DNA of 64,000 nucleotides, from NCBI RefSeq assembly GCF_009834535.1, contig NC_045696.1, positions 5,520,001 to 5,584,000 of the forward strand, read 5' to 3'. The stretch comes from Camelus ferus. Taxonomy: Eukaryota. Shown one piece after another: positions 1 through 64,000 of the stretch (positions are counted from its first letter, which is position 1; every line of letters starts with the position of its first letter). Below the pieces are notes generated by a model, which worked only from the letters and a program-made list of their open reading frames with translations, did not search any database and was not told where the DNA came from. A program made the position numbers and the translations under genes.

Positions 1-1087
1 ATATCTTTGGGGTTTCCTGGACAGCCTCTAAGTAAACATAAATATTGGCTCCTTCACTTTATAAAACAAGAAATAACAAAAATAATTGAGTTTGTTTGGT
101 GTTCTCCAGACTTTAATTAATTCAAAACTATCATGAGAGCTCTTTCGTTTATCAAACCTGGTGTATAAGAAAAACCTAACGAATTAAAAGAGAAATTTAA
201 TTTTCCTGAGCTTAATTTTATAGGATTAATTTGTTGCTAATTAAGCTATGTCAGTGATTACATAATTTTCAGGCTGAGAAGGATAGTCATGTTCATGTAG
301 AAAAGCTGACATGTTAACCGCCTACCCACTGCTTTTTTTTTTTTTTTTAAGAAAGATTTTGTTTCTACATTTAAGTACCTTTCAGTTAAGGACAATTATA
401 ACACATTTTATATTTTAAGATAAAGTGCTGGGAATCTGTCAATACCCTTGCTGTCTATAATAATGTTCCTACTTTAAGGTAATTACTGACAATATTCTTA
501 TAAATTTATATACATTATGCCTTAAAGAAAACAATTTTCTTTCATTCTGATATTATTATTATAACTCCAAATAGATAAGACTTACATCTAACTTGTTCAC
601 TATTGTTTAGTTATGAAGTTTCTATTTCCAACTTTTCTGACCATCCTAAATCTATGACAGACCAAAACCAAGATGACAGAGGAGATTTGAAAGTGTGACC
701 ATTTGCCTTCCTTTTATGTGGTCACCCCATCGACTCAGGAAGTGGGCCCAAGAGGAGAAATTATAAAGAATCCAACCTACTTACAGCCTCGCTTGTCTAG
801 GAGTTATCAAAACTGACTGTTATTTCCTACCCCATGAACGATGGGTCTTCTTTTGACCCACTCTACCTAGAGGGCAGCTCTCAGTGCCTAATCACCCAAC
901 CACCTGAACGCCTCCTTTCTGGCAGCTAAAAAACCCTCACTTTTCCCACCTGCAAATAATAAACTCTGTTTTTGGTGGTTTATTTGTTTAGGTATTTATT
1001 TATTCTCTAATTTGTACATTTTCCCATTTAACTCTCATAAAAACTGTAGACAAGAGAAACTGTCACCCTCATTCGGATCTGACTTAC

Positions 1088-1510
1088 AAACATCCCACAT
1101 TCCCGGAGTCTCTCCAGCTTTTGCGCAGGGGTCCCGTTCATCTGTTCACGGGTCTTGGCCTGGACCTTGGCCAACTGGCTAGTACATGAAGTGGCCAGCA
1201 GGGACAGCAGCAGCCAACAGCTCGGCCAGCACCTCCCAGGAGGTGAGTCCCAGCCCCTCAGCCCAGCTGCCTGGTTGCGTTTATTGGCAAGAAAGGTCAG
1301 GAAGACTGACCTGTCATCTTTCAGATTCTGCTGCTTTACAGAGAGCACAAATGCTCATTGGGCAGGACACTGAGACCCCAGGCATAAACTTGGACTGAGC
1401 TGGCAAAGCCTCTGGAACCCATTTTCCCTCAAATCTCATCTCCCCCTGGACGGCCCTCAGGTCTGAGGGCCAGAAGCTCTATTCTGCTTCAAGTGTGTTC
1501 AGCCAATCGC
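1088..1510 (-). promoter_or_regulatory. Candidate CCAAT-box promoter and first exon; possibly the B3GALT5 native 5' exon
   Basis: CCAAT boxes at 1283-1287 (-), 1357-1361 (-) and 1503-1507 (+, AGCCAATCG); minus-strand donor TTT|GTAAGT at 1088/1087; GC-richer than the flank. The identity is inferred only from the conserved order SH3BGR then B3GALT5 on the same strand. Confidence 0.4.
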
Positions 1511-1993
1511 TTCTCTCAGACACAGACCCAGGCTGCCCAGCGGCCAAGCCTACTTATCCTTCCAGCTCAGACTCGAGCCCCTGTCCTTGGAGACAACCCT
1601 AAGCTGTGTCCCTGGCAGGGCTAGAAGCCACCCTGAGCTTTCTGTCCCCCACACTGTCAGGGACACCATCTGCCTCGTCCCTGGACTGACTTCACAGCAG
1701 ACCAGATTGCCTCCAGCAAAAAAAGAGTTACAGAAAGGCAAAACTCCTTTGATAAAGTACAGGAAATATGGAACAAGTAACCATTTAGATAAAGATTTGT
1801 CAAGTAAAGAAAGGAAGTTAAATAGAAATATGTACAATAAAATGAGAGAGCCTTATGCCAGGAATCTAAGGCAAGGCCCTTCCGTGTACCAGCTCCTAAC
1901 CTTGGGCAAGCCACTGTGATGGTGTCAGACCTCAGGGCTGTCTGTGGACTCAATCAGAACGGGGCCTGGCCCACAGTGGCCTTCAGCAAGTGC

Positions 1994-3185
1994 TAGGTGA
2001 GCAAGTGAGCCAGTGAATGAATGAATGAGTGTAGGATGGGCTGAGATCCAGAGCAAAAAGTATTAAAAAAAAAAAAAAAAAAGGTAAAATTTTATTGAAA
2101 TGTTTTATTGCTAGCTAACATCATACGAAGATTAACCATGGCGTGTAGAGTTAAAACCCAAAGTGTTGCCGGTGGATGTAACAGGTGTTCCAGGTTCTTG
2201 ACCCATCCCAGAAAGAATTCAGGGGCAAGACATAGTGATCAAAAAAAGTAAAGTGAGGATTTATTAAGGGATGGACAGTACACGCTCAAGGGGAGAGTGG
2301 GCAGGCTCAGGTAAGTGGCCGCCCTGTGTTTCTTTGGCAAGTTAGTTACATATGGTATAAAAATGAATGGGTGGAATATTCACTGGGGAGGGGAGGTTTT
2401 GGGGTCACATTCCCAGATTATCATCCCAACTCCACCTTCCCAAAGGGAGGAGGGATTTCTGTCCTTATTTAGTCTCAATTGGAAGTGTCATGACAACGGT
2501 GCATGATGGGTAATTCTAATCCGCAAGGCTAATTTTATTGAAATGCGGGCATAATGAGCAAAAGGTTACATTCGGACACTGGGAATTCCTACCTTTTCTC
2601 ACCTTTCTTTATCGATCTCCAGGCCATTCATCATCCCAAAAGTGGTGACCACTTATCAGCCCAAAGGCTCCCGCTCTTCTTTCTCTGCCCAGGGACCCCA
2701 GGTGCTTACATGATGTATGGTTTCCTGCATTTGGCTTGTGCCCCTCCTTTCTGCCCAATTCCTGCCATTTGGTCTGTGTCCCCCTTTCTCTGCTCATATC
2801 TAGCTGTCTGCCCGCTCTGACAAAAGGAGCATGTGTCTTTCTGGCAGGAAGGCAGTGAGGTCTCCACACCTGAGAGCAGGGTCAACGTGAGGGTGGAAGG
2901 CACCCCTTGAGGTGAAGGTGCTGAGGTCTTCCAGGGTCTTACGTGGAAAGCCAAGTTCAAGGATTCCCACATAGTAGGTAAGAGAAATGTTTGCTTTTTT
3001 TTTTTTTAAATAAAACAAATATCCTCTGTTCCCCCCACCTGATGGCATCTGTTGCCTGAGAAGATAAACACTGTTGAAAGGGCCTCATAAATGTTAAATG
3101 ATTCTGCACCTTCTGTTTCATGGCAGCTTTTATGCATATTTGAACAACAGAAGACAGGGAGGAGCAAAACTCTTTATCCAGGGTG
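1994..3185 (+). repeat. Copy A of inverted local duplication (interrupted by LTR)
   Basis: After removing 2164-2826, it aligns by eye as the reverse complement of ~22425-22965. Confidence 0.9.
2164..2822 (-). mobile_element. Solo ERV1-class LTR
   Basis: TG...CA termini with 4-bp TSD AAAG (2160-2163, 2823-2826) and a minus-strand AATAAA near 2261. The uninterrupted empty site is visible in the paralogous copy near 22800. Confidence 0.85.
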
Positions 3186-4679
3186 GTCGCTATTTCCTCT
3201 TGTAAATGTTCAGATGCCACCTGTTTCCCAGGAACTGACTTTAAGTTCAACAGCACAGAGACTCTCTGTTTTTCCCCTCGTCTGGACCCCGTCACTGCCC
3301 ACGACTGCGGCTTCTCACAGGTGCCCGGTAGGAGCTCTGAGAAATACTCTGGGATGTGACTGGTCTGGAGCTGAAGCGTCCACTTGTCATTGAAATGCTG
3401 GATTAATTTTCTGACTATCTTTTCATCTCTCCTATGTCTCCCTCCCTTTATATATTGTCCCACTCTTTCCAGCCAGAAGACCTTCTTTGGAAGACCACAG
3501 ATTGAGTGATTCCATTGGCTTTCCTCTACCTAGGGCGCGAGAACATCTTCCTCACCGAGGTCTTACACTTCTCAGTCACCTGACCTTCTCCTTACAGGTC
3601 CCTGCCAAAGAGTTTTATTCCATTTATACAGAGCACCTCCCCTCATCCTTCGTACATTATTTCATAAAGCTGAGCTCAAAGACCGTCCTGTGCAGCCTTC
3701 TGTCTTCTCTAGGTGCCTTTCCCTTTAGTATTACTCGTGAGTTCTAATTCATCATTTTATTTTTTCAAAGTTTCTATTCCTTATGGGTAAATATCCCTTT
3801 TCAGAGTCTGGAGTTAGATTGCTGAATGTTAACATTTCTTTAAAATAAAGAGAAGGAAAAAATCCAGGAAGGAGGGAAAGTTGTATACTAGCAAGAGATC
3901 AAGTCGAGGGGATGCCAAGAAAATAAGTTGAGAAGTTTGTGGCCACGAAGAGCGAGCATATTCAGAATTTCTAATACAAGCACATCAAAAGCAGGAAGCC
4001 ACTTCTATTTTCATTGGAATGTAAAAGGGGTATTTGGGAATGAAAGCAAAACGGCACAGGGTTTTTCCCACACTTGCACTAAAAACATCAAAAGTACACA
4101 CGCTCGCTGTGGAATAATCCAAAGATTCTGGAGCTGCGCCAAGTTCCCCAAATGCCATGATCGCTACCCAGAGACAACCACGGTGAACAATTCTGTATGT
4201 ATCTTCTTAAGATGTGAGGATTTCTTTGAGACAGTCTTTACTGAATCTGAAGGGTCAAATGAGCTTTTATGGCAGAAGTATCAGAAGCCTCAGACGTAGT
4301 CATGTTTGGCAAACAGGATGTTCTCAATCAAAATTTACAAAAATCATTTTTAATGAGTTATTCGGTCTTCTGGGCAGCTATCCAAGCTGAAATTCTGAAG
4401 AAGCTGCTCAGAATGTTGCTGTCGAACCCACCCTTCCTGAAGGACAGATGCTGGTGGGTGAGCCCCCAGCCAAATACACCTGCTGAGGGGTTTGCATATT
4501 TTCCTGTTTTAAAGGATACCCCATTCATAATACATAAATAAAATGAGACTATACAAATGTATGTATCTGCAAATATACATACGTATGTATACATATATAC
4601 ATAGACATCCCTCTTTCTTGCCATCACACGTACCTTGAACACGAGGTTTCCTAAATAGCTCTGAGTCTGTTAGTCACCC

Positions 4680-5075
4680 CGTTTTATTGTTCTTGGGCTG
4701 CCATAACAGAGTAGCCCAGACTGGGCAGCTTAACTAGCAGAAACGCGTTGTCTCATCTTTCTGGAGACTACGATCTGAAATCAGGGTGTTGGCAGGGTTG
4801 ATTCCCTGTGAGGGCTGCGAGGAAAAGATCTGGTCCAGCCTCTCTCCTTGGCTTGTCTATGGCTCTTTTCATGGTCACGGGATGTCTCCCCATCAGCAAG
4901 TCTGTCTCCGAATTTCCCCTTTTTATAAGGACTCGTCATATTGAATGAAGGGCTGCCATAATGACCTCATTTTAACTTGGTAAAAACCTGTCTCCAAAAC
5001 AGCCTCTCTCTGAGGTACTAGGGGGTCAGGGACTCCAGTCTATGAATTGGGGTTACATAATTCAACCTATAACAC
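4680..5075 (-). mobile_element. MLT1-type MaLR solo LTR
   Basis: Typical GGCTGCCATAACA...GACTGGGCAGCTTAA...AATCAGGGTGTTGGCAGGG...TTCAACCTATAACA motifs. Confidence 0.75.
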
Positions 5076-5994
5076 ACCCCCACCTCCAGCTTCCACCCCA
5101 AAAGTCATTTTAATCTGGAAGAAGCAGGTCTTCAGCATCAAAAGACAAAATCAGAGAAGAACCAAGGCTCCAAAGATTACGCTCAGTTCTTGTAGAAATC
5201 TGTGGTCTAGCTGGTTGAGTACCTGTGGAAAACCAGCCCTTCTCAGGAGAGTAAGAAACACAGAAGGTATAAGGAGGAAGAAAGTAGAAAAGAAAAGAAA
5301 AGCACAGGGAGAAGTCTCCCCGGCAGGGGGAAAGCTGCAGAGGGAGCAGCTGAGGGTCTGTCCGTTCAGCCCATCCAGGCAGCTCCACTCTGGGGAAGGA
5401 GTCAGCAGTGCCCGTGGCTGGGAGCCCAGGCACCCTGACAGCAGACAAGAGGAACTCCGCACACGGGCCATCCAGACCTGTACAGGCACCCCAGGGTCTT
5501 AGCTGCCATATTTCACACCTGCAGGGTGACAGACATAGCCTACCAACTAGATTGTTATGTAGACCATTCCCTGTCGCTGAGGGCCGTGTTCTCTCCTATG
5601 CTGTAGATGTGGGTGAGGCATTGCAGGGCATGGGAGTGAATTTGCAAGGAACCCAAGCGTTGGTCCACTGTGTGCCCTCATTTATTTTTTGAGCTGCTAC
5701 TCCATACCAAGAATTGTGCTAAATATTTCACTTCACTGTAGCTTGGAGTCCAAATGGAGCTCATGTGCAGATGAGGTGGGGGACTGGGGTTCCTTCCACC
5801 CCACCCAGGCATTCATTTTCATAAGACAGTTGTAAAGGGTGGCATTGGAGTTAAAGGAGAAAGGAAGAGATGGTGCTTGGGGCCTGGGGAAGAAGCTTGG
5901 AAGGAACCAGGAGAACAGTCTGGGAGGATGTGGGGAGCCCAGCCCCTCCCTGAGGTCTCCTTCAGAAAGTAGAGTTCTAAGTCAAAAGCAAAAG

Positions 5995-6610
5995 GGACAT
6001 TTTCAGAGAAAACTAATTTGAAAAGGCACATACACCCCAGTGTTCATGGCAGCACTATTTACAATAGCCTAGACATGGAAGCAAACTTAGTGTCCATCAA
6101 CAAGATGACTGGATAAAGAAGATGTGTGTATATGTATATATACACACTGGAATATTATTCAGCCATAAAAAAGAATGAAGTAATGCCATTTGCAGCAATA
6201 TGGATGGACCTAGAGATTATCATATTGAGTGAAGTAAGTCAGACAAAGACAAATGTCATGATATCACTTATATGTGGAACCAAAAAAAAAAAAAGATACA
6301 GATTCAATTTACAAACCAAAAACACTCATGGACATAGAAAACAAACAGTGGTTACCAGAGTGGAAAGGGTAGGGAGGGGGCAAATTAGGGGTTGGGGATT
6401 AACAGACACACATTACTATATTCAAAATAGATAAACAACAAAGACCTACTATATAGCACAAGGAACAACATTCAGTATCTTGTATTAACCTATAATGGAA
6501 AAGAATCTGAAAAAATATATATGTATGTATATGTATAACTGAATCACTTTGCTATACACCTGAAACTAATACTGTAAATCAACTACAATTCAATAAAAAA
6601 AATTTTTTTT
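5995..6610 (+). mobile_element. 5'-truncated L1 (ORF2 end/3'UTR and polyA)
   Basis: GCAGCACTATTTACAATAGCC, SAIKKNE..WMDLEIIILSEVSQ, AATAAA with A-tail; short AAAAGCAAA TSD-like flanks. Confidence 0.85.
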
Positions 6611-6734
6611 AAAAAGCAAATGGAATGGGTTTTGATCAAGACTTTGTAATTTGGGGGCTCAGAGACGAGTTTCTCCCCATTCCTGTGTGGACCATGTAGC
6701 TGTATCCAAAAGGGATCTGTGCCTAAAGGTTTTG

Positions 6735-6838
6735 TGTTTGTTTGTTTGTTTGTTTGTTTTGATGGAGGTACTGGGGATTGAACCCAGGACCTTGTGCATG
6801 CTGAGCACAGGCTCTATTACGGAGCTATCCCCCCCCAA
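6735..6838 (-). mobile_element. Vic-1-type camelid tRNA-derived SINE
   Basis: GATGGAGGTACTGGGGATTGAACCCAGGACCTTGTGCATGCT is the reverse of the tRNA-Ala-like head, with a (TTTG)n tail. Confidence 0.8.
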
Positions 6839-8384
6839 CTCTGGTGGGGGCCTATGAAGGTCAGCAGAGCAGCCTTGCCCTTCCCTTAGGATCTTATTTA
6901 CCAACTTTCCCAGACTTGGGCCAATTTATTTTGCAGGTTTTTTCCTGAACCAGCTTTTCTTTCATAGCCCCAAATTATTTTGTTTCTGATAACAAAGTTT
7001 TGAGATTCGTCAATAACTGCAAATGTTTTGATTGAATACATTGTGAATGATTGAATCACATCAATTTGTAAATTACTTAGGTAGCCATCACAAGAGAAGT
7101 GTGTCCGGGTCGCGTCTGGCCCCTGGGGGAGTTTTTCAACAATGCCTTTTGAGAGCATAAAATCACATCCCTTTAGGAAGGAGCTGCAACATTATAAAAG
7201 AAAGCATATTAAATTCTTGGCTTGGTATGAATATTCACAGTAACATTGTAAAATTTGCCTCTCCACATTTTAAAAATCCACTTCTATACCATTTAAATAG
7301 CCATGATCGACTCTGGGTTTGCAACCTGCATGGGTTTTTTAGGCTTAAGGACACCATATTGTCTTCAGTGCATTATTTTGATAAAGTTACTAAGCCATTA
7401 ATTTTGATGTTTTCTCCAAGGAAAACGCTATTTCCTAAAATGTAATTTCTCAAGCAGCAGTTTATGGCTGTCTTTCTTCCGCCAGTGTATAAAAGCTTCT
7501 GTTATTATTTGTATAAAACTTGCCATGTGAATTATATCAATGTGCAAAATGCAGGTGTTCCCATGCATTTGTGGAAACCTACCTGAGTGTGACAGACACC
7601 CACCTATCCTCAGGCAGCAGATCAGTGGAGCTGCCCAAACACAGAAGTTTGGCTCAGGGCATAAAGCAGTCATTTTATAATCCATTTATTGGGGTCCAGA
7701 AGAGTTCATAATTCAATTTCCTATCATCTCAACTCAAGGTTTTCTTTGTTAGTGCTCAGATGCTCTCTCTGCAGACAGGCCAACCACTCACCCAAGGACT
7801 GGCTTCTATCTGTTTCCAGCTATTCCCTGGAGACTTCTTCTGACCTTTCACCCAAAATTAAAATAAACACAGCCATCCACTGGTTTTAAAGTCTGTCCCT
7901 ATTTTTTTTCAGGATGTATTTATAAACAATAAATAAACCATATTTCAAAAAATTCTAAATTTAGTCAAAATCATCATTCTTTCATTTCTCACCAGTATTT
8001 ATATTTCTTTTCCCATCTCCTTCTCCCTCACTCCACCCCACAACACTGTGTCCTCTCCTCCTGGTCTGTAGCATTTCTGGGAGAGAAATGGAGAGCAAAG
8101 AACTGATGCTGAAAGAGAAATGAGTTACCCGCTTTCCCTCCTCTCTCCACAAGACGTGCACCTACAACAGTCAGCTTGCAAGGGACTTTGAAGGAACTAA
8201 ATTGTTTGAAAGGGAAATGAGAGCCATGTGCTGAGAGAGCCGCTTCCCCAACTCATCTTCATCTCCTGTAAATTTCAAGTGCCCTCTTCTTCTCTGAATC
8301 CCTGATTGGAGCTGTGAGATGCTTTCTGTAAGGAGAACACATTCATTCTTTTCTGGGGCTTCCTTAGTTCTTTTCTCTCTTCCC

Positions 8385-9580
8385 ATTTTTAGGAGATGTA
8401 ATTGACATGCAGCACGGAATAAGTTTGAGGTGGACAGTGTAATGATTTGACTTATACACATCATGAAATGATCACCACACTAACTTTGGTAAACATCCAT
8501 CAACTCACATACATACAAAATAAAAGAAACAGAAAAAATTTTTTTTTCCTTGAGTGAGAACACTTAGGATTTACTCTCAACAACTTGCATGTATAATGGA
8601 CAGCAGCATTACTTATATTTATCGTGTTGGACATCACATCCCTAATACTTACTGATCTTATAACTGAAAGCTAGTACCTTTCACCTTCATCCAGTCCTCC
8701 CCCTCAGCCTCTGATCATCACAAATCTGATCTCTTTTTCTATGCATCTGTTGTTTGTTTTCAAAGTATAATTGACCTACAACACTGTGTTAGTTCCTGTA
8801 ACAAAACATAGTGATTTGACATTTCCATATGAAGATATTACATAATTAACTATAGTCCCCACATTGTAAATTTCACACTTGTACCTCGTAATCTCCCTTA
8901 CCTATTTCTCTCCTCCCCCATCTCTAGCAACCACCCATTTGTCCTCTGTTTCTATGACTCTGTTTCTGTTTTGTTGTGTTTGTTTATTTGTTTTGTCTTT
9001 CAGATTCCACATGTAAGTAAAATCATACAATATTTGTCCTCCTCTGTCTGACTTATTTCACTTAGCATAATGTCCTCTAAATCCATTCGTGTTGTTGTAA
9101 ATGGTAAGATTTCATTCTTTTTATGTCTTATGTATATAAACACATATATATTTATATATCATATATCACATATAGTACATCTCTATCCATTCATTTACTG
9201 ATGGGCCCTTAGGTTGCTTCCATATCTTGCCTATTGTGAATAATGCTGCAATGAATATAGGACTGCATATACCTTTTTGAATTCATGTTTTCATTTTTGT
9301 CTTTCTGGATAAATACCCAAGAGTGGAATTGCTGGACCATATGGTAGTTTTATTTTCAATTTTTTGAAGAACTTCCATACTGTTTTCCATAGTGGTTGCA
9401 CCAATTTACATTCCTGCCACCGCATACAAGGATTCCCTTTTCCCCACATCCTTGCCACCATTTGTTATTTCTTGTCTTTTTGATAAAAGCCATGCTGACA
9501 GGTGTGTGGTGAGACCTCACTGTGGTTTTGATTTGCATTTCCCTGACGATTAGTAATGATGAGCATATTTTCATGTGCCT
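8385..9580 (-). mobile_element. L1 3' fragment
   Basis: ORF 9356-9574 ([32 protein letters not shown]) is the ORF2 C-terminus, followed by L1 3'UTR motifs. Confidence 0.85.
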
Positions 9581-10199
9581 GATATCAAAGTCTGCATATC
9601 ATTTGGTCCCAAAGAGCAAATTTGTATATTCTGCTGTTGTAAAACCTGGGAGTGCTTAGGAAATTGGGTACTTTGCAGACCACAGATTCAAGCAGTGAAA
9701 GTCCGTACAGAAAGAGGAATGCACCATCTACAACAACACGCAGAAATGTAGATGAAATCTCACAGACGTAACATGGAGAAAAGCCAGACAGCAAAGCTGA
9801 CCTACTGTAAGTTTCCATTGACACAAAATTCAAAAACAGGCAATATTAACCTCCAGTTTTAGAAGTCAGAAAAGCAGCCAACCCTGGTGGCATGAGAGTG
9901 AGCAGAAGTGTGTTTGAGGGGAACATCTGGAGTTCTGGTTATGTTCTGAGTCTTAATCCGAGTTCCAGTTCACAAGTGTGCTCTGCCTATGAAAATTCAT
10001 TGAGCTGAATATTTAGGATACATGCCCTTTTTTGAATATATATTATATATCAATAATTTTTTAAGTGTGTGCTTTCATCAGTCCATTTCCTAGTTTGACC
10101 CTCACTAACGCTTTTTTTTCCTCAACTTTGAATTTCAACACAGAGTTTCAGAGACAGAATCTGTGTACTTAGACAAGACCCACTCTACCATGAACAGAG

Positions 10200-12300
10200 T
10201 TCAATATTTGTGCAGCCTCACTGGCTGACTGCTAAGCTGCACAGATAGGGAAGTGAACCCTAAGAAACCAGGCTTTTAAACAAAACAACAACAACAAAAG
10301 TTATAGAAAGCATATTCAACAGCAGCTATATACCACAGGGAAAAAAAGCCAATTCACAGATTTAGCCTAAATAAGTCATTAAACAAAGGAACAAAGGAAA
10401 AAAGACCAATAAAAACATCTAGGGGAAAATCAGAACTCAGAGTTGATGCAAAATACAGTCTAAGATACCAAGTTTTAAAAAAAGTTACAAGACATGTAAA
10501 TAAAACAATGACCCATAACACCAGGGGAAAAAATTCAATAAACACTGTCACTGAGTGTCCCCAAAGGTTGGGTTTAGCTGACAAAAGCTCCAAAGCAGTT
10601 ATTATAAATACATTCAAGGAACTAAAGAAAACCACATGTACAAAATTTAAAAGAAATTATACAACAATGAATCAATAAATGGAGACTTTCAATAAGGAGA
10701 TAGAAATTCTAAATAAAAAGGAACACAGAAATTCTGGAGGTGAAAAGTTCAGTAACTGAAATGAAGCTTTCACCAGAAGGGCCCAGCAACACATTTAAGA
10801 CGACAGAAGAACGTTTCTATGGACTTGAAGACAGATCAATAGAAATTGCTAATCTGAAGATAAGAGAGAAGAAAGATTGAATAATAGTAAACAGGGCCTC
10901 AGAGACCTGTGAGAAATCATTAAACGTAACATCTACATGCAGTGAAAATTCCAGAAAGGGTGAAGAGAGAAAAAGAAGGCAGAAAAAAAACTGAAGGAAT
11001 AATGGCCAAGTTTTTCCAAAATTTACAAAAAGGCATTGCTCTACCATCTTAATTCAGTCTGCTAAAGCAATCACCATAGGCCGGGTAATGTAAATATCAA
11101 GCATTTACTTCTCACGTGGCATCCAAATCAGGGTGCCAGCACGGCTGGGTTCCGATGAGATACAACTTCCTGTTGTGGCCGCACAGGGCAGAAAAAGAGC
11201 AAGCTTGCTCTCTGGCCTCTCCTTATACGGACACTAGTCACCTAATTACCTCCCAAAAGCCCACCTCCAATACCACCACAATGGAAATTAGATTTCATTA
11301 TATAAATCTGGGGAGGAACCCAAATATTCAATCATTAACATCTACATATCCAAGAAGCCCAATGAACATTGAATAGGATAAATTCAAAGCTAGCCAGACC
11401 TATACACTGCATAGCAAATTGTAGAATGACAAAGACTAAGGAAATATTGAAAAGATCTGGGGAAAAACAATTCAGGCACAAAGAGCATCAGTATGAATGA
11501 TTAATAGGTGTCTTTTTATCTGACAAGTGAAAGCCAGAAAGTAGGAGAATGACATATTCAATATGCTTAAAATTTTTTAAAAAAAAACTATCAATCAAGA
11601 ATTCTACTTGTTGTGGTAACCATTTTGCAATATACACATATATCAAATCACCATGTACACCTAAAACTAACACAATGTTAGATGTCAACTATACTTCAAT
11701 AAAACTGTTGGGGGGGTAGAAAGAATTCCACATCCAGCAAATCTGTTCTTCGAAAATGAAAGCAAAATAAAGATATTCCCGGACAAAGAGTGAAAGAACT
11801 CGTTGCCAGCAGAGCTGCCTTACAAGAAACAATAAAGAAGCCCTTCCGGCTGAAAGAAAATGACCCCAGCTGGTAACAAAACCAGAGAAAGAAATTAATA
11901 ACACCGGAAATGGTAAACATGGAGGCTGATGTCTCTAAATATATTTTTTCTCTCTTACTCTCTTAACTTCTTCAATAGACTGGATGCTACAAAGCAGTAA
12001 CTCTAACACTGTATTGTTGGTTTTCTAACATTTATAGATTTAATATATATAATAGCAACAGGACAATTGGAGGAGGGAATAGAACTATATTAGAGCAAAG
12101 TCTGTATTTTACCAGAATTAAGTGAGTGTTAGTCTGAAGTGCGTTATAAGAAATTGCAGTCAGATTGTAACACCTAGCTCAACCACTAAGGGAAAAACTC
12201 AAAAAAGATATAATTCTTTTAATCAGCAGGAACTTAGATGTTTAAAAATATTTATTTAACCTAAAAGAAGTCCATTTTTAAAAGGAACAGAAAATTTATA
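10200..12300 (+). mobile_element. Old L1M ORF1-region fragments, interrupted by a MaLR LTR (~11045-11340) and an L1 tail (~11607-11706)
   Basis: A-rich degenerate ORF1 motifs (GAACTTGAAGACAGATCAATAGAAAT-like, CTCAGAGACCTGTG, AAAATGAAAGCAAAATAAAGATATTCC). The MLT1A-like insert contains CACCTAATTACCTCCCAAAAGCCCACCTCC. Confidence 0.65.
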
Positions 12301-13539
12301 TTTGTAATATGATTCTAAGCAGCATTACTGCTTTTAAATTTTTTTTCTCATCCCGGGCAGGGCCGGTTTGGTTGTCAGGAGTATCACATCCAGTGAAAAG
12401 GTGACTTGTAAGTATGACTGAGCCTCCCAGGAATGGGGAGTCATCAGGAGACACTCCCTTCTCGCAGCCGCATAGATGTCTACGCTCTTTGCTGCACGTC
12501 CGCTTCACTCACCTTCCAGCTTTGGGTGTTGGTTCATCAGCACACACAGACTGATGGCCAGTGGCTACCGGCCCCTGGGCTACTAGGCCTTACAGATCTG
12601 ACCTCACCTCTGTCTGACCCAGTGCATCCTTTTTTCAAACAGTCTCAAGAGAGGCGCTGACTGGATGCTGGCAGGCAGCGGGTTGGCGCACCGCCTTTCC
12701 TTCGTGGTGGCGGGAGTGGCGGGGCGGAAGACTCTCTCAGCAAGGGCTGGGATGGGGCAAGCAAAATGACGCCTGTTTTAGTAAAAAAGGAGTATCACTT
12801 CACCTTGTTGCAGGGTGCTGCCTGGCTTGGTGGACACGTTTAGTGACCCAGATTCATTTTTAGTTCTGAAATCTTGGCAAGTGGCTCATTTGTCTAAATG
12901 AGACATTCTAAATGTCTAAATTACTCTAAAGAGAATCTTTTGAGCCAAATAAAATTCTGTAAAGTGGATTCAGCTATGATTTGGGAGGCTGGATTAGATT
13001 ACTTTTAATGTAAGTAACTGACTTCTGTTCGTGTGATTACATAATGAGGTAACAGTCAGGAGAAGGGACTCTAAGGAGCTGTGAACACTGTGTTAACAGC
13101 TGGGGCTGTGTTTTTTCATATGTCTTTGTTTTTGGAATTATTAAAATCCTAATGGAAAATATCTGGTTGAATATGTACTTAGATTTTCCTGTAACTGGCA
13201 GAGACAGGGACAGTCGTCACAATGTCAGAGCGTGCCGTTTACAGGATGCTGCTGAGGTGTGACTGCTTGGTGTCCGAGTCTGAACACCCCAGTGAGGACT
13301 GTCCTCATGGCAGCCACTGCAGGACATTCTAACATTCCCAACAGTCATACTGACAATGCTCAAAAGAGGGTCCAAATCCCTCTACTGGGGTCATGGTCAT
13401 ATTCTCTTGTGGAAGATGAATTCACCCTTAGGACACATCCAAGCCTGGCAAATAAGGCACAGATAATATGTCTGGATAATGGGATTTTTTATCAAATGTT
13501 TCAACACTCATTTTCTGGTGTGATTAGCGAGCTCCTGTT

Positions 13540-13950
13540 GAAAGCAGTTTGGCAAGATGGCAAAAGTATTTTTAAAATGCAGCATCTCCCAGCCACTTGA
13601 AGGAGGAAGACCAGGCTGAACAGATGGTTCAGGTGCCTTCAAGTGAAAAAGGAAGACACAGAGGGAGACGGAGCAGAAACAGACATTCTGAAATTTCCTA
13701 ACTGAAAACTGCAAGATGAGCAGCAGAGAGACTGGCCACAGCTGAGGTCCACACTGTGGTTCAGGAAGGTCAAACGGAGGAAATACCTCAAACACGAAAC
13801 AAAGCACAAAGAAACAGAAGCCAGGAGGGAAAGCCAGAGTCCGGAAGCCAGGTGCAGGAGACCTGGGATGTGAACACGAGGAGTTCCAGAGAGAGCGAAA
13901 GACCGGGTAGAAGAGAACTCATAACTAAAGGGAGAGTGGACGACCTTCTG
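13540..13950 (+). mobile_element. Degenerate L1/HAL1 ORF1-like fragment
   Basis: Purine-rich GAGGAAATACCTCAAACACGAAACAAAGCACAAAGAAACAG...GAGGAGTTCCAGAGAGAG pattern typical of ancient ORF1. Confidence 0.4.
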
Positions 13951-15639
13951 GCCCAAGATGATGCTACAGCCCCGCCTCCAGCCCCTGGTCCCAGGACTGA
14001 GCAGGAAAACCAGGGGTCATCTGAGGACCGAAAACTAGGGGAGGGTCCTTGGAAGACGGAAAGTTAAGGGCTGGTTTGGGAACGCCCAGATATCCACAAA
14101 GAGGGTCATGGCTCTCAGGGCCCTTCACGCCCCAGCCTACTTCCCAGGGGGGCTGGGGGGCGGTGCCTGAGCAGGGGTTTGGAGCAGCCAGGCAGCTGGA
14201 CCCCTCTTACTCCACTGCCGTCCTGCCCTCAGTCCCAGTGGTGATCCTTCCTGGGTGGAGCGGTGAGTGTGAGCTGGGTGGGGAGCGGGCGGGCCCCCGA
14301 GGAGCAGGGAGAAGGGCAGACCCTGGCAGTCAACCTTAGCTGCCCATTAGGAGGGCTGGGGCCACTGCTAATACTCTGAGATGCCAGGGCTGCCTCCAAG
14401 ATCAACTGAATCAGAATCCCAGTGAATTTAACATGCTGCAAATGATGAGAACCACTTCTATGAAGGATAAGTTGTCAAAATTGAGAAATCACAAATTTTA
14501 AACTACACTCTGAAAAACTCAGCTGTTATGAGGAGGAATGTGTGAGAACAGAGGCTGGGAAATAAAAATACGCCGAAGAATTGTGTATCAGACCCTGAAC
14601 GTGATGAGCCTGGTGCTTTGGAGACCACGTCTTACGAAGGATGTGGATGTTTGTTTATTGAGTAAACAGTTAATTTCCCTGGACTCAAACTGCAAACTGT
14701 CTCTCCAGCAGGAACTCATTTCTCAGTTGACTTCCTTTTTCCTTAGCTGGGCTCTGTCCCATCTCTGCTTGGTTCAGGGGTCAGACAGGAAGGTGACACT
14801 CAGGCCCAGAACTGGGGACAGCCCCCTCTGACTCTCTCCTTCCCAGGGTTTCCCCTGGCTCTTCAGTGCCTGTGGCTTCACCAAACTCTGCTCTGATTCT
14901 TCAGGCCAGAACGAACAGGGATTTTTATTGGAGTTTTTGTCTTCTCCACGCTGCCAGGCTGAACCCCATGAAAATGGGTGACTTGTCCCCTTCCCTTCTC
15001 ATCCTTCAAGGGTCAACCCTAAATCACTTGCTTCTCTTCATTCTCCTGAGCCTGGAAGTGTTTTTGGTTGTTTGCGTTTGTGTCTTGGTCCAGAATCTTA
15101 CTTGTCATCGCAGGGTGCTCGGAGTGAGGGGAGCAGGAAGGACCTGGGACTCTGGGGGGCCTGGCAGTGACCTACACAAATGGACTAAAAGGCACATGGA
15201 GACGAGTCACCGGGCACATGGGCGTGCTGAGTCTGTGGGTGTTGGAGGTGAAAGAATTAGATGATCCGGTTCCCTCCCTCTGCCCCCCGCAGATGGAGGA
15301 GGGGCCTGGGGAGAAGACAGCATTCGCGGCCCTCTCTTGGGCTTGTTGAAACCCATTCTGGTGGATTGCAGGGACCAGGAGAGACATGCGCCCCTTCCGG
15401 GGCGGGAGTGCCCCATTTCAAGCCCTCAGGTGTCGCTCTTGACCCTCGTCACTGGGTGTGAAGGAGCCAAGGGCCATGAAGTATAACTCCTAGGTGGAAA
15501 ACCCTAGACAAAGACATCATTCTTCCCACATTAACCCATGAATGCAGTGCAATCACAATGGAAATTTCACGTGGGTGTTTTGAGGAAATCAAGAACCACT
15601 GAGGAAGAAAGGTCTGTAAATGCTGAGTCAGCTTTTCAA

Positions 15640-16760
15640 AAGCCAAGTGAAGGAGTGGGCTTCTCCACCTGGGTACCAAGACATACCTCAAAGTTATAGT
15701 AATAAAAAAAAAGGCAGGAAAGTAGACAGTGTGTTCAGAGGACAGAATAGAGAGGGCAGAGTAAAACCTGGGTCTACATGGAAATGTCATGTATGGTAAT
15801 GGTGGTAGCAAAAACTAGTCAGCAAGGAGTAAATTGTTCCACAGATGGTACTGAGGAAATTGTAAGTAAATCAAACAACACAGAATTGAGTCTGTACCTA
15901 AATAATGGTGTGCTCTAGATGGACTTAAGACCCCCGAGAGAGGTAAAACTATGAAGATGATAGAAAGAGACAGAAGAGAATGTCTTTATGATTAACAAGT
16001 GGGGGAGGGCTTCTTGGACAGAACTTCAGGTGCACAGAAAAGCTAGTAAGCTTGATTACATGAAAATGAAGGACTTTTGCTCCAGAAAAGATCACCACAG
16101 ACTAAGATGATGGATGACAGAGGGGGAGAAGATGTTGTGACAAAGAAAACCAACAAGCTATCAAAACGTGTGGAACAAGAAATGTCTGCAAGCAACACAA
16201 ACATTTCAACAACCGTGAGAGAAGAATGGTTAAAAGCCATTTACAGAGGAGGGACGGGGAATGGGGGCCTGCATGGGAAGGCACGCTCAAAAGCATTCGT
16301 AGTCAGAGAAATGCAGATTTATCCTATGGAAACTGACTTTACACCCATTAGCCCGGCACAAATTCAAAAGCTGGCTCATGCCAAGAACTGGCAGGGATGT
16401 AAGGATACTGGGACCGCTCTGCTGGCTCTGCTGCTGGGAGTCAAGGCTCAGGGGGTGCTTTCTGGAGCACAGTCTGGCCCAGCTTAGCGAAATTAAGCCT
16501 TATGACCCTTATGACCCAGCAACTCTGACCCCAGGTGTAGAAATTCTTACACAGTTCATGGTGGAGACGTGTTTTAAAATATTTACCGCAATAAACAGAT
16601 GACAAAAGGCTAAACACTGCATGGTCCCACTTATATGTGATGCCTGCAGTGGTCAGACTCATCACGGCAGGAAGGAGACTGATGGCTGCCGGGGGCTGGG
16701 GGGAGGGATGGGGAATGAGTGTTCAGTGGGTACAGGGTTTCACTTGGGGAGATGGATGAT
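15640..16760 (+). mobile_element. Ancient L1M ORF2/3' fragments
   Basis: TCAAAGTTATAGTAAT, TAGTCAGAGAAATGCAGATT, CCCTTATGACCCAGCAA and CACTGCATGGTCCCACTTATATG motifs. Confidence 0.6.
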
Positions 16761-17199
16761 GGTGAATAAGTGTGTGGGGTGCAGGTGTGACAGGAGGTGT
16801 GTTACTTGAACATCCAGGCTTAAGTAGAGAGTCTATGTTGGGCCACAGTGGGAGGTAAATCAGGGGACACAGGTTGGAGCCAGACTGAGAGCTTGAACTT
16901 GATCTCTGAATGCCAGGTCAGTAAGGTTTTAGAACAACACCCTAGGATAGGATGTTGGCAGAAGTGTGTAGAGGGGGCTGGAGGAAACAAGATTCCATCA
17001 AGGCAGACGGCCCCTAACATTGTGGACCAGATCAAGGGAGCCGGTGAGACACCAGAATCACAGCCTGAACCCTTCTTTTCTCCCTGATGCTCTGTCCCTT
17101 ACCGACCCCCAGATCCAAGCAGCCTTCCAGCTCCCCCTTGAGTCTGAGGTGGACACATTGGTGATGAGGTTTACCTTCAAGCAGATGGACCCAGGAAGA

Positions 17200-18480
17200 G
17201 CTCACTCTGGCCCTAGAAGCAACTTGGGACACTTGGGTTGAGGTGTGCTGAGTGGTGACACCCCAAACTTCCCAGACTTGGAAAGTGGAATTCGAATCGC
17301 TCACTAGCTACCCTGCTTTGGAGAGAGTTTCTGCTGAGCCACCACACCTGGAACCTATCTTTTGGAAAGCCTTGGGTATACAAATGGGTGGGAATATGGG
17401 CACTAAACTTACACAGAAAACAATCAAGTGATGTTGAATCCAGTCCCAGGTCAGCCCATGCTGTAAGTACATAGGGGTGGGGCAGGGGATGGGATGCAGG
17501 GAGCCGAAATGAAGCAGTACGACCCAGGTGCCACCCAGTGAGATGGGTGCTTCTCCAGGAGCCAGGATCCAACCCTTTAGTCTGTGAATTGCTGTACTCC
17601 AGGCAATTTTGATTATTCACATGAGAGTAAGCCCAGAATTGTATCTTCCCAGAGGACTCAGGAGGAGCTGCCTCGGGGTACGGACGTGTCTACAGCCATC
17701 CCTGAAGGTGCCATAGACCACGATGTTGCCCACAACAGTCTTCCATCATTTGCCAAAGCTAGCTGATGCCATAAGCCTGTCGGGGAAGCCTGTCCAGTGG
17801 TGTCACCAGAAGCTACGCCAGCATGCGGTCATTGCAGAGAATGCTGAGTCACCAACTGACTGTTATTCAAGAGAATATTCTCGAATATTATTCTACAAAA
17901 AGGACGTGCCACAATCTGACCAAGAACTCAAGCAATAAAGAGAGTGAGTCAGACAGATGTCCTTTCAGTGTGCCTCCCCAAGACCTAGTCCCCAGCCTTC
18001 TCCACCCTGTCCCCAGCCCCAGGGAGTTGGCTTTTATGGGAGCTGGGTTGAACACACACATCACCCTGGTGATCCCCAAGCCCCCCACCCCCACCCCTTG
18101 CTCTCTGGCTTCAAAATTGATTCAGCAAAGGGGATCCCTGGCAGGAGACTGGAAGGAGGAAGAACAGTACGTTCATGGCGTTTATTCCCTCAACTGCCTC
18201 CTGCAGAGTGACTTAGTCACTGCTCTCATTAAGGTAGAACGAATCCTTCTACAGAGAGGTTTTCTCCTTCCAGAACCCTTGGACCACTTCGTCTTTCTCA
18301 TTCCTTGCTGCTAGGATGGTGACAGTCAGTACAACTCCCTCCCACCCGCCCTCATCAGTGCACTCACCCTGATGGTTTCCCTATACCTGCCTGTGCACCT
18401 CTGTACCCAGTACTGTTATCAAGCCCTTCTTGGCTTTCCCTTGTGCGATTTACTTTCTGTGGGGACCTTGACTGATAAGA
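17200..18480 (-). mobile_element. ERVL internal 5' fragment plus LTR16-like LTR
   Basis: The LTR-like end GGGACCTTGACTGATA and CCCTGGCAGGAGACTGGAAGGAGG resemble LTR16; the adjacent sequence resembles degenerate ERV3/ERVL leader-gag. Family is by eye. Confidence 0.5.
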
Positions 18481-19068
18481 CCCAACTATCTATAACTCTA
18501 TGCCTGGGCCCTTAGGTGTGTTTATTTTATGACTTGCTTTTAAGAAACGCCTATATCCCCGTCGTTTTCATTGTGTATGCTGTGCTGGGGGTCTTTTCTC
18601 AGTTCTTAAGAGTTTGAACGCTGTCTTCTGCCGGACATTTACAATATTCCAAGATATGCACCAAAACACTTCAAACGCATTTTTCTTATTTAACTCAGAC
18701 AACTCCAGTAAATAAAGCACGCTGCTACCCTCATTTTATAGATGGGGGCTCTAAGGCTCTTGCCAAGATCATGATAAAGATTGTGCCTGCCTGTGGGAAG
18801 TTACCAAGACTCTTCAAGACTTTTATTGCTTTGGCATTATCATTTGGGGGGGAAATTTGTTGACAATAAGTTTCTTCTCAAAATGGTTCCAGGAGCTTGT
18901 TGCACTAGTTTAAATTTCACTCTCAACAATGTCAATTCTTCAACAGCTACTTGCAGCTTTCAGGTTATCAGAGTATTGCAGATAAGTCTGCATTCACCCA
19001 AAGTGTTCAGATTGTTTGCCTCAGTTGATGTAATGAACTGAATAGTGATGTGATGAACTGAATAGTGA

Positions 19069-19490
19069 TGTGATGGACTAAATGGACCAAATCCCCAAAA
19101 TTCATGTCCACCACAGCCTCAGAATGTTGTTTTATATGGAAATTGAGTCTTTGCAGATACAATTAAGTTGAAGATCTTAAGATGAGATCATTCTAGATTT
19201 AGAGTGGACCCTAAATCCAGTGTGTCCTTATTAGAGGAGAGGACACACAGAGATGTAGAGGGAAAGGCCACGTGAATAGGGACACAGAGATTGGGATGAC
19301 GCAGCCACAAACCAGCGAATTCCTGGAGTCACCGGAAGCAAAAAAGGATCTTTCCTGGAGCCTTCAGAGGGAGCACAGCCCTGCTGGCGCCTAGATTTTG
19401 GACTTCTTTTCCCCAGGTCTGTGAGACAATAGATTCCTGCTGTTTTAAATCACCAAGCTGATGGTAATTTGTTACTTAGGAAACTAATGT
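19069..19490 (+). mobile_element. MLT1-type MaLR solo LTR
   Basis: TGTGATGGACTAAAT..CCCCAAAATTCATGTCCA..GTCTTTGCAGATACAATTAAGTT..TGGTAATTTGTTAC..GGAAACTAAT. Confidence 0.8.
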
Positions 19491-21708
19491 ATTTAAATTA
19501 AACATGGAGAACTGAACCTTATTTGAACCATCGTGGAAATACTTCCTAAGCAAATAATCTGAAAGAATCATATAAAACAACACCAAACTGGAAAACTTTG
19601 ATAATTATGGTTTGTTAAGCTGTCATTCCATGTCTGACAAGAGACAGTCTGACCGAGTCACTAACAGGCCCAATGGCTCTGGATCTGACTTAACTGGTGT
19701 CCCTTGAGTTTCCCCAGAGCTTACAGGGGAAAAGGAAGGCATTTTAGATGCTACTCCCTCTGCACCCATTCTTTGGGGTTTTCACCCAAATAATTGTCTC
19801 AGCGGAACACACAGATCAAGCAGAGCTTCCCCAAAGGCCCACATCCCACGACGTTCAATAAATCAGGCAGAGCAAGCTGTCATTCCTGAAGGAGACACCT
19901 GCAGAGGCGTTCCCCTGTCATGAGGGGATAACCACAGAGCCAGAAGCCCTCCTGGGAGCAGCAGGGCGGAGGTGTTTTGGTTAGGTTTCCAGCAACTTCC
20001 TCGGGGCTGTAAAGTGAGGACGGCAGCTATTGCTCTGCAAGACACAGCTGCTTCTCCTCCCACCACTCACTCACAAGGTCAACCTCATGCAAAGGTCCTC
20101 CCTGGCGAAAGACTACCGACCCAGCAGCCATAAAAGAGGCTGGGAGTTCAACTCCATAGTCCTTCCCAGTTTTTACGTGAGGGAAAAAAAACACAGCATA
20201 GCTGAAGTCAGAAGACAAATGACAAATGATTAAACTAGTCTCAATAAACATGGTCTGTGAGCACAAGAAACCATTTCTTCATTGTACAAAGAGCTCTTAC
20301 AAATCAGTAAGGAGCCACCCAATAGGGAGGAGAAAAAAAAAACCAGGATTTGAATAGGTAGTTCACATGAAAGCACAGAAAAACAGTCCCAGACTGGCCA
20401 TGATTACAGAAACTAAGACAAAAATAGTGAAAATGATTTACCCTCGATGTTGGCAAAAGTTTGAAGTTTCAGTTTGGGAAGCAAGCATTCCCATACAGCG
20501 TGGGCTGGAGCGTCAGTACAATATCTGGGGAGGAATTTGGCAACATGTATTTAAAATGTACAAACTCACGCAGTTTAAATTATTGAAATGCTGCTTAAGA
20601 GTTTAGCCTATGGATATTTGCATAAATATACAATAATGACTGCACAGAAGTGTTTGTGGAAGCATTATTCACTACAGCAAATGAGTAGAAACTGTCCCCA
20701 AAGTCTACAGGGTAAGCCTGGGGAGGTCAGTACAGTAATACTACGTGGTTTTTTAAAAGACAGAGAAAAATCTGTATGTGCTGATTTGGAAAGATTGCCT
20801 GGATACTTCAATTAGGAAAAAAAGTCAGAACAGAATGTATAATCCCACCCTATACTACATGTGGTCTTCTTGCCACTCTACAACTTGGTTTTTCACTTAC
20901 AAAAACTTTATATTTGAATTCCAAAAAAAATATACAAAAACTGTTACTAGTATTTATTAATTATGAATACATTACTAATATTAACCATTATTAAAAACTA
21001 TTATTACTTCTAAAGACCAGGAAAAGGATCAGCAAGAGAAAGTGAATTTTGACTTTCCCTTCTGTTGGAATTTTTTTTTATCATGAACGTGTATTATATT
21101 CATAATTTTTTTAAATGATGCAGATGTTGGGGGATGGGAATGGCGGCGGGCTCGCTGTGTAGGTCAAGGGCACTTGGTGCAGACGCATGCATTTTGATGC
21201 TCAACATGGTTCATACCCACACTTTGGAGCCTTTACCCCTTCGAGAATGTTCTTGACCTTCTTTGGGTCGTCATTACACACACATACGGAGTTGGGTGGA
21301 GTGTGGTAGGATCTGCCCAGGCCCTGCGGCTTCTATTGCTGCATTACTGAGAGAGGCACAGACAGAAACAGCAGGAGGGGAAGAGAGGCCCAGGGGAAGA
21401 GACAGGTGGACACGGAGAGAACTGCTACCAGCCCTCTCTTCTAAGCCAGTGCGGAGGGCTCGGTTCTTTCCCAGGGGCCTCTGGAAGCACTAGGAGCGTA
21501 ACAACCCTTAGCAAGCTGCCTTCTTCTCCCAGATGTGTTGTTCAGGGAGGCTCCACCAACTTTCGTGGCCCACCGGGGCGGGGGCGGGAGCACCCTTGTG
21601 TCTACAGCCCTGAATCCCACAGCTCCCTGCCCATCCCATGCCCGCCCCACAGAGAAAGTAGTAGACTTTCACGGAAAAGGACAGCTTAAAAAAAGAAAGA
21701 AAGAAAAA

Positions 21709-21828
21709 GAAAAGCACAGACTGTATAAAATAACAAGAATAATGATGACTAACTTGGGGCTGTAAATAAAGGGAAGGAGAAACACGGGGTGGCATGGCCC
21801 TACGACGCGGGAGGACGGGGCTGGGCTC
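21709..21828 (+). repeat. 120-bp direct repeat, copy 1
   Basis: GAAAAGCACAGACTGTATAAAATAACAAGAATAATGATGACTAA...GGGGCTGGGCTC, repeated at 23374-23493. Confidence 0.92.
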
Positions 21829-22424
21829 CGCGCTGTGAGGTCTGCATCGCACAGCAGGTGAGAGGGTGGATTACCCTCGGGCTCCCGTCACGAGTGCCTC
21901 GTCCAGTTTTAAGGACAGCCACCCAAAGAATAGAAAAAGAAACCATCACTTCCAAACTCATGCAGAGAAAGCTTGATTTATCTAGTAACTATTTCGATAT
22001 CAAATATTCAAAATCATATTGATCCTCTTCTCAAAGGAGGATTTTTGCCTTTTGATGATTGGATATGAATTTTAATGGAACTCCCATGCCGAGAGAGAGG
22101 ACACTTACCTTTATTGAGCACCTGCTGTATGCCAGCTGTTTGGCTTGCATTGTCTGCGTTCATCTTCACAGGAAGCATACAAGGGAATGAGCATTACCCC
22201 CCATTTACAGATCCAGAAAGCAAGGCTCCCTCAGAGAGTTTTCCTCGTGACCTGCTCACGATCACACAGCTTTTGTGAGGCAGGATGTAACTTTAAATAT
22301 GAAACTCTGACTCAGAAGCCAGGATATGTTCAGTTCCCCAGGGTTTCCAAACTGCTGAGGGGTGGAGAGCTTTATAAAGGCGTTTTTGCCCCGTGTGCCC
22401 CCCACCCCCCACGTTGTGCACATC

Positions 22425-22965
22425 CCAGAAAAAGAGTCTTGTTCTTCCGTGCACTCTGTCATTCCAATATGCATAGAGGCTGTCGTGAAACAGAAGGTAC
22501 AAAAATCATTTAACATTATTTAAAATTTATGAGGCCCTTTCAACAGTGTTTACCTTCTCAGGCAACAGATGTCATCAGGTGGAGGGAACAAGGATATATG
22601 TCTTATATAATGAAAAAAAAAAAAAAAAGCAAGCAGTCCTCTTACCCAATATGTGGGAATCCTTGAACTTGGCTTTCCACCCAAGACCCTCGAAGACCTC
22701 AGTGCCCTGCACCCTAAGGGGCGCCTTCCACCCCCGCATTGACCCCACTCTCAGGGCTGTGGAGACCTCACTGCCTTCCTGCCAGAAAAACACATACTCC
22801 TTTGGGTTTTAACTCTACACACCATGGTTAATCTTCATATGACGTTAGTTAGTAATAAAAGATTTCAATAAAATTTTACCTATTTTTTTTTAACACTTTC
22901 TGCTCTGGATCTCAGCCCATCCTACACTCATTCATTCATTTGCTCGTTCATTCATTCATTCACCT
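22425..22965 (-). repeat. Copy B of inverted local duplication
   Basis: Shared blocks such as GGAAAGCCAAGTTCAAGGATTCCCACATA and AAACACTGTTGAAAGGGCCTCATAAAT. The ORF track gives near-identical shadow peptides (MWESLNLAFH...) at 2706-2972(-) and within 22546-22812(+). Confidence 0.9.
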
Positions 22966-23373
22966 AATTTGATGCTACGGGACAGTTAGAAGCCCCCTCA
23001 CTGTATTAGGAAGCACTTTTGCTAATTTGAGCTGAGGACATTGGAGGCACCATGAGTTATGCTGGGCACTTGGGGTATATTTTAATATAATCTTCCTGTC
23101 ACCCCAGTGGGTTAGGTGCTAGTATTCTTCGTGGCTTTCCTAATGAACCAAGGCTACTCCAGGCCATGCAACCAAAAAGCAGAAGAGCCAGGAGGCCTGT
23201 CCTTTCTCCCCCAGAGCCCTAGACTTATCGCCTCACACAAGAGTGGCAGATCTTGTTCTTATGACCTTATGACTTGAGGAACCAACACCCAAGCCATCTA
23301 CTGGAAGACACAGTCAGACTTCCAACAGTTTTCATTCTTAAGTTTAAGACTCACAGAATACTCTACTGTCAGT

Positions 23374-23493
23374 GAAAAGCACAGACTGTATAAAATAACA
23401 AGAATAATGATGACTAATTTGGGGCTCTAAATAAAGGGAAGGTGAAACACAGGATGACATGGCTCTAAGATACGGGAGGATGGGGCTGGGCTC
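23374..23493 (+). repeat. 120-bp direct repeat, copy 2
   Basis: Same length as copy 1; the first 44 nt are identical and the remainder differs by scattered substitutions. Confidence 0.92.
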
Positions 23494-24034
23494 TTAGCCA
23501 TAATTCAAGCTTCCAGAGGTTGGAGATGGGCCTGGACCATAGTCTATGATTCCCTGTCCTTGGAATTCCCCTTAGTGTCCCCTTTTCCCTGTTCTAGACC
23601 CCAGGCTGGCAGCTGCCCAAGGAATACCACTCACTAAGACGTGCATTTCTAATTCTCCTCTGTTGGAAAAAAAATTTCTTCCCATTTCCAGGGCAAGATG
23701 CTGAGTATGAAGCAGAATGGTTTTCCCATCCCATAGTGAATCCTATGGTGAGCTGTCAAGTCCAGAAATTGAAGCTACCATCTTGAATATCTTCAAACCC
23801 AAGCCGAGAGTTAGGCTAACTTTTACTATACCATTCCATCAACACATTCTATACTGCATAATAGTTTCCAAGATACACACACGTGATCTGATTAACTTAG
23901 CCATAATTGCTCCATTAACGTATACTGATGTTATAGAGCAGTGCTGAACCCTGTCACAGAGCTAAGCACATCATGTGGATTATGTCATTTAAATGCTCAC
24001 AACATTCTGAAGGGTGACATTATTTTTATTTCCC

Positions 24035-24926
24035 CTTTAAAAGAATCCAAAATATATAAAAAGCTCATACAACTCAATAACAGCAAAAAAAAAAAACATT
24101 AAAAAGTAGGCAGAGGATTTGAATAGACATTTTTCCAAAGAAGACATACAGATGGCCAACAGGCACATGAAAAGATGCTCAACATCATTCATCATCAAGG
24201 AGATGTTAATCAAAACCACAATGAGATATCACCTGTCAGAACAGCTATTATCAAAAAGACAACAAATAACAAGTGTTGGTGAGGATGCAGAAGAAAGGAA
24301 AGTTTTGTGCACTGATGGTAAGAATGTAAGTTGGAGTATGGAGACTCCTCAAAAAATTAAAAATAGAGCTACCACACAATCCAGCTATTCCACTTCTGAG
24401 TGTTTATCCAAAGAAAATGAAAACACTAATTTGAAAAGATATACACACCGTCTATGTTCATTGCAGTATCATTTACAATAGCCAAGATATGGAAACAATC
24501 TGATGGTCCATTAATGAATGAGTGGATAAAGAATTTGTGGTTCCATACACACAATGGAAAACTACTCAGCCATGAAAAAGAATGAAATCTTGCTGTTTGT
24601 GACGGCATACAGGAACCTTGAGGATATTACGTGAAGTGAAATAAGTCAGGCAGAGGACAAATACCATATGATTTCACTCATATGTGGAATCTAAAACAAA
24701 ACAAATGAACAAGAAAAACAAAAACAAGCTCATAGATACAGAGAATGGATTGGTGGTTACCAGAGGGAAAGGAGGTTGAGGTGGGCAAAATGGGTGAAGG
24801 GGGTAAATTGTGTGGGAATGGGTGGTAACTAGACTTGTTGGTGACCACTCTGTCACATTATGATGTTGTACGCCTGAAACGTATAATATTATATACCAAG
24901 TTTGCCTCAATTAAAAAAAAAAAAAA
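24035..24926 (+). mobile_element. 5'-truncated L1 (ORF2 end, 3'UTR and polyA)
   Basis: ORF 24119-24481 [23 protein letters not shown] is the ORF2 C-terminus; A-tail at 24913-24926. Confidence 0.88.
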
Positions 24927-26909
24927 GACTCACCTAAAAAGAGATTAAGTAATTCACCCAAAATCTTACACCTGAAAAATAAAAAAAAAACATCTAAAAT
25001 AAAAAAAAAAAACAAGATCAAACCACAAAGCCTAGGATTTACCACTGTAACTTCTGACCATTGTCATAGATCAGAATGAACTGGAATTCAGACACATTTT
25101 TACTGTCACTCCTCTTTCTTTAAAATTCCAAATTAAACCCCTTTTCAGACTCGGTACTTTCCATCCCAAATATTGTATTAACTTGGGATCTTTTCTCTTG
25201 AATTTATAACACGCTGAGCGTCCGTTTGTTGACAATAAACTCCCTAAATAATGTGACTCCAGGAGACAACGTTGGAAATCATACACAACGAAAAAGGTGC
25301 TACTTTTAATCCTGCTTCAATTTCTGAATGGGGAACTGATGGCAAAACCAATGAAGATAGCACCTCGTGGAGGTAGAATATTCTAAACTGGGGGTTATTT
25401 CAAAACAAACTCTGTAGGAAAGACGGCTTTTACAGTCCCTTCTAGATTTGCAAGATAGCTTTGGCCACCATGCACTTTGTACATAAAATAAAAACTAGTT
25501 AAAGAACACATCCAGACTCTGTGGACCACGAACATCAAATCTCTTATGTCAAATGAAGCCAAGACACCTTTTAGGAGAAGAGCTCGAATCACGTGGCAAC
25601 ATTCATCAGATCTGCTAGCATTTTTCATTCATCTTTTCCTAAAATAATTAATGTGCAATGATTAAGACTCACATTTTTCCTCATGGGTCCTCAGGTTGTA
25701 GGTTTATCATGGCCACTGTTATAGCCCACAGCTTTCTTGGGTTCACTGTACACAGAAAAGGCTTTGTTGTAGGAGTCAGCCTCCCAGCCCGACCGCCTTG
25801 AGCTCCGAGGGCCATTTCACTGTGGCAATGCTGTTGCCATAGTTACCAGGTCCTCCTAGCCTGCTTCCCAGATTACAGATACTGCTTAAAAACAAACTGG
25901 CATCTTGGTTTCTATTCACACATTTTCTACTGTGGCATTCTTGGATTAAAACCATCGTGACCCTCTGATATCAAAGAATAATCCGTCTCAGATCTGGCAT
26001 TGGAGAGCACTGTGAATGAGATGTGGTCTTACCAACAGCCATGCACGCAGCTTGGTTTGATGAATGGGATTTATGTTTTTATGTAAATGTCTTTACTTTA
26101 TGACTATTTCACATCCTGGTGGGGCCTCTTACTGAGGTTCCTATGATGAATTATTTCAATAAAGAAAAAAAAAACACTCCTCTTCAAACATGTATTACTG
26201 ACACAATAAAGTAAAAATATCAGCGACCAACTAAAACCCATAGTTGATGTTTTGTAGGCATAAATTCTTTCCGGATGATCAGAATTACTCAAGGTGAAGC
26301 ACAGGTGGATCATTCTGGGCCCTGAAGGAAAGCAAAGATCTCTGGGGGGCCATCTGTGTCACTGTAGTAGCTCCAGCTCCAGGAGGGGTCTCTCAGAGAA
26401 CCTTTTGGAAGCCGGCCCCACACATCAACCATGTGAGGGTCACACAAGCTGAGATGTGACCAGCTCTGGGTGGGCATCAGAATCCCGGCTGGCATTATGA
26501 AGTTTCAACCCAATCTACACAAGTATAAAACAACACGAGGGGCATTATTACTGACCTCGGAATTTTACAAAACCTACAAGGACTGAGCACCGCTGAACCC
26601 ATTCCAAGGGGGAAAACTATGTGCTTTTTTTTTCTTTTTGCACAATTAAGACACAGATAAGTGGATATCAAGGCACTGTGCTCAATGAGAGTTCAGGGCA
26701 CCAGCTTTGAAGATAGGCAGATCTGGGGTCAAATCCCAGCCCCTTGCTAGCAGTCAGAACTGAGGTGAACCATGTAATGTTTCTGAGTGTCAGCTGGAAT
26801 AGGAATGATGATACCAATTGTATGACTTTATGAGACACGGAAGGTAAAACAGTGACACGAGACTCAAGACACCATATTGTAAGCATTCGGTATGTGGCGA
26901 CAATGATAA

Positions 26910-27060
26910 TATGAGAAGAAAGGCGGTGGGGGAGGAGGAGGAAAGGGAGAAGAAGAATGACAAGAAGAAGGAAGAGAGGAGGATGAGGAAGAGGGAGGGC
27001 ATCGGAAGGAGGAGCCCCGACCAGGAGGAAGAGGAAAGAGAGAAAAGTTTCAGAGAGAGT
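26910..27060 (+). repeat. GA-rich low-complexity repeat
   Basis: (GAG/GAA)-rich purine tract. Confidence 0.8.
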
Positions 27061-28049
27061 AGTTACAATGTTTACAATATCTGTCTTGTATAAACAGGGC
27101 AGAGAAGTTGAGTCATTATCTCAAGATATGGAGTGACCTGAGTTCAAATCCTGAGTCTGACATGTATCTGTTCGTGACCCCTGAAACATCTGTGTTAGTT
27201 TCGCCTTCCCTGTAGACCACATAGGTTCACTTTTTTACTTATAGCTTAACTAAAGGAAAGACTCCACCCAACCACCCTTGAGTTAAACAGGAACATTATG
27301 GAGAAAACAAAACAAGGATCCAGCTTTAGAAACTCTCAGTCTCACTCTCTTTCTCTGCAGAACAGTCATTCTGTTCCAATGTCCATTCTCCAGAGCAAAG
27401 CCAAGGAGGGGGACTCAGAGGCTGGGTTATGGCTCAGAATTAGTGGGGGCCACCAAACCACCATCCTCATAAAATGTCCCTCCAAATGCCACCAAGCAAC
27501 AGTGAAATCAAGTATTGGCTGGACTTCAAGGAGCAGGAGATATGTGATGTCATCTACTGCTTTGTGCAACAATTGTTGGCTTCAGAGCTGAGAGGCAGGG
27601 AGTAAATTAGCAAAGAAACAAGGCTTGTGGAAATAATGGTGCACTGATTTTAATCTTTTGCTGAGACATTTCCCCAGCATATTTCAAGCTAAGAACCAGG
27701 GTTATTTCCCTGATTCCAAGAGCAGTGTTCTGGTGCCATTTTAGGAATTTGGAGCAGGAGATCCAACCATGTGTGTGCGAGCATGCCTGCGAAGGTACAT
27801 GTGCAGTGTGTGTAAGCTAAGCATTTGAAATACAATTAATAGTTAGAAATTGTTAGAAATCAGCTCTGACTTTTCACACGTATCAAACACATTATTCAAT
27901 AAAGATACATGTAGGCCAGAATAAAAAAGAACTGTATACATTCACAACCTCCAACAGAATGACTTGAACAGGTCTAAGGGTGTAAAGACTAATAATGTCT
28001 GGGTGTCGGCCAAAATTTTAGTGAAGAGCTCATAACTTAGCTCAGCTAT

Positions 28050-28885
28050 GTTACAGTATGCCTGGAACAGATAATTCATAAGCCCCTGTGAACATTACGA
28101 CCAGGATAGGACACAAGTCACTGGCATTTTTCAGGATCTGTTCAGCATCTTCACAGACTTAAGGTTTTTCTAGATGTGGCTTGTTCCATCTGGCTGTTAT
28201 CATTGCTTTTCAGACCCAATTCCCCAGTACTTGGCCACCCCACATTGGGAACCTCCTCATGGATGACCTCTGTGCCCACCCCAGCATATGCTTTACCCCC
28301 ATTGCTTCTGTATTCTCAAAGCAAGACATGTCAGGATTATCTTGGTTTCCAAGATCTGAGCTCTAGTGCTATGCACCCTTCAGGTGTATTAGCCATGACT
28401 TATTTTCTGTATTCTGATGCCTTGGCATCTGGGGTCTTGCTGACCCTGGAAAGACTGCTCTTCCCAGGGCTAGCCAATTCCTAGAGAGAACCAGTAACTT
28501 ATATGCTTTCCAAATGAGAACCAACTGATCTGGAACCCGCACCCTGACCACTTCCTCTCACATGCTGGACCACTATTCCCCTGCTCTAATCACCCCAGGT
28601 CCAGGTACCAGACAATTAGGCCGTCTCTAGGCCCCAGAGTCCACTGGAATTGTTCAAACTAACCCTTCCTAAGCCAGCTTGCCTGCCTAGGCTGCTGCTT
28701 CCCACAGGAACCACAATCAAGCCGCTTGCCCACATTTCCCCCTGTCCCTCTGCTTCCTGATCCACTCGGCTGCTTTCCCGTGTAGCCCTCCCGTGGCGCG
28801 GGGTGCCCCCTCCTTCAGGAACTGAGAGTAACAAACTATCATTTCAGTAGCAATCATCTGCTGATTGGTTGGTCTTAATGAACCT
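28050..28885 (+). mobile_element. ERV1 LTR (MER39-like)
   Basis: CTAATCACCCCAGGTCCAGGTACCAGACAA..GCCCCAGAG..TTCAAACTAA..CCTAAGCC motifs. The start is uncertain. Confidence 0.55.
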
Positions 28886-28889
28886 CAAA

Positions 28890-29467
28890 TTCTCTTTTTT
28901 TAAAATTTTTGTTGAAGTTTAGTTGATTTACTGTGTTAGTTTCAGATGTACAGCAAAGTGATTCAGTTATACATATTTTTTTTCTTTTCAGATTCTTTTC
29001 CATTACATGTTATTATAAGATATTGAATGTAGTTTCCTGTGCTATATAGTAAGTCCTTGTTGTTTATCTATTTCATACTATCCTAACGTGTGTCTGTTAA
29101 TCCCCAACCCCTAATTTATCTCTCCCCATCCTTTCCATTTTGGTAACTATAGTTTGTTTTCTATGTCTGTGAGTCTGTTTTTGGTTTGTAAATAGAATTT
29201 GTACCATTTTTTTCAGATTCCTTATATAAGTGATGGCATATGATATTTGTCTTTCTCTGTCTGACTTACTTCACTTAATATGATCATCTCTAGGTCCATC
29301 CATGTTGCTGCAAACGGCATTATTTCATTCTTTTTTATGGCTGAGTAATATTCCAGTGTGTGCGTGTGTGCATGTGTGTGTGTGTGTGTGTGTGTATAAA
29401 AATCACATCTTCTTTATCTGTTGATGGACATTTAGGTTGTTTTCATGTCTTGGCTATTGTAAATAGT
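28890..29467 (-). mobile_element. L1 3' end with internal (TG)n
   Basis: PolyT start, GATTCAGTTATACAT and GTCCATCCATGTTGCTGCAAA; AAATT(TT)CTCTT TSD-like flanks. Confidence 0.85.
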
Positions 29468-29805
29468 TAAATTTTCTCTTAATACACTATACTTTAAAAC
29501 ATTAGGGAACTAAAGTTTTCCTGGAGGAAGAGAGAGTGAAAGATTGATTATTAGTTGCTTGGACCACACATTTGTAGGCAAAGTGACCCCAGAAAGGAAC
29601 GTTCAGTTATTCACAGAGCATGGAGTCTGACACTAGGTCATAATTCTGTACTGAGGTTTTCAACTCAAACTCAGTTTCATTAAGTCATTTTTTTATGCTC
29701 ATCTAACACGGAAGTGTCTCCATTTTTATTCTCTTTTCATTATCTGAGCAACCATCTTTTTATCATCTTTTCAAAAGGACATCCTTGTGCCAGCTTCAAT
29801 TTATA

Positions 29806-30024
29806 CAGTTGACCCTTTAATAACACAGGTTGGAACCGCACAGCTCCTCTTATACATGGGTTTTTTTTTTTCAGTAGTAAATACCACTGTACTGCACCAT
29901 CCACAGTGGTTGAATCTGCAGATTTGGAGCCCCAGATACTGAGAGTAACTATAAGTTAAGGTCAGATTCTCAACTGTGTGGAAGGCCATTGCCCCTAACC
30001 TCCACATTGTTCAAAGGTCAGCTG
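29806..30024. mobile_element. Non-autonomous Tigger2/MER8-like DNA transposon (MITE)
   Basis: TA|CAGTTGACCCTT ... AAAGGTCAGCTG|TA terminal inverted repeats with TA target duplication. Confidence 0.85.
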
Positions 30025-30269
30025 TATAGTCACATGTATTCAATCAGTCAACCCAGATTTATTGAGCACCTACTGTATACACTAATCTAGGCCCAAGGGA
30101 TATAATCGTGAACAGCACAGATAAAATTCTCCAATCGCATGGAGTTAATAATCCAGGGTGGGTAAGACAGGCAGTAAACAGAATAAATGGTACAGTAAGT
30201 GGGGATTAGCAGGAAAATGAAGCAGCAAAGGGAGATAATGAGTACCAGGAGGGAGTTCCGAGAGTTCAC

Positions 30270-30832
30270 GTCTTTTAATAACAGCTTTATTGGGATATAG
30301 TTCACCCTTTTAAATTGCCCAATTCTGTGGTTTCTAGTGTATTCACTAGACTTGTGCAACCATCCCCTCTAATTTAGTTTCAGGACATTTTCATTATCCA
30401 TTGCCCCTCTACAAAAAAAATACCCCTTAGCAGCCACTTCCCTCTGCCCCCTCTTCCCAGTCCCTGGCAGTCACAGATCTACCCGTCTCTGGATTTGCCT
30501 ATTTGGGACATTTCATATAAATAGCATCTTACCATTTGTGGCCTTTGGTGTCTGGCTTCTTTCAATCAGCCCAACGTCTCTAAGGTTCACCCACGTTGCA
30601 GGCTGTGCGGGACTCCATTCTGAGCTCTGTTCCAGGTTGTGGCTGAAAACCCTCCACGCTCCCCAGAGACCACAATCTGTTCATCAGTGGACTGAACACC
30701 TGGCTGTTTCTGCTTTGTAATGCTGCTGTGAACATTGGTGAACAAGTTCTTGTGTGGACATATGTTTTCATGTTGCTTGGAGATAGACCTGTGCGTGGAA
30801 TTTCTGGGTCACATGGTAACTCTATGTTTAAT
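30270..30832 (-). mobile_element. Old L1M 3' fragment within L2 remnants
   Basis: AACAGCTTTATTGGGATATAGTTCAC, TGGACATTTCATATAAAT-like, GGACATATGTTTTCA. L2-like flanks at 30045-30200 and 31020-31220. Confidence 0.7.
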
Positions 30833-30872
30833 TTGGGGGGGGGAGAGTTCCATTTTAAACCGAATGGTCAGC

Positions 30873-31020
30873 GGAGAAAGGTAGAGTCTGTGGTAGAGTG
30901 CGTACTTAGCATGCAGGTCCTGGGTTCAGTCCCCAGTACCTCCATTTAAAAAAATAAAAGAAAGAAACCTAATTACCTCCCCAACCTAAATAAGTAAATA
31001 AACAAACAAACAAATAAAAT
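30873..31020 (+). mobile_element. Vic-1-type SINE
   Basis: TGGTAGAGTGCGTACTTAGCATGCAGGTCCTGGGTTCAGTCCCCAGTACCTCCATTT...AAACCTAATTACCTCCCC. Confidence 0.85.
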
Positions 31021-33188
31021 TGAGTGGTCAGGGGAGGACTTGATAAGATGACACTGAGCAGATGTCTGAAACTCATGACCTAAATGAGCCATGGAGATGG
31101 GGAGGGCCAGGCAGACAACAGCAAGATCAGAGGCAAGACCAAGGCCATACGTGTGGTGTCTGAGGAACAGCCAAGTGCACCTGTGCGGCTGAAATAGAGC
31201 AAAGGGAGAGACTGACTACACACTGCCCTGCAGAGCCAACCACTGACTTAGAGATCTCACATTCAAGCACAAGCCATTAACATGCTTTTGAGCAAATGGC
31301 ACTACATGTTCCAGCCTCCTGAACTGAACTTCTCAACTCAATTTATTTATAACAGTTTCCTTCACTGGTTGATTCTGATTTCATCCAGTTTCATCCATGA
31401 TTCCTTCTTCTTCTGACGTGGTTCATAAAGAAATATGCACAACGTTAAGTGCATGATGGTTCTGTGACAAAGACTCGATGACAGAGTTGTCCCTGAGTTG
31501 GGGGTGGCACGTACAGGCACACCGCTGCCCCAGCCAAGGAAGGGAGGTGTACGAGAAACCCCATCACCACACACTGTCAGTGCCCACCGTCCCCCAGCCC
31601 TGGCCAAGCCAACTGAGTAGCAGTTCAGGGATGGCTGTGTGATCACCGACCCCAGCAGGCTGAGGCGTGGGCACGACATTTCTGGATCACCTCTTCTTCT
31701 GTGTTGGTGAACCAGGAAGACTAAAGAGTGAGCTGATGGGCCCCTCCTAGAAGCCTTGGTCGCAGTGGCCGTTGCCCAGTTACCCCAGGCTGGCCTCGGG
31801 TTTATCATTTAACAAGGTGATAAGAGTTCTAAACAAACAGACTGGGTGAACTGCTAAGAGAGGCTCGCTGGACACAGAAAAGATTGGGGTAGGGGGGTTG
31901 TCATCAGGAGAGGCTGCACGGAGGAAATGATGTCTTGGCTAAAATTTGAATGATGAGGATTTTCTAGGTATGAAATGTGCAAAAGCACCCTAGGGGAGAA
32001 AGTAGCTGGGACAGTGGCTCAGAAGCAAAAGAGAACATAAGACACTTTTAAAAAATCAATTCACTATCGTTCAAGTGTGACGGGAAGTGTAGCGAGAGAG
32101 CAGTTCCGGACAGCACAGCCTCGTTGGACACACAGAGTCCAGACTTCATGCTAAAAGCAGGAGGCAGGAAAGGAAGGATTTCAAGCAGGGAAGTGACGTG
32201 ATAAAGTTTGATGTCGCTGATGGTAGTAGATTGAACATGGGCAAGACCAGAAGAAAGGCACTCAGATAAAATTCACAGTTCTCCCCATGATTTCAGAGGG
32301 CACATCCAGGAGAAGTGTGCAACGTCATAATATCCATATTCGAGTCCCGCCTCTGCCACCAATATACCCACAAATACACCCCAGTGAGCCAAACACGGCA
32401 AGATCCGACCAGTCCCAATTCAGCCACATGGATGCTGTAATTATTTGGAAAGAATCCATCTTCATGGGGTTTGCCTTCCCATTCTTTTAACTTAAAAATT
32501 ATTTCAGTCAAACAAAATTATGCCACTTGTCTTATAAGGCAAAGCAGCTATAACAGATACACGTACACGCACGTGTTCGACGTACACATAAACCTATCGT
32601 CATGGCAGCTCTTCTCTCCAGTACACTAACATCTCATTAAGACATTCTTTTCCTTTGAAAAGTTCCCAGTGCAGGACAGGTTTTCTACTATGAACAAAAC
32701 AGGAGTTTGAGCCAAATTTAAATAGACCTTAAAGGACAGCTAGCCTTAGCTGCCATCAAGATTATACTGGTAGATGGAAAGAGGAGTCTGGGGCCGCTAC
32801 TGTATTATTATTTTTCATAAAAAAAATAAAACCTTATCTGCAATTGCATCTTTTGAAAGAATCTCCCACCACCGTCACCAAAAAAGAAAAACTTTCCATT
32901 TCTTAGATCTAATTCTAGTTTCTTCCTGTCATCCCCAAGATACATCAAATGAACTTTGAACCAAGAATAGGTGTTCACAAAGGAAGTACTCTTATAGGAA
33001 ATGATCGTTATCTTTTAGAAAAACTTTCTCGACCGTCCATAACCATTTCTCCGTGGGTCTGTGCGTGGAAGAAGGAAGACGAGTGTCTGAGTGCACGGCC
33101 ATCGTGAGGACTGTGCATTCGATCTGGAAGCTCCCTGCTCTCCACTTCCTGCTCAGTGTCTCCATCTCATTGGTCTTATTATCGTCTT

Positions 33189-33252
33189 CACACACACACA
33201 CACACACACACACACGCATGCACGTGCGCACGCACGCGCACACACACACACA
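33189..33252. repeat. (CA)n/(CG)-interrupted microsatellite
   Basis: Direct reading. Confidence 0.95.
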
Positions 33253-33424
33253 AAACAAAGCCTGTCTTTCCATTTTTAGAGTGGAACTCCCTGACATTTT
33301 TAGAATGAAGGCTGCTATAGCTTTTGCCCTTAAGCTTTGTTACTTCAGTTCAAAAATACAAGGAAAAGAATGGCTGGTCAGAACAGAAATCGCCATATTT
33401 ATCATTAATGATTTAAAATCAAAG

Positions 33425-33425
33425 A

Positions 33426-33488
<63 letters not shown>

Positions 33489-33489
33489 A
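33425..33489. repeat. (AAAT)n microsatellite
   Basis: Direct reading, about 16 units. Confidence 0.95.
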
Positions 33490-34091
33490 ATCAAAGATTC
33501 AAACCCTAAGGAGTTCACAGGGTTTCTGCCCAGAAAAGCCACACTTCTTTGTACTCAGTTGACTTTAGAGGCAAGGCTCACAGTGAGGGCCTCCTCCCCT
33601 CCAATTCAATAGGCAAAAAAAAAAAGGACCAAAACTCAAGCATTAAGCTTGCTTTTCATTTGTAAAGCCTGTTTTCTCTTTACTTTCTACTATTTTAAAT
33701 GAATTAATCCTTAGGGAAAGAATCTCTGACCAAAAAATAAAGACAGAAAAGCATGAAGTTGAAATCAACTTCGACAAAGTCAGTCTGAAGCAACAGAAGA
33801 AGCTCTTTTGGAATTAACAGCTAGAGCCACAAATGTCTTAAAACAGCACTCATCAGAGGGAGCCACAAGAATTCAACCAAGATACAGCAGCCAACGTGTT
33901 GGGAGCACTTGGTGTGAGGCCTTTGCACCCATTAACTCACTTCTCCCTAACAACTGTGAAGTCGATATTACTGTATCCATTTTACAGATCAGGAAACTGA
34001 GGCACAGAGAAGTTGTGTGACTCTCCATAACTCACCAGAGATCACACATGTTAGGTAGCAGTGGAACCAAAAATCAAAAGTGAAGCTGTCT

Positions 34092-34364
34092 TCCAGTGCT
34101 TCTACGTAGAGTCTAAAGAATGCAGCAAACTAGTGACTGTAACATGGAAGAGGCAGGTTCACAGACATAGCGAACAAACCAGTGGTTCCCAGTAGGAGGT
34201 GCAGGGAGGAGAAGTATAAGGGTGGGGGCTGGGAGGTATAAACTATTGGGTGTAAGACAGGCTCAAGGATGTATTGTGCAAAACAGAGCATAGAGCCAAT
34301 GTTTTGTAGTAACTGTAAGTGGAAAGTAACCTTTAAAATTGTAAAAACTTAAAAATTATTTTTA
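34092..34364 (+). mobile_element. Short L1 3' tail inserted into a MIR, with perfect 16-bp TSD
   Basis: AAAAGTGAAGCTGTCT at 34076-34091 and 34365-34380. MIR core CCATTTTACAGATCAGGAAACTGAGGCACAGAGA lies upstream. Confidence 0.85.
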
Positions 34365-36099
34365 AAAAGTGAAGCTGTCTGACCCCAAAATTCATGTTTA
34401 TATCTGTTATATTGTAATGTCTGCTTATGCTTTGGCACGACCAGAGAAACTTGAAAATCAGCTTTAACCAACTGTTTATACTTAAATTATAAAACACAAA
34501 GGGATAAAACAATGGGCTGTCAGCTTTTTGATACTGAAAAGTAGGTAAGAATACAGGTGACCTAATGCCTATAAATCTGTTTTGCAAATAACTTTTACTC
34601 AAGAGTTATGTTCAAACGACTTAGCAATTTCATGTCATGGTGGCCAATCAGTGGGAGTGGATGGTGGCGAAGACGTTGGAACCAGGTGGGGGAGGGCGGC
34701 CCTGCAGAGTTGGGTGCTAACCCTTTAGTTGCTGGGTCATGGGGCAGTGGAGAGGAGGGCGTCCCAGGAGGAGAGCCAGGGCAGGATACTATTTACCGAC
34801 TGCTGCAGAAGTATTTCAACACTTTGTTCATCAATATGAGCAACCCAGGGCATTCCAGCAAGGGCAGCCTGCTTCCAGCCCACTCTGTCCTCACTGTGGT
34901 GTGGGTGCCACACTGAACTCTGCAGAGACCCGTCTCCTGTATCTTACGCCCACTTGAAGAAGACAGATGGACATAAAGTCTTGAACACTGGATCCCACAA
35001 AACTCCCTTTTTTGCCCCGAAGATTCCCACGACTCAAGAGAAGAGCTCCAGAATACAGACTACCCAATGAACACGGTGGAAGAGTTCATTCTTGTCAATG
35101 AACACATGAAGTGCCAGGTGACTGGTCTAAACTTCCGCAAGGCGGCAGGGAGAATGAGTTTAATAGCAAAACGTTGACAACACAGGCAACCCAGGTGAAA
35201 ATTTAAACCCAGCTCATGATGGCCTTATTTTTAACAGTAAATGATGCCAAAAACAATCAGTGTCCCAGGGTTATGGGCTAACTCTTAGACGTCACTGCAG
35301 CAGGACCTAACCTGAAGGTCTCTGCTGATCCCAAAGAGGCTCTCTGGAGAATTTAAGGATTCTCCCACAGATTAGATCACGTTTGCTGTGTGGGAAGGGA
35401 CCAAAAATAGTAGGAACAAAGAAAACTGCCCTTTAGAGTCAAACAGAGGTTTGAATCCGAGGTCTACAACTTCCTAGTGTGTGTTCTAAGCAGGATGCTT
35501 AAGTTTTTGGAGCCTCTATTTCCCCAACTGGAAATAAACTTCTATAAAAATAACACTTAGGTCTTACAGCCATTGGAAGGATTAAATAAGACAATAAATG
35601 AAAAGTCCATTAAAGAGTATCTGGTATGTAGCAAACATTCAATAAATATGAGTTCCCTTTCCTGACCAAGAAATTCACTTCATGCTTGGGCTTAAGGCAC
35701 AGTGCTCTGGTTACAGAGGTGAATGAATGACAAGTACATTCTGTCCCTAACACCTACAATCAAATCTCCCTACTTGGTATTTACTCAAGAGAAATAAAAA
35801 CACTTGTGTACAGGGAGAGGCCAAGATGGTGGAGTAGAAGGGTGCTCATAGCTCACCCTCTCTCGCCGATACACCAAGACTCACATCCACGGACCCAGTC
35901 AGCCAATCAGAGCACTTGCAGAGCTCCGACAGAACATCGCCCTCTTCAAAAGACAAAGATGCCAAAAATCGGGTAGGAGAAAAGGAAAAAGGAAAGAAGA
36001 AAAGGCAAAACAGAGCAGGACAGGTCCTGCGGGGAGGGAGCAGCAAAGGAGGACTGGCGCTTGTTCGCTGGGTCTCCCCTCTCCAATGGAGAGGCCAGC

Positions 36100-37000
36100 G
36101 GGACAGAGGGGGAGCCTCCGAGGCTCGGATCTGTACGGAGCACCCCTTGACCGACAGAACTAAGTTAAACGGGCACATAGGGTCCCCGCGACACCCAGCC
36201 TGAGATGCAAGCCGGCAGCTGGGGGCCGGGACAGGCCGCCCCAGCCGGGCGGAGGACGGGGGCGGCTGCGCTGAGGCAGCCCTGGGGACTGCAGGGCGCT
36301 GTGAGCCGTGGATGAGAGGGTGCACAGGGCAGAACAACCTGGGCCCTCCATGAAACAGCACGGCTGATGTGCCCTTGGGGGTAAGGATGCACACCCCATC
36401 TCTGAAAACCTCCGGAAGGTTTTCGGGTAAAGAGAGACGGGGCTCAGGCACAGCCGCCATGACCTCCGCGCTGAGCACCCAGGCGGGGGCGGGGGCGAAA
36501 CCCGCATCCACACCTAAGGGCTCCGCAGCCTCAAGGGCCAGATGGAGACTCGTCTACAGCCCGAGGCAGGTAGGATCCTTCCGTCCTGGTACCTCAGAGA
36601 ATTCGAGTCACCAAGATAAACAAGGAGCTGGGGTTTGGCCATGAGCAGGGACAGGGCTGTTCCTCGGTCGTCCCCGAGCCCGCCTGCGGAGCGCCGACCC
36701 GGGGCGGAGCGCGCAGCGGCACAGAGCAGCGGAGCGACCGGCGCCGGGAGAGGGCGGGCGGCCCCCGCCTTGCGGGCAGGAAGGCAGCATCTGACCGCGT
36801 GCTGGGAGGGCGCGATCAGCCTGCCTGCTGAGCCAGTCTGCTGTGTCTGACTGCGGCATCGTGAGGGGCGGTGGCCCGCCCGTCCACAGCGAAGGAGAGC
36901 TGCACCTGACCCAGTGCTGGGAGGGGGCGCGATCTGCGTGCCGACCGGCACTGGAAGCAGCCCTGACGAGGGCGCCAACGGAGGGCCTCTGGAAACAGCA
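36100..37000. promoter_or_regulatory. CpG island within host L1 5'UTR
   Basis: 21 CpG counted by hand in 36661-36780; several GGGCGG boxes. Confidence 0.75.
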
Positions 37001-37236
37001 AGCTGAGCTTCCAAAACCGGACGAAGACAGAAAGACTTCTCATTAAGAGCACACAGTCTCCAGGAGAACACACCCCCGTTTATTTTAATCTGTTCTTACC
37101 TGTTCTATTTTCTGTTACCTTTTTAATTTTTACTTTTTAAACAATCATATATGCTTCCAGTTTTACTCCCTTTTAAATTTTTTCTTTTAAAATATTTTTT
37201 ATTATTATTTTTAAAAATCCATGTCATTTCATTTTT

Positions 37237-40200
37237 TTTAACTTTTTTTTTTATTCAGTAGTAGCTATTTTACAATGTTGTGTCAAATTCTACTGTAGAG
37301 CACAATTTTTCAGTCATACATGAACATGTATATATTCATTGTCACATTTTTTTTTACTATGAGCTACCACAAGATCTTGTATATTTTTCCCAGTGCTATA
37401 CAGTATAATCTTGTTTATCTATTCTGCATTTTAAAATACCAGTCTGTCCCTTCCCACTCCCCTCCCCCTTGGCAACCACAAGTTTGTATTTTATGTCTGA
37501 GTCTGTTTCTGTTTTGTATTTATGTTTTGGGATTTTTTTGTTGTTTTTTTTTTAAGATTCCTCTTATAAGCAATCTCATATGATATTTTTCTTTCTCTTT
37601 CTGGCTTACTTCACTTTGAATGACATTCTCCAGGAACATCCATGTTGCTGCAAATGGCGTTATGCTGTCAGTTTTTGTGGCTGAATAGTATTCCATCATA
37701 TAAATATAGCACCTCTTCTTTATCCATTTATCTGTTGATGGACTTTTAGGCTGTCTCCATGTCTTGGCTATTGTAAATAGTGCTGCTATGAATATTGGGG
37801 TGCAGGTGTCATTTGCAAGTAGGGTTCCTTCTGGATATATGCCCAGGAGTGGGATTCCTGGGTCACATGGTAAGTCTATTCCTAGTCTGTTGAGGAATCT
37901 CCCTGCTGTTTCCCACAGTGGCTTTCCTTGCTTCCCTCTCCCACTCTTGATGATTTAGATGTCTTCTTTTACAATTTTGTGTTTATTCTTTTTGTAATTC
38001 ATGGCAGTTATCTCCTTTCCAGTTATGAGTTTCTCATTTTTGTAGCATCCTGCTTCTTTTCTATTTAGAGTAGACCTGTCCATATTTCTTTTAGCATGGG
38101 TTTAGTGTTGCTAAACTCTTCTAGCATTTGCTTGTCTGTGAAGTTATCTCTCCTTCTATTCTAAAGGATAGCCTTGCTGGATAGAGTACCCTAGGCTGCA
38201 TGTTTTTTTCTTTCAGGACTTTGAATATATTTTGCCACTCCCTTCTGGCCTGTAGTGTTTGTGTAGACAAATCCGCTGAGAGCCTTATGGGGGTTCCCTT
38301 GTAACTCACTCTTTGTTTTTCTCTTGCGGCCTTTAGGATCATTTCTTTATCCTTGACTCTGGCCATCTTGATTATGATATGTCTTGGGGTGGGTCTGTCT
38401 GGGTTCTTCCTGTTTGGGACCCTCTGAGCCTCCTGTACTTGGATATCTGATTCCTTCTTTAGGTTTGGGAAGTTTTCAGTCATGATTTCTTCAAATACCT
38501 TTTCAATCCCCTTTTATCTTTCTTCCCCTTCTGGGACCCCCATTATGCGTAGATTGGTACACTTTATATTATCGTATAGGTTCTTTATATTGTTTTCATT
38601 GTTTTTCATTTGTTTTTCTCGCAGCTGTTCTGATTCGGTGCTTTCTGTTGTCCTGTCTTCTAGGTCACTTATTCGTTCCTCTGCATTATCCAGCCTGCTT
38701 TCCACAGCCTTTGGGTCAGCTCTCATCTCAGCAAATGAGTTTACTCATTCTACTTGGCTCTTCTTTATAGCTTCTATTTCATTTTTGACATATTTTATAT
38801 CTCTAAACACTATTTCTTTTAGTTCCTTCAGTACTTTGGTAACTTCTTTTTTGAAATCTTGATCTAGTAGGCCATCAATGTCTATGTCTTTGATTGTGCT
38901 TTCAGGGGATTTCCCTTGCTCTTTTAATTGGGAGTGGTTCCTCTGCTTCTTCATATTGCTCGTATCTCTCTGGCACTGTGGCTTAAGGAGTATCAGTTAT
39001 CTAGTTCTCCTGGAGACGATGTGCTCTTAATGATTTTCTCAAGAGGTCTTTGTGTCTTTGCCCTGTTTCACGAACTCAGCTTGCTGTTTCCAGAGGCCCT
39101 TTATTGGTGCCCTCATCCGTGCTGCTCCCAGTGGCTGACGGCTAGCAGATCATGCCCCCTCCCAACACTGGGTCAGGAGCTGAGCTCTTACCCGGTGGGC
39201 AGGCGGGTCACTGCCCCTCCCGATGCCGCAGTCAGATGCTGTGCTCAGGGGGAGGCAGGTGCGTGGATCACCCCTCCCAGCACCGTGGTCAGGTGCTGCG
39301 TTCCTGCCAGGAACTGGGGTGGCCGCACACCCTCTCCTGGTGCTAGTCACTCTGCTGCTCTGTGCAGCTGCCCACTCGGCCTCAGGTTGGCACTCTGTAG
39401 GCAGGCTTGGGGAAGACCACGGAACAGCTCTGCCCCTGCTCCATGCCAAATCTCATCTCCTTGTTTGTCTTGGTGGCGCAACTACTCTGAGGTGCCAGGG
39501 CAGAAAGATCCTATCTGCCACGGGCTGTAGACAAGTCTCAGTCCTGCCTAGGAGGTTCCGGAGCCCCCGGGTGCGGATTCAGGGCTCGGCTTGCCCCTGC
39601 CCGGGCGTGCGCACAGGAAGAGATGGCGGCTGTGGCTGCGCCCTGCCTCTCTTCTTGCAAGAAACACCAGTCTTGGGGGTGCAAGTCTGAAGAGACAAAG
39701 ACTACAGCGCACCTCCCTCCAGGGCACACCAGCCGTGTTGCTTTGCTTTTTTCGCAGTTTATGGGGGACCGAGGTTGTTCTGCTCCGTATCCCCTCCCAG
39801 TAACAGCGCACAGCCCCCTGCAGTCCCTGGGGGCTGCCTCAGTGCAGCCGCCCCAGTCCTCTACCCAGTTTGGGTAGCCTGTCCCAGCCCCAGCTGCCAA
39901 CTCACATCTCGGGCTGGGTGTCGTGTGCACCCTTTATACCTGTTTAACTCAGTTCTGTCGATCAAGGGGTGCTCAGGGCAGATCTGAGCCTCAGAAGCTC
40001 CCCTTCCATCCCGCTGGCCTCTCTGTTGGAGAGGGGAGACCCAGCGAGCGAGCGCCAGTCCTCCTTTCCCGCCCCCTCCCCGCAGGATTGGTCCCGCACT
40101 GTTTTGCTTTTTCTTCTTTCTTTTTTCCTTTTCTCCTACCAGATTTTTGGCGTCTTTGTCTTTCAACGACAGCAATGTTCTGTCGGAATTGAGCAGGTGC

Positions 40201-40300
40201 TCTGGTTGGCTGAATAGGCCTGTAATTGTGAGTTTTGGTGTATTTCTGGGAGAGGGTGAGCTACAAGCATCCTTCTACTCCGCCATCTTGCCCGATGGAG
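37237..40300 (-). mobile_element. Nested antisense L1 (~3.06 kb): 5'UTR + ORF1 + 3' end, ORF2 missing
   Basis: Perfect 19-bp TSD TCCATGTCATTTCATTTTT (37218-37236, 40301-40319); polyT at 37237; 5' end CAAGATGGCGG on the minus strand at 40280-40290. Confidence 0.93.
38121..38954 (-). pseudogene. L1 ORF1 (disrupted)
   Basis: MKKQRNHSQLK..., NLRIMGVPEGEE, ENFPNL, RPTPRHIIIK, IRLSADLS and ARREW..YPARLSF, split by a stop and frameshifts. Confidence 0.92.
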
Positions 40301-41009
40301 TCCATGTCATTTCATTTTTATTTCTCTTGGTTTTAATCTACTGTAATTGATTATACACAGGTTTCAAATATTTTTATCCTCTTTTCTCCTTTTTTAAAGG
40401 TTTTTAAAAGATGTCTCAACCCGATTGCTATTCTGCTTCAACTTGCTCTTCTATTATTCATTATAAACTGTTTTCAAATCTTTTTTTCTGCCTTCTTTTA
40501 AAATTCCCTCTTTATTTTTTTTATCTGTTCCATTTTCTATTACCTTTTTAATTTCTACTTTCTGAATAATTGTATATGTGTCCAGTTTTAATTCCTTTTA
40601 AACTTTTCTTTAAAGTAGTTATATTATTATTTTTTAAATCCACCTGATTTCATTTTCATTTCTTTTGATTTTCATCTCCTGTTATTGATTATACTCGGGT
40701 TTCAAATATTGTTTTTTTAATCTTTTTTCCTTTCTTTTAAGGGTTTTTAAAAAGACATTTCAACTCGATTGCTAGTCTGATTCAAATTGCTCTCTATTAT
40801 TGATTATACACTGTTTTCAAACCTTTCTTCTCCCTTCTTTTAAAATTCTCCTTCTCTCTCTCTCTCTCTCTTTTTTTTTTTAAGTTTTATTCCTACATAG
40901 GCATTAGATAGATAAATAAACTCCTTAAGGACGACAATAGATAACTGATACTCCATAAGCCACAGTGCCAGAGAGATATGAGCAAGATGAAGAAGCGGAG
41001 AAACCATTC

Positions 41010-44000
41010 CAAAGATTGAGAGTGAAAAGATGGAAGGGATATTCCATGCAAATGGAAAAGCAAAAACAGCAGGTGTAACAGTACTGATTTCAGACAAAAT
41101 AGACTTTAAAACAAAGGCCATAAAGTAAGATAAAGAAGGACATTTTATAATGAAAAAAAGAGTGATACAAGGTGAGGATATTACACTCATAAATATATAT
41201 GCACACAATATAGGAGTACCTAAGTACATAACATGATTACTAACAGAGATAAAGGGGGATATTGATGGGGATACAATCATTGTCTGAGATTTTAACACCA
41301 CATTAACATCACTAGACAGATCTTCCAGACAGAAAATAAATAAGGCAACAGAGAATCTAAATAATACAATAGAAAAATTAGATATGGTGGATATCTTCAA
41401 AGCATTACACTCCCCCCTAAAATAGGATATACATTCTTTCCAAGGGCACATGGAACATTTTCTAGGGTTGATCATGTACTTGGGCACAAAAGAAGCCTCA
41501 ACAATTTTAAGAAGATAGAAATGATCTGAAGCATCTTTACTGACCACAATGCCATGAAACTAGAAATCAACTACAGAGAAACAAAAGATAAAAAAAAAAG
41601 GAAAGCATGGAGATTAAACAACAATCTATTAAAAAATGAATGGTCAATGAAGAAATCAAAGTTGAAATTTAAAAAATACCTTGAGACAAATGAAAATGAA
41701 AACACCACCACACAAAATTTATGGGACACAGCAAAGGCAATGATGCAAGGGAAGTTTATAGCGATACAGGCCTTCCTCAAAAAAGAAGAACAATCTCAAA
41801 TCAACAATCTAACCCACCAACTAAAAGAACTAGAAAAAGAAGAGCAAAAGATCCCAAAAGGCAACAGAAGGAAGGAAATAACAAAGATCAGGGAGGAAAT
41901 ATACAAAATAGAGATTTTTAAAAACCATAGAAAAAAATCAAACCAAAGGCTGGTTTTTTAAAAAGTAGATAAAATCAACAAACCTCTAGCCAAACTCACA
42001 AAGAAAAAAGAGAGAGCACAAATAAGCAAAATAAGAAGGGAAAATTGAGAAATTACAACAAATAAAATAGAAATACAGAATATCATATGAGAATATTATG
42101 AAAAACTATATGAAACCAAGCTGGATAACCTAAAGGAGATGGACAAGTTTCTGGAAACATACAGCCCACCAAGACTGAACCAAGAAGAAACTGACCACTT
42201 GAACAAACTGATCACTAGAAATGAAATTGAATAAGCAATTAAAAAAAACTTCCCTACAAATGAAAGTACAGGACCAGACGGCTTCACTGGGGAATTCTAC
42301 CATACAAAGAATAACTCATACCAGTCCTTCTCAAACTCTTCCAGAACATTGAAAAGGAGGGAATACTCCCAAACTCATTCTATGAAGCCACAATCACCCT
42401 GATACCAAAACCAGGCAAAGACACTACCAAAAAAGAGAATTATAGGCCAATATCACTGATGAACATAGATGCAAAAATCCTCACCAAAATATTAGCAAAT
42501 AGAGTCCAGCTGACAATAAAAAAAAAATTATACATCATGACCAAGTGGGGTTCATGCCAGGGACACAAGGGTGGTTCAACATATGCAAATCAATCAATAT
42601 AATACATCACATCAACAAGAAAAAGGACAAAAACCATATGATCATCTCAATAGATGCAGAAAAACCATTTGATAAAATTCAACACCCATTTATGACAAAA
42701 ATTCTGACCAAAGCGGGTATACAGGGAACATATCTCAACATAATAAAAGCTATATATGACAAACATACAGCCAGCATAGTACTCAACGGTGAAAAACTCA
42801 AAACCTTCCCACTAAAATCTGGGACAAGAAAAGGCTACCCACTATCACCACTCCTATTCAACATAGTCTTGGAAGTCCTAGCCACAGCAATCAGGCAAGA
42901 GAGAGAAATAAAAGGGATCCAAACTGGAAAAGAAGAGGTAAAGTGTCACTATATGCCGATGACATGTTACTGTATATAGAAAACCCTAAAAGGTCCACAC
43001 AAAAACTACTAGAACTGATCGAAGAATTCAGCAAGGTAGCAGGTTACAAGATTAACGTTCAAACATCAGTGGCATTTCTTTACACTAACAATGAATCAAC
43101 AGAAAAAGAAAGTAAAGAAACAATCCCCTTTAAAATAGCACCTGAAGTAACAAGATACCTAGGAATAAATCTAACCAAGGAGGTGAAAGAATTACATACA
43201 GAAAACTATAAACCATTGATGAAGGAAATTAAAGAAGACTTTAAAAAATGGAAAGATATCCCACGCTCTTGGATTGGAAGAATCAATATTGTCAAAATGG
43301 TCACACTGCCCAAGGCAATCTACAAATTTAATGCAATCCCTATCAAATTACCCAGGACGTATTTCACAGAACTAGAACAAAGCATTATAAAATTTATATG
43401 GGGCCACAAAAGACCTAAAATTGCTAATCACTACTGAAGGAAAAGAAAGAGGCTGGAGGAATAACTCTCCGAGACTTCAGACAATCCTATAGAGCTACAG
43501 TCATCAAGACAGCATGGTATTCATACAAAAACAGACATATAGATCAATGGAATAGAGAGCCCAGAAATGAACTCACAAACTTTTGGTCAACTCATCTTTG
43601 ACAAAGGAGGCAAGAATATACAATGGAATAAAGACAGTCTCTTCAGCAAATGCTGTTGGGAAAACTGGACAGCAGCATGTAAAGCAATGAAGCTACAACA
43701 TTCCCTTATACCATACACAAAAATAAACTCAAAATGGATCAAAGACTTAAACATAAGACAAGATACAATAAACCTCCTAGAAGAAAATATAGGCAAAACA
43801 TTATCTGACACACATCTCAAAAATGTTCTCCTAGAACAGTCTACCCAAGCAATAGAAATAAAAGCAAGAATAAACAAATGGGACCTAATGAAACTTACAA
43901 GCTTCTGCACACCAAAGAAAACCATAAGTAAAACAAGAAGACAACCTACAGAATGGGAGAAAATGTTTGCAAATGTAACCGACAAATTCTTGATCTCCAG

Positions 44001-44337
44001 AATATATAAGCAGCTCATACGACTTAATACAAAAGACACAAACAACCCAATCCAAAAATGGGCAGAAGACCTAAACAAGCAACTCTCCAAGGAAGAAATA
44101 CAAATGATCAATAGGCACATGAAAAAATGTTCAAAATCACTAATTATCAGAGAAATGCAAATCAAAACTACAATGAGGTATCACCTCACACCAGTCAGAA
44201 TGGCCATCATACAAAAATCCACAAATGATAAATGCTGGAGAGGCTGTGGAGAAAAGGGAACCCTCCTACACTGCTGGTGGGAATGCAGTTTGGTGCAGCC
44301 ACTGTGGAAGACAGTATGGAGATTCTCAAAAGACTAG
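41010..44337 (+). pseudogene. L1 ORF2 (EN/RT), with multiple stops and frameshifts
   Basis: Fragments in the ORF track at 41554-41961, 42545-42979, 42943-43437 and 43567-44337 lie in different frames. Confidence 0.93.
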
Positions 44338-45384
44338 GAATAGACTTACCGTATGACCCAGGAATCCCGCTCCTGGGTATGTATCAGAAGGAACCCTACT
44401 TCAAAATGACACCTGCATCCCAATATTCATAGCAGCACTATTTACAATAGCCAAGACATGGAGACAGCCTAAAAGTCCATCAACAGATAAATGGATAAAG
44501 AAGAGGTGGTATATTCATACAATGGAATAGTATTCAGCCATAAAAACCGACAACATAACACCATTTGCAGCAACATGGATGTTCCTGGAGAATGTCATTC
44601 AAAGTGAAGTAAGCCAGAAACAGAAAGAAAAATACCATATGAGATTGCTCAAATGTGGAATCTAAAAAAAACCAAAACATAAATACAAAAAGGAAACAGA
44701 CTCATAGAACACAAACTTACGGTTGCCAAGGTGGCGGGGGGGTGGGAAGGGATAGACTGGGGTTTCAAAATGTAGAATAGATAAACAAGGTTATACTGTA
44801 TAGCACAGGGAAATATACACAAGATCTTATGGTAACTTACAGAGAAAAAAAAAGTGACAATGAATATATATATGTTCATGTATAGCTGAAAAATTGTGCT
44901 CTACACTGGAATTTGACACAACATTGTAAAATGATTATAAATCAATAAAAATGTTATAAAAAAAAAACTAGTGTACGAAAAGTCTTCTCCATAAAAATTT
45001 ATGGCAGCTTTTATCAAAATAGCCAGAAACTAGAAATGACTCAGATGCCCATTAACAGATAGATAAAGAAACAAATTACCAGAGGATAATCCCATATTCA
45101 GCAACAGAAGGGTACAAACCAACATGGATGAATCTCCAAAACATTTCCAAGAGGGAAGGAAGCCAGACAAAGAGAAAATAGCTGTTTTCCTCATTTATCT
45201 GAAGTTCTAGACAAGGAACTCAATGGAGTCAGAAAGCAGAGTGGTGGTTGCCTGTGGATGGGCTGGAAGGCAAAGGAATGCAAGAGAATGTACCCGGTGA
45301 TAGAAATGTTCTGATCTTGATGGACAGAGGTGTTGGACATGAGTAAGCACATTTCTCAGAACTCATCAAACAATTAACATTGGT

Positions 45385-46965
45385 GCCGTGGTTATAATAT
45401 GAAATACATCTGGTCTTTATCTGCAATTCCTGGAACAGAGCTCCTGAGACCCTTGGAACTCCATTAGTGATAAGAGATAGGAATGTTTTTGTATATCTGG
45501 TCTTTATCTGCAATTCCTGGCACAGAGCTCCTGAGACCCTTGGAACTTCCTAGTGATAGGACACAGGAGTGACTTTGTTATTCATAAGGAGCCCGTTTGG
45601 ATCATCAGATAACTGGGGAAGGGGGAGAGGTGTGGGGGGAGTTTAGGTGGCTTCAGGTTGAGAGTTGGTTTCCAGGAAAACCAACCTTGTGATGAGAAGG
45701 TTAAACGGATCAGCACCACCTGCCCCATCTTCCAGGAAGGGAGAGGAGCTGAAGATTATGTTCATTCACCCACCTAATGATTTAATCACGTGAGCCCACA
45801 CAAAGAAACCTTGATTTTAAAAAGAGGAAAAGTGTTTTCCCTCCCTTGCCATGAGACAATTTGCTTGTGGCTCCCCATGGTTGCAGACCTGGTATTGCAA
45901 TTCTCTGTTAGCCCTAAAATGAACCCATTTTTTACTGAAATGAATGAATCCTGAAATAAATCCATTTCTTGCTGGAATAAATGAATGAAAGTTAGGGGAA
46001 GCTTCCCAGTTGCTGAGCATGTCAGTGAACTGGGAGGGTGGTGTCTTCCTGCTCCACAGGGACAGAGGCACCTGTGCAGGTTCCTGAACAAAAACGTTTG
46101 TGTGCTGGACACAGAGTGAGGCCAAACAAACCAAACCATTGGAGTCTGGAGCAGAGAAAAGTTTACTGTGATTCTGAGCAAGGAGAATGGGTAGCTCATG
46201 CTCGAAAACCCTGAACTCCACAATGCTTTTCGGGGGAGAAGTTTCTATAGGCAAAATTTGGGGTGGGGGCTGCCAGTTGTGTTTCTTCTGATTGGCTGGT
46301 GGGGAGATAACAGGGCTGGTACTCCAGGAACCTTGTGCTCAGCCTGAAGTTGCCATCCTCCACGTGGGTGGGGGCCTTAGTTCCTGCAGAAGATCTCAGA
46401 GATACAGTTAAGTATGTTCCTTGAGGAGGAACCAGGACCCTGCCCAAGGCTGCACTGTTGTTTCTTGACTGCTCCTCCCTTGTCTCTGCGTTCCCTCCCT
46501 TCCGTGATTAGCAACTGTGTGAAGCTGCCCCTTGGAACTCAGGGAAGGTCAAGGAGGCTGAAGGAAGCCTATGTCCTACTAACAAGAAGTGGAGGACATG
46601 GAAAGGATCTGTACGAGGGAGGACCCCACGGGGTCCTGCTCTGTTGCATGCTCAGGACCCTTCTCTGTATGGCTGGTCATTTGTACCTTAAATAATGGAT
46701 TATGTGTATTGTGCTTCACTGAGTTCTGTGAGTCATTTTAGCAAATTGTCAAGCCTGGGGCAGGGCAGGGGGAATGTCTTGATTTGTAGTCCTCCAGACA
46801 GAAATGCAGAAAGCTTGGGGCCCCCATTTTCAGCTGGCATCTGAAGTTGGGGCAGTCTTATGGGACTGAGCCCTTAACCTGGAGGATCTGAGCTAACCCC
46901 TGGGGTTAGTGTCAGAATTGAATTGTAAGACATCCCGCTAGTGTCAGAAAATTGGAGAACCGGCT
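45385..46965 (+). mobile_element. MER21-like LTR with internal tandem duplication and nested LTR pieces
   Basis: TCTGGTCTTTATCTGCAATTCCTGG.ACAGAGCTCCTGAGACCCTTGGAACT occurs twice (~45409 and ~45496). The 3' part GGCATCTGAAGTTGGGGCAGTCTTATGGGACTGAGCCCTTAACC..GTCAGAATTGAATT resumes after the inserts. Confidence 0.65.
46075..46645 (-). mobile_element. ERV1 LTR nested in MER21-like element
   Basis: GTGAGGCCAAACAAACC..TGGAGCAGAGAAAAGTTTA..GCTCATGCTCGAAA..CCCTTGGAACTCAGGGAAGGTCA motifs typical of laurasiatherian ERV1 LTRs. Confidence 0.65.
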
Positions 46966-46969
46966 AGTG

Positions 46970-47400
46970 CAGTGCCAACTGCTGTCTGCCGAGGCCCTGC
47001 CACCCCCACTCCTGGGCTCTCAGATGTCCACCTGAAATGCCTCAGAAAACAAAGTACACCCTTTCCTGCTGTGTGTTTGCCCTGGCAGAATTAACAGCCC
47101 TGGGAAACTTCTAGCCTCACAATGGCTGACTTGTCTCAGCCCGTGTTTCCTCCTTATCGGAGTCATAAATCCCACTGTCTCTTCACAGACACTAACTCTC
47201 TTACCTCACTTATAGCCAGTCAAAGTGTGTTCCCCTATCCACCCTCGGTGCTCACGCAGACACCTCTCATCTGTGTGGCCCACTGTTGCCTTTAGCAGCG
47301 TGTCTATGAAACTTCTCCTTTGTTTCTCAAACTTCCCTTTGTCTTTGGTAAATTCTTTTACCGCCCTCAGCACCGGCCAGCCATGTCCTCCAACAGCTAG
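46970..47400 (+). mobile_element. LTR fragment (MER73/74-like)
   Basis: TTGGTAAATTCTTTTACCGCCC..CAACA end motif. Confidence 0.45.
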
Positions 47401-47899
47401 TGTTGCAAAAACAGCACAGGTGCCTATTACTATATAAATTAATCCTCAATGAAGTTGATTGAAAAAGAAAAAAATCTACCGCCAAACAAAGGGTTTTCAA
47501 ACTGTACCCTGAATTGAGTCCCCATAGAGGTCAAGGTCTCCACAATTATACTCAGAGCGGCTCTCCCTCCGTCTGATTTTCACACTGCAGATCCTTCTGA
47601 CCAAAGAGTTCCATGGCTTAAAGAATATGCATTAGAAAACCACTGGTTCCTCTGTAAAAGTCCACCAGGAATGATCCATTTGATTGGCTCCTACAGGTAA
47701 GGGAGAAAGAACTGGGTGTTCCCAGGGTCTAAATTTCTTCTGGCCAGAATTTTTTAAACCCAGGTGCACATCTTAATAATCTGAGGAGCTTCGAAGAATA
47801 CTTTGGTGTCTGAACCCCACCAAGAATCTTCATAGTGGGTCAAAGATGCCATCGTGGTAATAAAAATTCAAGCCAAGTGGGGAACCATCGACAGGTGTC

Positions 47900-48445
47900 T
47901 TCAGGAGACACGCAGAACTCCCATTCTCCTACCTCAGTGTTGCACAGAGAATCTCCAGATAGCACAGTGTGAAATAAAATTCCTATCTTATGGCAAGACA
48001 AGAAAAAATTTAAACATAAAAAATGTCTTCACAGCCCTTTGACCTCCTCTCCCCCGACTGCGCGTTGTGTACCTGTGTCATGCATCGGCCAAACCTCCCC
48101 CACTGGCAGGAACACCTGCTCCACCATCAAAAGCAACATTCTCCCAGCCTCAACAAGACAGCTCCTTGGAAGATAACATCCCTTCTTGATCTTGTAAGTC
48201 GCCCAACCGGATGACGCTTAGATCTGGGTTAGGATGACGCTTAGATCTGGATTGTGTAAACTGTCAGTAATACATCATTTGATGTACAGCCCTGTGTCTC
48301 GAAAAACTTATAAACCTTGATTTCTAACTGGTGGGCCAGTTTTCAGAGTTTTCTGAGATTCTCTTCCCAGGTTATAATCCTCAAATTTGGCTCAAATAAA
48401 AATTTCCATTTCCTTCTCAGATTGACTGATTACTTTTTCATCAAC
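47900..48445 (+). mobile_element. ERV1 LTR (MER34-like)
   Basis: CCCAGGTTATAATCCTCAAATTTGGCTCAAATAAAAATTTCC..TTTTCATCAACA 3' end; internal 23-bp tandem duplication. Confidence 0.6.
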
Positions 48446-50944
48446 AACAGAAATCTTTGTGTAACTACTCTGAAACGCCATCAAGGTGCATTTCTAGTCG
48501 GTTTGACCTACCAGTATTTAAAGGTTTAAATCTCTATGAATCTAGTCAAAGCCTGGAGAAAGCTGTCTGTAGATACTACCTAAGGAGAAGTCCTCAGAGA
48601 AAAATAAAACCAGGTTGCATTTCTCTGCTTTATTTTTGCAGAATCTGAGGAGAAATTAGTCTATGAGTGTGAAGCTTTTTAATATAAGCTTTATTTTCCT
48701 CCTTAGATAACTTTTGTTTCTTTCCAGGGGGTAGACAAAGAAAATAAACGTTTTTTATAATGGACCACAGAGAAAGGTGACCTGCTACAAAACAGGCAAA
48801 CTAAAATTCATGTGCTGGGATTAAGGCGTATTCACCTTATTAAGTCATCCCCAACTAGGGGCCAGAAGGAACCATCCTCTCAGCTACAAATACCGTGAGG
48901 GGCTGGCTGCTTCTGGTGCATCACTGGACAGCAGTTGACAGGTAAGCCCCAGAGGATTCTGGGTGCATCCTTCAGCATCAGTGGGTGGGGTGCACCTCAG
49001 GACAACCAGACTGGAAAAGGCAGATGACAATTTTTAGGGGTTTTTTCTCTATAACCTAAGGTTTAGGATCTGAAGCCACCAACCAATTTCTAGAGTGCTG
49101 TGGGCTGACAGTGGTTCAGATCCCTCTAGAACTGGGGCTGGCATTGGTAGCCACAGCGAGAAGGGAATGGAATTGCCCTCTGATGATTAACTAAGAAATC
49201 AGCCCACGACAGATCACAGCTGAGAAGGGCGGGTCACCTTCCTCCAGGGCCTGAATACCTTGACCGTGACGTGGAGTCTAAAGACAGACTATGTGGACCA
49301 GAGGACTCCAGGGAAGAAGGCGCTCTTAGGACAAGGCCCACACTGCCCTCCGCCCGTCCAGGCACTGTCCCAGGGGCATGGCTGTGGTCAAGGACAGAGT
49401 GGAAAGGCTTTGCTGGGGAGGCTGGTCCTGGCCTTGCAGTGGGACATACATAGATCTCAGTCCCCACGTGGCCATTTCCAGGCTGTGTGACCTCACACGA
49501 GTACTGAACGTCCTCTTGCCTCAGTTTCTTTATCCGTAAAATGGGCACCATGTCTACCTCACCGAGTTACTGTAGGGATCACGTAGAGCCCTTAATACAG
49601 AGCCTGACTCACAATAGGCACCCAATAAACACTAGTGGATAAAAATACTGTGAAACACAATGATCAGCAACCTAATTTTAATTCTAAACTGTAAGTTTGC
49701 TTCATGTGTCGGTGAGAGGAGGCATTCCACTCCTGAGCTGACAAGATGCATCTGTTGGACTTGAATGAGTTCCCCCCACATGCTTCCCCAACCCCCACAC
49801 CCCCTCCATCCAAGCTACTCCCAACCTCCTGGCTGAGCCCTGTCCGGTTTGAATATTCCACCCCTGGAAGCATTACTGCATCTTTAAACAACCTCCAGAT
49901 CTCTAGTTCTGGAAGACAGCTGACCTACGGATGTGAAATTCAAAGAGGAGGATGGGTTTTAATAGCTTTTAACAATGCACAATATTTTGCCCAAAATTAA
50001 TTATCTTGGATGAAAGCATTTTAAATGATACACTAATTGACTGACCAATTCGCGTGGAGGGTGTTTGTTTGTTTTTCTCTGTCCAGTGGACAAATACCTA
50101 ACCCCCGCTTTCTGATCCCAACAGTACCCTCACCTGCAGGCACCAGGGGAGCTCCCAGGACAGCAACACTGTATCAAGAAGCTTCTCTTTCATCACCACC
50201 TAGTGGTCCTTCTTTATTATTACAGCTCACTAGGGTCACCTTCCATTCACCAGCTGTGCGCAGCTTGGACACTTACGCACTGTTTTTTAAAGAAAATATT
50301 TTAAAACATTCTTCAAGGAATTTTGTAGGCAATCCATTCCATTCCCTTTCTACATCTTTCACATTTGATCAGAAAACTCAGTGACAACCACAAACCCCCC
50401 CTTAACTCTTATCTCAGATCCTTGAACCAAAGGAAGATTTCAACCTAAAAAAAAATACTAGGAAACCCCTAGGGGGAGGTGAGGGGAGTGGAGAACAGAT
50501 GAGGAGAAGAAAGCATTTACTGTTCGGTCATTAGAAAAATGTGCTCCGTTTTTTGTGTACTTGCTTTCCAAATTAAAAAAGAAACTGTTACTTTGAATGT
50601 TCCATCTGTAGACTAATAAATCAACTCTCTAGCCTTCTATTGGCTTCAGATCATCACATAATTACTCCATGTCGCTGGCCTTTTCTTTTTTGCAGAAGGA
50701 TTTTGTTTATTTTCACTTGGGTTTTCCTTTTGAGTTATTCTTTTGTACATATTTATAATGTTGTTTAGTTTCTAGAAGCTTCCTGTATTGATAAAGCATG
50801 CGGCTTTTTTTAACTCTTCTTTTTTTTTTTTTTTTTTTAAGGAAATGTAACGGTTCATTTCGTGAAGAGGCTAGGTCTCAAATAGTACTGTCAGAAATGT
50901 CTCTTTTCCTCACTTGCCTTCTTTTTCACTGTGTGGTTTTCACT

Positions 50945-51035
50945 TTTTTCCCCCTTGATGGAAGCACTGGGGATCGAACCCAGGACCTCGTGTACACCAG
51001 GCATGCGCTCTACCACTGAGCTACACCCCCCACCC
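50945..51035 (-). mobile_element. Vic-1-type SINE
   Basis: CTGGGGATCGAACCCAGGACCTCG..GCTCTACCACTGAGCTACACCCC. Confidence 0.8.
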
Positions 51036-51764
51036 TAAACTATCTTTTGACATCACACAGTCCATATTTGTCACTGGGCCACTGGAGCCACTAGTCACTG
51101 GTGGTTAGTGTGACAGGTGAAACCAAATCTCGAAGAGAAGTGATACTAGTCATATAATATTATTGATGTAAGCGATTTTTGCATTTTAATAATAATTTAT
51201 AAAGAAAATAAAACATGGGTAAATAAAAATGCTCTCCTAGAACATTACTGACTATAGAAAGGCAACATAGGAAAAAGTTCAATTTAAATAAGTGACCTGG
51301 TTTGTTATTTTTGCTTATTAGCACAAATACTTATTTTCATTTAAAAACAGGAGAAATAGGAGGAAAATTGGCACCTCACTAAATAAACTGTCTCCATCCC
51401 AACAGCAACCACTTAGGGCCTACTTGAGCATGGAGTTTCTATAAAACTGTGCACGTTTTTCAGATAGGACATAATTTAACTCAATGAACTACAAAAGAGA
51501 CATTAATTTTCAGCTATATGAATTTCCATTTCACTGCAGTCTCTCATCCTATTTTTAACAAAGGGAGAATTGTTTCCAAAGTTGTCTACTTCAATGATTT
51601 GGAACAAAATAATCTTAATTCTCTTTTAAATGCCTCTTTTTGTTGCCAGGGTAACAGGAAAAGAGCTGTTTGTTCCAGAGTTCCCGTGATCCACACGACT
51701 TCTGCTACCGTGGATGACATTTCCAACAGCCACAAACACGCTTAGCTGCAAAATCAATAGGCAG

Positions 51765-51862
51765 TTTACATCCATCAAGTCATCACGCTGTACTCCTAAA
51801 ACTAATACAATAATACAATGTTCTGTGTCAATTACATTTCAATAAAACCAAAAAAATATTTT
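51765..51862 (+). mobile_element. Very short L1 tail with 13-bp TSD
   Basis: AATCAATAGGCAG at 51752-51764 and 51863-51875 flanks TCATCACGCTGTACTCCTAAAACTAATACAAT..AATAAA. Confidence 0.75.
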
Positions 51863-52699
51863 AATCAATAGGCAGATTCAGGAGAAGGAAAAGTTTATGG
51901 CCACTCCAAGTTGACGGCCATAACTGTCCTGAAATAGGAAAACAGACAGGAGAAGGGCCCTTCTGACAGTACAAATGCGATGTTTGCAGCAGGAGAAATA
52001 TACCAGGTAGCATTTAGACGCAGAGAGGGGAGAGGTGTCAGCAAAATCTTACAAGAAAGACAAAATAGCTCTCATACACTGAGGTGGGGCAAGGTGAGCA
52101 GAGAAATGCTTCAAATCTACCTGGTGAAAAAGTCATGGGGCTGGACCAGCTGTTGGTAAACAGACACTCCGCACCAGGAGGCAAAATTATAGCCACAGGC
52201 TTTGCACATCGTAGCCATGGCTGCAAATCAGTCAAGGGCAAGAGATGCAGAAGCAGCCACTCCTGTTGGCAGAGAATCGTGCAAAGGATGCCAGGTTGCA
52301 AATTTATTCGTCCACACCATTATCTCTACACACGGTGGACAGTGATGGCTACCCGTGAACAAAGCTTCGGAGATAACATGCACAGCAGAGTGACTAACAC
52401 AAAACGTGACATCACAAGACAATGAGTGTCATTTGGACCAAAGAATCAGCGCCACAAAAAACATCCATCCCAGTGGAGACAGAGAAGCTCTACCGAGAAT
52501 TCAAACTTGGCAACAGACAGAGTTCCGGCTACACAGAGACTATAAATGAAGAAACATGCTCCTTGACGTGCTGTGTGCCAGAAACTGACACACTGTAACT
52601 GATTGTACTGCAATAAAAAATAAATTAATTTTAAAAAAGATAATGGGTAAAACCATTTACCCAAAAAAAAAGAAAAGAAAAAAAGAAATATGCTCCTCG

Positions 52700-53130
52700 A
52701 GACAAGATATTTGCTATTAATTTTTATTTGTATGATTGATCTCTGGAAAGCTAATTCTGAGAAAGGAAGCATAGATACATACAAGGAAACACTTCGGTCG
52801 TTTTACAAAGTTCTCTATTTTGAGATCATTTTTAGAGGGTATTAGCGAGGTCTATTCATGCAGAGCAAAAAAAAAAAAAAAGAGAGAGAGAGAAATTAAC
52901 CAAAGGCCACATGTCAGGCCCATGAAGGGATGCGTGTGTTGTCTGCACATCTAATTCCATGCTGATATGATTAAGTAGACACATGGGTGTACATCTAACC
53001 GTGTCAGATCATACAATTCCTTGGTGAACCCTGGGTGGGCTGAGGGAGCGGGGGTAGCTTCCAGCCAAAGTATTTTGTGGAGTTCGGTTTGTGGGGAGAC
53101 AGTTGAAATGGTGCTTCGTGCTTGGATTTC
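52700..53130 (-). other. SH3BGR: SH3BGR non-coding 3' terminal exon (3'UTR)
   Basis: Strong acceptor with branch-like CTAAT: CTTCTCCCTAATCTTTCCCCTTTCTTTTAG|GAAATCC. AATAAA lies ~400 nt later, followed by a U-rich downstream element. The 3' end is approximate. Confidence 0.7.
52723..52728 (-). terminator. Polyadenylation signal AATAAA for SH3BGR
   Basis: TTTATT on + at 52723-52728. On the minus strand it is followed ~40 nt downstream by a long U-rich tract (52663-52690). Confidence 0.65.
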
Positions 53131-54047
53131 CTAAAAGAAAGGGGAAAGATTAGGGAGAAGATGGTGCAAGACCGACAGAAAGTTTACCACAAACTTAATT
53201 ATTTAACTTGCAACCAAGGGAAGCACTGCCTCTTGTTCTAGAAACCACTACTCATCAAGCATAAAGAAAGGAAACTCAGCTTTTCTCGGGGAAAACCAGA
53301 CTAGATTTCTATCTTTTCTCTGTACCAACACATCATCAAACACCAAAAGGAAGCAGACATCTCCAAACACAGTTTCCCCACTGCGTTTCCATGGAAAATG
53401 GAGAGGCTGGGTATATAGCTTAGCCCTGGAGGAGGAGATTTAAACGGTCCACGGCTGGACTAGAGGACAGTGTTAAGCAGCAGCTTTTCAGGAGACGGAA
53501 CTCATCTCATATTATACACTATTTCTCCTGGGACGTTCATTTAGCATCAATTACAGACACAGGACACAAGAAATCTTTCCTAGTTCCATTCATTGCCACG
53601 TTCTCCCAAAAACCATCTTTTCAAATAAAATGCCTGGTATATCCGTGAGCTCTGGGGCGGGTGTGCCTTTGGAAGAAGAGTGTCTTGCCCCATTGAATGC
53701 ATGACTGCACCGCCAGGTTGCATTTCCAAGGAGGATATTGAATCTCTCCACAGGGTCGGGTGGGACTTAGGGAGGTACCGAAGTCATGGCTTCACTGTCA
53801 GACATGTCGACCTCCCAACAGACTATTAGGGACTAAATTCCAAACCAGAAACCATCAGAGAAACAGGCAAAATGTGCTGGTCATAACTGTACTTGCCTTT
53901 CAAAAAAAAGAAAAATTCAGCTTGGCCACATGAAGGATTCTCTCTCAATGTGCCATTTCACATTCAATTCTTTTTTTCTAATTACCACATTAAAACTGCA
54001 TGATTTTAAACGAACGTTACAAGCAGAGTGAATAGAAATGGGTTTAT

Positions 54048-54215
54048 GGGGGAGGGTATACCTCAGTGGTAGAGAGTGTGCTTAGCATGCACAAGGTCCT
54101 GGGTTCAGTCCCCAGTCCCTCCATTTAAAAATAAATAAACAAATAAACCTAATTACCTCACGCCACCCCCCAAAAAAGTAAATTTATAATCAATAAGAAG
54201 AAGAAGAAGAAAAAC
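54048..54215 (+). mobile_element. Vic-1-type SINE in SH3BGR 3'UTR intron
   Basis: GGGGAGGGTATACCTCAGTGGTAGAGAGTGTGCTTAGCATGCACAAGGTCCTGGGTTCAGTCCCCAG. Confidence 0.88.
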
Positions 54216-55926
54216 GTTTTTTAAAAATGTATTTAAACAGTATTTGCTGTTTGGGCTTTTCTTTTGGGGAATAATGATGAATATCAATATCTTTTCCTTT
54301 CTCATCACTCTTCAGACAGGATTTCTAAAGATAAATGTGTCTTTTTTCTTTTGTTAAAACTGGGTCCCTTATTAGGGAGGCTAATAAGACTGAAAACAGA
54401 CTTCTCCCTAGTAACCACAGAAGAAAATTAAAAATAAACAAATGGGATCACTTCCAAAATGACAATCACTTGGCCCTAAAGTAAAGTTCTCTGTGTCCAG
54501 AACAGGGAAGAAACCAGTGGAAGAAGATCAAGTGATGGGCTAGCCTGGCTTTGCAATCTGAACAAAGGAGTGATGAATCCTCAGTGGTCCAAGAACAAAT
54601 TGAGATGGCTACTCTCACCAGCTCCAAGGTTTCCTAAAAACACATTCACCATTTTTTATATTAATGCTTATGTATGTAAGCCTAAGGAGATGAAGAGGAG
54701 AGGTTCACACTATTCAGACCGCTCCTTGGTACTCAGAGCAGCGCTATTTGTTAGCTGATATTTAAGAAACACCGAAGGTTTCTTTTTCCTTCTCCAGCTG
54801 AGTCCTTTTGTCCGTCCTTCCCTAGAAAGGCTCTGAGTTTGACCACAGACCTTAACTGAAGACCCACTGTGTGCCTGGTGCTTACTCTCTCATGCTCTCC
54901 TTCCTGCCCCAAAATCTGTCTTACGTGTTTCAGTAGAGGCAGAATATGGACAATAAGGAGACTAAAAAAAGTTTTATTTTATTTTAAATTTTAAAAAGAA
55001 CCCTTATAGCACCAGAACAAACTATCAGCTTCACTGCCCTAGAGAACAAATAAATGGCTGCCCTCAGATCTGGTTTTAAGGTCAAATAATGTTAATAATA
55101 ACATAACGTTTTACTGGCTAAGTGTCGGCTAGAACCAGATGTTTTTGTAGCACGTAGTGATCTTTAGGTGTTTTCTTGTGTAGCGTCTTATCTGCTTGGT
55201 CCATGATATTTGAGCACGTCCCCTGTGTCCTCAGTCTCCACTATCATTACGTTATTAATATGTTTATGTGACACTCACCAGACTGTTGAGAACGCCGTCA
55301 TTCTTTTTCACCGTCAGTAGAAGTTTAAAATTACAAGGTGGTAAGCAGGCTTGCCAAAGATACCTACAGTGACTTCACCATGTTCCAAAGTGTTCCTACC
55401 TGAGTGCTCTGGCGAATATTGAATAAATGAAAATGTAGTATCAAGCCCTTATCACTGAATCTCCAGCAGCAGTATTTTTTTCATAAACAGGCAGCTTTGT
55501 GGGGATTTTAGGTTATAATTTATTGCCACCATTATGAACATCAGCTGTCACTCCCCTGTAGATATGCAAGTGTTCTGGTCAGTAAAGGAATCCACGTGAT
55601 CGGACGCTGACAACAGGACATTTCCTGTGCTTTCACTTAAACAAAGAGGACGAGGCAGGGACAAGTGCAACACAAACCCTACTCGTCTCAAAGTTAGGCT
55701 TTTTTAAAGGAATCATATGAACCACTGCGCCCTAGAAACAGGCTTCCCCAGCCTTGCGGCCCCAGAAGGCGCAGCCCAGGGCCTCGGGGAGCCAGACCAA
55801 GAGGCTGAGCTGGACTCCACTCCTATCCCCAGGTGGAATGTGGTCCAGACGAGACTGACACACAAGTCCTCACCCCCAGAACCACGCGGCTACCTGGAAC
55901 GTCGGGCACACAAAGCACGAGGAGGC

Positions 55927-56043
55927 CTAAGAATCTTCTTCCTCTTCTTCTTCTTCTCCGGGCTCCTCTTCCTGCCCCTTGTCAGCCTCCGCTTCCTCTG
56001 CGTCCCCTTCTGCTCCCTCCTCTGTTACTTCTTCCGTCTCATT
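55927..56043 (-). CDS. SH3BGR: SH3BGR last coding exon (NETEEVTEEGAEGDAEEAEADKGQEEEPGEEEEEEEDS*)
   Basis: Acceptor TTTTTGTCAG|AAT, then 38 codons and TAG at 55927-55929. Closely resembles the human SH3BGR C-terminus ([31 protein letters not shown]) and is in frame with the upstream microexon. The exon continues as UTR to a donor at 55894 (CCAG|GTAGCC) or 55874 (GG|GTGAGG). Confidence 0.92.
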   Translation of the reverse strand, partial: NETEEVTEEGAEGDAEEAEADKGQEEEPGEEEEEEEDS

Positions 56044-56152
56044 CTGACAAAAATTACATTGTTATTGAGAAGAGTCAGGGTCAACAGATACAGTGAGGAA
56101 AGGAGCGTAAAAGACCAGATTAGAGTGGAGGTCCTTCTGCACCCCCCACCGG

Positions 56153-56276
56153 ACACACGTACACACCTGACACACACACAGCACACACCCATACACACAC
56201 AACACACATACACACAACACACACACAACACACACCCATACACACACAACACATAACACACACACACACACACACA
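56153..56276. repeat. Imperfect (CA)n / minus-strand (TG)n tract
   Basis: Direct reading. Confidence 0.95.
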
Positions 56277-58067
56277 AAGACATCATCCTCCCAAATACAG
56301 ACCCCACAATTTGGGATGGCTCTGCAGAGCAGTGCATTACTTCTGATGAGTTTCACGATTTCACTTAAGCATACAGTCTTTACTCAAATTAACAGACTAG
56401 TCTCGTCAAATGACTTTTAAAAATTCAGAAGGCAGATGGGAGAATAAAATACAAAAAGAATCTCAGCAAATAGAATTTTGTCAAAAAGATGAGGCTTTTA
56501 AATGTTTTAAGCTGGTTATAGTTTGTTATAACCCCCTAATTTCTTGAAGCCAAAGCTTTCAGCAACCAACACATATAATCTGAATTACTTCCAAATGAAT
56601 AGCATGTTTGTCTTACTATGATATATAAAAATGGGATTTTTAAAAATGGAAGTTTGCCTAGCAAGAGAGAAACTAAAGAATTATTATTGAAGAGCTGTAA
56701 CTTATAATGAAAAATCATGGACAATGAAATAATAGAATTGCCTCAATTATGACTCCCTTCTCTTTTAGAATAAAAGAATTTTAATAAAAAATAGTAAAAC
56801 AGCTAAGCTATCAGCACATACTGTTCCCCTTCAGACTACTGTCAGTGTATGTACATACACACATTACACAGCTATCATTGACAGAGTCTATCTAGAATTT
56901 TTATGTTTATGTTTTGTGTCACTCACTTCCAATTAAAAGTTCTTCACTGACAAAAGCAAAAAAGACTCATGGTATAGAATAGGCTAAAAATAACTTTTAG
57001 GTCTAAGAACAGGGACTACTTTGATAGAAATAACATTAAAAATAATGAAGCAATCTATATTTACCATCCCCCCAAAATATAGATTAATTACATGAACAAA
57101 AGTAGATTATAAAAGTATATTCATCAAGGTTTGATAAATGTGTGTGTGTGCATGTGTGGGTGTGTAGCTAGTGGTTATCTCTGGGAAATGCATTTATAAG
57201 CCATTTTTATTTTTTTCTTTTATCTGTATTTTCTAAGTTGTCTGTAAAGATCATGAATTATTTGCAATTTCAAAAATCAACACAAGTTTGAGGGGGAGTT
57301 TCTCTTGACATCTGAGACCCTTTCTAATGTTGATGACCCGGCCCTGAAATACCCAGACAACACACATGACTTTGGGTCAATATTCTCCATATCTTTGCGT
57401 TCTCGATTTTCATTTAGCTCTCCAATGAGCATTTTAAAGTGATTAATCCAAAAATGTTCAAAGACAATACTCTTAAAACTCTTGACTACAACGAAAGTAG
57501 CTGCGATGTAGCTAACGTGAGAGGATGAAGTAAGAGTAGGGAGAATTCGAGAACGTCACTTGGGATCTGCCCCCAGAATCCACCAACACTCTCTGAACTG
57601 TCTACACATTGTCATGATTCTGTCCCTGTTAGAGTTTAAAGTTACAACTCCCCAGTGTCCAGCTAATAAAGCGCAGATTCAACAGGCGAGCAGCCGGGTA
57701 AGCATCTCAATTATGCATCACTGTGACAGGTAGCACCTCTCCCACGTTGTCAGCCATCCAAGAACAGCGTGCTGACCTGGTCATGCTCAACTAGTGAAAA
57801 TTATCCTAAAGGTCCTTATCAAGGACTCCTCGCCCAGTGCCTGCTAGGGAGCAAAACTCCCTATTTTTCTGCCCACTTCCCTTTGATAAATTAGCCTCCA
57901 ACTCATTTTATCTCTCTCTTCTCAGCAGCTAGAGGAGGACGTTCTGGGAGCACGGGTTGCATCAGCTTCTCTGTATCACGAAGCACGAGGAGAATGAGGC
58001 CAAAGCTGCAATTCTCTCACCTAAAAGCTGTTTTTGTTAAGCACAACCGTGGAGTTTGCTACTGTAC

Positions 58068-58097
58068 CTGTTCCGTGGCTGTCTCTCCCTCTTCTTC
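58068..58097 (-). CDS. SH3BGR: SH3BGR 30-nt coding microexon (EEEGETATEQ)
   Basis: Minus strand reads TTTTTTCCTTTAATTTCTATTTATGGACCTAAG|GAA GAA GAG GGA GAG ACA GCC ACG GAA CAG|GTACAG, phase 0/0. The peptide matches the EEEGETATE segment of the Glu-rich C-terminus of mammalian SH3BGR, as recalled. Confidence 0.88.
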
Positions 58098-58169
58098 CTT
58101 AGGTCCATAAATAGAAATTAAAGGAAAAAATAGAAGTTCATGTAAGCTTTAAGTTGAATTTAAAAATTC

Positions 58170-58450
58170 AGAAAACTATTATGGTTTCCCAAGGGGAAGG
58201 GAGGAAGGGATAAATTAGGAGTTTAGGATTGACATGTACAACACTACCCTACATAAAACACATAAACAAGGACCTGCTGTACAGCACAGGAAACTATGCT
58301 GAATAGCTTTTAATAAGCTATGATGGAAAAGAATCTGAAAATGAATAAATGTATATATACACATAATACATATAACTGAATCACTTTGCTGTACACCCAA
58401 AACATTGCAAATCAACTATACTTCATTAAAAATAATTTTAATAAATAAAT
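58170..58450 (+). mobile_element. L1 3' tail
   Basis: GGGATAAATTAGGAGTTT..AAACAAGGACCTGCTGTACAGCACAGG..ACTGAATCACTTTGCTGTACAC. Confidence 0.8.
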
Positions 58451-59537
58451 AAAAATTAAGTGAACTATAATAAAATGCATGCTTCATCAAAATTAAAGAT
58501 ATTAGTTTATTGAGAAAATAAAAAACAGCAAACATATGATAACTCAGCAATGCCTACTTATTTCATGCATCTTGGAATCTCACAAGATTAAGGACATATT
58601 TTCATCACTTTCATTCCTGAGAAAATACTATTCATTAGTAGTACTGCTTAATTACATGTTTAATTCTGCCTCTATATCCAAAGCATATTGCAGATCTATA
58701 GAGTTATCTGGGGAAATTCAGGCCACATATGTAAGCAGTCAGACAATTTGAATAAAATTGTCTTTTCTGCCTTTGTGTCCTTATAAGTATGCCTTTGCTT
58801 CAGTTTTGAACCAATTAATAAAAGCAGATCAAAAACTTCCTCCATCAGAACAAAATGGGAACATTCCTGAACCGTGTAGTATTAACACTGATTTCTGGTT
58901 AAAGAAAGAAACTTTAAGGTAAGAAAGGGTGAGGCCATCCCCAGCTCAAACAGGTCTCTACACTGCCAACACACTGGGATTTCTGTTTTCCCCGGGATCA
59001 AAGTAGTAGAACCAGGTGATATCTCCTGAAATTGCAAGGAAGTAAGAACCTCTCCATCCCTCCCCAAAACAGCCCTCTGAGAAGCCTCTCTGGAGCCACA
59101 GGACTACAATTGCTTTAATTCAGTGGAGAGCAGTCCCTAAAAATCCCTAAGGCCTTACAACGCAGGCAGTGAGCTCACAGAATTTTAGACTGGGGGAGTT
59201 GAAAGCAATCTTATATTCACTTACACCCTCTTACTTAGTCCCTTCTTTGTACAAATGAGGACGCCGAGACCACAGAGTTTAAGTAATTTGCGAACAATCA
59301 GAGAACAAGTAAGTCACAGAACCAGGAAACATTTTGAGACTCCTGGTTCCTAGTTTAGTGTCCTTCCTACTCTACCACGCTGCCTCTGAGATGAGTAACA
59401 GAAAAGGTAGAATCATGGAAGGCAAGTGATGGAGGACCCGCCACACCGCCACCTTCCCTGGCCCAGCCTCACGGTCTTGGAGTTCTGGAGTAACATTCTC
59501 AGATTTCTGATTCTGGCAAGGAAAGTACCAAATGTAA

Positions 59538-59695
59538 GGGGGGAGGGTATGGCTCAGGGGTAGAGTGCATGCTCAACATGCCTGAGGTCGTGAGTTCAAT
59601 CCCCAGCACCTCCATTAAAAAAGTAATAATAACAATAAATAAATAAATGAACCTAATTACCCCACACAACCCCCCCAAAAATAGAAAAGACAAAA
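59538..59695 (+). mobile_element. Vic-1-type SINE
   Basis: GGGGAGGGTATGGCTCAGGGGTAGAGTGCATGCT..GTTCAATCCCCAGCACCTCCATTAAAA. Confidence 0.85.
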
Positions 59696-59849
59696 TGTGA
59701 AAACCTGATCCAGCTGGCCCAGGTTGAGTCAGCCCAAGAGGTTTCTCAGCACTGGGAATCTCCAGACAAATTCCAGGCAACACCAAATTTTAATGTTAAA
59801 ATAATATCCAGGAAAAGAGGGTCCTGCTCTTGCTGCAAATTCAGGTGTT

Positions 59850-60360
59850 GGTTGATTGCACCTCTTTATAATCGCCTAATTCTGCTCACACCTTGACCTT
59901 CATCGGCCATGACCTCCATCTTCCCTTCCAGGGGTTACACCACCTCAGGTCTTCCTTATCTCCAGCCTGTTCTCCACACTGTAGCCAGAGATACCGTTCT
60001 AAGACACAACCCACCTTTCCCTTATCAAGGTAAATCCGTAAACCTTAGGCTGGCTGAAAGGCCATCATGATCTGGCCCCCACTCACCCCTTCAGGCTCAT
60101 CATTCTTTATTTCAGCTGACAAGTCTCATGCAACTTCCTCCACACTTTCCAGGACACCTTCCAGGACACTACTTAAAATGATATTTTCAAGGAAGACTTT
60201 CCTGACCCAGAAGGCTTTATTGGCTCTCAAAATCAACATTTACTTATCTGTCTCCCTAACTAGTCTGTATGCTCCTTGGGGCACAAAGTGTGTCTTCATT
60301 TATTTTTGGATCTCCAGGACCCTGCCACTGTCTAGAATCGAGGTACAAGCTCAATGAATG
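59850..60360 (+). mobile_element. L2 remnant
   Basis: TTCTCCACACTGTAGCCAGAG, AGGCCATCATGATCTGGCCCC and GCTCAATGAATG end. Confidence 0.55.
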
Positions 60361-63300
60361 GGTTAAGGTACTGGATAAATAAACATATAAAGACTGCCAT
60401 TAACTCTTTGGATCTCAAACAACATTAATTTTCCTATCCACGTGAGATCAAATTAAAATTCATGATATGCAATGCAGAATTATCAGCTGTACAGAGTTTT
60501 ACATGTTTCTAAATCCAATGATTTTTATTAATTGTGTACAGCTGAAACAAATGAATTAGCAAGAAACACACTATTAAAAATGGATCCTTAGAGCTAGGTT
60601 GGAGGGCAGCAGGGGGCCTTACTTATAAGTGCTAGTCTCAACTTTTTACAGGTTAGTTAGCAGAAATTACCAAGAGAACTAGGACTTTTATTAATATCTG
60701 AATATACCTTAATTTCTTGAAAGAGACATTTGAGAAAGTAACTGCTCACAGAATTCATAGAACTACTTACGTTCAAAAAATCAAATAAGCTTTGAAGAAT
60801 CTTAGATATGACCATCACCAGCTCTACCAGAGTAGAAGGTCTCTGGGAGTTGGACTTGGTCATTTTCATTCCTCCATCCCCAGTCCCTGGACTTCCGGGC
60901 ACAGGGCAGCACTCAGTCAGTCAATAAAACGTCGAATGAAGGTATTTATGCCACTCCTGCCTGAAATCTTTCTTAGGAGGAGGTGGGATATACTAATTAG
61001 ATAAAAACTTAAATGTCCAACCTTAGCTCACAGCATTGTAAACTATCAGAATTAGGCAGATCCTTAAAAGTCATCTAGATATAATGCCTGAATTGATTTT
61101 TATGGTTAGCAAATAATTACTGTGGGCAAAAGGTTATGTTTAAGATCATTATAATCTCATGGTCCATTAAGCCAAGCTTTTGCAAGGTCTTAGAACAGGA
61201 TGTGAACCATTCACGTGATGAAACTACAACTCAAAATCATTTTACCTTGTTGTGCTTCAAAGAAAGCTAGTCAGAGGAAGCCTCTGGAGTGGGAAGCCTT
61301 AGAACCTCACCAGCGCTATTTCTGTTGGGAACCTGGCCAGGGAGGCAGACTGCTGACGTGGCACACGGCCAGGACCAAGGACAGGTGTCGGCCGTGGTGA
61401 GTGTCAGGCAGTGGCTGGTGTGAGAGGAAGGGGAGGGCCAGCCCAGAGTGACCGGAGGAGGGCAGCCGATCTCAGGGAGGCCGGAGATTGAGGGCAAGAG
61501 AAGGGTTCTCTCCATCTGCAGGCACCACTTGGATGCAACCTTAGACTCACTAGCTGGTTGAGGACCTAAACCAACGCCTACTTCCCAGTTAAGCAACCAT
61601 CCTCAAGACCGATTTCGGAGGAAGCCAAGTGAAGTGATGTACAGACCAAAATCATGGAGTCAGTCAAGCCGAGGTCTTAAAAGATTTTGAAGAGGACCAC
61701 TGAGTTGGAAAGAATGCAACTTTAAAGCCTTTGACCTCGATGAAAACCAAACGCAATGATGAATAAGCTGCATCTTTTATATGTCCAGAGTTTCCTAAAG
61801 TTCTCACAACACCCCCAGTCTGCAGTTCCTTTCTCAGGGTGTGCCCAGATGCCAAAGTCACCTTCCACTTTCCTCCTTTACTTTTCTAGTACCGTTCACA
61901 AGAGTCTCCTCATCCTCCCTGGGTCATCAGGGGAGGGGACTGTTAAGTCCTACAGGTAAGATCTTCTTAGGCAGAAATTAATTGTCTTTTCAGTGTTCAC
62001 CATCTTGCCTCCCAAATGCTGCCCCAACCTGTCAACAAGTAGGTAATATACATCTTAGCATCTTGTGGTTAAGAACCCCAGAAGCTTGGGTTGGTGGACG
62101 GGGAAATCCATGTCATTAAAGGAGACCATGGTTTCTGTCTACATTTCTCATTTTTTTAATCAATGTGATATTCTTCTACAAACATTTTTCCCCATTAAAA
62201 GAGCACCCTCTGAGTGTCTACAAGTGTGTGCTGGGTGAGCACGGGCAATAGTTGAGATCAGAGACAAACATGACTCAGACACTCACTTAGCGGGTCTGTC
62301 ACTCGGCTTAACACCGCCAGCCGCTGGAGGGAACTGTCAGCACTGCACACTTGAAAATGGTTCTTAACACACAAATGAAAGGCTTGAAAAATGGCCAACT
62401 CTGAAGAAGGTCTGTAAGTCTACCTAGCAGAGATATTCCTGGTTTCCATCTCTACTGTGTCATTTGAGATGTCACCCCTGGGGGACGCCAGGGGAAGGGC
62501 ACACAGGACTCGGCACTGTGTCCCTGCGAGTGTGTAGCTGTTTCCAGATAAAAGGTTAAAACACTTTCACACTTCCTCATCAGGAATGGTGGGGCTGAAT
62601 CAGGCTGTGAGCTCTCACTTTGCTCTCCCTACTACAGAAAATTAGAGAGAGAAGAAAGCCACTGTCCCTCCCCACACTCCAAGGAAGATGGCCACGTGCC
62701 TGCTCTGGTTCCCCGTCCCTAGGGAAGAAGTGATAGGCCTTGCTTTTCAAAGCCCTGGGCTCGGAGAGGCGATGAAGCTAGATGCTCCCTGGAAGGAAGA
62801 GCTTGGAGCTGAGATGGGTGCAGCCAGGTGGAAGAGAGAAGCGGGCAGAAGGTGGTGGGTGTCCCAGGAGTGACGCCCGATACAGAGGCTGAGTCAGGGA
62901 CCACTGGGGCATCTGGGGAGCACCTGGGCACTCTGCCCCAGGGAGCAGCCGAATGTGGTCAGAGGGCTGGAGCCCAGCCAGGGCAGAGGGCCTGACCCAC
63001 ACGGAGATACCAGCTCTCAACAGTGGCAACGAGCAGCATAAACCACGTCCCAGCGTGACCACCACAAAGAACCAGAGCCCTCGCCCCGTCCCGCCACCAC
63101 TGAGAAGCCAGGATGACTCTGAGTCCCTAGGGAAGACTGAGTCTCCCAAACACCTCGCCGGGATTGAATTTCCTGCCAGCCCGGGGTTGCGGGGGGAGGT
63201 GCGGGCAGGCAGGAATCTCATCACGTCCAGAGGAATCACTGACGCCAACATTCCATGCACATGAGTCTCTGGAACCAAATCTCAGCGCACAAATATCATG

Positions 63301-63371
63301 GGGTGTTACCTCCCTCACAGCGTGCTGGTCAGAGAAGGGAGCACGGGAAGCTGCTGTGTAAAGACAGTGGT

Positions 63372-63560
63372 GGGGTACGGGGGTGTACAGCTCAGGTGCA
63401 GAGCACACGCTTAGCATGCACGAGGTCCTGGGTTCAATTCCCGGTGTCGCCATGAAATAAATAAACACATAAACCTAATTACTTCCCAATAAATAATAAA
63501 TAAATAAATAAATAAATAAGAACCTAATTACCTCCCCCCAAAAATAAACAAATACAAAAT
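63372..63560 (+). mobile_element. Vic-1-type SINE with duplicated tail motif
   Basis: CAGCTCAGGTGCAGAGCACACGCTTAGCATGCACGAGGTCCTGGGTTCAATTCCC; AACCTAATTAC occurs twice. Confidence 0.85.
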
Positions 63561-64000
63561 GGGCAGGGAGGAGCAGAAGGTAAGAAGCCATGAAATCTTC
63601 TCCAGATGGTTTCAACAGAGCAGTTTTTATCTAAAAGCCTTGGGTTTATCTGGGCAGTAATTATCCAGAAAAGCCTACTAAGATGTGACTGGTACTTTAA
63701 AAATCCATGTTAGGAAGGTCGAACACGGTGCTCGAGTTGCCCTATCTGTTCATCACAAATGAGCCCACGGAAGCCCGGGTGCGCAGCGGGGAAGGTGTGA
63801 GGACGAATGGCCAGGCCGGCCTTCCTACCTTAACCCTGAAAAACAATCCGAAACCAGAAATGCCGACAGAAGGCTCTCGAAGCACAGAAACACAAGGAGT
63901 ATTCTAAATATCAGGTCGTTTCTGCCTCCTTTTTAAATTTCAATCATGTTTTCTATGTAGTCAGTCCCAAAGCTGATCATGTGATGATGTCGTTTTTCAT

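What the first reader, a model, noticed from the sequence alone, without database searches (positions are those of the whole stretch)
35813..40300. Older host L1 promoter has stayed a CpG island while the younger nested L1 promoter has decayed; the host YY1 site is mutated
Seen: the TSD proves the minus-strand L1 inserted into the plus-strand L1, so it is the younger insertion. Yet homologous 5'UTR segments differ almost entirely at CpGs in the opposite direction to their ages: host CCCCGAGCCCGCCTGCGGAGCGCCGACCCGGGGCGG vs guest CCCCAAGCCTGCCTACAGAGTGCCAACCTGAGGCCG. Hand count: 21 CpG in 36661-36780 vs 2-3 in 39301-39420. The host ORF2 is riddled with stops. The host 5' YY1 motif is AAGATGGTGG (35823-35832), while the guest keeps AAGATGGCGG. 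Known: human L1s lacking an intact YY1 site can escape promoter methylation. Inference: the host 5'UTR is a germline-unmethylated, possibly exapted CpG-island promoter/enhancer between SH3BGR and the next gene. Some non-CpG A-to-G differences also allow GC-biased gene conversion at a recombination hotspot.
Basis: partly seen in the sequence, partly recalled or inferred. Interest (0 to 1): 0.8.

Follow-up and report, generated by a model that had tools for sequence, protein, structure and literature searches.

The report
L1-derived CpG island resisting decay
One old, broken L1 retrotransposon has kept the CpG-rich core of its 5' untranslated region almost intact, while an element nested inside it and dozens of sister copies lost more than half of theirs; the likeliest reason is that this stretch stayed unmethylated in the germ line, which makes it a repeat-derived CpG island of a known kind, not a new mechanism.

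Summary
The sequence facts hold. An exact 19-nt duplication shows that the minus-strand element (37237-40300) inserted into the plus-strand L1. CpG counts are 21 vs 2 in the quoted segments. The host motif is AAGATGGTGG; the guest keeps AAGATGGCGG.

I compared both elements with 81 genomic copies. At 47 CpG sites defined without host or guest, the host keeps 39/46 and the guest 12/45. Old copies keep a median 40-47% (maximum 65%). Host and guest non-CpG divergence is equal (4.7% vs 5.4%).

Four corrections:
- The protected zone is only 36040-37010. The first ~290 nt, including the YY1-like site, decayed normally (5/12 kept; guest 9/12).
- Most host-guest differences are not CpG-type (43 CpG-type vs 157 other).
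- The guest is a HAL1-like, ORF2-less family member.
- Copies with a mutated YY1-like motif keep no more CpG than intact ones.

Best reading (0.6): a germline-hypomethylated, L1-seeded orphan CpG island. Regional GC-biased substitution contributes but does not suffice. Methylation, transcription and orthologues could not be tested. Ordinary to moderately interesting.

The parts
35813..37236 (+). Host L1, 5' piece: GC-rich 5'UTR plus the start of a T-rich repeat region
   Evidence: Homologous over its length to thousands of genomic L1 5'UTR candidates. It continues at 40320 after the guest.
35823..35832 (+). YY1-like motif with its CpG decayed (AAGATGGTGG)
   Evidence: AAGATGGCGG is the commonest form in Y (20/29), G (11/29) and S (3/8). 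The TGG/CAG variants are common.
35813..36039 (+). 5'-terminal part of the host 5'UTR with ordinary CpG decay
   Evidence: 5 of 12 pan-ancestral CpG sites kept in the first ~290 nt (S median 0.29, G median 0.42). o/e is 0.42 for 35813-36099.
36040..37010 (+). Protected CpG-island core of the host 5'UTR
   Evidence: 971 nt, GC 0.67, 75 CpG, o/e 0.69. In 36100-37050, 39/46 ancestral CpG sites are kept, against a median 0.40-0.47 in old copies. The upstream flank has o/e 0.22 and the downstream flank 0.15.
37060..37236 (+). T-rich repeat region of the host 5'UTR, first part, cut by the guest
   Evidence: Units of about 338 nt recur at 40301-40375/40639-40713 and 37093-37210/40518-40635. The region is shared by sibling copies at 85-89% and is absent from the guest.
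37218..37236 (.). Guest target-site duplication, left copy
   Evidence: Exact 19-nt repeat.
37237..40300 (-). Guest: HAL1-like, ORF2-less L1 derivative (5'UTR, ORF1, then the last ~700 nt of L1 and an A tail)
   Evidence: 3.06 kb in all. ORF1 domains Transposase_22 and Tnp_22_dsRBD lie at 38124-38513. No RVT hit was found. 29 of 29 family loci span the same ORF1/3'-end junction near 37950. Its 3' part is 87.7% identical to host 44297-44932.
38991..40300 (-). Guest 5'UTR, CpG-depleted except near its 5' end
   Evidence: 39000-40299 has o/e 0.43. 12/45 ancestral sites are kept in 39050-40000, but 9/12 in the first ~290 nt. AAGATGGCGG lies at 40280-40289.
40301..40319 (.). Guest target-site duplication, right copy
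40320..44968 (+). Host L1, 3' piece: rest of the T-rich region, ORF1 start stub (ATG at 40978), broken ORF2, 3' end and A tail
   Evidence: Sibling matches stop at 41013. The guest ORF1 has no counterpart in the host beyond 40928-41010. RVT_1 fragments lie at 42315-43434. There are 44 or more stops per frame. The A tail and an imperfect flanking repeat are seen. CpG o/e is 0.14 for 41014-44968.

Best explanation
The 971-nt core of the host L1 5'UTR (36040-37010) is an orphan CpG island seeded by the retrotransposon itself. It has stayed largely unmethylated in the germ line for most of its residence. Its CpGs therefore escaped the fast 5-methylcytosine deamination that eroded the nested HAL1-like guest, the host's own 5' end and body, and sister copies elsewhere in the genome.

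Shown: slow CpG loss, normal non-CpG decay, sharp borders, and survival of newly created CpGs.

Inferred: hypomethylation as the cause.

Unknown: why this copy. The mutated YY1-like site is probably a bystander CpG decay. No host-private indel exists. A position effect or private point changes remain possible.
For: 1. Retention. At 47 CpG sites defined from families Y and G only, the host keeps 39/46 (85%). The guest keeps 12/45. 23 siblings picked by a CpG-free region keep a median 0.40 (0.12-0.65). 29 guest-family copies keep a median 0.47 (0.26-0.64). The young family keeps 0.83.
2. Same age. Non-CpG private divergence is host 4.7%, guest 5.4%, sibling median 4.4%. Nesting makes the host at least as old as the guest.
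3. Pairwise asymmetry. Host CG / sibling TG|CA runs 8-42, against 3-9 the other way, in 8 of 8 siblings.
4. At least 61 of the 74 host CpGs are shared ancestral sites.
5. Low loss is the mark of the canonical unmethylated regime. BGC islands show rapid deamination (passages of PMC8286816 summarising Cohen et al. 2011).
6. New CpGs survive. 6 of 11 private W>S changes create a CpG, against 22% in comparators (p about 0.03).
7. Sharp borders. The host's first ~290 nt keeps 5/12. The upstream flank has o/e 0.22, the downstream flank 0.15 and the host body 0.14.
8. Internal control. The guest, 0.2-3.2 kb away, shares the regional GC bias (W>S 33: S>W 15) yet loses CpG normally: 4/10 in its body against 61/193 in its family, and 27% kept in its 5'UTR.
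9. After regressing on divergence and W>S fraction, the host is predicted to keep 0.45 and keeps 0.85 (z 2.2).
Against: - No methylation, chromatin or RNA data were obtained.
- The host has fewer non-CpG S>W changes than its siblings (5 vs mean 10.7, P=0.044) and more W>S (11 vs about 5 per sibling). A sustained gBGC of moderate strength would also produce this.
- Across 53 old copies, CpG retention rises with W>S fraction (rho 0.52, p 7e-5). GC-biased fixation is therefore a general co-determinant.
- The outlier score is only z 2.2-2.7, and the locus was picked because it looked extreme. With thousands of full-length copies in the genome, dozens may look alike.
- Comparators are the best-scoring 40 of about 2100-4500 candidates per search, not a random sample. 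This bias favours less decayed copies, so it should be conservative.
Confidence: 0.6

Rival explanations
1. A narrow GC-biased gene-conversion hotspot sits on the island. It opposes fixation of CpG-to-TpG and other S>W changes and favours W>S, whatever the methylation state.
For: Host private changes are W>S 11 vs S>W 5. Siblings pooled give 118 vs 247, and the S>W deficit has P=0.044. The guest body next door is also GC-biased: 33:15 against 471:473 in its family, p 0.012, rank 2 of 28. Retention correlates with W>S fraction across 53 copies. The window lies 5.5 Mb from a contig end.
Against: - Without the CpG-creating changes the host ratio is 5:5, against 247:92 in siblings (p 0.15).
- The guest shares the regional bias but loses CpG normally.
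- The guest 5'UTR shows the opposite bias, 16:1.
- The host's own first ~290 nt, directly abutting the island, decays normally.
- BGC islands are described as fast-deaminating, whereas here only 4-7 of 46 sites are lost.
- The regression that includes W>S fraction still under-predicts the host (0.45 vs 0.85).
Confidence: 0.15
2. There is no locus-specific mechanism. The host is the upper tail of a broad, partly regional spread of CpG decay among old L1 5'UTRs, and it was noticed because it is extreme.
For: Retention among old copies already ranges from 0.12 to 0.65. The residual SD is 0.29 ln units and z is only 2.2-2.7.
Against: P(X>=39/46) is 0.0025 at the best old copy's rate and 1e-7 at the family median. 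None of 52 other old copies comes near. The jump from 5/12 to 39/46 within one element calls for a local cause.
Confidence: 0.12
3. Purifying selection on an exapted regulatory element conserves the CpGs (binding sites), independent of methylation.
For: High retention with sharp borders. GC-box-like runs inherited from the family are retained. That these are Sp1/KLF-type sites is recalled, not tested.
Against: Non-CpG positions in the same segment diverged as fast as in siblings (4.7% vs 4.4%). The sequence as a whole is therefore not constrained. CpG-island maintenance is reported to involve little selection.
Confidence: 0.08
4. The contrast is an age artefact: either the guest was copied from an already decayed source, or the host is in fact young.
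For: HAL1-like copies are non-autonomous and could be mobilised from any transcribed copy. The guest TSD is still perfect.
Against: No genomic copy shares the guest's private changes: the best 5'UTR match is 86% and the best body match about 93%. Guest versus family CpG loss is symmetric. The host is older than the guest by nesting, carries 19 private non-CpG changes shared by 0-2 of 65 copies at 18 of the 19 sites (one is shared by 10), and has a ruined ORF2.
Confidence: 0.04

Closest known systems
Repeat-derived (retrotransposon-seeded) CpG islands, as surveyed in human by Grandi et al. 2015 (PMC4509998; abstract and section 9 read)
   Same: The CpG island lies wholly inside a retrotransposon, in the GC-rich 5'UTR of a full-length-type L1. 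[quoted passage not shown]
   Different: Here the evidence is evolutionary (retention against sister copies), not methylomic. The copy is old and broken, and only the inner 5'UTR is protected.
Canonical unmethylated, low-deamination CpG-island regime of Cohen, Kenigsberg and Tanay 2011 (seen only as summarised in PMC8286816 passages)
   Same: Low CpG loss with ordinary divergence elsewhere, and no sign of selection on non-CpG sites.
   Different: Methylation state is not measured. There is a modest W>S excess, as in the BGC class, but without that class's rapid deamination.
Human L1 copies lacking the YY1 motif that are hypomethylated (Sanchez-Luque et al. as cited in, and re-examined by, Lanciano et al. 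2024, PMC10879037; passages read)
   Same: The host's YY1-like motif is altered, and the copy behaves as if less methylated.
   Different: Here it is a single CpG-decay point change rather than a 5' truncation. In this genome, motif loss does not go with CpG retention. The motif's own neighbourhood decayed normally.
HAL1 ('half-L1') non-autonomous L1 derivatives that encode only ORF1p (PMC5753468 passages, citing Smit 1999 and Bao & Jurka 2010, which were not read)
   Same: The guest and 29/29 of its relatives have a 5'UTR, ORF1 and an L1 3' end but no ORF2, and they share one junction.
   Different: It is a lineage-specific family with its own 5'UTR. Descent from the classical mammalian HAL1 was not tested, and I could not check Repbase or Dfam for it.

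Membership tests
CpG island (length/GC/o-e criteria of Gardiner-Garden & Frommer and Takai & Jones; thresholds recalled) | At least 500 nt, GC at least 0.55, CpG o/e at least 0.65 | tested here: met
   36040-37010: 971 nt, GC 0.67, 75 CpG, o/e 0.69. It is the only stretch of the 64-kb window passing GC>0.55 and o/e>0.6 in 500-nt windows.
Canonical hypomethylated (low-deamination) CpG island | CpG loss rate well below that of methylated DNA of the same age | tested here: met
   39/46 kept, against a median 0.40-0.47 in 52 old copies and 12/45 in the nested guest.
Canonical hypomethylated (low-deamination) CpG island | Unmethylated in germ cells | not testable with these tools
Biased-gene-conversion island | Rapid deamination offset by high W>S gain | tested here: not met
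   Only 4 TG/CA and 3 other losses at 46 sites. Class definition.
Biased-gene-conversion island | W>S excess at non-CpG sites | tested here: inconclusive
   11:5 overall; 5:5 without CpG-creating changes, against 247:92 in siblings (p 0.15).
LINE-1 (host) | L1 5'UTR homology, reverse transcriptase, A tail, flanking duplication | tested here: met
   thousands of candidates; RVT_1; A tail, imperfect repeat. ORF1 is missing apart from its first codons.
HAL1-like non-autonomous L1 (guest) | ORF1 present, ORF2 absent, amplified as such | tested here: met
   Transposase_22 and dsRBD hits. The element is 3.06 kb with no RVT hit. The same junction is found in 29/29 family loci. 2162 first-look candidates for its 5'UTR.
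HAL1-like non-autonomous L1 (guest) | Descent from the named mammalian HAL1 families | not tested
YY1-site-deficient L1 escaping methylation | Motif loss goes with lower methylation or better CpG retention | tested here: not met
   Retention of mutated vs intact copies: G 0.49 vs 0.49 (13 vs 11 copies), Y 0.70 vs 0.85 (7 vs 20), S 0.40 vs 0.49 (3 vs 3).
Exapted L1 promoter/enhancer | Transcripts or active chromatin starting in the element | not testable with these tools

The most novel reading that the evidence does not exclude
The inner 5'UTR of this dead L1 has been a germline-unmethylated orphan promoter for tens of millions of years. It escaped silencing because it was cut off early from the L1 body that attracts transcription-coupled repression: ORF1 was lost and a HAL1-like element landed 170 nt downstream in antisense. 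It now drives a host transcript. If this were general, 'orphaned' L1 promoters would be a regular source of new CpG islands.
Probability: 0.08. Interest if true: 0.55.

Novelty: new member of a known kind. Interest (0 to 1): 0.3.

Why it matters
The nested pair is a clean natural experiment. Two homologous CpG-rich promoters of nearly equal age sit 2 kb apart in one recombination and mutation environment, and their CpG fates are opposite. This isolates a sub-kilobase, locus-specific protection, most simply lack of germline methylation, and shows how a retrotransposon can seed a lasting CpG island.

It also gives two cautions:
- Similarity searches with a CpG-retaining old copy pull out the youngest family rather than its true siblings.
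- A mutated YY1-like site is not by itself a marker of escape in this genome.

The phenomenon as such (repeat-derived CpG islands, locus-specific L1 hypomethylation) is already known.

Tried and rejected
- Laying reads. No expression, start-site or cross-species data came of it.
- Sequencing-run listing. 14 DNA runs of two coded organisms hold 0.54-0.60 of the sampled words. RNA runs hold 0.06-0.19. None was laid, so this is no evidence either way.
- Orthologues from metagenome contigs. Two island-specific 24-mers gave 0 hits.
- Composite retrotransposition or duplication of the nested pair. The host/guest junction is unique in the genome; only the self-match spans it.
- Host-private indel removing a repressor site. 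None of 3 nt or more; the gaps against the guest are family-level.
- Broad hypomethylated domain. The flanks are CpG-poor. A CpG-rich-looking stretch at 32.4-33.4 kb is single-copy, but its signal comes largely from degenerate CA-type repeats.
- Earlier notes of this scan: none for this genome.
- Pfam on short host ORFs between 40959 and 42399 gave nothing. The exact ORF1-ORF2 deletion junction therefore rests and on my own reading.
- TRF found no array in the 5'UTR.
- Bao & Jurka 2010 is not held. A search for HAL1 together with camelid terms listed only one paper containing the word HAL1, once (PMC6726744, listing only).

Full report
ANATOMY

The window is G000:C1:5520001-5584000 of a 2.09-Gb genome.

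- **Host.** A plus-strand L1 runs from 35813 to about 44968. It ends in an A tail and an imperfect flanking repeat.
- **Guest.** The host is interrupted at 37236/40320 by a minus-strand element (37237-40300). An exact 19-nt duplication at 37218-37236 and 40301-40319 brackets it, so the guest is the later insertion.
- **Junction.** The host/guest junction is unique in the genome. The pair was therefore not copied as a unit.
- **Host condition.** The host is broken.
  - Sibling matches stop at 41013, and the guest's ORF1 has no counterpart in the host beyond 40928-41010. ORF1 is therefore deleted.
  - RVT_1 is split over three overlapping ORFs.
  - Every frame of 41014-44968 has 44 or more stops.
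- **Host 5'UTR.** It has a GC-rich part (35813-37060) followed by a T-rich region of about 338-nt repeats. The guest's family lacks this region.
- **Guest is not an ordinary L1.** It has a 5'UTR and an ORF1 (Transposase_22 plus dsRBD), followed directly by the last ~700 nt of L1.
  - All 29 of 29 related loci span the same junction.
  - It therefore belongs to an abundant HAL1-like, ORF2-less family. HAL1 is defined in PMC5753468 (passages).

THE OBSERVATION

The quoted strings are aligned to each other.
- The island is 36040-37010: 971 nt, GC 0.67, 75 CpG, o/e 0.69. It is the only such stretch in the window.
- Over the 951-nt homologous segment there are 38 host-CG/guest-TG|CA sites, 5 the reverse and 13 shared. 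There are also 157 other substitutions. The two 5'UTRs are 76-82% identical and belong to different families.

COMPARISON WITH OTHER COPIES

- **Young family (Y).** The best genomic matches of the host segment are 29 copies that are mostly about 97% identical to each other but only 85% identical to the host. They were pulled out because both they and the host are CpG-rich (40-70 CpG).
- **Siblings (S).** To avoid that bias I chose siblings by similarity to the CpG-free T-rich region and fetched their 5'UTRs. 23 of 28 were usable. L071, L074, L075, L077 and L084 lacked most of the segment.
- **Guest family (G).** 29 copies came.
- **Alignment.** All 83 sequences were aligned.

Results at 47 CpG sites defined from Y and G alone, and at 407 conserved non-CpG columns:

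| Sequence or group | Ancestral CpG kept | Non-CpG private divergence |
|---|---|---|
| Host | 39/46 | 4.7% |
| Guest | 12/45 | 5.4% |
| S (23 copies) | median 0.40 (0.12-0.65) | median 4.4% |
| G (29 copies) | median 0.47 (0.26-0.64) | median 2.8% |
| Y (29 copies) | median 0.83 | median 1.0% |

Retention and the host, guest and S divergences come; the G and Y divergence medians come from the earlier 67-sequence alignment.

- The host is as old as the others by non-CpG change but keeps CpG like the youngest family.
- Regression on divergence predicts 0.36 for the host (z 2.7).
- Pairwise counts agree: host CG / sibling TG|CA is 8-42, against 3-9 the reverse, in 8 of 8 siblings.
- The guest is an ordinary member of its family (17 vs 21). 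Its family carries CG at the sites the guest lost.

LIMITS OF THE PROTECTED ZONE

- In the first ~290 nt the host keeps 5/12 ancestral CpGs. This is ordinary (S median 0.29, G median 0.42). The guest keeps 9/12 there.
- CpG o/e is 0.22 in the upstream 2.3 kb, 0.15 in the downstream 2 kb and 0.14 in the host body.
- Protection is therefore confined to about 1 kb inside the 5'UTR. It excludes the 5' end that carries the YY1-like site.

YY1

- AAGATGGCGG is the commonest form in all three families, and its CpG-decay variants are common.
- Copies with a mutated motif keep no more CpG than intact ones.
They give no support here.
- No host-private indel exists.

HYPOMETHYLATION OR gBGC?

- **Host private non-CpG changes.** W>S 11 and S>W 5. 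Six of the W>S changes create CpGs, against 22% in comparators (p about 0.03). Without them the ratio is 5:5, against 247:92 in siblings (p 0.15). The S>W count is low (5 vs mean 10.7, P 0.044).
- **Guest body.** It is also GC-biased: 33:15 against 471:473 in its family, p 0.012, rank 2 of 28. Its CpG loss is nevertheless ordinary (4/10 vs 61/193).
- **Guest 5'UTR.** It shows the opposite bias, 16:1.
- **Across copies.** In 53 old copies, retention correlates with W>S fraction (rho 0.52, p 7e-5). With both predictors the host is predicted to keep 0.45 and keeps 0.85 (z 2.2).

My reading is that regional GC-biased fixation exists and helps, but it does not explain a sharp 1-kb zone with very low CpG loss. 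By the published classes, low deamination marks unmethylated islands, whereas BGC islands deaminate fast.

WHAT IS MISSING

- There are no methylation, transcription or orthologue data.
- The age in years is only an inference. About 4-5% non-CpG divergence suggests tens of millions of years at recalled mammalian rates.

VERDICT

- This is a real, statistically supported, locus-specific slow-down of CpG decay in an L1 5'UTR core. It is best explained by germline hypomethylation (0.6).
- It belongs to the known class of repeat-derived CpG islands (PMC4509998).
- Because the locus was chosen for looking extreme and z is 2.2-2.7, dozens of similar copies may exist in this genome.

Noticed in passing
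window 37237-40300 (-); loci L032-L060: The guest belongs to an abundant ORF2-less, HAL1-like family of about 3.06 kb (5'UTR, ORF1, last ~700 nt of L1). 29 of 29 fetched relatives share the same junction, and the 5'UTR search had 2162 first-look candidates. The open papers I searched do not describe it for this group of animals (listing only). Repbase and Dfam could not be checked.
   Followed up: partly
loci L002-L030: A young L1 5'UTR family: most copies are about 97% identical to each other, with about 1% private non-CpG divergence and 60-67 CpG per 951 nt. The YY1-like motif is intact in 20 of 29. This points to fairly recent L1 activity in this genome.
   Followed up: partly
alignment of 53 old copies (S, G, guest): CpG retention in old L1 5'UTRs correlates better with the copy's W>S share of non-CpG changes (rho 0.52, p 7e-5) than with its non-CpG divergence (rho -0.32). 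The local GC-biased regime, or methylation level, shapes CpG decay copy by copy.
   Followed up: partly
window 40000-40300 (-): The guest keeps 9 of 12 ancestral CpGs in its first ~290 nt, at the top of its family's range (0.25-0.75). It keeps only 27% further in. This is the reverse of the host's pattern.
   Followed up: no
window 40978-41014 (+): The host L1 lacks ORF1 apart from about 12 codons and runs straight into ORF2-derived sequence. That the sequence after the junction is the endonuclease part of ORF2 is my reading only; Pfam found nothing in the short ORFs there.
   Followed up: partly
window 37060-37236 and 40320-40900 (+): A T-rich region of degenerate repeats of about 338 nt lies between the GC-rich 5'UTR and ORF1 in the host's subfamily. 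It is shared by 40 scored genomic copies at 85-89% and is absent from the guest family.
   Followed up: partly
window 35822-37069 vs 39004-40290: The two 5'UTRs form a large imperfect inverted repeat. Arms are up to 403 nt at 83% complementarity, about 1.25 kb in total, with a spacer of about 2 kb. Read-through transcripts could fold back on themselves.
   Followed up: no
window 32540-32600, 33020-33130, 33190-33250: A single-copy stretch with CpG o/e 0.8-0.96. Much of the signal comes from degenerate CA-type repeats carrying CG. In addition, 9 CpGs sit in 110 nt of unique sequence at 33020-33130.
   Followed up: partly
G000:C1:5606150-5606383 (-), about 22 kb beyond the window end: The best Pfam SH3BGR match in the genome: 104 bits, positions 8-86 of 99, in one open frame of 90 aa. 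Not examined.
   Followed up: no

Follow-up and report, generated by a model that had tools for sequence, protein, structure and literature searches.

An internally deleted L1 nested in the 5'UTR of an older L1 of Camelus ferus, with an AG at its deletion junction

A nested L1 and the older L1 that received it

The window analysed here, a stretch of 64,000 nucleotides of Camelus ferus (NCBI RefSeq assembly GCF_009834535.1, contig NC_045696.1, positions 5,520,001 to 5,584,000 of the forward strand), contains an L1 element of 3,064 bp that occupies positions 37237-40300 of the minus strand and lies nested inside an older L1 (Table 1). Its membership of L1 follows from the homology of both reading frames, namely ORF1 (Pfam PF02994 and PF17490, with a weak match to PF17489) and the tail of ORF2, identical to protein P0001 at 102 of 122 residues (84%). 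We call the element camelid because the source name of this protein is Camelus dromedarius LINE-1 ORF2 protein. The initial annotation of the locus had described an ORF1-only, HAL1-like architecture, and this description agrees with what we find: ORF1 is present, ORF2 is gone save for 122 codons, and both ends are kept. It is a real structure and, most likely, a broken copy of a common kind. Judging from its reading frames, with ORF1 broken and ORF2 absent, this copy would do nothing now.

The element entered by TPRT into a T-rich tract within the 5'UTR of the older L1. This is well supported because it has an exact TSD, a TTTTT/A site, a poly(A) tail and its 5' end. TPRT had already been deduced from a 19-bp TSD at a TTTTT/A site and a poly(A), and our data bear this out. 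The 19 bp are the longest exact word common to both flanks and occur in two copies only within the window, whereas about 500 pairs of randomly chosen 60-bp windows shared no word longer than 10 bp; the nick at the insertion site reads TTTTT/A, and an AATAAA signal with an A-rich tail is present. Once rebuilt, the empty site gives an unbroken, co-linear alignment with a paralogous unit of the T-rich tandem block of the host L1. The 5' end, which had been described as intact, does align with the 5' end of the host, starting at base 8 of the insert, but its first seven bases do not. These seven letters (40294-40300, minus strand), located between the TSD and the start of that alignment, may be untemplated or represent a different subfamily start. 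An inversion between host and insert is ruled out by the direct TSD copies and by the co-linearity of the empty site with the paralogous unit.

Table 1. Coordinates of the nested L1, its target-site copies and the surrounding host L1 in the window
Feature	Position	Strand	Remarks
Host L1: 5'UTR and first part of T-rich block (insertion target)	35813..37236	+	
TSD, copy at element 3' end	37218..37236	.	19 bp, exact match to 40301-40319
AATAAA signal and A-rich tail	37237..37255	-	AATAAA at 37255-37250
L1 3'UTR (bounds approximate)	37256..37553	-	Similarity to host
Retained ORF2 tail, 122 codons	37554..37921	-	No stop or frameshift inside
Deletion junction	37921..37923	-	AG at 37923-37922; about 3.7 kb missing
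Inter-ORF spacer remnant	37922..38064	-	Aligns with spacer of relatives L009-L014
ORF1, dead	38065..38963	-	ACG at first start, two premature stops, one frameshift
5'UTR, complete at 5' end	38964..40300	-	Without the 785-bp T-rich block of the host, at 39004/39003
TSD, copy at element 5' end	40301..40319	.	19 bp, exact match to 37218-37236
Host L1: rest of T-rich block and ORF1 stub	40320..41012	+	Stub spans about 11 codons, starting at 40978
Host L1: ORF2 from about codon 52 onward and 3'UTR	41013..44960	+	Acceptor-like AG at 44297-44298

The host L1 has a degraded TSD (35796-35812 and 44961-44977, 14 of 17 positions matching), and its 5' end and tail are also present. At about 41012/41013, its ORF1 stub of about 11 codons is joined directly to the ORF2 endonuclease domain. 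This region (40978-41014) is the mirror case of the insert, with about 1.4 kb gone, which comprises almost the whole of ORF1, the spacer and some 51 codons of ORF2. Before ORF1, the host 5'UTR carries a T-rich block of 785 bp (51% T; 37070-37236 and 40320-40937 of the window) built of tandem units of roughly 330 bp that are 81-83% alike. The block is missing from the insert and from two relatives, L001 and L009, and, because these relatives are also devoid of it, the comparison suggests that the difference may be a gain in the host lineage rather than a loss by the insert. Just past the host 3' end, we observed a tandem duplication of about 88 bp with 87.5% identity (45405-45578).

Within the insert, ORF1 has ACG in the place of its first start codon (38963), stops in the codons starting at 38747 and 38516, and a frameshift near 38140-38146. 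Its best 2 matches among the 120 listed are the unnamed proteins P0004 and P0005, at 83-85% identity, the former being an intact relative of 300 aa. The spacer remnant can be aligned to relatives L009-L014 up to 5 nt or less from the junction, with 71% identity over ORF1 and spacer, and is genuine family sequence. Another copy, P0125, is 85% identical and has the same terminal stop, 36 nt before the junction. An ATG-started frame of 15 codons in the spacer (37958-38002, minus strand) ends at a stop common to P0125, whose residue at the start position is not Met. On the other side of the junction, the whole 3' part shares 90% identity with the host over aligned columns (87% by blastn with gaps), and the decay of the ORF2 tail is not above that of the host (84% identity to P0001, against 77-83% for the host). 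The 5'UTR is 79% identical to that of the host over aligned columns and has fewer CpG (46 against 84). CpG retention is higher in the older host promoter (35819-37069; o/e 0.66) than in the nested one (39004-40293; o/e 0.42), and 41 host CpG are TG or CA in the insert, against 10 in the reverse direction.

The deletion junction and the AG at its edge

On the minus strand, the join reads ...GGGAAGCAAGGAAAG|CCACTGTGGG..., position 37922 being the G and 37921 the first C, whereas its host counterpart reads GTTTGGTGCAG|CCACTG, where the AG occupies 44297-44298 and the C follows at 44299. Direct reading of both copies confirmed the coordinates previously assigned to the junction (37922/37921) and to the host AG|CCACTG. 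The spacer side of the join in the insert ends ...GGAAGCAAGGAA. The AG had been taken as lying upstream of the break; it is indeed present in the joined sequence, but the match between insert and host begins at its A, so that three registers are possible and the AG may come from either side. The sequence shared at the join amounts to 0-2 nt. As the host L1 is internally deleted, the window does not contain the donor side of this junction. The size of the lost block, derived from relatives L001 and L009 for the spacer and from the host for ORF2, is 244-286 nt of spacer plus 153 + 3286 nt of ORF2 (about 3,440), totalling about 3.7 kb.

The junction had initially been attributed to probable splicing. 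In the simplest version, a SpIRE-like event, a cryptic donor in the spacer would have been joined to the CAG equivalent to host positions 44296-44298, and the resulting RNA, devoid of ORF2, would have been inserted in trans. We consider such a one-off spliced copy quite unlikely. Taking the AG as upstream places the join immediately behind CAG, and the AG would speak for splicing only in this register and if GT followed it. About half of exons end in AG (consensus MAG|GURAGU), AAG being a typical exon end. Among 200,000 random deletions simulated per left partner (the spacer of L001 or L009) with the host ORF2 as right partner, the shared block started with AG in 8.6% and a GT-AG register was available in 0.2-0.3%. 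By itself, such an AG would be expected about six times more often from splicing than from a random deletion (half of exons against 8.6%).

The quality of the would-be acceptor argues in the opposite direction. Only 6 of its 16 upstream letters are pyrimidines, a competing CAG lies 10 nt upstream, and 81 of the 109 YAG sites of the host ORF2 equal or exceed it in score, the score being a plain pyrimidine count on the host copy, from which the parent sequence may differ, and not the output of a trained splice model. A plausible acceptor in the sense used for SpIREs, with a pyrimidine tract and no competing AG, is absent from the host copy by this count; in one of the three registers, the 3' breakpoint would lie directly after an AG, the position expected of a SpIRE. 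The relatives are divided about the donor. The spacer of L001 (L001:2128-2140) contains a donor-like GAG|GTAAAT within 2 alignment columns of the breakpoint column of the insert, whereas none of L009-L014 has GT at that column in the spacer alignment. With 98.6-99.7% mutual identity, L009-L014 amount to a single relative, which makes two independent distant relatives in all, and at only 71-74% identity to the insert neither L001 nor L009-L014 can represent its parent.

Two other junctions in the window provide controls. At the ORF1-to-ORF2 junction of the host, the right-hand block also begins with AG, and there is no GT at the matching left position in the ORF1 of the insert; the T-block junction begins with TAG, and the left side in the host reads ACACC, not GT. 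AG is thus found at all three visible junctions and the donor is missing at both of those with a visible left side, with the qualification that the left partners in the two controls are each other's subfamily instead of true parents and that the T-block may be a host gain. A splice origin of the host deletion or of the T-block difference was rejected, there being no GT on the visible left side. TSD and poly(A) tell how an element entered, not when or how its middle was lost. The host displays these hallmarks as well, along with a large internal deletion and an AG at the beginning of its right-hand block, and has no GT at its left breakpoint. SpIREs likewise bear TSD, poly(A) and endonuclease sites and make up about 2% of human full-length insertions, but the accessible text of the same source describes no spacer-to-ORF2 SpIRE (PMC5860796), and an RNA without ORF2 would in addition require trans-complementation. 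With a weak acceptor, an AG pattern that random deletions also generate, and the recurrence of AG at junctions without donors, "probable" overstates the case: weighing base rate, acceptor, controls, relatives and the prior from SpIREs, we regard splicing as possible, not probable, and on the whole unlikely even when a spliced family is included.

How the middle of the element may have been lost

The explanation that we favour, with about an even chance of being right, is a one-off copy of an ordinary camelid L1 subfamily, internally deleted through microhomology. In this reading, it was a full-length L1 RNA that TPRT inserted into the T-rich tract in the 5'UTR of the older L1. What the insert has demonstrably lost, about 3.7 kb between the spacer and the final 122 ORF2 codons, would have gone via a join with 0-2 nt shared, a route that we infer. 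The removal could have occurred during insertion, if cDNA synthesis halted at a length of about 685 nt and resumed further upstream on the same template, or by a deletion in DNA after insertion, two options that are indistinguishable here. The decay that later broke ORF1 would have been neutral. Internally deleted L1 insertions are known to carry microhomology joins formed at or after insertion. Like them, the insert is co-linear, its ends are normal and 0-2 letters are shared at the borders of its gap, and the same is true of the host L1.

The case for a one-off deletion leans on base rates and on the two controls. The ORF2 tail, no more decayed than that of the host, is as expected if it was cut directly from an autonomous L1, although this is a weak argument; the intactness of the 122-codon tail, with a probability of 0.30 at the lesion rate of ORF1, is also weak evidence. 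Against a one-off deletion we count the AG pattern, likelier under splicing, the GAG|GTAAAT of L001 near the breakpoint, and the existence of a second large block difference (the T-block) together with a 5'UTR that is only 79% identical to the host (90% at the 3' end) and poorer in CpG, as a separate lineage would be.

These last traits would also suit a copy of a camelid non-autonomous ORF1-only (HAL1-like) family, whose master without ORF2 would have been copied in trans by the ORF2p of autonomous L1s, the founding deletion being of any kind. We judge this origin somewhat unlikely. 5'-complete insertion is commoner for short templates; the element is 5'-complete, and its 5'UTR, distinct from that of the host and CpG-poor, fits a separate lineage. 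Its architecture matches the definition of HAL1 (PMC5753468, in its accessible text), and families of this type are stated to have arisen repeatedly, for example with about 7,500 copies in rat (PMC2241872, likewise). On the other hand, the ORF2 tail shows no excess decay and is 90% identical to the host L1. That a HAL1-type family was founded by splicing, from a donor in the spacer to an acceptor near the end of ORF2, which would take out the enzyme gene alone and leave promoter, ORF1 and 3' end whole, seems very unlikely.

The uneven divergence from the host, with transversions affecting 97 of the 1,246 5'UTR columns and 21 of the 652 columns of the 3' end, and the head without the T-rich block would also be compatible with a chimera of two RNAs formed by template switching, in which an autonomous L1 near the host subfamily supplied the 3' 685 nt and another subfamily, or the head of a half-L1 family, the 5' 2.4 kb. 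However, L1 5'UTRs get replaced and change between subfamilies anyway (PMC5753468, in its accessible text), and a chimera appears very unlikely to us. Twin priming is ruled out, as no part of the insert is inverted: relative to the host, its three blocks are all in plus/plus alignment. The deletions associated with it accompany 5' inversion and measure 14.5 bp in the median, according to the accessible text of 10.1101/2024.08.27.596794, unlike the insert, which has no inversion and a gap of about 3.7 kb.

Known half-L1s and SpIREs, and the search for relatives

HAL1 elements were reportedly described as non-autonomous L1 derivatives by Smit in 1999 and by Bao and Jurka in 2010. The accessible texts of PMC5753468 and PMC2241872 define HAL1 as half-L1, and those of PMC13756887 and PMC4859970 mention it. 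Like HAL1, the insert has a 5'UTR, ORF1, a poly(A) tail and no functional ORF2, and any mobility would have to come via ORF2p in trans. Unlike HAL1, which forms families of repeated copies, the insert is known from one copy, its ORF1 is dead, and it keeps 122 ORF2 codons and the 3'UTR of its own parent. The SpIREs of Larson et al. 2018, as far as the accessible text goes, all use a single donor in the 5'UTR, G98U99, and acceptors that lie in either the 5'UTR or ORF1, and they are viewed as dead ends (PMC5860796). Like them, the insert is an L1 that is complete at its 5' end, is interrupted by an internal gap and has a TSD, poly(A) and an endonuclease site. It differs in that SpIREs lose promoter sequence and keep ORF2, whereas the insert keeps promoter and ORF1 and loses ORF2, and its donor is hypothetical. 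Literature searches listed no publication that deals with a camelid HAL1 or with a SpIRE joining spacer to ORF2, and a named family may exist in repeat databases such as Repbase or Dfam. L1-2_Vpa is a name given in the accessible text of PMC6726744, and that of PMC8605555 mentions neither ORF1 nor ORF2.

A one-off deleted copy would be of minor importance but would still carry a warning: splicing is not demonstrated by a TSD, poly(A) and an AG at the join, and the adjoining host element is the control for this. If, by contrast, the junction were GT-AG and repeated, it would show one concrete way in which L1 can give rise to HAL1, and would constitute an exception to what the accessible text of PMC5860796 conveys, namely that spliced L1s are dead ends. 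Were a splice-born half-L1 family to exist, such a copy could spread as a parasite of L1, unlike human SpIREs.

Searches of viral, metagenome, GTDB, plasmid and phage collections retrieved no camelid spacer DNA beyond the breakpoint. In viral_contigs, a 22-letter spacer pattern had no occurrence, and neither the C-terminal 120 aa of ORF1 (0 of 22 candidates) nor the host ORF2 piece (0 of 10) found a match; blastn with ORF1 plus spacer gave a single 65-bp match in plasmids, which we take as chance, and none in phages. A protein search across the junction yielded three candidates, all of which match the ORF2 side only. This search is uninformative, since no fused protein is expected given the stop 36 nt before the junction that is shared with P0125. 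An ORF2 C-terminal fusion protein was rejected on account of that same upstream stop. Among the 24 public sequencing runs listed, the best holders, from four organisms, share 0.49-0.56 of 106 words, a result that we do not count as evidence. With the C-terminal 120 aa of ORF1, 14 loci were recovered from metagenome_contigs (best protein identity 78-80%), none of them near enough in the spacer to be the parent, and two from genome_contigs, of 260 and 490 bp. These two (L015 and L016) are low-coverage contigs of Streptococcus assemblies that encode a mammalian L1 ORF1 and probably represent contamination.
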